33,129 nucleotides of DNA from an uncultured Rhodothermaceae bacterium (lineage in GTDB: Bacteria; Bacteroidota; Rhodothermia; Rhodothermales; CAZLRO01): positions 1-33,129 of the forward strand of contig CAZLRO010000005.1 of assembly GCA_964561865.1 (NCBI GenBank). Direction: 5' to 3'. The stretch's first letter is position 1; each line of letters opens with the position of its first letter. This document shows, one piece after another, positions 1-33,129 of this stretch. A program made the translations under genes and the position numbers. The notes beneath the pieces are model-generated. The model was not told where the DNA came from and did not search any database. It saw only the letters and a list, made by a program, of their open reading frames with translations.

Positions 1-1
1 C

Positions 2-904
2 GTCGTCCGGATGATCAACACGCGCCGCAGCGCCATCCAGGCCTGCTACGAGCGAGAGCTGCGGACGACGCCCGACCTGCGTGGACGCCTGGTGGTCCAG
101 CTGACGATCCAGGAGACGGGCAGCGTGACGGGGGTGGAAGTGTATGTCCTCGATTCCGGTATCAAGGCCGACGACCTCACGGTTGTTGAGGCCCTGGACT
201 TCTCCGGCTCCGGTCATACAAACGACCTGATCGGGCATGGCACGCATATTTCCGGTATCATTGGTGCCCAGGACAACACGTTTGGCGTGGTTGGGGTAGC
301 CCCCGGTATCAACCTTCATAACTTCAAGGTGCTCAACGACCTGGGGCAGACCGAACTCTCGATTGTGATGGAGGCCATTGATGTCATCACTGCCCGTAAG
401 GTTGCCAATCCGTCCGTTCCCATCGTTGTGAACCTGAGCTTTGGTGCCGATATTGGCACTAAGAGCTACAACGCCCTGGACGCGGCCATTGCCTCCTCAA
501 TTGCCCAGGGGGTGGTGTATGTTGTGGCGGCTGGCAACGAAGGTATCAACGCCCAAACCGTTACACCGGCGCATGTGAGCGAAGCCATCACGATAGGTGC
601 GTATGATGACCGCACCAGCTTTGCGACGTTCTCCAACTTTGGAGCTGGCCTAGACCTGCTGGCACCCGGCGTGAACATCGTTTCGACCAGCCACGCAGTA
701 GGGACAAAACCGCCGCCAGTACTGATGAGCGGCACCTCCATGGCCGCCCCGCATGTGACGGGGGCCGTGGCCATCTATCTCTCCCAAAACCCGGCTGCTA
801 CCCCGCAGCAGGTCCGAGATGCCCTCGTAGGAACAGCAATGACCTGGACCAAGTCGTCCCCACCCCAGACCACGAAGCAGAGCGTATACGTTGCCACCTA
901 CTGA
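2..904 (+). CDS. Subtilisin-like serine peptidase (family S8), 5-prime partial; the first ~45 aa resemble an AgmX/PglI-type TonB-C-like segment
   Basis: Frame is open to the window edge. S8 motifs: VLDSGI (Asp), HGTHISG (His), AAGNEG (oxyanion Asn), GTSMAAPHVTG (Ser). Stop TGA at 902-904. Confidence 0.9.
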   Translation, partial: VVRMINTRRSAIQACYERELRTTPDLRGRLVVQLTIQETGSVTGVEVYVLDSGIKADDLTVVEALDFSGSGHTNDLIGHGTHISGIIGAQDNTFGVVGVAPGINLHNFKVLNDLGQTELSIVMEAIDVITARKVANPSVPIVVNLSFGADIGTKSYNALDAAIASSIAQGVVYVVAAGNEGINAQTVTPAHVSEAITIGAYDDRTSFATFSNFGAGLDLLAPGVNIVSTSHAVGTKPPPVLMSGTSMAAPHVTGAVAIYLSQNPAATPQQVRDALVGTAMTWTKSSPPQTTKQSVYVATY

Positions 905-1005
905 ACCGATGGGCTGTTCATCAGACATCGGCGCAATGAGAATACCCCGGTTACGTCGCAGTTGCCAGGGCAGGTCGGGACAAGGGGGCATGCCACATGC
1001 CTAAC

Positions 1006-1041
1006 AAAAACGCCCCGGTTGGTATAGACCGGGGCGTTTTT
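1006..1041. terminator. Bidirectional rho-independent terminator between the S8 gene and tRNA-Val
   Basis: AAAAA-CGCCCCGGT-(8 nt loop)-ACCGGGGCG-TTTTT: a perfect 9-bp GC-rich stem flanked by an A-run and a T-run. Confidence 0.7.
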
Positions 1042-1116
1042 GCAAATTTGTTGTACCTAGGTTGTACCATTGGTCTCAAATCATCTTTAATAACAACGGT
1101 TTGTAACTCTAAAATG

Positions 1117-1190
1117 TGGGTCATGACGGACTCGAACCATCGACCTCTACGATGTCAACGTAGCGCTCTAACCAGCTGAGCTAATGACCC
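1117..1190 (-). tRNA. tRNA-Val: tRNA-Val (anticodon GAC), CCA not encoded
   Basis: Reverse complement reads GGGTCATTAGCTCAGCTGGTTAGAGCGCTACGTTGACATCGTAGAGGTCGATGGTTCGAGTCCGTCATGACCCA. It has a 7-bp acceptor stem, a D-loop AGCTCAGCTGGTTAGAGC, an anticodon stem CTACG/CGTAG with loop TTGACAT, and a T-loop GGTTCGAGTCC. Confidence 0.95.
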
Positions 1191-1210
1191 GGTCTGCGAA
1201 AAGGGGTTGC

Positions 1211-1240
1211 AATATACCAACCGGGTTTCGGCCAAGTCAA
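1211..1240 (-). promoter_or_regulatory. Sigma70-like promoter for tRNA-Val (TTGACT-N18-TATATT)
   Basis: On the minus strand, TTGACT (1240-1235) and TATATT (1216-1211) are 18 nt apart. The -10 element ends 20 nt before the mature tRNA 5-prime end. Confidence 0.45.
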
Positions 1241-1385
1241 GGAAATGGCTGGCCCCTGCGCCGCACACCGAACAGGGTGGGGCAATTCATGGAAAGTTGT
1301 TTCCGGAAAAGTAGCGAGCCGGGCTTAAAGACGCTCTGGAACAGGCCGATACCGGGAGGTACAGCGACCCCACGACAGGAAGGCC

Positions 1386-1835
1386 ATGACGAAGTACGAG
1401 TTTACCGTATCGGGCACGCCGCGGAGCCAGCAGGCGCAGAGCGAGGAGAACGGCTACGGACAGGGAGACGGGGCCACCTTGGCGGAAGGAGACGGGATGC
1501 CGTACCTGCGGAAGGAAAAGATCACCCCGACGGTGGCAACCCGCCGGTTTCCCCCGGCCCTCCAGCTGCTGACGCGCACCACCCCGATGGTTGAACAGCA
1601 ACTCTGGGCCGTAAGCCACCAGTCGTTCCGGGAAGGCAAGACGCTGAAGCAGATCTGCGTGGATGTGTACAACTACGCCCAGGCCCTCGGCTACGAAGCC
1701 ACCATCGGGGTGCAGGAGGTCTATAGTGCCAGCATGCCTTCCTACCCCGGCCAGACCATCATCTCGGCGCTGATGCTGCTGGACCTGCGCCCCCTGCGCA
1801 TGACCGGCGACTCGTGGATGGGGTTTGCGAGTTAA
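1386..1835 (+). CDS. Hypothetical protein (149 aa), no recognised domain
   Basis: ATG-initiated ORF with GC-rich third codon positions in an otherwise gene-free interval. No motif recognised. Confidence 0.5.
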   Translation: MTKYEFTVSGTPRSQQAQSEENGYGQGDGATLAEGDGMPYLRKEKITPTVATRRFPPALQLLTRTTPMVEQQLWAVSHQSFREGKTLKQICVDVYNYAQALGYEATIGVQEVYSASMPSYPGQTIISALMLLDLRPLRMTGDSWMGFAS

Positions 1836-1856
1836 GCGGTTGGGGGCTTGGAAAGA

Positions 1857-2169
1857 TAGCTGTTAGCCGTTAACTGTTGGCGATTTGGTACGTGGGGCTT
1901 GGTCCTTGGGGACATAGCGGCAACATCCCCACCGGTGTCATCACGAGGAAGCCGCTAGGCTGACGATGTGATCTCGCTCTTGCCACCAGGCAGCAGCGTC
2001 GAAGTAATCTACCGTCGAGACGGCCCCGTTCCCCCCGGCATGAATTATAGTCAAGTTGACTATGTTTCCATGTCCAGTGTCGAGATTGCCATGTCTGACC
2101 GATCTCATGAGATCGGTCAAGCTCCTCGCAATGACACAGCGAGGGAGGGGAGTGCCCAATCCGCAATCC
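1857..2169 (-). repeat. Mosaic hairpin-rich intergenic repeat element, copy C (shuffled module order)
   Basis: Shares these modules with 27208-27587 and 17314-17797: TAGCTGTTAGCCGTTA, GTGTCATCACGAGGAAGCC, CTTGCCACCNGGCAGCAGCGTCG, GACCGATCTCATGAGATCGGTC, CCAATCCGCAATCC. Confidence 0.8.
2047..2063. repeat. AT-rich palindrome ATAGTCAA-G-TTGACTAT (family member embedded in repeat copy C)
   Basis: Perfect 8-bp arms. Same core as the sites at 8044, 11107 and 23545. Confidence 0.7.
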
Positions 2170-2170
2170 T

Positions 2171-2827
2171 TCAAAGCCCTACCTGCACCTGTAGCATCGG
2201 GACGCGGGCGCCTTCGGGGGGCGGGGCCAGCGAGAGGCCGGGGGCCGATCCGCTCCGGTTGGCGGCCCGGATAGCGCTGATGCCCGCGATGAGCCGGTTG
2301 GCGAAGAGCAGGGCGGTGAAGGTGAGCCGACGCTGGCGCAGGGACTCGGCCCCGTTGCGCAACTCACGGAACCGCTGGAAATCCGCTTCGCTCTGCCATT
2401 CCCACTGAAACGCGACGTCACTGACGTAGTCGATCTGGTCCCAGGCACGGTTGCGCAGGCTCAATTCAAGGTATTCGTCGGACGAGCGGTAGGTTGCCAG
2501 GTTCAGGAAGAAGGTGCGGTTCTTGCCTTCGACCTGCGCGGCGGCACGCCCGGCGGCCAGCGTCTCGTAGCTCTCTACCTGCTGGTCGTACCGCCATTGG
2601 GCTTGCGCGAGGCCCAGCCAGAGGCCGGTTTCTGCGAAGGCATAGGCCGTCGCCCGCCCTTTCCAGTGCCCGTGCTGCACGTACCGATGGCCCAGACCAG
2701 GCATCAGCAGGCTCAGGGCAAAGGCCTTCTTGGCCGAACGGGGTGGCGGCGCCGTCTGTGCCAGGGCAGGCAGGACGAGCAGCAGCGACAGGGCCACGCC
2801 CAAAAAACAGCGCCGGTAGGGTTTCAT
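2171..2827 (-). CDS. Secreted/membrane hypothetical protein, possibly DUF5683-like
   Basis: The start MKPYRRCFLGVALSLLLVLPALAQ is a signal peptide. The ALSLLMPGLGHRY motif resembles the PGLGQ motif of DUF5683. The track ORF extends to 2869, but the signal peptide favours 2827. Confidence 0.6.
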   Translation of the reverse strand: MKPYRRCFLGVALSLLLVLPALAQTAPPPRSAKKAFALSLLMPGLGHRYVQHGHWKGRATAYAFAETGLWLGLAQAQWRYDQQVESYETLAAGRAAAQVEGKNRTFFLNLATYRSSDEYLELSLRNRAWDQIDYVSDVAFQWEWQSEADFQRFRELRNGAESLRQRRLTFTALLFANRLIAGISAIRAANRSGSAPGLSLAPPPEGARVPMLQVQVGL

Positions 2828-2885
2828 GCGGGGGTGCAGGATTGTAACATGGGGGTCAGATGCCAGCAACCGGTGTGCGGTTCCC

Positions 2886-3545
2886 GTGGATATACAACTT
2901 CACCAGGCCCATGCGTGGGACGTCCCGCCCGAAGCAGCGCGGCAGATCCAGCAGCGGCTGGCCGGGCTGGTGCGCGAGGAGCCGCTGGCACAGCCCGTCC
3001 ACACCGTCGCGGGCATCGACATGGGCGTGCGCGGCGACCGGGTGCAGGCGGCGGCTGTCGTGGTGCAACTGCCCGACCTGGCCGTGGTCGATGCCGCCGT
3101 GTGGCAGGGGCCGGTGACCTTTCCCTACGTGCCGGGGCTGCTCAGCTTCCGCGAGGTGCCGCCAGCCCTGCACGCGCTGGCCCGACTCTCCATCATGCCC
3201 GACGTGCTGATGACCGACGGCCAGGGGCGTGCCCATCCCCGCCGCTGCGGGCTGGCCTGCCACCTCGGCGTGCTGCTCGACCGTCCTACCCTCGGCGTGG
3301 CCAAATCCCTGCTGGTGGGGACGTTCGCACCGCCCGGCCCGGACCGCGGTAGCCATGCCCCACTCCTCCACCGCCACGAGGTCGTCGGCGCGGTGCTGCG
3401 GACGCGGGCCAACGTGCAGCCGGTGTACGTCAGTGTCGGCCATCGGATCACCCTCGACGAAGCCGTCTCCCTCACCCTGGCCTGCACCGGACGCTACCGG
3501 CTGCCGGAGCCGACCCGCCAGGCGCATCTGCGGAGTCAGTTCTGA
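2886..3545 (+). CDS. nfi: Endonuclease V (deoxyinosine 3-prime endonuclease)
   Basis: Motifs YVPGLLSFRE, DGQGRAHPRRCGLACHLGV, GVAKS and YRLPEPTR. A GTG start at 2886 gives VDIQLHQAHAWDVPPEAA, which aligns with the canonical EndoV N-terminus. The upstream ATG at 2826 would overlap the divergent gene. Confidence 0.9.
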   Translation: MDIQLHQAHAWDVPPEAARQIQQRLAGLVREEPLAQPVHTVAGIDMGVRGDRVQAAAVVVQLPDLAVVDAAVWQGPVTFPYVPGLLSFREVPPALHALARLSIMPDVLMTDGQGRAHPRRCGLACHLGVLLDRPTLGVAKSLLVGTFAPPGPDRGSHAPLLHRHEVVGAVLRTRANVQPVYVSVGHRITLDEAVSLTLACTGRYRLPEPTRQAHLRSQF

Positions 3546-3553
3546 AGACCTGT

Positions 3554-3983
3554 TCACAGGCTGCCCGTTGTCGTCAGATAGAGGCGCAGGGCTTCCGGCG
3601 TATAAATCTGCAGGGTAGCCTGTCGGAAATCGTGTGGGTTGCGCGTCACGATGCCTTCGGCCCCAACCAGCCGAGCGGCTTCTTGTAGGACGGCATCCTC
3701 GAAGTCGTTCAGCGGTGCGCCTAGCGCCTGCTGGAGCACGGCCTCGTTCACAGGTGCTACCTTGAAGAGGGTCAACAACGCGCGGATCGTGGAGCGGACT
3801 TCCCGATCGGGGCGTGGAGCACGACGGGCTACATAGTAAAGGGTCGTTATTGTTGTAGCACCCAAAAAACCCTTCCAGCCGCCCCAAATCTATTTCGTTG
3901 ACCAACCATGCTGCCGTCACATTGAAGGGTTGGCGATCCAGCAAAAAATCGAGGATAACATTGGTATCAAACAGAATCCGCAT
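3554..3983 (-). pseudogene. vapC: PIN-domain toxin VapC, interrupted by a +1 frameshift in an A6/T6 run (3864-3869)
   Basis: The N-terminal MRILFDTNVILDFLLDR...LGRLEGF is in one frame. The remainder, LGATTITTLYYVARR...VTRNPHDF, is in the next frame. Removing one T restores a PIN protein of about 143 aa. Confidence 0.8.
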
Positions 3984-3989
3984 GATCTC

Positions 3990-4223
3990 TCAGCGATGCT
4001 TGGCTTCCAGGTAGGAATGGTAGTCGGCTTCATCGACCGGGCTACCAGCCCATACTCCTTTGAGCCTGCGTACCAGAGGGGTTAATTCTTGCGTAGGTTG
4101 GGCTACAAGAGTAGCCAGGTAGTACGAGACGATCTGGGAGACCGACAAGCCATGCGCTTTGGCGAAGCGCTCTGCTTCCTCCAGCAAGGTTTTATCAAGG
4201 TGGAGGGTCACTTCTGTTTCCAT
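3990..4223 (-). CDS. Antitoxin partner of the PIN toxin (VapB-like, 77 aa)
   Basis: Small ORF 6 nt upstream of vapC on the same strand. TLHLDKTLLEEAERFAKAHGLSVSQIV is typical of small DNA-binding antitoxins. Confidence 0.7.
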   Translation of the reverse strand: METEVTLHLDKTLLEEAERFAKAHGLSVSQIVSYYLATLVAQPTQELTPLVRRLKGVWAGSPVDEADYHSYLEAKHR

Positions 4224-4288
4224 GACGGACCTCTGGTTGCACGGTCGGTTTGCCTCTCACGCATCATGGGCGATTTGGATTCCATCCC

Positions 4289-6742
4289 TCAGAACGCCAC
4301 CCGCAGCCGCACGTTGACGGTGCGCGGCGTCAGCCGGGTGGGGATGCGGTTCCAGACCCCCTCTGCGTCGGGAATCCACGAATAGGCAATGGTGTTGACC
4401 ATGTTGAAGACATTCAGGATCTCGCCCGTCAGTTCCAGCCGGACGGGGCTGTGCAGGCCGTTTTCGAACACCGTCAGCTGTTTCGTCGCGCCGAGGTCAA
4501 ACCGGAAGTAGCGCGGGTAGCGGGCCGCCGACCGGTCGCCGGGTACCTGTGCCACGAGGGTACCGATGCGCGGGCCGGGGACGGGTGGGGTGTAGGGCAG
4601 CCCGCTGCCGAAGAGCGTGCGCAGGTGCAGCTTCCACGACGGGTCGCTGGTGATGTAGTCCTGGACGAAGAGGGAGAACGTGTGGCGCTGGTCGGTGGGG
4701 CGGGCGATCCAGCCTTGCCGGTGTGCGTCGCGGAAGGCGGGCAGGAACTGCTCGCGGGCTACGAGGAAGCTGTAGTTGGCCCAGCTTTCGAGGCCGGGCA
4801 CGAACTCGCCCCGCACCTGCACGTCCAGCCCGTAGGCACGGCCCCGGGCGTCGTTCTCGCCGGAATACAGCACCCGTACGTTCTCGATGTCGTAGGAGAT
4901 GAGACGGCTCAGGTGCTTGTAGTAGGCTTCGCCGCGCAGATAGAGCCGCTCCTGGGGGAGGAAGTATTCGGCCCCACCGATAAACTGCATGGCCCGCTGG
5001 GAGCGCAGGTCGCGGTTGAGGGCATCGAGGAGGGGCTGGCCGGGGGCGGGTCGTCCCCGCAGTTCGCGGTAGGTCGGCACCTGGTAATACACCCCCCACG
5101 CACTGGTGAGGGTGAGCCGGTCGTTGGCCCGGTACCGGGCAGAGAGGCGGGGCGAGAGCGTCCATTCCCCGTTGAACGAGAAGTGGTCGGCCCGCAGTCC
5201 AGTGGTGAGCACCAGGCGGTTCGGCTGGCGCGGGAGCACATCGAGCACCTCCTGCACGTAGAGCGCGGACTGCCAGGCATCGAGGCGCGCCTGGTCGCGC
5301 AGGCTGTCGATGACGATGCGGAGGGCGTCGCCATCCGTCGAGCGTCCGCTGACGGTGGATTGCTCGTCGAGCCGGTCGGAGAACGCGAGGCGGCGCACCG
5401 ACCAGCCAGCTTCGGCGGCATGGCGGCGGGCCGTGAGCATCCAGCGGCCCTGCGCCGTCCCGGTGGTGACGCCGATCTCGTTGTCGGCCCGGTCTTCCAG
5501 GCGGGCAGTGCCCGTAGGAATCTCCTGCTCGTCGTCCCCCTCCTCGTCCAGCAGGATACGGTAGAGCACCACCCCGCCGCTGAGGGCGAGCAGCTCGCGC
5601 TCGACGGTATCGAACCAGGCGAGGTCATGCTCGGTGCGCAGGCGGTGGGACCACCGGCTGGCAAGGCGCAGGCCCGCGAAGCCGGTCGTGTAGCCATCCC
5701 GCTCGCGGTTGCCCGCGTCGTAGCTGATCTGGATGGCCCGCAGGTCATTCTGCGTGCCGAAGAACGTGGTGCGAGCGTTGGGATCGAGGTCGAACGTATG
5801 GTCGGCCCACAGGGCCAGCGCTTCGAGGTCATGCCGGGGGCTGAGGCGGTAGTCCACCAGCGCCTGCACATCGGTATAGTCGGGGGCGTAGTTGCCCTTG
5901 AGTTGCTGGGTCTCGAAGAAGCGCCGGGCCTGGGCCTTGCGCAGCCCCACGAGCACCCCCAGCCGCCCGTCGAGGGCGGAGGTGCTGCCCGCCAGCCCTG
6001 CGTCGAGCAGGGACGCATAGGCCACCCCGTTCAGCAGCGCGCCCGTGCGGTCCGGGCGGCGGTACTGCACGTCGAGGGCAGAGGAGAGCTTGCCGCCGTA
6101 GCGGGCCGGGAAGCCGCCCGTGTAGAACGTCATCCGGTCGGCCAGGTCGGCGTTGATGGGGCTAAGGCCCTCTTGCTCGCCCTGGCGGGGACGGAAGGGC
6201 AGGAACACCTCGAAGCCATTGATGAAGATCAGGTTCTCGTTGAACCCCCCTCCACGCACCGAATACTGGTTCGAGAGTTCGTTGTTCGTCGCCACCCCCG
6301 GCATCACCTTCAACGCCCGCAACCCGTCCCGGAACGGGTCCGGCATCCGCTGTGTCGCCTCCGGGTCGAGCGTATATACCCCGGCCTCCCGCAAGGCCGC
6401 CTCCTCGACGGACACCCCCTCCAGCTCTGTCCGGTCCGGGAGGAGCATCACCCCCAGGCGCGTCGCCGTGTTGTAGACCACCACTACCGAGTCGAGGCGG
6501 GGCTGGTATCCCACCGCCGAGAACCGCAACTGGTACCGGCCTTCGGGCAGGCGCAGCGTGTAGCGCCCCGCAGCATCGGTGGCCGTGCCGAAATCCGTCC
6601 CGGCTACGAGCACCGTCACCCCCGACAAGGGCTGCTGCGACGGGCTTTCCGTGACGTGGCCTTCCACTCGTCCCCACCGCTGGGCCTGGGCCGTCCACGG
6701 CCCCAGCAACAGGCACCCTCCAACAAGCCAGAGCAGACGCAT
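4289..6742 (-). CDS. TonB-dependent outer-membrane receptor with an N-terminal carboxypeptidase-regulatory-like domain
   Basis: Signal peptide MRLLWLVGGCLLLGPWTAQA. CarboxypepD_reg-like GHVTE..PLSGVTVLV..TDAAGRYTL. Plug region ALKVMPGV...YSVRGGGFNENL. C-terminal beta-barrel ending in F. Confidence 0.9.
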   Translation of the reverse strand: MRLLWLVGGCLLLGPWTAQAQRWGRVEGHVTESPSQQPLSGVTVLVAGTDFGTATDAAGRYTLRLPEGRYQLRFSAVGYQPRLDSVVVVYNTATRLGVMLLPDRTELEGVSVEEAALREAGVYTLDPEATQRMPDPFRDGLRALKVMPGVATNNELSNQYSVRGGGFNENLIFINGFEVFLPFRPRQGEQEGLSPINADLADRMTFYTGGFPARYGGKLSSALDVQYRRPDRTGALLNGVAYASLLDAGLAGSTSALDGRLGVLVGLRKAQARRFFETQQLKGNYAPDYTDVQALVDYRLSPRHDLEALALWADHTFDLDPNARTTFFGTQNDLRAIQISYDAGNRERDGYTTGFAGLRLASRWSHRLRTEHDLAWFDTVERELLALSGGVVLYRILLDEEGDDEQEIPTGTARLEDRADNEIGVTTGTAQGRWMLTARRHAAEAGWSVRRLAFSDRLDEQSTVSGRSTDGDALRIVIDSLRDQARLDAWQSALYVQEVLDVLPRQPNRLVLTTGLRADHFSFNGEWTLSPRLSARYRANDRLTLTSAWGVYYQVPTYRELRGRPAPGQPLLDALNRDLRSQRAMQFIGGAEYFLPQERLYLRGEAYYKHLSRLISYDIENVRVLYSGENDARGRAYGLDVQVRGEFVPGLESWANYSFLVAREQFLPAFRDAHRQGWIARPTDQRHTFSLFVQDYITSDPSWKLHLRTLFGSGLPYTPPVPGPRIGTLVAQVPGDRSAARYPRYFRFDLGATKQLTVFENGLHSPVRLELTGEILNVFNMVNTIAYSWIPDAEGVWNRIPTRLTPRTVNVRLRVAF

Positions 6743-6942
6743 GAAAACCGACGGTTCAACAAGGAGACAGACCATGAATGGTATCGGTCGGTCGATAAGC
6801 GGTCTTTCGAAGGACGTCGGCAGGGTTTTAGACAAGATGCGGGGCAAACGACCGCCTTCGACAAACGTTCCCGCAGGCTTGCATTGTACCCTTCCCACCG
6901 CCGTCGTAGATTTCCGGCAGAGGATGCCTGCCAATTCGCATA

Positions 6943-8031
6943 ATGATTGCTTCAAACAACGGTACTGCCCCGCGCCTCCCGGTCTTCGACGGCCATAACG
7001 ATGTGCTCATGCACCTGCACTGGCCGGAGATCGAAGGGCCGCGCGACTTCTTCGCCCGCAACGCCAAAGGCCATATCGACCTGCCCCGGATGCGCGAAGG
7101 CGGCATGGGCGGAGGGTTCTTCGCCATCTACATCCCCCCGCCGCCGGACAAGCGGATGCCCCCGGGATCGACGCGCTTCACCGACACCGGCTACGAGGTC
7201 CCGCCCATCCCGGCCATCGACCCGGACTATGCGCAGCAGCAGACCCTGGCGGTGATGGCGCGGCTCTTCCACCTCGAGGCGCAGGCCGCCGGGGTGCTCA
7301 AGGTGGTGCGCACCGCGCAAGACCTCGACGCCGCCTTCGCCGGGGATGCCATTGCGGCGGTGCTGCACCTGGAAGGGGCCGAGGGCATCGACCCCGGGTT
7401 GAACGCGCTGGAGGTGTTCTACCAGGCCGGGCTGCGTTCCATCGGCCTCGTCTGGAGCCGCCCCAACGCCTTCGGACATGGGGTGCCGTTCCGCTTCCCG
7501 CATTCGCCGGACACCGGCCCCGGCCTCACCGACGCGGGAAAGGAACTCGTCCGCGCCTGTAACCGCCTGGGGGTGATGCTGGACCTGGCCCACCTCAACG
7601 CCCAGGGCTTCCGCGACGTGGCGGCCCGCTCCAACGCCCCGCTCGTGGTAACCCATGCCTGCGTCCATGCCATCAGCCCGTCCACGCGCAACCTCACCGA
7701 CTGGCAGATCGATGCGGTGGGGGCCAGCGGCGGCGTCATCGGGGTGAACTTCGCCGTCTACGACCTGCGGCCCGATGGCAAAAAGGTGGAAGACACACCG
7801 CTGGAGATGCTCGTCCGGCATGTGACCTACATCGCCGACCGCATCGGCATCGACCATGTGGCCTTCGGCTCGGACTTCGACGGCACCACCATCCCCAGCG
7901 CCATCGGCGACGCGGCGGGCCTGCCCCACCTCGTCGCCGCCCTGCACGAGGCGGGCTACGACGAACCAGCCCTCCGGAAAATCACCCACGAAAACTGGCT
8001 CCGCGTGCTGAAACAGACATGGGCGGGGTGA
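6943..8031 (+). CDS. Membrane dipeptidase, peptidase family M19
   Basis: Motifs FDGHNDVLMHL, HIDLPRMREGGMGGGFFAIY, LDLAHLN and FGSDFDG. Confidence 0.9.
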   Translation: MIASNNGTAPRLPVFDGHNDVLMHLHWPEIEGPRDFFARNAKGHIDLPRMREGGMGGGFFAIYIPPPPDKRMPPGSTRFTDTGYEVPPIPAIDPDYAQQQTLAVMARLFHLEAQAAGVLKVVRTAQDLDAAFAGDAIAAVLHLEGAEGIDPGLNALEVFYQAGLRSIGLVWSRPNAFGHGVPFRFPHSPDTGPGLTDAGKELVRACNRLGVMLDLAHLNAQGFRDVAARSNAPLVVTHACVHAISPSTRNLTDWQIDAVGASGGVIGVNFAVYDLRPDGKKVEDTPLEMLVRHVTYIADRIGIDHVAFGSDFDGTTIPSAIGDAAGLPHLVAALHEAGYDEPALRKITHENWLRVLKQTWAG

Positions 8032-8043
8032 GAATGGATAAAT

Positions 8044-8083
8044 TATAGTCAAAATGACTATAATTATAGTCATTTTGACTATA
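8044..8083. repeat. 40-bp perfect AT-rich palindrome made of two TATAGTCA-N3-TGACTATA units
   Basis: TATAGTCAAAATGACTATAATTATAGTCATTTTGACTATA is its own reverse complement. It lies 13 nt after the dipeptidase stop codon. Confidence 0.9.
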
Positions 8084-8285
8084 AATTGTCGTGGGTTGTA
8101 ATGGCCTGGGCAATGGGCGGCATCAAGCTCTGCTCTCATCGAACCGATTGAGCCGTATCGATCTGCACGATCATTTCGCCTGTATCTGATTCCCCGGCAG
8201 GGCTATATTTCCAGGTCGATTTGCATCTTTCCTGTTCCGAGCTTCAATTTGCGTCTTTGTGCCCTCTTATCCCCCACCACCAGCT

Positions 8286-9512
8286 ATGCCCTTCGTCATC
8301 TTCGTCGCGCCGGTGTTTTCGCCTGCGGCCACTGGCATCATCGAGGCCATTGCGCGCCTGCCGCAGGTCACCCTTGGCCTGATCAGCCAGGAGGCGGTGG
8401 AGTTGTTGCCGCTTCGCTTGCGGGGTGGAGTGGCTGCGCACTGGCGCATCGACAACGTGCTGGACACGCCTGCGTTGCTTGGTGCAGTGAACGGACTGGT
8501 GGAGAAGGTGGGGCAGCCGCTGCACCGGGTGTTCGGCGCGTTCGAGCAACTCCAGGTGCCCATCGCCGAAGTCCGCCGCACGCTCGGCATCGAGGGCATG
8601 ACGGTGGAGGCGGCGACGAACTTCCGGGACAAGGCGCGGATGAAAGAGTTGTTCCACGCCCACAGCATCCCGTGTGCCCGTCATCGGCTGGCCCACAGCG
8701 ATGCCGAGGCGTGGGACTTCGCCCGTGAGGTAGGCTACCCGCTCGTCCTCAAGCCGCACGAGGGGGCGGGGTCGCAGTCCACCTTCCGCGTGGACCGGGA
8801 CGACCAGTTGCGGCAGGCCCTCGGCCACAGCCGCCCCGGTCCACACCAGCCTGTACTCCTCGAGGAGTTCGTCACGGGCGACGAGCACTCACTCGAGACC
8901 GTCTCCATCGATGGCAAGGCCGTCTGGCACTCGCTCACACGGTACTATCCGACCCCGCTGGAGGTGCTGCGCAACCCGTGGATCCAGTGGACGGTGGTGC
9001 TGCCCCGCGAGGTGGACGACCCGCAGTACAACGACATCCGCAAGGCCGGGGCAAAAGCGCTGAAGGTGTTGGGGATGCAGACGGGCCTGAGCCACATGGA
9101 ATGGTTTCGCCGTAAGGACGGGAGCCTCGCCATCTCGGAGGTGGCTGCCCGCCCGCCGGGGGCACAGTTCACCACGCTCATCACGCGGGCGCACGACATG
9201 GACTTCCTCTATGCCTGGGCGCGCCTGATGGTCTATGGCGACTTCGACCCGCCCAAGCGCCGTTTCGCCGTCGGCGCGGCCTACCTGCGGGCGCAGGGCT
9301 ACGGCAGCCGCATCGTGGCCGTGCAGGGCCTCGACACCATCGAGCGCGAGGTGGGCTACCTCATCGTCGATGCCAAGCGCCCGCAACTGGGTGCAGCCCC
9401 GGCACCGAGCTACGAGGGAGAAGGCTACCTCATCGTCCGCCATGAGGACACCGGCGTCGTCCAGCAGGTGCTCAACCACATCGTCTCGACGGTGCGCGTG
9501 GAGCTGGGGTGA
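8286..9512 (+). CDS. ATP-grasp domain ligase (paralog 1)
   Basis: Motifs FRDKARMKELF, GYPLVLKPHEGAGSQ, EEFVTGDEHS and SEVAARPPGA. Clear paralogy with 16081-17298, including the shared GYLIVRH. The ATG at 8286 is preferred to the upstream GTG at 8259. Confidence 0.85.
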   Translation: MPFVIFVAPVFSPAATGIIEAIARLPQVTLGLISQEAVELLPLRLRGGVAAHWRIDNVLDTPALLGAVNGLVEKVGQPLHRVFGAFEQLQVPIAEVRRTLGIEGMTVEAATNFRDKARMKELFHAHSIPCARHRLAHSDAEAWDFAREVGYPLVLKPHEGAGSQSTFRVDRDDQLRQALGHSRPGPHQPVLLEEFVTGDEHSLETVSIDGKAVWHSLTRYYPTPLEVLRNPWIQWTVVLPREVDDPQYNDIRKAGAKALKVLGMQTGLSHMEWFRRKDGSLAISEVAARPPGAQFTTLITRAHDMDFLYAWARLMVYGDFDPPKRRFAVGAAYLRAQGYGSRIVAVQGLDTIEREVGYLIVDAKRPQLGAAPAPSYEGEGYLIVRHEDTGVVQQVLNHIVSTVRVELG

Positions 9513-9528
9513 GACCAGTTGCTTCCGC

Positions 9529-9873
9529 TCACCGGCCCGGGTTGCTCCGGTAGAACCGTACCTGGGCTTTCTCGATCGTCGCCAGGCCCGCCGGGATGGT
9601 GTCATCGATCAGAGCCATGAACGCTTCGAGCTTCTCGCGCGTGTCGACGATCTCCACGACGATGGGCAGGTCTTCGGAGAGGCGTTCGATCCGGAAGGTG
9701 TGGATGACCCGGCTGTTCGCACCGAAGCCCATGATGCCGCGCAGCACCGTGGCCCCGGCCAGCCCGTGCTGACGGGCCTGGAGCACGATCCATTCGTAGA
9801 GGGGCTTGCCTGCGTGCCTGTCCTGCTCGCCGATGAAGATGCGGAGCAGGCTGCCTTCTTCCGGGAGTGCCAT
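9529..9873 (-). CDS. DUF190 (PII-like) protein, the usual CrcB partner
   Basis: LRIFIGEQDRHAGKPLYEWIV...ATVLRGIMGFG is the DUF190 signature. It lies 4 nt downstream of crcB. Confidence 0.85.
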   Translation of the reverse strand: MALPEEGSLLRIFIGEQDRHAGKPLYEWIVLQARQHGLAGATVLRGIMGFGANSRVIHTFRIERLSEDLPIVVEIVDTREKLEAFMALIDDTIPAGLATIEKAQVRFYRSNPGR

Positions 9874-9877
9874 CGTC

Positions 9878-10261
9878 TTATCTCCAGATCAGGTAGGCCA
9901 GTGTTCGTCCGGCCCAGACCGCGCCGAGGCCCAGCACCAGATGGGCACCGATGTTGGCAAGGGCCAGCAGGTTGTCCCCTTCCCGAAGCAGGTTCAGGCT
10001 CTCGTTGCCGAAGGTCGAGAAGGTAGTGAACCCACCGAGCAGCCCAACGAACAGGAAGGCGCGGGCCTCGTCCGGGAGCCAGCCCCGGGTATCGGCCAGG
10101 TACGCCAGGAACCCGATGACCAGGCAGCCGAGCAGGTTGACGGCCAGGGTGCCCCACGGGAACCCGATGCTGCGGCTGACCTGCTGGACGTACCCGCTGA
10201 GCAGGTAGCGCACCACCGAGCCGATGAAGCCGCCAGCTCCGATCAACAGGAGTTTCCCCAT
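9878..10261 (-). CDS. crcB: Fluoride channel CrcB/FluC
   Basis: Motifs GAGGFIGSVVRY, FPWGTLAVNLLGC and GLLGGFTTFSTF. Start taken at MGKLLLIG. Confidence 0.9.
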   Translation of the reverse strand: MGKLLLIGAGGFIGSVVRYLLSGYVQQVSRSIGFPWGTLAVNLLGCLVIGFLAYLADTRGWLPDEARAFLFVGLLGGFTTFSTFGNESLNLLREGDNLLALANIGAHLVLGLGAVWAGRTLAYLIWR

Positions 10262-10328
10262 GATGCTGCTGTGCCGGAACGTGAAGGAAGTGGAACGGCC
10301 CAAGATACGGCAGGGATGGGTATCTCCT

Positions 10329-11021
10329 TCACAGCAGATCTGTCATCGCGGGGCCGCCCCCCAGCAGGTCGGGCAGATCGGCCACCGAGGCAACCAGGTG
10401 GGTGTGGGGCATAGGTTCCAGCAGGGCGCAGTCATGTGCCCCTGTCGGCACCCCGATGTTCCACCGCACCCGGGCGTGGTAGCCGGCCAGCAGGTCCCGC
10501 GTAGTGTCGCCGACGGTTGCCACCCAGTGGACGCTGGTGGTACCGGTGGCTTCCATGGCCCGAAAGATCAGGTATGGGGCCGGGCGCCCCTGCGGTACCT
10601 CATCGCCACACACCACCGCCTCCACAAGGCTCCTGTGCCAGCCGAGGGCTTCCAGCAGATAGCGGGTCACCTCCCGGTCGAAGCCGGTGGTGAGGGCCAC
10701 GCGCACCCCCTGTGCCCGGAACGCTTCGAAGGTGGAAACGGCCCCCGCCACCGGGCGCACCCCCCGGTCGGCATAGCCCTGCTGCAGGTATTCGCGGAAA
10801 GTAGCATAGACCGCTTCGACCCGTTCGGCCTACCCCGGCCCGGCGGGCACGAGGTCCCATAGCGTCTGCCGTTTCGAGGCCCCGCGCACGTTGCGGAGCA
10901 TCCGGTCGGTGATCGGGAGGCCGTGTTCGGCCAGTGCCGCCGTGAAGGCTGCGGGCACCTCGCCGTGGTCTTCCAGGGTCGTTCCGGCCTGGTCGAAGAT
11001 GACCAGGGCGGGCTGGCTCAT
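10329..11021 (-). pseudogene. Phosphonatase-like HAD-superfamily hydrolase interrupted by an in-frame TAG (10830-10832)
   Basis: Motifs VIFDQAGTT (motif I, DxAGT type), ALTTGFDRE, GRPAPYLIF and VGDTTRDLLAG. The two track ORFs (10830-11069 and 10329-10760) are in the same frame, separated only by the amber codon: ...VPAGPG*AERVEAVY. Confidence 0.75.
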
Positions 11022-11106
11022 GGTCTCAGCAGGGTTTGCGACTGGGTCAGGGCTGGTCCGACACCCCACGCACGCCGCGTCGCGTGCCGGGGGTAGCTGC
11101 TTGAAA

Positions 11107-11125
11107 TATAGTCAAACTGACGATA
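11107..11125. repeat. AT-rich palindrome unit TATAGTCA-AAC-TGACGATA
   Basis: Same family as 8044-8083, with one arm mismatch. It lies in the divergent region between the HAD gene and the spondin-like gene. Confidence 0.65.
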
Positions 11126-11323
11126 ACCCTAAAAAGCCAGGGGGCTGGTTTTGGCGGGAATGTACCTGCCGGTGTCGTCACGCAGGCTCGTCCCGCCTGT
11201 TTGTTGAACCCTGCGTGACCGGCGCGTGAGGATGCTTGAACGCTGCGTGATACCGCGCTTCGGGCGGCTTTGTATCCTGAAAACGACTGTTCACAACCCA
11301 CAACCCTTGCAGGAGATGAAGCC

Positions 11324-12058
11324 ATGAAGCCAACCCTTATGTTCTTCCCCGTCCTGGTGCTGGCCCTGGCGGGCTGTGCCGAGCAGCCTCTGACCGCCCC
11401 CGACGAGGCGGAAGTGCTGGTGGCGGCCAAAGGCAGCGAGGCCACCGTCGCCACGCGGCTCTACGAAGTGACCATCGAGAACCTGGCTTCCGGACAGCCG
11501 CTCTCGCCGGGTGTCGTCGTGACGCACCAGCGCCAGGCGAACGTGTTCCGCGTCGGGCAGGCGGCTTCGGAAGGCATCCGGCTGATTGCCGAGAACGGCG
11601 ATCCCGCCACCGCCGTCGCCGACCTCTCGGCCAGTCCGTTCGTCCACCAGGCGCTGGCGACGACTGCACCAGTCCTGGCCGGTGGCGACCCGCTGACGAT
11701 CCAGATTGAGGCGGCAGGTCGGGCGCGCTACCTCTCGCTCTCGGTCATGCTCATCTGCACGAACGATGGCTTCACGGGCCTGGACACCATCCTCTTGCCC
11801 GAAGAGGAGGCGGTGTACGAGGTGGACGGCTACGACGCGGGCACCGAACTGAACGACGAGCTCTCCACGACCGTTGTGGATGCTTGCGGGGCGCTCGGCC
11901 CGGTGCCGCTGCCCGAAGACGGCAACGAGCGGGTGGCAACGGACGGCGTCATCGCCCACCATGACGGCATCCGGGGTGGCGCAGCCCTCGACCCGGCCCT
12001 GCACGGCTGGCGCGACCCCGTTGCCCGCATCACCATCCGCCGCGTCGTGGCCGAGTAA
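11324..12058 (+). CDS. Spondin_N-domain lipoprotein
   Basis: Lipobox LVLALAGC. YEVTIENLASGQPLSPGVVVTH and SLSVMLICTNDGFTG match the bacterial spondin_N pattern. Confidence 0.65.
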   Translation: MKPTLMFFPVLVLALAGCAEQPLTAPDEAEVLVAAKGSEATVATRLYEVTIENLASGQPLSPGVVVTHQRQANVFRVGQAASEGIRLIAENGDPATAVADLSASPFVHQALATTAPVLAGGDPLTIQIEAAGRARYLSLSVMLICTNDGFTGLDTILLPEEEAVYEVDGYDAGTELNDELSTTVVDACGALGPVPLPEDGNERVATDGVIAHHDGIRGGAALDPALHGWRDPVARITIRRVVAE

Positions 12059-12088
12059 GGTGCACGAGGGGCGCTGTGGCTGGTTTGT

Positions 12089-12123
12089 GTGGGAGGGTGG
12101 GTTACACCGGCCCATCCTCCCAC
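12089..12123 (+). terminator. Terminator-like hairpin after the spondin-like gene
   Basis: GTGGGAGGGTGGG-(9 nt)-CCCATCCTCCCAC forms a 13-bp stem with one mismatch. No T-run follows. Confidence 0.35.
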
Positions 12124-12230
12124 CGCCAGGCCGCATACGCCCAGATCTTATCAAGGTACCCTCAAGGATATGCTTGTAATTCAAGCATACGCAATGCATT
12201 GCGGGTTCCTGTGTCCTGAAGAAAACTGGT

Positions 12231-12546
12231 TCATCCCCGCCGTGCAAGTTTCTTCATCAAGTCCTGCTTTCCATGTGCGATTGTCAGGATTTCTACTTCT
12301 GCCTCTTCCATCTCACCCGTTACCAGATACACGACACGATAGCCTTGCACGAGGAGCTCGCGGAAGGCCTGATCTTCTATCTCTGGTACTGCACGACCGC
12401 TCCGGGGAAACACTTCCAGGTTGGTAATAGCACCCAAGAGTTTTTTTAAGGATGACACGTGCAGCATCTGGCGAGCGCTGGTCGTGGTAGTCCCGAAGGG
12501 CCACCAAGTCCTGCCTGGCAACACTGGACCATCTTACGACAGCCAT
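12231..12546 (-). pseudogene. parE: ParE/RelE-family toxin interrupted by a +1 frameshift in an A7/T7 run (12441-12447)
   Basis: N-terminal MAVVRWSSVARQDLVALRDYHDQRSPDAARVILKK is in one frame. LLGAITNLEVFPRSGRAVPE...YRVVYLV...ILTIAHGKQD is in the next. Removing one A restores a toxin of about 104 aa. Confidence 0.8.
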
Positions 12547-12728
12547 TGCGCGAACTCTTTCCGGATTTCTTCGTGCGAATGGGTATGGCCCTGGCGCGTA
12601 GCCTGTAACCCACGCTCTACCTTTTGCAAGAAATAGAGTTCGTAGAGGATGTCCTCGAAAGTGGCGTGTTCATCCATACGCTCAATGAGGCGCAGAGAGG
12701 CTTGCTTGGCCGAAAGTGGAGGTGTCAT
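12534..12728 (-). CDS. Putative antitoxin of the ParE-like toxin (64 aa)
   Basis: Small ORF overlapping the toxin start by 13 nt. The motif EDILYELYFLQKVERGLQ...SHEEI recurs in small antitoxin-like proteins. Confidence 0.6.
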   Translation of the reverse strand: MTPPLSAKQASLRLIERMDEHATFEDILYELYFLQKVERGLQATRQGHTHSHEEIRKEFAQWLS

Positions 12729-12765
12729 AGCCCTGGCACTGTAGTTTGTACCCTGCCCTTGTCGC

Positions 12766-14169
12766 TCAGTGCATGCTCAACTCACCGGAGAGTTCCTTGG
12801 CCATCTCGCCGACGACGGCCTTGGCGTCGCCGAAGACCATGAGCGTCTTGTCGAGGAAGTACAGTTCGTTCTCGATGCCAGCGAAGCCGGGGTTCATGCT
12901 GCGCTTGATGGCGAGCACGGTGTGCGCCTTGTCCGCCTCGATGATGGGCATGCCGTAGATGGGGCTGCCCTGGTCGTGCTTGGCGGCGGGGTTGACCACG
13001 TCGTTGGCCCCGATGACGAGCACCACGTCCACCTGCGGCATGTCCGGGTTGATCTCCTCCATCTCCACGAGGTCGTCGTAGGGGATGTCCGCCTCGGCGA
13101 GCAGGACATTCATGTGGCCTGGCATACGGCCCGCCACCGGGTGGATGGCGAACTTGACCGAGACGCCCTTTTTGGTGAGGTGGTCGTAGAGTTCGCGCAC
13201 CCGGTGCTGTGCCTGCGCCACGGCCATGCCGTAGCCGGGCACGATGACCACTGTGCTGGCCTGCTCCATGATCTCGGCGGCATCCCTGGGCGAGGCGCTG
13301 CGCACGGTCTTCTGCTCGCCTGCCTGGGCACTGGCCTGCACCTGCCCGAACGCACCGAAGAGCACGTTCGTGAAGCTGCGGTTCATGGCCTTGCACATGA
13401 TGATCGACAGGATCAGGCCCGACGACCCGTCGAGCGCTCCCGCCGTGATGAGCAGCTTGTTGTCCAGCACAAACCCCATTGCCACCGCCGACAGCCCTGC
13501 GTAGGAGTTGAGCAGGGCGATGACGGTGGGCATGTCTGCCCCGCCGATGGGAATGATGAGCAGCACACCGAAGAGCAGCGCCAGGGTGATCACCACCGGG
13601 AAGAGGTAGCTCAGGGTAGGGTTGATGACCAGCACCACGCAGCAGACGAGGGCGAGGCCGAACAGGGTGAAGTTGATGAAGTTCTGGTTCCGGTAGGTGA
13701 TGGGGCGGGTGGGGAGGAACTCCTGGAGCTTGCCGGCAGCCATGAGGCTTCCCGTGAACGTGAGGAACCCCAGCAGCACCTCGGCACTGATGGCGGTCAT
13801 GCGGAAGGCAGTGAGCTGTTCGGCCCCCTCATGCAGCCAGAGGTAGTACTTGGCTGTGCCCACCAGCCCGGCGGCGAGGCCACCGAAGGCGTGCGAGAGG
13901 GCCGTCCGCTGCGGCACGGCGGTGAGCGGCACCCGCGAGAGCGGCACGCCAATGACTGTGCCCAGGAGTACCGCCAGCCCGATCCACGGCAGCGACTGCA
14001 GGGCCACATCCGGATGCAGCAGCGTGCCCAGCACGGCCAGTAGCATAGCTACCACCCCGGCCAGCACCCCGCGCCGGGCTGTAGCCGGGGTGTTCATCCA
14101 CTTCAGCGAGAAGATGAACAGGCCCGTCGAGACCAGATAGGCAAGTTGAATCAGCACATCCCGTGTCAT
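12766..14169 (-). CDS. pntB: NAD(P) transhydrogenase subunit beta
   Basis: Multi-TM N-terminal half, then VVIVPGYGMAVAQAQH, FAIHPVAGRMPGHMNVLLAEA and VIGANDVVNP. The start MTRDVLIQ overlaps the pntAB stop (ATGA). Confidence 0.95.
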   Translation of the reverse strand: MTRDVLIQLAYLVSTGLFIFSLKWMNTPATARRGVLAGVVAMLLAVLGTLLHPDVALQSLPWIGLAVLLGTVIGVPLSRVPLTAVPQRTALSHAFGGLAAGLVGTAKYYLWLHEGAEQLTAFRMTAISAEVLLGFLTFTGSLMAAGKLQEFLPTRPITYRNQNFINFTLFGLALVCCVVLVINPTLSYLFPVVITLALLFGVLLIIPIGGADMPTVIALLNSYAGLSAVAMGFVLDNKLLITAGALDGSSGLILSIIMCKAMNRSFTNVLFGAFGQVQASAQAGEQKTVRSASPRDAAEIMEQASTVVIVPGYGMAVAQAQHRVRELYDHLTKKGVSVKFAIHPVAGRMPGHMNVLLAEADIPYDDLVEMEEINPDMPQVDVVLVIGANDVVNPAAKHDQGSPIYGMPIIEADKAHTVLAIKRSMNPGFAGIENELYFLDKTLMVFGDAKAVVGEMAKELSGELSMH

Positions 14170-14615
14170 GCTTTGCCCCCCTCCCGCGTTTTGAACATCT
14201 TCAACATGCGGTCTGTGATGAGGAACCCGCTCACGATGTTGGTCACGGCACAGACCACCGCGATCAGCCCCAGCAGGTTGATGTAGAACGGATGCTCCGT
14301 GCCCCACGTTGGCCCTGCCACCAGGATCGCCCCAACGACGGCGATGGCCGAGATGGCGTTGGTGAGCGACATCAGCGGCGTGTGCAGCAGCCGGGAGACG
14401 TTGCGGATCACATCCAGGCCGATGAACGTCGCCAGCATGAACACAAACAGCGCGGCAATCAGGCCCAGCGTGCCCGCTTCTCCGGCAGGCGGGGCATGGC
14501 TGGCAACCTCCTGTGGAGTGGCCCACGCAAGCGAGGCCGTACAGACCAGCACCGCCGTCAGCAGGGCGCTCTGCCCCAGGCGACGCGGCCATCGGGTGAA
14601 GGAAGAGGTTGGCAT
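14166..14615 (-). CDS. pntAB: NAD(P) transhydrogenase subunit alpha part 2 (membrane), with an N-terminal extension of about 45 aa
   Basis: FVFMLATFIGLDVIRNVSRLLHTPLMSLTNAISAI is the PntA C-terminal membrane signature. No alternative start lies nearer to the conserved core. Confidence 0.85.
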   Translation of the reverse strand: MPTSSFTRWPRRLGQSALLTAVLVCTASLAWATPQEVASHAPPAGEAGTLGLIAALFVFMLATFIGLDVIRNVSRLLHTPLMSLTNAISAIAVVGAILVAGPTWGTEHPFYINLLGLIAVVCAVTNIVSGFLITDRMLKMFKTREGGKA

Positions 14616-14619
14616 CGGG

Positions 14620-14676
14620 TGAAGAGGGCTGTTAGCTGGTAGGTACCTGGTGCTTGAAAAAATCCCAAATCCGCAA
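14620..14676 (-). repeat. 57-nt mini-copy (copy D) of the mosaic repeat element between pntAA and pntAB
   Basis: GAAGAGGGCTGTTAGCTGGTAGGTACCTGGTGCTTGAAAAAATCCCAAATCCGCAAT joins the terminal modules of the long copies. Confidence 0.75.
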
Positions 14677-14696
14677 TATCAACTCGGCAGTCCCCC

Positions 14697-15824
14697 TCAT
14701 GCCGTCTTGAACCGGGGGTTCCAGATTTCGCCGGCATGGGTGAGGAGGCAGCCCTGGAGGATGTCGTCTTCGAGTTTGAGGGTGAAGGTTTTCTCGTTCT
14801 TGTCCCAGAACTCCTCAATCAACCCCACGAGGTTCATGGCATAGACCTGGCTGGCGTGTTTGGGCACGCGCCCGGCAAGGTTGGGCAGTCCGATGATCTT
14901 CACGCCGTCCTTGTCCACGACCTCGCCCGGCACCGACCCCTCCACGTTGCCGCCGTTCTCCACCGCCATGTCCACGATAACGCTGCCCGGCTTCATGGCA
15001 GCGACCATGTCTGCGGTGACGAGCAGTGGTGCTTTCCGCCCGAACACCTGCGCGGTGGTGATGACGATGTCGGCGGCGGCACAGCGTTCCTTCATGCCTG
15101 CACGTTGCTTCTGGATCTGCTCCGGCGTCAGTTCCTTCGCATAGCCCTGGGCCGTCTGTCCCGTCTCGCCGAGGTCGATCTGGACGAACCGGGCGCCGAG
15201 CGACTGCACCTGCTCGGCCACGACCGGGCGCGTGTCGAACGCCTCGACCTTCGCGCCGAGCCGCCGGGCCGTGGCGATGGCCTGCAACCCGGCCACGCCC
15301 GCACCGATGATGAACACCTGCGCGGCCAGGATCGTCCCGGCAGCGGTGGACATCATGGGCAGCACCTTGTTCAGGTGCGAGGCCGCCAGGATCACCGTCA
15401 TGTAGCCGGCCAGGTTGGCCTGCGACGTGAGGGCGTCCATCTTCTGCGCCCGTGTGGTGCGCGGGATCATCTCCATGCTGACGGCACTCACCCCCTGGGC
15501 GGCCAGGGCCTCCATCAACGCCCGCTCGTTGAAGGGGTCGAGGAAGCTGAGGTGGACAGCCCCACGCTTCAGCAGGGGAACCTCTTCCACTGGCGGCTTT
15601 CGCACGCGCAGCACGAGGTCGGCGGCACCGAGCAGGGCCGTGCGGTCGGCCACGAGGTGGGCACCGGCAGCCTCATACTCGCGGTCCAGGTACCCGGAGG
15701 CAAGGCCCAGCCCGGCCTCGGCATGGACCGTCGCCCCCATCTTCACCAGGCGGGCCACACTCGACGGGGTGGCGGCCACGCGGGTCTCGTCAGGATGCGT
15801 TTCGCAGGGGATAGCAAGGATCAT
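14697..15824 (-). CDS. pntAA: NAD(P) transhydrogenase subunit alpha part 1 (soluble dI domain)
   Basis: Motifs MILAIPCETHPDETRVAATP, RAQKMDALTSQANLAGY and IIGAGVAGLQAIATARRLGA (Rossmann). The start at 15824 is preferred to the track start at 15965. Confidence 0.95.
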   Translation of the reverse strand: MILAIPCETHPDETRVAATPSSVARLVKMGATVHAEAGLGLASGYLDREYEAAGAHLVADRTALLGAADLVLRVRKPPVEEVPLLKRGAVHLSFLDPFNERALMEALAAQGVSAVSMEMIPRTTRAQKMDALTSQANLAGYMTVILAASHLNKVLPMMSTAAGTILAAQVFIIGAGVAGLQAIATARRLGAKVEAFDTRPVVAEQVQSLGARFVQIDLGETGQTAQGYAKELTPEQIQKQRAGMKERCAAADIVITTAQVFGRKAPLLVTADMVAAMKPGSVIVDMAVENGGNVEGSVPGEVVDKDGVKIIGLPNLAGRVPKHASQVYAMNLVGLIEEFWDKNEKTFTLKLEDDILQGCLLTHAGEIWNPRFKTA

Positions 15825-16080
15825 ACACGTCGGGAAGACAATCACAAAGGCCGCGCTAATGTTAAGCAGCCAACGGGTTTTTCTACAGCCGTTCGGGGAG
15901 GTGATGCGAAATTTTTTTGCAGCCCAACCCCGGCTGTACTGCCGGGGTGCGCTACCACCCGGCACCCGCTCGCCTTACATTCCCGACAGCCTCCCCCGGT
16001 GCCGGGCGAAAGAGGTCCTTGAACCGGACGGGGGATCCGCAGACGCCTCCTGTCTCCGTCGAATCCAGCCGATTGCCACC

Positions 16081-17298
16081 ATGAACGTCCTGATGATTTC
16101 GCCGGGCTACCCGGATGAGATGCCGTATTTCTGCCGCGCCCTCTCCTGGGTGGGCGCCAACGTCTATGGCATCAGCGACCAGCCGCTGTGGTCGCAGCCG
16201 CAGCTTGTGCGGGATCACCTGGCGGGCTACCTCCAGTCGCCGACCCTGTGGGACGAGGACGCGGTCGTCCAGTATGTGTTGCGCTATGCGGCCCCACTGA
16301 AGATCGACCGGGTGGTGTGCCTGTGGGAGCCGGGGATGATCCTGGCCGCCCGGCTACGCGAAGCCCTCGGCACGCCGGGCATGACGGTGGCCGAGACCCT
16401 CCCCTTCCGCGACAAGGACGTGATGAAGAACGTGCTGGCCGAAGCAGGCATCCGCACACCTCACCATGCACGGGCCGCCGGGGAGAAGCAGATCGCCGCC
16501 GCCGCAAAAAAGATCGGCTATCCGGTCATTCTCAAACCCCTGGCCGGGGCCGGGTCTGCCGACACCCACCGGGTCAACAACGCCAGCGACCTCAAGACGG
16601 TCCTCCCCCAGATCGCCCACCTGCCGGAAGTGGATGTGGAAGAGTTCATCGATGGCGAGGAATATACCTTCGACACCATCTGCGTCAATGGCGAGATCAA
16701 GTATTACAGCATGACGTGGTACCGCCCGCGCCCGCTCGTTGCCCGGACGAACGAGTGGATCAGCCCGCAGATCCTCATGCTGCGCGACGTGGAGGCCGAT
16801 TACCTGGCCGAGGGCCGCGAGATGGGCCGGGCCGTGCTCCGGGCGCTGAAGTTCCGCACCGGCTTCACGCACATGGAATGGTACAAGAAAGCCAATGGGG
16901 AGGTGGTCTTTGGCGAGATCGCAGCCCGTCCACCCGGCGCCAACTCGGTCGATGTGATGAACTATGCCTCCAACATCGACCTGTATGTGGGCTGGGCCGA
17001 GGCGCGCGTCCACCTGCGCTTCACCCAGCCCGTCGAGCGGAAATACAATGCGGCCATCATCTACAAGCGGGCGCAGGGAGAAGGGCAAATCCGCGAGATT
17101 CACGGTGTGGAAGCCCTCCGGCAACGCTACGGCGATGCGGTGGTGGTGGTCAACCTGCTGCCCATCGGGGCACACCGCCGCAACTGGAAACAGACCCTCA
17201 TCTCCGATGGCTACCTCATCGTCCGCCACCCGGACCTCGACACCCTGCTCGAAATCGCCGATGCCGCTGGCACCGACGTAAACCTGTACGCCGGGTGA
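16081..17298 (+). CDS. ATP-grasp domain ligase (paralog 2)
   Basis: Motifs FRDKDVMKNVL, GYPVILKPLAGAGSA, EEFIDGEEYT, GEIAARPPGA and GYLIVRH. The ATG at 16081 starts MNVLMISPGYP. The longer track ORF from 15415 is antisense to pntAA. Confidence 0.9.
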   Translation: MNVLMISPGYPDEMPYFCRALSWVGANVYGISDQPLWSQPQLVRDHLAGYLQSPTLWDEDAVVQYVLRYAAPLKIDRVVCLWEPGMILAARLREALGTPGMTVAETLPFRDKDVMKNVLAEAGIRTPHHARAAGEKQIAAAAKKIGYPVILKPLAGAGSADTHRVNNASDLKTVLPQIAHLPEVDVEEFIDGEEYTFDTICVNGEIKYYSMTWYRPRPLVARTNEWISPQILMLRDVEADYLAEGREMGRAVLRALKFRTGFTHMEWYKKANGEVVFGEIAARPPGANSVDVMNYASNIDLYVGWAEARVHLRFTQPVERKYNAAIIYKRAQGEGQIREIHGVEALRQRYGDAVVVVNLLPIGAHRRNWKQTLISDGYLIVRHPDLDTLLEIADAAGTDVNLYAG

Positions 17299-17313
17299 AA
17301 CAAGACCCAAGGG

Positions 17314-17797
17314 GAATTGCGGATTTTGGATTGCGGATTTTTTCAAGCACCAAGTACCAGGCACCCGTAGGGGCGAAGGCCCTCTTCGCCCTCCAGGCAC
17401 CAGGCACCACACCCCCGGAAGTCCCCTCTCCCAGAGGGGTGGCACGCACGGCGCAGCCGGGCGGGACGGGGGGGGTGCACCTGTTGACCGCAACGTGGGT
17501 GCTGGTGCAGGCGCTGCGACACACCCCGTCTCCCCGATGCCCCCTGGCGCGTGCCCATCGGGGAGCCACCCCTCTCAAGAGGGGATTTTTGCGTGGGCGA
17601 CGCTGCTGCGATGTTGCTGCCCGGTGGCAAGGGCGAGATCAAGACCCCTCGTTCCTCGGGGCAGGCTCTAGCTGGTCGATCTCATGAGATCGCCAGACGG
17701 CTTCCTCGTGATGACACGTTTGGGAAGGTTGTTGCCCTCTTCACCAAGCACCAGGTACCAAGTACCCAACAGCTAACAGCCAACGGCTAACAGCTAC
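17314..17797 (+). repeat. Mosaic hairpin-rich intergenic repeat element, copy A (longest)
   Basis: Modules and hairpins:
- tandem ATTGCGGATTTT
- CAAGCACCARGTACC twice (17344-17358 and 17744-17758)
- hairpins at 17371-17391, 17423-17439, 17530-17565 and 17569-17584
- palindrome CGATCTCATGAGATCG at 17677-17692
- tandem AACAGCTAAC at the 3-prime end
About 270 nt are roughly 95% identical to the reverse complement of 27208-27455 (manual alignment). Confidence 0.9.
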
Positions 17798-17808
17798 CAC
17801 TCCCCTGA

Positions 17809-18333
17809 ATGGCCCATCCCGAACATCACCAGCACCTCCTGCAAGGGGTTGAAGCCTGGAATGCCTGGCGGCGTGCCGAGCCGACGGTACGTCCAGACCT
17901 GTCGGAGGCCGACCTCACCGGGATGCACCTCGTCGGCATCGACCTCTCCCGTACCAACCTGCGCCATGCCTTCCTCACCGTCGCCGAGCTGGAGGGGGCC
18001 AGCCTCGAAGGGGCCGACCTGCTGGGGGCCACCCTCACCGGCGCCGACCTCTCCAACGCCCGGCTCACCAGCGCACAAGTGCGCGACGCCGACCTCAGCT
18101 ATGCCAACCTGACGGAGGCGGTGCTCCGCCACTGCGACCTCACCGGCGCCAACCTCTTCGAGGCCATCCTCTTCAACGCCGACCTGCGCCAGACCCAACT
18201 GCACGAGGCCAACCTGCAGACGGCGATCCTTACCGGCGCCAACCTCTCCGGTGCCCACTGCAAGCACGCCGACTTCACCGGGGCCATTCTGGAAGGGGCC
18301 ATCCTGCCCATCGGGTTCAAACGGCTTTCGTGA
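17809..18333 (+). CDS. Pentapeptide-repeat protein
   Basis: Continuous A(D/N)LxG-type pentapeptide repeats, for example ADLTGMHLVGIDLSRTNLRHAFL...ANLSGAHCKHADFTGAIL. Confidence 0.9.
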   Translation: MAHPEHHQHLLQGVEAWNAWRRAEPTVRPDLSEADLTGMHLVGIDLSRTNLRHAFLTVAELEGASLEGADLLGATLTGADLSNARLTSAQVRDADLSYANLTEAVLRHCDLTGANLFEAILFNADLRQTQLHEANLQTAILTGANLSGAHCKHADFTGAILEGAILPIGFKRLS

Positions 18334-18408
18334 TCGCCGTGCGGACAGGACTGCGGCAGGGCCACGACCTATCCTGATGCACTAAAGCATCGTCTCGGTA
18401 AACGACCT

Positions 18409-18450
18409 CAAAACAGGATTGGTGTATCATCCAAAACAGGATTGATGTAT
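18409..18450 (+). repeat. Two 19-nt direct repeats, CAAAACAGGATTGRTGTAT, phased 23 bp apart
   Basis: 18409-18427 and 18432-18450 are identical at 18 of 19 positions. They lie in a 40%-GC non-coding stretch upstream of the AraC remnant. Confidence 0.6.
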
Positions 18451-18600
18451 TCTGCGTCGCAAGAGAGGATAAAGTGTTTTGGCTCTTGCTGAAAAAGCTA
18501 ACTTTTCCATAAGGGCTATGTGATCGATTATCTACTCCTGCTTCTTCTCATGATGCTATACGACACCCGCTCCGCAGCATTACGCCAGTTTCAGCAATAG

Positions 18601-18925
18601 CTTCACGCTCGGGAGAAGGAACTGCCTGCAGATGTTCAAAAGGTGTTCCGATGTCTGTACGATCATCTGTTCGGATTCGATATAAATGTGAACCAGGTTT
18701 TACAGACCCGTGCGATCCGTATGTCTCGCATTACATGCCTGTTATACACAGCAGTGCATCGCGGCGGCACGGAAGCTGCTGGAGCAGACGTCGGTTTCTG
18801 TAACACGGGTAGGGTTGGAGGTCGGCTTCAACAGCGTGAGCGCCTTTGACATGACGTTTGGGCAGTCTGTAGGGTGTACGCCTGCGGAGTACAGCGCGCA
18901 AGTGAAGGGGCAGTCCTCGGATTGA
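18601..18925 (+). pseudogene. Remnant of an AraC/XylS-family regulator (C-terminal HTH region only, frame-disrupted)
   Basis: The second HTH, AARKLLEQTSVSVTRVGLEVGFNSVSAFDMTFGQSVGCTPAEY, is intact in one frame. The first-HTH-like DINVNQVLQT...MSRI is in another frame and about 9 aa too short. No N-terminal sensor domain lies upstream. Confidence 0.6.
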
Positions 18926-19063
18926 GGAAAAACTTCAGGACAAAACTCAGGCACCTGCTTTCAGCAGGAGGTAATTTTGATGAAAATCAGCGTTAGGGCA
19001 TAGACCTCAAGCGGTCGATCCATAACGCTGGTGCTCACCTAAACCCAATCCTATGGAGGACTT

Positions 19064-20590
19064 ATGAGACGGTCACTTTCCTTCAAAACTCATACTGCCA
19101 TGCTCAACTCAATCTCTCCATCGCACCCCTTGCCTGCCTGGTTGCTTGCAGGCATTCTTACGGTTGCTCTGGGCGCCTGCGACACCCCTTCGATCGTCGA
19201 GTCGTCAACTCCCGATCCTGGAAAGGCAACCATCATTCAGACGGAACGCATCAGCCCTGTGGATGGCCGTCCCATCGTGCGGATGACGGAACAGGTGTTC
19301 CGGGATAGCTATATGGAGGAGGTGCGGGCGTACCTGACCCAGGCTGGTATCCCGTTGTTGCAACACCTGAAAACGCAAGTTGCCGCCAAGGCTGAAGAGG
19401 GGCATCAACTGTATCTCGGTGAGGTGCTGCGTTCGATGCCAACAGCGGCCAAGGATGCCAATCGCCCCTCTACGCATCTCGAACTGATGAGGGAAAACGA
19501 GCAGGTTACCGAGGCTTTTCTCACACTCGAAGTGTTGGGCAGCTTCGGTCCCCAACCGGTCGGGGTGGACTGCGACGAGTTGCTTAGTGCGAATACCTGC
19601 ATCACGGCATACATCGCCGATCCGGATGATGAAACGGATATTGGTGATACGGGCACGACAACGGTCTATGCTCCTTCGGTCGAAGATGCGTCGGTGCTCG
19701 TCTCGATTCTCATAGGAGAGCCCGGCATTGTGCAAGTCACTCCCGTCACTTCGACCGTAATCGGCATCGGGGTAGATAACCAGGAGTCCTCCATCGATGG
19801 CTCGGCTGGCCCCTTGGGGGTGACCGACGACACAGAGGACCGTCTCCTGGCACTGTCCCAGCTGCGCACGCAGGATAACCGTGAATCAGGTGATGCCGAA
19901 CTGGTGATGTCTATCCAGCAGACGGATGACTATAACCAGAGCTACACCAATCGCTGGAACTACTTCTTCGACAAACGCAGCACAGCAAACATTAGCTGGA
20001 CTCACCTGGCTTCGTTTATCTCTGGCATTCTGGATGGGGGTGAGCTGGACAGCCTGATGACAATCCTGGCAAAGGCGGTTCAGTTTGGAAGCACCCGGCG
20101 GGTGCAAGGGGCCGATGGGGCCGTTTACGAAGTGCCTGATGTCAATGCCGATGGCATCTCCTACAGCTTCACCGCTATGTCAAGTTGGGGATTGCTGGGT
20201 AAGGCCGCAGGTGCGAAAGCAGACTATTTCCCCATTGTGCTCCTCGGTGAGCAACCCTACCGCCTCGTGCTTCAGGAGAAGGATAACACCTGGCCCTGGA
20301 GTGACTACAAGTACTACAGTCGTCGCAAGAGCACAGCGGTGACTGAAAGTGTGAACACCTACGACTTCAGCACAGGTCAGTACAAGACCGAGGCCACCAA
20401 GTTCACGAGCAAGTCCCATTCCTGGGGGTCGAGCGATGATGTGGTGCTGCAATCCGGCGCACGCAAGGCCACTAAGCCCAATGTATTTGCTCGGATGGGC
20501 AATACCTATGATGGTACCATTACTGCGGCCACTGGTAATCACCAGTATGTATTCAGGACGGTGAAAAACCGGGTTGTAGTCAGTGGCTGA
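19064..20590 (+). CDS. Lipoprotein of unknown function (508 aa)
   Basis: GGAGGA Shine-Dalgarno 4 nt upstream of the ATG. Lipobox LTVALGAC. No recognisable domain. About 52% GC. Confidence 0.7.
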   Translation: MRRSLSFKTHTAMLNSISPSHPLPAWLLAGILTVALGACDTPSIVESSTPDPGKATIIQTERISPVDGRPIVRMTEQVFRDSYMEEVRAYLTQAGIPLLQHLKTQVAAKAEEGHQLYLGEVLRSMPTAAKDANRPSTHLELMRENEQVTEAFLTLEVLGSFGPQPVGVDCDELLSANTCITAYIADPDDETDIGDTGTTTVYAPSVEDASVLVSILIGEPGIVQVTPVTSTVIGIGVDNQESSIDGSAGPLGVTDDTEDRLLALSQLRTQDNRESGDAELVMSIQQTDDYNQSYTNRWNYFFDKRSTANISWTHLASFISGILDGGELDSLMTILAKAVQFGSTRRVQGADGAVYEVPDVNADGISYSFTAMSSWGLLGKAAGAKADYFPIVLLGEQPYRLVLQEKDNTWPWSDYKYYSRRKSTAVTESVNTYDFSTGQYKTEATKFTSKSHSWGSSDDVVLQSGARKATKPNVFARMGNTYDGTITAATGNHQYVFRTVKNRVVVSG

Positions 20591-20596
20591 AGTTTT

Positions 20597-20632
20597 GCAG
20601 GGCAGGGGGCCGTAGGAAGCCTCCTGCCCTGC
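20597..20632 (+). terminator. Terminator-like hairpin after the 508-aa lipoprotein gene
   Basis: GCAGGGCAGG-(16 nt)-CCTGCCCTGC forms a perfect 10-bp stem. No T-run follows. Confidence 0.4.
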
Positions 20633-20659
20633 GCCACCTTGTCAAGCGAGTACCCCAAC

Positions 20660-21878
20660 ATGAAACGCACACCCCGACTTTCTTATCAGGCAGGCGCTTT
20701 CCCCCTGTTCCTGGCCCTGTTGACCGCAGGCTGTGGCCTGTTCGAAGAACGAAACCCCGACGATCCCAATCGCCGCTACGACAAGGCAATATTTCCGGAA
20801 CGTACCCCGCTCATTGCAGCAACATTCGAAGCCACACCAGACACGCAGGCCTTCTATGCGCCTGCCGAAGTCTTCGTAGGGCTGATCGAAGAGCCGCTCG
20901 ATAAGGATTATGTGGTATACCTGGACCCAGCCGTCGAGGTCGATGAGGCCATCTATAGCCCTACCCTGCACGCACAGGTGATGGAGTTTGCCTATCAGGG
21001 ACATTTCCGCCCAATACCGGATACAGGCGCGGAGGTGGTGGTCACTGGCCCAACAGGTACCGCCTGGGAACAGCGGGTGGTGCTGCCCCATCATCGGGCG
21101 GGCGTTTATGTAGACACGGCAGAACGTCTGGTCATGCTGGCAGGTGGACACTATCAGTTGGACGTCCACATGCAAGACGGGCGCCACTATCAATCGGAGA
21201 TGCGGCTGCCTTCACAGCCAGACTGGTCGATCCCGGATACGCTTGAGGTTGAAGTCAAGCGGCTGTACCGGGAACGCAGTGGCAACTGTTATGAAGAGTC
21301 TGATCTCTGGGAAAACGCTCCTCGGCTACCAGATCCTCAAACTGTCAAGGATGGATCACTGGCAGCAATGCAGGTGAACTATTCCAATGACTGGGAGGTG
21401 TTTTTTTACTCCACCCGGAGGGTTTCGCTTCGAGGATCGTGGAAACTATCGGCGCGAAGGTGGAACCTATTCCATATTTACTCCTGCTGCTCATAGCACA
21501 GGTATGTTTGGTATTGGGTGGTTAGAGAAAGCTTCCCCAAAACAAGGTTTTGTATCTGAGAAGAAGGCTTGGTTTCGTTTTTCGCAGATGGAGTGGAATC
21601 TGTCTCGATTCTATTTTAATGAGTTTATTGAGTTTCTAAACTTGAATGGCGACCCTTCCAATGATAGGTATTGGAATACGGTTCCGGATGCTATATTTCA
21701 GCGAAACAGTGACTATTTCTTTGGGGTATCCAATATCAAAAAAGTAGGTGAAAACGGGGAATTGCTGCCGAAATCGGACGCAGTGGGCGTTTTTGGTGGT
21801 TATTCGTCGGTGTACCGCTCGTCCGTCATCATCCCGCGACGGACCTGGAATTTGACCCTGTTGGAAACCTGTCCATGA
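20660..21878 (+). pseudogene. DUF4249-like lipoprotein split by a +1 frameshift in a T7 run (21401-21407)
   Basis: Lipobox LALLTAGC. AEVVVTGPTGTAWEQRVVLPHHRAGVYVDTAERLVMLAGGHYQLDVHMQDGRHYQSEMRLP matches the DUF4249 central pattern. The C-terminal SNIKKVG...GVFGGYSS lies in the +1 frame (track ORF 21387-21878). Deleting one T joins ...NDWEVFF to TPPGGFRFED. Confidence 0.55.
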
Positions 21879-21939
21879 TGACAATATTCCTCGCAATCAT
21901 CCTCATTATTTTATCTCAAAATCCTACCGGATAACGACG

Positions 21940-22656
21940 ATGAAAAAGGAAACGTACAGCAGTAGCCTGCTTATTTTGATGGTGCAGGTCCTCGTGGTTT
22001 TGCCCGTGCTGGCCCAGGTAGAGCACTCCGATCCGGGGCGTTCACACTTGCTGCTCTCGCCGACGGCGCGCTCGCTGGGGAGCGGGCAGTGGAAGGCCGG
22101 CTTACGGGAGCTGGTGTTCCCGTTTGTGGGCGTAGGCGTGGGGGACCGTGTCTCGCTGGCAGGCGGGCGTTCGGTGATCCCGGATCAGGAGAACCAGTTT
22201 ACCTACCTTATACCACAAGTGAACGTGCTGCGTCGTTCCCAGGCGCACGTGGCAGTCGGCACGCTGGCGATGCGGCAAGACGGTGGGGATTGGGGCGGGG
22301 TAGCCTATAGCGTGGGCACCTTCGGGGCCGACCACCGCGCCTTGACGGTTGGCTTGGGAGTTCCCTATAACGAAAATGGTTTCAAGACGGCACCCGTGCT
22401 CATGGCCGGTGGCGACCTGGCCCTAACACCCCATCTCCGGTTGCTGGCCGAATCGCTGTGGTTGCCCGACGCTGAAGGCTCGGCGCTGGTGACGGGCCTG
22501 GGCCTGCGGGTGCACCATCGCTGGGTCGCAGTCGATGGTGGTGTGTTCACCCTGTCAGGGAAAACCTTCGACGATGCCGACACGGACCTGGAGGTGGACT
22601 GGCCGCTCGTGCCCTGGCTCAGTGTGACGTTTCAGCAGGGGCGGCGGGGACGTTAG
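21940..22656 (+). CDS. Secreted hypothetical protein, possibly a small outer-membrane beta-barrel
   Basis: Signal peptide LVVLPVLAQ. Alternating hydrophobic/Gly-rich beta-strand-like pattern. No recognised domain. Confidence 0.55.
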   Translation: MKKETYSSSLLILMVQVLVVLPVLAQVEHSDPGRSHLLLSPTARSLGSGQWKAGLRELVFPFVGVGVGDRVSLAGGRSVIPDQENQFTYLIPQVNVLRRSQAHVAVGTLAMRQDGGDWGGVAYSVGTFGADHRALTVGLGVPYNENGFKTAPVLMAGGDLALTPHLRLLAESLWLPDAEGSALVTGLGLRVHHRWVAVDGGVFTLSGKTFDDADTDLEVDWPLVPWLSVTFQQGRRGR

Positions 22657-23461
22657 ACGGATGAGCGGCCAGGGTATCGGCCTGTCCGTGCCGGGCTGTC
22701 GTCCAGTGAGCCGGGTCGAAGAGGCGCGCGTCCAGGGCTACGTTGGGACGCAGGTGGTGGTAGAACGCCGCCATGACCAGCGTCGTATCGGTGTAGATGC
22801 GAACCTCCGGGGCGATCCAGCCTGTGCCGAGCGGATGGTAGCCGTTGAACTGTACCTCCTGCGTCCGCTCACCCTCGTTGCCCACAGGCTGGCGCATCCG
22901 CACGAACACCAGCCGCTCCTGGTCGATCCAGAACTGCGGCGCGGAATCGTCCTCCGGCGCGGCACCCACCACGTACACCGGACGCCCCTGCCACGTCGCC
23001 TCGTGCATCACCGAGAGGTCGAAACCGAGGCGTTCGAGACGGGCCGAGACGGTGTCCAGGGGCAAGAAATACACGTCGAACCCCATCAACAGCAGCGGAT
23101 GGATCACCGGGCCAGCCTTCGTGACCCGGCCTTGCTCGAACGTGAAGAGGGAGTCGTCGGCAAAGAGCATTCCGTTGCCCTCCGACGGGTCGCCCACGTC
23201 GATGCGAAGATAGCCCGGTAACCGGAAGGCTTCCTCCCAGCGGGTCGTGTCCGGGCGGCGGCCGTTGTACTGGATGGTCGTCTGCTCGAGCATGAGCGTA
23301 GCATACCACTGACCTGCGTAGCGCGTCTGCATGGCCTGGAGCACCGCTGCCGCCGAGGTGATCGGCGCAGGTGCCGGAGCAGGTGCAGGCTGCGGGGTAC
23401 AAGTCGGGTTCTCCCACAACAACCACAGCGTCAGCACAAAAGACAGGGGTATCCGATGCAT
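22619..23461 (-). CDS. Hypothetical exported protein, possibly LolA-fold-like
   Basis: N-terminal hydrophobic segment followed by a PAPAPAPAP linker. The fold assignment is only an impression from the pattern AVLQAMQTRYAG..WYATL. The 3-prime end overlaps the convergent gene by 38 nt. Confidence 0.5.
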   Translation of the reverse strand: MHRIPLSFVLTLWLLWENPTCTPQPAPAPAPAPITSAAAVLQAMQTRYAGQWYATLMLEQTTIQYNGRRPDTTRWEEAFRLPGYLRIDVGDPSEGNGMLFADDSLFTFEQGRVTKAGPVIHPLLLMGFDVYFLPLDTVSARLERLGFDLSVMHEATWQGRPVYVVGAAPEDDSAPQFWIDQERLVFVRMRQPVGNEGERTQEVQFNGYHPLGTGWIAPEVRIYTDTTLVMAAFYHHLRPNVALDARLFDPAHWTTARHGQADTLAAHPSNVPAAPAETSH

Positions 23462-23544
23462 CGTCGTCCAGGGCTGGGTGCCGCAACAAACCGCCGGGAA
23501 TTCGGGCCTGTTCCAGGAGTACAGATTTTCGACGCTGGGAAAAT

Positions 23545-23580
23545 TATAGTCAAATTGACGATATCGTCAATTTGACTATA
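23545..23580. repeat. 36-bp perfect AT-rich palindrome made of two overlapping TATAGTCA-N3-TGACGATA units
   Basis: TATAGTCAAATTGACGATATCGTCAATTTGACTATA is its own reverse complement. It abuts the stop codon of the acyltransferase gene at 23581. Confidence 0.9.
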
Positions 23581-24534
23581 TCAGAGATAAGCTGGCCCCC
23601 CTCCGTCGAGGTCTATGTCCAGCAGGCGCTGGAAGGCCGGAGGGAGGAGGGAAGAGAAGGCATCGCCGTTGTAGAACTTGATCCCCCGGCGGCGGAGGTA
23701 GTCGCGGAAATCCTGTTCCACCGGCCCCAGCGGGCCGATGACCTGCATCTGCCCGAGGTCGAACACGGTGTGGTTGCACCGGATGTGCTGTTCGGCCTCG
23801 TGGAAGTCCAGCTCCACTGCCAGGTGCTTGAACTGCGCCAGTTCCGCATAGTCGCGCAGGATGGCCCGGACGGTTTCGGCGTTGGTGGCGGGATCGACCA
23901 CCGGGTAAGCGTGCTCCCGCAAGATGCGGATGGGGGTGCCCGCGGCGAAGGCCCCGTCGGGGATGTCCCGGTTGACGAGCGAGCCGAGGCCAATGACGAC
24001 GTTGCTGCCGATGGTGCGGTTGGGCAACACCGTCGAGCGGGCCGGGAGCCACACCTTGTCGCCAATCCGGACCGGGCCGAAGTCCGCCGGGAACCCTTCG
24101 AGCACCGGCAGGAACGCGCCGTGCGTCCAGATGTTGACCTCATTGCCGATACCCACCCAGGCGCCGATGGTGATGGCGTCGCTGAGGTTGAGCAGGACGC
24201 GGTCGCACACCATCGTGTATGGCCCGGTGTGGAGCGTCGAACGCGGCCCGTACTGTCCACCCTGCCCCACCATAATATCGCTTTCCCAGTAGCCGTAGGT
24301 GCCGAGGTGGATGGCACGCCCGGTGAGCTGGTTGCGGTCGCCCAGGACCGTTCGCGCCCCGATGTGCAGGTGGTCGGCCACCAGAAACCGGTTGTGCGCT
24401 CCAATGCGGACATGGTCTTCGAGGACGCAATGGTTGGCCCGGATGATGGTGTCGGGGCCTATCGAGACGCCGACGCCCACCTCGACCTGCTCGCCCACGA
24501 GGAAGCTGTTGCCTTCCAGCCGGATAACGTGCAT
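23581..24534 (-). CDS. Hexapeptide-repeat (left-handed beta-helix) acyltransferase
   Basis: Repeated [LIV]-G-x4 hexapeptide pattern across the N-terminal 200 aa, for example VGVSIGPDTIIRANHCVLEDHVRIGAHN and IGDKVWLPARSTVLPNRTIGSNVVIGLGSLV. Confidence 0.8.
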   Translation of the reverse strand: MHVIRLEGNSFLVGEQVEVGVGVSIGPDTIIRANHCVLEDHVRIGAHNRFLVADHLHIGARTVLGDRNQLTGRAIHLGTYGYWESDIMVGQGGQYGPRSTLHTGPYTMVCDRVLLNLSDAITIGAWVGIGNEVNIWTHGAFLPVLEGFPADFGPVRIGDKVWLPARSTVLPNRTIGSNVVIGLGSLVNRDIPDGAFAAGTPIRILREHAYPVVDPATNAETVRAILRDYAELAQFKHLAVELDFHEAEQHIRCNHTVFDLGQMQVIGPLGPVEQDFRDYLRRRGIKFYNGDAFSSLLPPAFQRLLDIDLDGGGPAYL

Positions 24535-24676
24535 GGGTGAAACGGAATGCGGACAGGAATGGGTGAAAGATAACGGATCATGGCGATCCTTACCCGCTTT
24601 CCTGCCCTTGTTCTTTCGCCCCTTCCCGCGCGCGCCGTAGATTGCGGGTGGTCTGTTTCATCCACGAGGTCTTTCA

Positions 24677-25357
24677 ATGTCGGCACTGGTGATCGCGGCG
24701 CACCCGGACGATGAGGTGCTCGGCTGTGGCGGCACGATTGCCCGGCTGGTCCGCGCAGGGCAGCCGGTGTGGATTGCCATTCTCGGCGAAGGGGTCACGG
24801 CCCGCTACGGGGAGCGGAGCCAGGCCGACCCGTTGCAGGTGGAGGCCCTCCGGGAGACCAGCCACCGGGTGGGGGCCTTGCTGGGGGCCAGGGCGGTGTT
24901 CCACTTTGGCCTGCCGGACAACCGTTTCGACACCGTGCCGCTGCTGGACCTGGTGAAGCGGATCGAAGGGCTGGTGGCCGAGCTACGCCCGGAGGTCGTC
25001 TATACCCAGCATGGCGGCGACCTGAACATCGACCATGCGATCACCTTCCGCGCCACGCTGACGGCGACGCGCCCGATAGCCGGTCTGTCAGTCCGACGGG
25101 TGGTTGCCTACGAGGTGCCCTCGTCCACCGAATGGGCTTTCGGCCAGTTTGCCCCGGCTTTCTGCCCGAACATCTTCGTCGATATCGGGGCTACCCTGGA
25201 GGAGAAGATGGCAGCCCTACAGCAGTACGAGACGGAGGCCCGCCCGTTTCCACACCCGCGCTCGCCCGAAGCCCTGCGGGCCATCGCCCGGCGGTGGGGC
25301 AGCGTGGCAGGGCTGGAAGCCGCCGAAGCCTTCCAGTTGATCCGGGAGATCGACTAA
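24677..25357 (+). CDS. PIG-L/LmbE-family de-N-acetylase
   Basis: Motifs AAHPDDEVLGCGGT and LPDNRFD...VYTQHGGDLNIDH. Confidence 0.85.
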   Translation: MSALVIAAHPDDEVLGCGGTIARLVRAGQPVWIAILGEGVTARYGERSQADPLQVEALRETSHRVGALLGARAVFHFGLPDNRFDTVPLLDLVKRIEGLVAELRPEVVYTQHGGDLNIDHAITFRATLTATRPIAGLSVRRVVAYEVPSSTEWAFGQFAPAFCPNIFVDIGATLEEKMAALQQYETEARPFPHPRSPEALRAIARRWGSVAGLEAAEAFQLIREID

Positions 25358-25371
25358 AACCGGAGCCGCCC

Positions 25372-25710
25372 ATGTCCCTCCACACCACCGCCCGCCGCGT
25401 AGAAGTCCACACCGACGCCCAGACGCTGGTCATCGACTGGGCCGACGGGCACCAGACGGTCTACCCGCTGGACGGGCTGCGCCGCGCCTGTCCCTGTGCT
25501 AGCTGTCAGGGCCACGAACACCTGGGTGAACTCCCCGACCCGGCGGTATTTCGGGTACCGGCCCTGATGCGCTGGGCGCAGCTCCGCCTCGAACCCGTGG
25601 GCCACTATGCGCTGCGCTTTCACTGGGACGACGGCCACAACACGGGGCTGTACACCTGGCAGCGCCTGCGGGCCATGTGCCCGTGTGCGGTGTGCCAGCC
25701 ATTGCCCTGA
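25372..25710 (+). CDS. DUF971-domain protein
   Basis: LVIDWADGHQTVYPLDGLRRACPCASC...ALRFHWDDGHNTGLYTWQRLRAMCPCAVC carries the two CPCxxC motifs typical of DUF971. Confidence 0.8.
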   Translation: MSLHTTARRVEVHTDAQTLVIDWADGHQTVYPLDGLRRACPCASCQGHEHLGELPDPAVFRVPALMRWAQLRLEPVGHYALRFHWDDGHNTGLYTWQRLRAMCPCAVCQPLP

Positions 25711-25712
25711 CC

Positions 25713-25811
25713 TCAGGTGAGCCGGGCCAGCAGGGCCATCAATACGAAGATGCTGATCAGGATGAGCGCCGCAATCGCCATCTGGCGGCGCACCCGCACG
25801 GCTTTGTTCAT
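25713..25811 (-). CDS. Small membrane peptide (32 aa), not in the ORF track
   Basis: MNKAVRVRRQMAIAALILISIFVLMALLARLT has a basic N-terminus and one TM helix. A GGAGGGG Shine-Dalgarno lies 4 nt upstream of the ATG. Confidence 0.4.
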   Translation of the reverse strand: MNKAVRVRRQMAIAALILISIFVLMALLARLT

Positions 25812-25913
25812 AGACCCCTCCGACGAAATGTCAGCGACGAAGGAACAGCCTGTAATCAAAGCATCTGCGCGAAAAAAGCAAGTGGAGATTTGTGAATTGC
25901 ACGCCGGGCCACC

Positions 25914-26123
25914 TTAGCAGCGGGTGGTGCGGTCGTAGAGGGCCTTCAGGCGCATCAGCACCCGGGTAGACATCGTGGCCGCATTGGAGAACTCTTCCGG
26001 GGAGACGGAGGTGTCCTTCACCCCCGACTCCAGGTAGCGCTTGAGGTCATCATACCAGCGCTCCAACGCCTCGATCTCGACGTTGACGCGGTCGTTCTTT
26101 TCCTTGATGTCTACCGTGTTCAT
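25914..26123 (-). CDS. Hypothetical small protein (69 aa), helical/coiled-coil-like
   Basis: ORF starting MNTVDIKEKNDRVNVEIEALERWYDDLKRYLE. The track start at 26198 adds an unlikely basic/Cys-rich extension. Confidence 0.45.
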   Translation of the reverse strand: MNTVDIKEKNDRVNVEIEALERWYDDLKRYLESGVKDTSVSPEEFSNAATMSTRVLMRLKALYDRTTRC

Positions 26124-26235
26124 AGCCGTCCGTGATCCGAACCGACATATGGTGTCCCGGCCAACACACAGGGCCGGGGGACTCCCCTTACGTTTCATAT
26201 CGACGGGTCCCGGAGAAACTTAACGCGGGTTCTTG

Positions 26236-27081
26236 CTAATTCTGAAGCGTATGGTCGCCTTCCGCAGCGGGAATGGTAGCCCACCGGGCGGCCCCGTGGA
26301 TCTGCCCGGTGGCCGGGTCCTGGACGATTGCCACGGCCCCACCATTCGCGGGGAGGCCGTCGCCGGGTAGTACCAGCGACGCCGTATGCGTAGCGCCGGG
26401 GGTGGCGGCCAGGGTGCCTGCGGGTTCCAGGTGCCGTACCACGTAGTCGTTGCGGAGCTGCCGACGGGCGTTCTCGCCCCGCGCCACGTCGGTGACCAGG
26501 CCATTCTCGAAGACGACGACCACCACGTCGAGGGTGCGGGCCGGGAGGGATCGTAGCACCTCTACGTGGACGGTCAACGCCTGGGTTCCTGCCGACCCCG
26601 GGGTGGTGGTCAGGGCCACCCGGGTGCCCAGAGGTAGGGTTCGCAAGGCTTCAAGTTGCTGGCGAATCCGGGTGGCGTGGGAGCCAACGAGGGCCGTCTG
26701 TCCTTGGAGCACCAGTTGGGGGGTGTAAACCCCACCGTCCTTCAACTGGCCTGCGTACCGCGCCTGCCGGGCCGACCAGGCTTCGCGGGAAAACGGGTCG
26801 GCCCAGCCGAGGTGGTTCCAGTAATCCACGTGAAAAGACAGCGGGATCACGGCCGCGCCATAGCGACGCCCCAGCTCGGAGAGCAGCCGGTCTGCCGGGG
26901 GACAACTGGAGCAGCCCTGTGAGGTGAACAGTTCGAGCACGACCGGTGCGGCTGTCGTGTCGGGCAACGGGGAGGCCACAGGCTGGGACGGCGGTGGCGC
27001 GGGCACCACCTGGAAACGGTGCCACCCCCAGGCAGCACCCAGCACGACCAGCACGGTCAGGAGGAGGATTCGCATCGGCAT
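26236..27081 (-). CDS. DUF1223-domain (thioredoxin-like) protein
   Basis: VLELFTSQGCSSCPPADRLL and SFHVDYWNHLGWADPF are DUF1223 hallmarks. An N-terminal TM/signal segment is present. The start ATG overlaps the upstream small-ORF stop (TGATG). Confidence 0.85.
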   Translation of the reverse strand: MPMRILLLTVLVVLGAAWGWHRFQVVPAPPPSQPVASPLPDTTAAPVVLELFTSQGCSSCPPADRLLSELGRRYGAAVIPLSFHVDYWNHLGWADPFSREAWSARQARYAGQLKDGGVYTPQLVLQGQTALVGSHATRIRQQLEALRTLPLGTRVALTTTPGSAGTQALTVHVEVLRSLPARTLDVVVVVFENGLVTDVARGENARRQLRNDYVVRHLEPAGTLAATPGATHTASLVLPGDGLPANGGAVAIVQDPATGQIHGAARWATIPAAEGDHTLQN

Positions 27082-27197
27082 CAGGGCACCGGGCACCGCC
27101 CCAGCAGCATCTGCCAGAGAAACGAAGCTGCCAGGGCCAGGCCCATGAGAAGGTAGAAAAACCGGGAAATTGGGGATGTTTGGTGGTTCAGGGTCAT
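27081..27197 (-). CDS. Small hydrophobic ORF (38 aa), translationally coupled to the DUF1223 gene; not in the ORF track
   Basis: MTLNHQTSPISRFFYLLMGLALAASFLWQMLLGRCPVP has GC-rich third codon positions. Its stop overlaps the DUF1223 ATG. Its start sits 10 nt from the end of repeat copy B, as the pentapeptide gene does at copy A. Confidence 0.35.
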   Translation of the reverse strand: MTLNHQTSPISRFFYLLMGLALAASFLWQMLLGRCPVP

Positions 27198-27207
27198 GAC
27201 GGGGAGA

Positions 27208-27587
27208 TAGCTGTTAGCCGTTAGCTGTTTGGGACTTGGGACTTGGCGAAGAGGGCAGCAACCTTCCCAAACGTGTCATCACGAGGAAGCCATTGGTCGA
27301 TCTCATGAGATCGACCAGCTAGAGCCTGCCCCGAGGAACGAGGGGTCTTGATCTCACCCTTGCCACCGGGCAGCAGCGTCGCCCACACGAAAATCCCCTC
27401 TTGAGAGGGGTGGCTCCCCGATGGGCACGCGCCAGCAGGCATCGGGGAGACGGGGTGTGGTGCACGGCTGACCGCAACGCAGGTGCCAGTGCAACCGCTG
27501 CGACACACCCCTCTCGGAGAGGGGACTTGGGGAGTTAGGCAGCGACATTCCCACCGGTGGCATCTCCAATCCGAAGTCCGCAATCCC
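27208..27587 (-). repeat. Mosaic hairpin-rich intergenic repeat element, copy B (inverted relative to copy A)
   Basis: The reverse complement aligns with 17314-17797. It contains the 22-bp perfect palindrome GGTCGATCTCATGAGATCGACC, the CCCCTC/GAGGGG hairpins and the CTCCCCGATG/CATCGGGGAG stem. Confidence 0.9.
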
Positions 27588-27694
27588 AGCTCTCCCTCCC
27601 ATCGTCGGCATCGGCCTTCGCGTCCCTATTCCGTATGTTCCATCATTTTCGACCGGGATTGCATCACGGATATCGCCGTTCGGGTCACAAATCC

Positions 27695-29941
27695 TTAAAA
27701 TTGATTAGCGCTGCGTCCACCTGCGGGCAGGTGCTGGTTCAGGTAGCGGGTCAGCAGGCCGAACAGGTGCCGCGTGGTGCCTTCGCCTTCATAGATACCG
27801 TGGGAACGATTGGGATAGGCCATCATCGTGAAGTCCTTGCCGTGTGCGATGAGGGTGTTGATGAGCCGCTCAGTGCCCTGGTAGTGTACGTTGTCGTCGC
27901 CGGTGCCGTGGACGACGAGCAGGTTGCCCCGCAGGTTTTCGGCGAAGGTGATGGGAGACCCCAGGCGATAGCCCTCCGCGTTCTCCTGGGGCAGGCCCAT
28001 GTAGCGCTCCTGGTAGATGGTGTCGTAGAGCCGCTGGTCCGGGACGGGGGCCACCGACATGCCCGTCTGGTAGAGGTCTGGGTAGCGAAACAGCATGTTG
28101 AGCGTCATGGAGCCGCCACCGCTCCAGCCCCAGATGCCGATGCGGGTGGAATCGACGTAGGGCCATTGCCGGATGACGCGGTTGGCGGCGGCCTGGTCGG
28201 CAGAGGCTTGTACGCCAATAGCGCCATAGATCTGCTTGCGCCAGTGGCGGCCCCGGGGGGCGGGTGTGCCCCGGTTGTCGAGGCTGATGACCACATAGCC
28301 CTGCTGGGCCAGCAGGTGGTGCCAGAGCGTCGTGAAGCCATCCCACTGGTCCAGCACCGTCTGTCCTGCCGGTTCGCCGTAGACGTAGAACAGCACCGGG
28401 TATTTCCGTGCCGGGTCGAACTCCGGGGGGCGGATCTCCCAGCCGTCCAGGAGCACCCCGGCACCGATGTCGACGCGGAAGAACCGGCTCTGGCCGAGGG
28501 CGACCGAAGCCAACCGTTCACGAAGGGCGGCATTGTCTACCAGTGTCTGCACCGGGGTGTGGGCCGGCAGGCGCACCACGTCGATGATGGGCGGGGTGGT
28601 GAAGGAGGAGAAGGAGTGAATGGCCCAGGCACCCCCTGGTGCGAGGTTGTAGGTATGGGTGCCCGGCTGGTCGGCAGGAGAAAGTCGTTCGGGCGTACCC
28701 CGTCCGTCGAGCCGGGTACGGAAGAGGTAGCGCTGTGCAGGGTTGTCCGGCGAGGCGATGTAATAGAGCCATCCGCCCCGCGTGTCGATCTGGACGACAC
28801 GGATCACATCTACCGCGCCTGGGGTGAGGTTGCGCATCTGCTGGCCGTCGCGGGAGACGAGCCAGACGTGCCGCCAGCCGCTGCGTTCGCTCACCCAGGT
28901 GAAGCGCTGCCCGCCATCAAGCCACCGGAGATCATCTACCACCTCTACCCAGGCGCTGTCCTGCTCGGTCAGGATCGTGCGCATCTGCCCGGTGTGGACA
29001 TTGGCCAGGATCACCTCCAGCGTGTTCTGTTTACGGTTGAGGTGTTGCAGGAGGAGTTCATCCGTACGCTCGACCCATTCCATCCGGGCGATGTAGTGGT
29101 TACGCAGGTCCTGCGACGGCTCGAACCAGGTCGTCGTTCCCCCACCGGCGGACACCACCCCCACCCGGCCAGCCGCATTGGTCGTACCCACCTTCGGGTA
29201 CTGGATCGGCACGACGAAGGAATAGAGGGAGTCGGTGTTGTTGAGCAGCAGGAAGTCCCGAATCCCCGAAGCGTCGAGTTGCCAATAGGCGATGCGGGTG
29301 CCGTCCGGGCTCCAGCGGAAGCCGTCGCGCAGGCCGAACTCTTCCTCATACACCCAGTCGAATGTCCCGTTGATGATCGTCCGGGTGCCGTCGTGGGTGA
29401 GCTGGGTGATGCGCCCGTCGGCCAGCGACTCGACGTAGAGGTTATTTTCGCGGACATACCCCACACGGGTGCCGTCGGGCGAGAACTTGGCGAACATCAG
29501 TGTGGCTTCCGGGGCGGTGCCACCCAGCTTCTGCAAGGCCTTCGTGCGCAGGTCCAGCACCCAGTAGTCCCCCCGCGTGTTGATCCGCCAGACGCGCCGG
29601 GTGTTGGTGAAGATCAGCAGTTGCTGGTGGTCGTTCGACCAGTGGTAGTTGGCAATCCTGAGCGGCTCCGACCTTCCGGCAGGCACGAGGTCGCGGGCCG
29701 GGACGAGCACCGAGTGGGTACCCGTCGGAGCGTCGTAGCGCACAAGATCGGTTCCCCCGGAGGGTGACGGCTCCAGCGTCGTATAGGTCTGGCCGTCGAG
29801 CCAGCGGGCCGGGCCGAAGTCTTGGTCGGAGAAGGCGAAGTCCGTGAAGAGTTGGTCCAGCGTGAGACGGCTGACATCCTGGGCCTGGACCGAGGCCGAC
29901 AGGATGAGCAACAAACCGGAAAACCAGAGCAGACGACGCAT
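27695..29941 (-). CDS. Dipeptidyl-peptidase IV family serine peptidase (S9B)
   Basis: Signal peptide MRRLLWFSGLLLILSASVQA. Beta-propeller region with FDWVYEEEF. Catalytic GWSGGG, plus GTGDDNVH and NRSHG. Confidence 0.9.
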   Translation of the reverse strand: MRRLLWFSGLLLILSASVQAQDVSRLTLDQLFTDFAFSDQDFGPARWLDGQTYTTLEPSPSGGTDLVRYDAPTGTHSVLVPARDLVPAGRSEPLRIANYHWSNDHQQLLIFTNTRRVWRINTRGDYWVLDLRTKALQKLGGTAPEATLMFAKFSPDGTRVGYVRENNLYVESLADGRITQLTHDGTRTIINGTFDWVYEEEFGLRDGFRWSPDGTRIAYWQLDASGIRDFLLLNNTDSLYSFVVPIQYPKVGTTNAAGRVGVVSAGGGTTTWFEPSQDLRNHYIARMEWVERTDELLLQHLNRKQNTLEVILANVHTGQMRTILTEQDSAWVEVVDDLRWLDGGQRFTWVSERSGWRHVWLVSRDGQQMRNLTPGAVDVIRVVQIDTRGGWLYYIASPDNPAQRYLFRTRLDGRGTPERLSPADQPGTHTYNLAPGGAWAIHSFSSFTTPPIIDVVRLPAHTPVQTLVDNAALRERLASVALGQSRFFRVDIGAGVLLDGWEIRPPEFDPARKYPVLFYVYGEPAGQTVLDQWDGFTTLWHHLLAQQGYVVISLDNRGTPAPRGRHWRKQIYGAIGVQASADQAAANRVIRQWPYVDSTRIGIWGWSGGGSMTLNMLFRYPDLYQTGMSVAPVPDQRLYDTIYQERYMGLPQENAEGYRLGSPITFAENLRGNLLVVHGTGDDNVHYQGTERLINTLIAHGKDFTMMAYPNRSHGIYEGEGTTRHLFGLLTRYLNQHLPAGGRSANQF

Positions 29942-30203
29942 AGAGGGCACGGGGTGAGGGTGGGACAGGATTACCCCAAGATAGAATGGAAGTGTTCCAG
30001 GAGGCCACCCTGCCTGCAACGTTCGTGCAAGCACATGCGGTTCAGGGGTTACGCCCCAGGCAAAAGAGGCCCCAACCCGCCCGCCGATGTTTCCCGAAAT
30101 GTCTTAAGCCCCTCGTCAGGAGGTCGATGTTTTCCATGATGCCTCCCGTTTCCCGACGTTCTATGGCGACAGGGAGACACCGTAGCGCCATCTTATCCCC
30201 TGT

Positions 30204-33129
30204 ATGCGCCCAACCCTGTTCAAGCTGGAATCACAGAAGCTGATCGTCAGTGTGCTGGCAGGGCTGTTGGGGTTATTGGTCAACCAGTTTGACCTGACCA
30301 TCTACAGCACCATCACGATGATCTTTGGCAGTGTGTTTTACCTGCTCATTGCCATCGTGTATGGTCCCGTCTACGGCCTGCTTTCGGCCCTGATTGCCGT
30401 GAGCGAGACGCTGCGGCTGTGGGGGCATCCGTATGCCCTGCTCTATTTCGGCCTCGAAGCCGTGGCGGTGGGTTGGCTGACCCGGCGCTGGCGGATGCTG
30501 CCCGCGCTGGCAAGTGCGCTGTACTGGGGCCTGGTCGGCACCCCGCTGCTGATCCTGATCTTTGTGGTGCTCTTCCGGGTGTCTATTGGCTGGATCGTGG
30601 TCACCACCGATGCCCTCACGGGGCTGGTCTGCATCCTCGCCGCCGAGACCCTGCTGCAACTGGAACCGGTGCAACACCTCCTGCTGGGCCAGGAAGTCCG
30701 ACCCCGCCGCTCGGTGCGGGCCTACCTGTTCAACGGGTTCATGCTGATGATCACGCTGCCGCTGCTGGTCCTGAGCCTGATCAACGGACAACTCAACGCC
30801 CAGCGGGACTATGAGACGGCCAGCCAGCGCCTGGTTGAAGCCAGCCACTCGCTGGGCCGGGAACTGAACCGCGCCCTCGAAACCTACCAGCGTTCGCTAC
30901 AACAGCTGGCCCAGGCCTTGGAACAGGAGGACTTGCATGACCTCCAGGCCCTGCAGCACACCCTGCGCGAACATGTTGTCCTGCACGACCACTTCCAGTC
31001 GATTCTGGTGGCCGACGGGAACGGCGCCGTGCTAGTGTTTGCCCCGGATACCCTCCCGGTTCCCGGACAGGTCTCCGGCCAGCCCTGGTTCCAGCAGGTA
31101 CACCGCACGAGACAGCCTTATCGAGCGTTCTATACATCCCCCTCTCCGCTAGATAGCCGCCCGGTCCTGACCCTGGCAATCCCGCTACAGGATGTGGCTG
31201 GCAATGTGGTCGGGGTCATGCAGGGCAGCCTGAACCCAACCTGGCTGGGGCAGCACGATCTGCAACGCCTCTCGCTCAAGCAGGCGGAGGTTCTGCTGCT
31301 GGATGCCAGGCAAGACGTGATTTATGCCAGCCCCACACTCTCCTATGACCCTGCCCGGATCGCCAAGTCTGCCCTGATACAGGCCAGCCGACAACAGGGG
31401 GCGTTGTTCAACTATGTGGAACCAGGCACACAATGGAATGACTGGGAAAGCTACCTTGTTCACCACACGGTATTGCCTTTGACGGGCTGGCACCTGTACC
31501 TGCGGCAGTCGGATGCCTACCTGCAAGAGAATACCGTCCAGTACTATCTCTTGACGCTGGCGTGGGTGCTGGCCGCCGTCGGGTGCAGCGTATTTCTCGT
31601 CCGGATCATTGCACGCCGGGTAGCCCGCCCGCTGGAGCAACTGGTGAAAACCGCACGGGTCTGGACGGTAGACCTGCCGCCGGAGCCGATCCTACCTGTC
31701 ACTCCGGACACCCCTTCGGAGCTGGCAGACCTGGTACAGGACTTCGGCGCGATGGCGGCCAGGCTCCATATGTCCTACCATGCGTTGCAGTCGTCGTTGC
31801 ACGAGCGGGAGAAGCTCACCGACGAGTTGCAGTCGTTGTTGCAGGATCTCGACCACAAGGTACAGGTGCGGACGCTGGAGCTGGAGGATGCCCGTAGGAA
31901 AGCCGAGGATGCCAACCAGGCCAAAGGGCAGTTCCTCGCCCGAATGAGCCATGAAATCCGAACCCCCATGAATGGTGTCCTGGGGATGATCCATTTTCTA
32001 CTGGACACCCCCCTTACCGCAGAGCAGCGCGATTATGCCGAGACCGTGCGGATCTCCGCCGAGGCGCTGCTCACCCTGCTCAACGACATCCTGGACTTTT
32101 CCAAGATCGAGGCTGGACACCTGGACCTGGAGCACATCGACTTCGACCTCCGGGAGGTGATTCACCAGGTCGTCGGGTTGCTGGCAGGACAGGCCACCGA
32201 AAAAGGGCTGTACCTGCGCCATACGGTGGCGGCCAGTCTCTCGCCGCTGTTCCGGGGCGACCCCTACCGGCTGCGGCAGGTGTTGCTCAACCTCATAGGC
32301 AACGCTATCAAGTTCACCGAGCAGGGCGGGGTATCGCTCGTGATCAGCCGGACGATGGGCAGCACAGAAGCTTTCGAACTGCATTTCAGCGTGACCGATA
32401 CCGGCATCGGGATTCCAGCCGACAAACACCAGGCAATCTTTGAGGTCTTTACCCAGGCCGACGGCTCCACCACGCGCAAATACGGGGGGACTGGCCTGGG
32501 GCTGGCGATCTCGGCCCACCTGGTAGCAATGATGGGCGGACGCATCTGGGTGGAAAGTGTACCAGGAGTGGGCAGCACCTTCCATTTTACAGTATGTCTA
32601 GCCCCGGCGGAGACCCAGCCCGGTGCAACGGTGCAGACGGCGGGAACGGCCCGTGTGCCCCCGCCCGCTGCGGCCAGCGCCGGGAAACACATTCTGCTGG
32701 CCGAGGACCACCGGATTAACCAGCAGGTGGCCGTCCGGCTGCTGGAGAAGCGCGGGTATGTGGTGACGGTGGCCGAGAACGGCCAGGAAGTGCTCGACCG
32801 GCTACAGGAACAGCCGTTCGACCTGCTGCTCCTGGATGTGGAGATGCCCGTCCTCAGTGGCCTCGAAACCATCCGGCAGATCCGCCAGCGCGAAGCAACC
32901 CCGGGCCGCTGCCCGTTTGCACCGGGGACGCCACCGCACCTGCCGGTCATTGCCCTTACCGCCCATGCGATGTCGGGCGACCGGGAAGCGAGCCTGGCCG
33001 CCGGGATGGATGACCATGTGACCAAGCCCCTCCACCCCGACACCCTCTACGCGGCCATGGACCGGCTACTAGCCGTCGCTTCGTCCCAATCCCCAGCCCC
33101 TCACCGCCCCACCCGGCCTTACGGATCGG
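30204..33129 (+). CDS. Hybrid sensor histidine kinase / response regulator, 3-prime end beyond the window
   Basis: Domain order as read from the sequence:
- N-terminal multi-TM segment
- periplasmic Cache-like region
- second TM and HAMP-like linker
- H-box [13 protein letters not shown]
- N-box [12 protein letters not shown]
- G-boxes DTGIGI and [10 protein letters not shown]
- REC domain [11 protein letters not shown]...[10 protein letters not shown]...KPL
No stop codon occurs before 33129. Confidence 0.9.

Follow-up and report, generated by a model that had tools for sequence, protein, structure and literature searches.

A mosaic intergenic repeat family of heptamer arrays and palindromic units, apparently confined to one uncultured bacterial lineage

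The Correia element of Neisseria is an example among MITEs, which include nested and composite forms. Neisseria also carries NIMEs, in which RS units are flanked by dRS3 repeats, and Mycobacterium carries MIRUs, tandem units of 40-100 bp whose small ORFs extend over the stop and start codons on either side. Tandem heptamers of cyanobacteria, the STRR sequences, were reportedly described by Mazel et al. in 1990. Families of extragenic palindromes (REP, BIME and REPIN) offer a further parallel (PMC3333891, PMC3337134). Heptamer repeats of the TAACTGA type occur in Beggiatoaceae, Cyanobacteria and Bacteroidetes, where they lie forward of start codons and differ between strains by 7-nt indels; in some cases the Bacteroidetes arrays are part of larger, near-identical intergenic 'assemblages' (PMC4679880).

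We analysed a 33,129-nt stretch of DNA from an uncultured Rhodothermaceae bacterium (contig CAZLRO010000005.1), called the window throughout. A preliminary description had pointed to four look-alike intergenic loci, and these were borne out: W1 to W4 share modules far above chance, the features lie where it had placed them, and the neighbouring stop codons (2171, 14697, 17298 and 27695) and start codons (14615, 17809 and 27197) are correct as given. The copies and solo units of the window are as follows, with other contigs designated by L numbers.

1836-2170, minus strand: W1, a type-A element between two convergent gene ends.
8035-8090, no strand assigned: two solo TATAGTCAAAATGACTATA palindrome units facing opposite ways; the TATAGTCAAAATGACTATA unit is also nested inside elements.
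11098-11125, no strand assigned: solo TATAGTCAA-type palindrome, from repeat comparison within the window.
14616-14696, minus strand: W2, a mini-copy of heptamers only, between pntAA and pntAB.
17299-17808, plus strand: W3, a type-B mosaic element filling the whole spacer from the stop of an ATP-grasp gene (17298) to the start of a pentapeptide-repeat gene (17809).
17316-17365, plus strand: 5' heptamer arrays of W3, (ATTGCGG/ATTTTGG)n then (CAAGCAC/CAAGTAC)n; TRF period 7, G+T-rich at the very start.
17370-17392, plus strand: hairpin J, GGGCGAAG / CTTCGCCC, with heptamers on both sides (-18 kcal/mol, z -2.4).
17423-17439, plus strand: hairpin K, CCCCTCT CCC AGAGGGG, one boundary of an invertible block.
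17460-17527, plus strand: segment oppositely oriented in W4 (27444-27511), bounded by GGGGTGTG / CACACCCC; a direct plus-strand match between otherwise reverse-complementary copies.
17530-17590, plus strand: 10-bp stem CTCCCCGATG / CATCGGGGAG, CCCCTC/GAGGGG hairpin and ATTTTT; a weak terminator-like site.
17604-17614, plus strand: duplication-type indel of 11 nt that W3 and L018b have and that W4 and both L035 copies lack.
17673-17696, plus strand: copy of the GATCTCATGAGATC palindrome family (3 in the window, 0.02 expected).
17699-17717, plus strand: module G, GGCTTCCTCGTGATGACAC, the right-hand inverted repeat of the type-A core.
17743-17808, plus strand: 3' heptamer arrays of W3, (CCAAGYA)n(AACAGCT)n, and C-rich tail CCACTCCCCTGA up to the ATG (C+A 74%).
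23536-23582, no strand assigned: solo pair of TATAGTCAA/TATCGTCAA palindrome units, from repeat comparison and TRF.
27198-27694, minus strand: W4, the spacer from the stop of an S9 peptidase gene (27695) to the start of a 38-aa ORF (27197).

In general anatomy, heptanucleotide microsatellite arrays link and border the hairpin and palindrome units that make up a copy. Tandem arrays of ATTGCGGATTTT and AACAGCTAAC units had been described; the arrays are real but the unit was misdefined, the true one being a heptamer. TRF reported period-7 arrays in W3 at 17316-17339 (ATTGCGG), 17344-17365, 17393-17409, 17743-17766 and 17768-17796 (AACAGCT), with equivalents in W4 at 27208-27246, and across the ~63 kb examined every period-7 array sits within an element. 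GGATTKB arrays occupy one end, and CCAAGYA/AACAGCT arrays the other end and the junctions between units. One unit type is a MITE-like core with 17-24-nt inverted repeats (GTGTCATYRCGAGGAG), the others being hairpins J and K, the 10-bp stem and two small autonomous palindromes, TGACCGATCTCATGAGATCGGTCA and TATAGTCAAATTGACTATA. Two palindrome families of 19-24 nt occur both inside elements and solo (window counts 6 and 3, expected 0 and 0.02); small palindromes of these families were also found in L018, L019, L027, L045 and L059. CGATCTCATGAGATCG occurs three times in the window (0.02 expected). The GATCTCATGAGATC palindrome, present or absent at orthologous sites, also occurs by itself behind two gene stops, on a viral contig of the same sample. 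Hairpin J recurs once or twice in other copies and is duplicated in L006 and L053, and in L018b and L059 TATAGTCAA palindromes replace the interior of the 10-bp stem. Most units keep one relative orientation, and inverted palindrome doublets are found at 8035-8090 of the window and at 522-565 of L019.

In type-A copies a long hairpin (z -5.1) is closed by inverted repeats of 17-24 nt, with 173-347 nt between them and a complementarity of 75-88%; type-B copies carry the right-hand repeat only. The locus first delimited as 1857-2169 is indeed a further copy (W1), but it belongs to a different left-half type, type A, with inner inverted repeats at 2123-2146 and 1926-1949 and palindromes at 2096-2119 and 2042-2068. 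Given such repeats, the statement that the element does not fit a MITE was too strong. When the opening 45 nt of an element were aligned locally with the reverse-complemented closing 45 nt, in a search for outer terminal inverted repeats, the scores were no better than those of shuffles (p 0.2-1.0). The only IS seen, of IS5 type (DDE_Tnp_1/DUF4096; L005, L006), was rejected as a MITE parent; its ends, GAGGGTGTTTGAAAAGG, resemble none of the modules. Elements begin G+T-rich and end C+A-rich on either strand. Over the first 50 nt of the spacer G+T amounts to 0.40-0.68, and to no less than 0.56 for the seven copies whose start is a GGATTKB array; over the last 50 nt it amounts to 0.26-0.40, except in the truncated L045d (0.66).

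W4 is of type B (27208-27587), with the remnant of a right-end module ahead of it. Its comparison with W3 gave 90% identity over 173 nt between 17608-17780 and the reverse complement of 27210-27382, and 94% over 95 nt between 17515-17609 and that of 27370-27464. The offset between these two blocks is an 11-nt indel, in agreement with the earlier estimate of roughly 95% identity with one such indel (shared core ~95% excluding the indel, 90.6% including it). The alignment proposed for the pair holds from 17525 rightward but not to the left, where the two copies are not collinear because a ~60-nt segment (17460-17527) is inverted in W4.

An indel of 11 nt is not a multiple of three, which argues against coding. 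Sense ORFs of 98-120 aa do span W1 and W4, and gene callers have annotated ORFs of this kind, as would be expected if the elements encoded small proteins. Long ORFs are nevertheless expected by chance at 64% GC, these have no Pfam or NCBIfam match, and the indels of 7, 11, 21 and 38 nt break any frame, so that the protein-coding reading is effectively refuted and we give it almost no credence. Small overlapping ORFs of the MIRU type are excluded for the same reason. The mis-called ORFs were the means by which further copies were located, single pseudo-ORF proteins being used as queries.

About ten further copies and several orthologous sites were recovered on metagenome contigs of the same lineage. 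The analysis covered ~12 independent loci in roughly 80 kb; L006 and L053 are possibly chimeric assemblies across repeats. The family is rare, with six true pseudo-ORF matches among 1.84 billion protein representatives. A scan for the exact 19-mer GGCTTCCTCGTGATGACAC returned two matches in GTDB representatives and nine in JGI metagenome contigs, collections without this lineage, and all were chance hits with no other similarity. Plasmid and phage collections gave no match to the element, and a literature search on the motif strings gave nothing relevant. That no described family could be recognised thus agrees with our searches of Rfam, plasmids, phages and literature strings, and the sequence family appears to be previously undescribed and apparently confined to one uncultured lineage of 64% GC. 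The contigs that bear it encode Por_Secre_tail and SusC-like proteins, and the lineage has FCB-like traits (T9SS-type sorting domains, SusC-like receptors). For PntB, the closest relatives that bear a name are Verrucomicrobiota MAGs (~80%). Pfam and NCBIfam searches of the flanking hypothetical genes and of the low-GC island returned no families.

We then compared orthologous sites in strains with identical PntB proteins and flanks that are 96.8-99.7% identical. The pntAA-pntAB spacer measures 81 nt in the window, 93 nt in L035 and 126 nt in L036, L038 and L040, where it holds a 38-nt mini-core; in L020, the nearest other lineage, it is 8 nt long, with no element or modules. The spacer between the ATP-grasp and pentapeptide genes is 510 nt in the window, 542 in L035, 189 in L036 and at least 217 in L038, whose contig ends there. 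In this spacer L036 and L038 carry the 38-nt mini-core in place of the ~390-nt core, and an identical mini-core lies in their own pnt spacer. In L036 it is flanked by TTGCGGA on both sides in the pnt spacer and by TTGCGGA and TTGTGGA in the ATP-grasp spacer. No clear target-site duplication is seen, the 7-nt TTGCGGA flanks being equally explained as units of the heptamer array.

Smaller changes accompany these. Heptamer copy number differs in steps of 7 or 14 nt between strains (window, L035, L036, L038, L056 and L057), and palindrome modules of 21-45 nt are gained or lost at the same site. The W1 orthologues of L056 and L057 are without the left palindrome and have a 45-nt right module and 3-4 extra heptamers; the left-palindrome polymorphism sets 25 nt against GTAGC, a replacement and not a clean insertion. 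At the solo site 8035-8090, L035 has one unit, a 21-nt indel. Within L035, W3 and W4 are 98.6% identical, versus 89.7% for W3 between strains, and three sites show this paralogous pattern versus one with the orthologous pattern. Paralogues are closer than orthologues because whole cores were exchanged between loci. The elements are thus not conserved, since whole modules differ between strains with identical PntB.

It had been claimed that the element always has the same polarity. This is true of the four window copies but fails overall, since antisense copies were found on other contigs (L018 7914-8440 and L045 19053-19299). Between co-oriented genes with both neighbours known, five copies are sense and two antisense (two-sided binomial p ~0.45). 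Polarity is a tendency, not a rule. Module order and orientation likewise vary among copies: the ~190-nt block between hairpin K and 17569-17584 is inverted in L054 and L059, a type-A half is inverted inside a composite copy in L053, and the inverted internal blocks between copies span 60-190 nt.

Both orientations thus occur for blocks bounded by inverted repeats, as they would if the palindromes were protein-binding DNA sites (for an operator, nucleoid or recombinase protein) and the inverted blocks site-specific switches. TATAGTCAAnTTGACTATA is also suggestive of such a site, being a perfect 9-1-9 palindrome that is AT-rich in a 64% GC genome, occurs six times in the window against 0 expected and is found solo in promoter-type spacers too. 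Block orientation at each locus is, however, identical in all sampled strains, so that nothing points to active switching. Recombinases are absent nearby, and the blocks contain no sigma-70-type promoter, which makes this reading very improbable. An invertible promoter switch was rejected, as promoter-like sites are absent and orientation is fixed per locus across strains. Integron attC repeats, each of which follows one promoterless cassette ORF and has R''/R' core sites (RYYYAAC ... GTTRRRY) beside an integrase, were considered as well. The flanking genes here belong to housekeeping operons (pntAAB, ABC transporter) whose gene order is the same in a relative that has no repeats, and the gene tables of the examined contigs list no integrase.

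C+A-rich arrays end 9-20 nt before the ATG in W2, W3, W4, L018b and L045c, and an opposite-strand array in L045d ends 8 nt before one. Of 50 genes, only 10 have an SD-like 4-mer; C makes up 37% and G 23% of the 20 nt that precede start codons, and the C+A-rich 3' end of W3 matches this C-rich, Shine-Dalgarno-poor context. The resemblance to C-rich, SD-free pre-start sequence may explain why the elements are tolerated inside operons. The arrays could also be functional themselves, as G-poor, C+A-rich landing sites for SD-independent ribosomes or for RNA-binding proteins of the kind proposed for TAACTGA repeats, with copy number tuning translation and the hairpin cores as passengers. Arrays ending 8-20 nt before an ATG at six loci, a host with C-rich leaders devoid of SD motifs, the strain differences in array copy number and the published TAACTGA parallel (PMC4679880) are all consistent with such a role, which is made distinctly unlikely by arrays that adjoin the stop codons of convergent genes (W1, L019 and L018a) or lie internally between hairpin units, and by the fact that most genes have no array.

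Copies within operon spacers (pntAA-pntAB; ABC ATPase-permease) are necessarily transcribed. The original proposal of a transcribed intercistronic or 3'-UTR RNA element therefore stands as regards a hairpin-rich, modular intergenic repeat that is co-transcribed in operon spacers, but fixed polarity does not hold and a conserved RNA structure finds no support. A functional RNA, whose hairpins stabilise upstream mRNA or attenuate read-through and whose orientation is selected, would account for the presence of copies inside operons, for the sense orientation of five of the seven between co-oriented genes and for stable hairpins of -11 to -49 kcal/mol. Yet antisense copies exist, blocks are inverted within copies, near-identical strains dispense with whole modules, and both strands fold equally well (z -3.1 sense, -3.3 antisense). 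The structured ncRNA that had been suggested likewise found no support when covariation was checked by RNAalifold on nine copies (covariation term 0.01).

The finer evidence on RNA is similarly divided. Palindrome arms show symmetric double changes (GACC/GGTC, GGTC/GACC and GGC/GCC); in some cases the arms are asymmetric recombinants. On the viral contig, the GATCTCATGAGATC hairpin lies behind stop codons, and a hairpin with a U-run is kept in type-B copies, the CCCCTC/GAGGGG hairpin being followed by ATTTTT in W3 and by ATTTTC in W4, L035 and L018b. Judged from sequence, this hairpin and T-run (5 T in one copy, 4 in the others, where intrinsic terminators have a U-tract of about 6-8) is a weak terminator candidate; a run of just 4-5 nt speaks against a functional RNA, as does a terminator scan that found one site versus 0.4-0.6 expected, not above chance and no better than shuffles. 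Rfam gave no match at the gathering score, and the best permissive E-values, 0.07-0.3, were chance-like (GRIK4 3'UTR, ssnA, plant and animal miRNAs). The 5:2 sense excess in operon spacers and the symmetric arm changes leave room for selection on a transcribed hairpin, though on the whole we regard a functional transcribed RNA as unlikely.

With moderate confidence, we favour lineage-restricted, BIME/NIME-like mosaic intergenic repeats that act at the DNA level, with slippage, insertion and gene conversion as the routes of turnover. Array length shifts by 7 nt at a time, orthologous sites gain or lose small palindromes and a 38-nt mini-core, blocks bounded by palindromic hairpins are inverted and cores are exchanged between loci. 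Such behaviour is that of known selfish or recombining intergenic repeats, not of a conserved RNA with a fixed direction. As to mechanism, replication slippage would expand and contract the arrays, common heptamer arrays would supply the homology arms by which one locus converts another, and palindromes might spread by insertion or hairpin-templated copying with a putative enzyme; the gene tables of all contigs examined contain no transposase of the RAYT type and no Y1_Tnp match. The elements may persist in very short operon spacers because of their G+T-rich start after the stop codon and their C+A-rich, G-poor end before the start codon, the latter probably imitating the C-rich, Shine-Dalgarno-independent leader of the host. 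Effects at the RNA level, for instance protection of mRNA 3' ends or partial termination at the hairpins, would be secondary.

A bolder form of this idea, which we consider quite improbable, makes the heptamer arrays working parts of an intergenic 'cassette-exchange' system: universal homology arms by which cores are copied from locus to locus, combined with tunable translation. Since elements start G+T-rich and end C+A-rich on either strand, they would be insertable both ways with a G-poor, SD-independent landing pad kept. Strains that are otherwise identical could then come to differ in mRNA stability or termination at many operons, rewired by the copying of hairpin cores, and heptamer number could tune translation in the manner of phase variation, in a bacterium that is free-living and uncultured.

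Under the favoured reading of a DNA-level mosaic repeat, near-identical strains that differ at the same spacer in heptamer number, palindromes, inversion and core replacement are an unusually clear natural time series, and therefore a possible model for the building and homogenising of BIME/NIME-type mosaics. If heptamer arrays affect SD-independent initiation, they would also give an experimental handle on the role of tandem heptamers like TAACTGA and STRR. On the practical side, the repeats break metagenome assemblies and produce spurious ORF calls, several of them in public protein sets, and they are good strain-typing markers.

Among described systems, the REP/BIME comparison made at the outset was of the right kind. 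With enterobacterial REP/BIME and Pseudomonas REPINs, the likeness lies in short extragenic palindromes gathered into mosaics by defined linkers, in their co-transcribed position behind genes and between operon genes, in inverted doublets (8035-8090 of the window), although most units here keep one relative orientation, and in within-genome evolution as a sequence population. By contrast, the linkers here are heptamer microsatellites, the units are much more heterogeneous (19 to ~390 nt), a GTAG-type 5' tetranucleotide and sequence similarity are absent, and the examined contigs have no RAYT/Y1 transposase.

Like MITEs, the elements are non-coding, shorter than 600 bp, intergenic, multi-copy and polymorphic for presence between strains, and the inverted repeats of the type-A core close a long hairpin. 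Unlike MITEs, they have internal and not terminal inverted repeats, no clear target-site duplication and no cognate transposase seen, and their turnover resembles module exchange rather than clean insertion and excision. With MIRUs they share an intercistronic position in operons and a reported orientation bias relative to transcription.

TAACTGA and STRR repeats resemble them as intergenic tandem 7-mers, mostly a few nt before SD-less starts, with 7-nt strain differences and, for TAACTGA, relatives that have short repeat-free spacers at the same site. The units differ, being GGATTGC (GGATTKB), CCAAGYA and AACAGCT/TAACAGC here, the last of which shares just TAAC with TAACTGA, and our arrays are set around and between hairpin units and a MITE-like core. 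NIMEs belong to another phylum, have a 20-bp inverted repeat as separator where ours are tandem heptamers, and are linked to surface-protein genes as the present elements are not; in common with them, the family described here consists of variable intergenic repeat units split by a short conserved repeat, of the kind proposed as substrates for recombination and sequence exchange.

The intergenic copies look like a mosaic repeat family at the DNA level, and it is their behaviour between strains that provides the decisive evidence. Four copies lie in the window, which is an entire NCBI contig of 33,129 nt:

1836-2170, minus strand: copy W1
14616-14696, minus strand: mini-copy W2, in the pntAA-pntAB spacer
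17299-17808, plus strand: copy W3, between an ATP-grasp and a pentapeptide gene
27198-27694, minus strand: copy W4

All sequence features listed in the preliminary description were found at their coordinates, and the flanking stops (2171, 14697, 17298, and 27695) and starts (14615, 17809, and 27197) were borne out by a GC3-based gene map and by gene calls on overlapping metagenome contigs. A repeat search of the window aligned 173 nt of W3 (17608-17780) with the W4 stretch 27210-27382, read in reverse complement, at 90% identity, and 17515-17609 with 27370-27464 (95 nt, 94%), the offset between both blocks being the 11-nt indel; it also linked W3 and W4 to 1850-1954 and 14627-14677. Some readings needed refinement. 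W3 and W4 do share sequence, but segment 17460-17527 runs in the opposite orientation in W4; W1 does belong to the family, but its left half is of type A, as opposed to type B in W3 and W4. The tandem units ATTGCGGATTTT and AACAGCTAAC are indeed repeated, but Tandem Repeats Finder showed that they are period-7 arrays (ATTGCGG, CAAGCAC, CCAGGCA, ACCAAGT, and AACAGCT). CGATCTCATGAGATCG occurs three times in the window versus 0.02 expected, and a second palindrome that is not in the preliminary description, TATAGTCAAnTTGACTATA, six times versus 0 expected: once within W1 and five times solo in other spacers.

Only chance matches to a 19-mer that three copies share turned up in the GTDB-representative and JGI metagenome-contig collections, so this lineage is missing from them. 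Gene callers have mistaken some copies for genes of 'hypothetical proteins', and with the 120-aa pseudo-ORF of W4 as query the metagenome contigs that carry such ORFs could be fetched (L-numbers; letters denote copies). Looking up window proteins gave contigs of related strains (L035, L036, L038, L040, L045, L056, and L057), with flanks ~97% (L035 and L056) or ~99% (L036 and L045) identical to the window. Both routes combined yielded about ten extra copies at new loci (L018a, L018b, L019, L006a, L045c, L045d, L053, L054/55, and L059) and orthologous versions of all four window copies, all element data being drawn from ~80 kb of this lineage and from contigs that may be chimeric at repeats. Members are rare, as phmmer picked up no more than six genuine pseudo-ORFs among 1.84 billion representatives. 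In the nearest other lineage available (PntB 82% identical) the pntAA-pntAB spacer is 8 nt long, and 12.5 kb contain no modules. The nearest named PntB relatives are Verrucomicrobiota MAGs (~80%), but T9SS-type sorting domains and SusC-like receptors are encoded on contigs that carry elements. In public protein sets, the 34-261-aa 'hypothetical proteins' P0001-P0003, P0145, P0147, P0149, and P0150 are translations of these non-coding repeats, and hence spurious gene calls.

A multiple alignment of the copies revealed a common right half and two kinds of left half; one palindrome also occurs as a solo unit:

Right half: CTGCTGCCYGGYGGCAAGRGYGAGATCA, an optional 21-45-nt module with the GATCTCATGAGATC palindrome, GGCYTCCTCGTGATGACAC, GGGAAGGTTGCTGCCCTCTTC, then (CCAAGYA)n(AACAGCT)n and a C-rich tail
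Type A left half (W1, L006a, L018a, L019, L045c): (GGATTKB)n, GTGTCATTGCGAGGAGC, a palindrome, GGCAATCTCGAC, and the TATAGTCAA palindrome
Type B left half (W3, W4, L018b, L053, L054): heptamers, hairpin J (17370-17392 in W3), heptamers, hairpin K (17423-17439 in W3), a block of ~190 nt with a 10-bp stem at its end, and a CCCCTC/GAGGGG hairpin
Solo TATAGTCAA(N)TTGACTATA palindromes: window 8035-8090, 11098-11125, and 23536-23582; L018 14873-14897

In type A, GTGTCATTGCGAGGAG is an inverted repeat of right-half CTCCTCGTGATGACAC (17-24 nt, 75-88% complementary, 173-347 nt apart), and this type therefore has a MITE-like core closing into one long hairpin (folding z -5.1). The outermost element termini show no inverted repeats. 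Heptamer arrays flank every element and also separate internal units; no period-7 array of the window, of L018 or of the newly added stretch of L045 falls outside an element. The opening 50 nt have a G+T fraction of 0.40-0.68 (the seven copies that begin with a GGATTKB array all have at least 0.56), and the last 50 nt of full copies have 0.26-0.40, a strand-symmetric composition that makes the element GT-rich at its start and CA-rich at its end on either strand. Several spacers of this 64% GC genome contain the solo unit, an AT-rich perfect palindrome that in places forms an inverted doublet; it may be bound by a protein or be an independent REP-like mobile unit.

Comparison of strains that all encode identical PntB revealed extensive turnover. 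The pntAA-pntAB spacer measures 81 nt in the window, 93 nt in L035 (one extra heptamer), and 126 nt in L036, L038, and L040, where an additional 38-nt mini-core (TCATGTCATTGCGAGGAGCGTAGCGACGTGGCAATCTC) sits between two TTGCGGA heptamers. The spacer between the ATP-grasp and pentapeptide genes is 510 nt long in the window and 542 nt in L035, with extra heptamers at both ends and without the 11-nt duplication. In L036 (189 nt) and L038 (at least 217 nt) the same mini-core stands in place of the entire ~390-nt type B core, with both heptamer flanks kept, and these two versions are two 14-nt heptamer pairs apart. Since L035 is more distant yet has the long form like the window, the L036 lineage must have gained the mini-core at two loci within <1% divergence. 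At the W1 site, the L056/L057 strain has GTAGC where the window has the left 25-nt palindrome, a 45-nt right-hand module with the palindrome, which the window copy lacks, and three to four additional heptamers; at 8035-8090, L035 has a single 21-nt unit versus two inverted units in the window. Inside L035, the cores of W3 and W4 share 98.6% identity, while W3 of L035 matches W3 of the window at just 89.7% (~95% ignoring the indel) and the flanking DNA matches at 96.8-97.6%, a pattern of concerted evolution. Rearrangements are also found: L054 and L059 carry the block flanked by the two CCCCTC hairpins in inverted orientation, as W4 does a 60-nt sub-block and L053 a type A left half beside its type B element; in L018b and L059, TATAGTCAA palindromes replace the interior of the 10-bp stem.

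The preliminary description had proposed that every copy has the same polarity relative to genes. Of the copies whose two flanking genes are both known and run in the same direction, this holds for five (W2, W3, W4, L018b, between an ABC ATPase gene and its permease gene, and L045c, between M20 peptidase and glycosyltransferase genes) but not for two antisense copies: L018a, between two plus-strand genes, its AACAGCT end overlapping the upstream stop codon, and L045d, whose GGATTGCAGATTTC array begins 7 nt from the M20 gene start codon, on the opposite strand. The 5:2 ratio is not significant (two-sided binomial p ~0.45), so inconsistent orientation partly refutes the proposal: there may be a bias, but polarity is not a defining property of the family. 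W1, L019, L053, and L059 each face a convergent gene end, L006a adjoins a divergent start on a contig that may be chimeric, and L054 lies in sense 55 nt upstream of nfeD.

A conserved structured RNA, also proposed there, was not supported. Both strands of W3 fold equally (z -3.26 antisense, -3.10 sense), as expected of DNA palindromes. For nine right halves, RNAalifold gave a covariation term of 0.01, and the sole robust helix was the palindrome, whose arms include symmetric variants (GACC...GGTC, GGTC...GACC, GGC...GCC) and asymmetric recombinants (GGC...GACC in both L035 copies). A T-run follows the CCCCTC/GAGGGG hairpin (5 T in W3, 4 T in other copies), and a scan for terminator-like hairpin/T-runs was not above shuffles. 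Rfam returned no element match at gathering or permissive thresholds; tRNA-Val(GAC) at 1116-1190 (minus strand) is the only Rfam or ARAGORN match in the window. The elements may have a secondary role as RNA, by shielding upstream mRNA with their hairpins, by terminating transcription in part, or through an effect of the heptamers on translation such as has been proposed for TAACTGA repeats (PMC4679880). The GATCTCATGAGATC/GACCGATCTCATGAGATCGG palindrome also stands alone directly after two gene stops (2777-2799 and 4218-4241) in L027, a viral IMG/VR contig (63% GC) from sample 3300043178, shared with the host element metagenome; a long T-run precedes one copy. This suggests that a phage infecting the element host has taken up this hairpin or makes use of it.

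We propose that the microsatellite heptamer linkers would slip in 7-nt steps, that small palindromes would insert or duplicate, often nested within other palindromes, and that inversions would arise across inverted repeats, the MITE-like core being one component of the mosaic. Gene conversion between loci would move cores, and the shared arrays probably give the homology for it, because cores change hands while locus arrays stay. In this organism, only 10 of 50 genes are preceded by so much as a 4-mer SD-like motif, and over the 20 nt upstream of start codons C makes up 37% and G 23%. Whichever strand is read, the element finishes at its 3' end with an array rich in C+A and poor in G, followed by a CTCCCC-type tail, and therefore offers a native-looking leader in both orientations, which would account for the tight abutment to stops and starts without a fixed RNA function. 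Such mimicry would explain why operons tolerate the elements.

The surroundings also vary. Just downstream of the pentapeptide gene, a low-GC island (~18386-22600; 44-56% versus ~65%) holds four hypothetical genes with no Pfam matches; it is absent in L035, where the pentapeptide gene directly adjoins a 224-aa gene. L005 and L006 carry an IS5-type IS (DDE_Tnp_1 + DUF4096, ends GAGGGTGTTTGAAAAGG) at the island junction, after ...TGATGCACTAA, and this junction looks like an insertion hot spot. Next to W4, a 38-aa hydrophobic ORF (MTLNHQTSPISRFFYLLMGLALAASFLWQMLLGRCPVP; 27081-27197, minus strand), whose stop overlaps the DUF1223 ATG (TGATG), is still open in L035, with all three differences non-synonymous; a small membrane protein, a leader peptide, and a mis-set DUF1223 start are candidate explanations. 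In window ~3.6-4.2 kb and ~10.3-11.1 kb, compared with L036 and L045, the PIN-domain toxin gene beside DUF6364 is called as 74 aa versus 142 aa in L036, and the HAD hydrolase falls into two pieces (63 + 140 aa) versus one of 230 aa; both look like strain-specific frameshifts or pseudogenes. The two paralogous ATP-grasp genes (8286-9512, 408 aa; 16081-17298, 405 aa) share short nucleotide identities (e.g. 9420-9449 versus 17206-17235, 87%), and the second is called as 479 aa by NCBI versus 405 aa by JGI.

For the evolution of mosaic repeats, this series of strains makes an attractive model, and our results do not conflict with current understanding. MITEs, Neisseria NIMEs, and mycobacterial MIRUs count among the closest functional analogues. 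So do REP/BIME/REPIN elements (PMC3333891, PMC3337134) and, in Cyanobacteria, Bacteroidetes, and Beggiatoaceae, heptamer direct-repeat arrays and 'assemblages' (PMC4679880). Each named family differs in sequence and in at least one defining feature: REP/BIME/REPIN elements have a RAYT, and none was seen on the fetched contigs; MITEs have terminal inverted repeats, whereas those identified here are internal and there is no clear target-site duplication; TAACTGA-type arrays have different heptamer units; and MIRUs carry ORFs, unlike these elements. We therefore file them among mosaic intergenic repeats rather than as a new kind of system.
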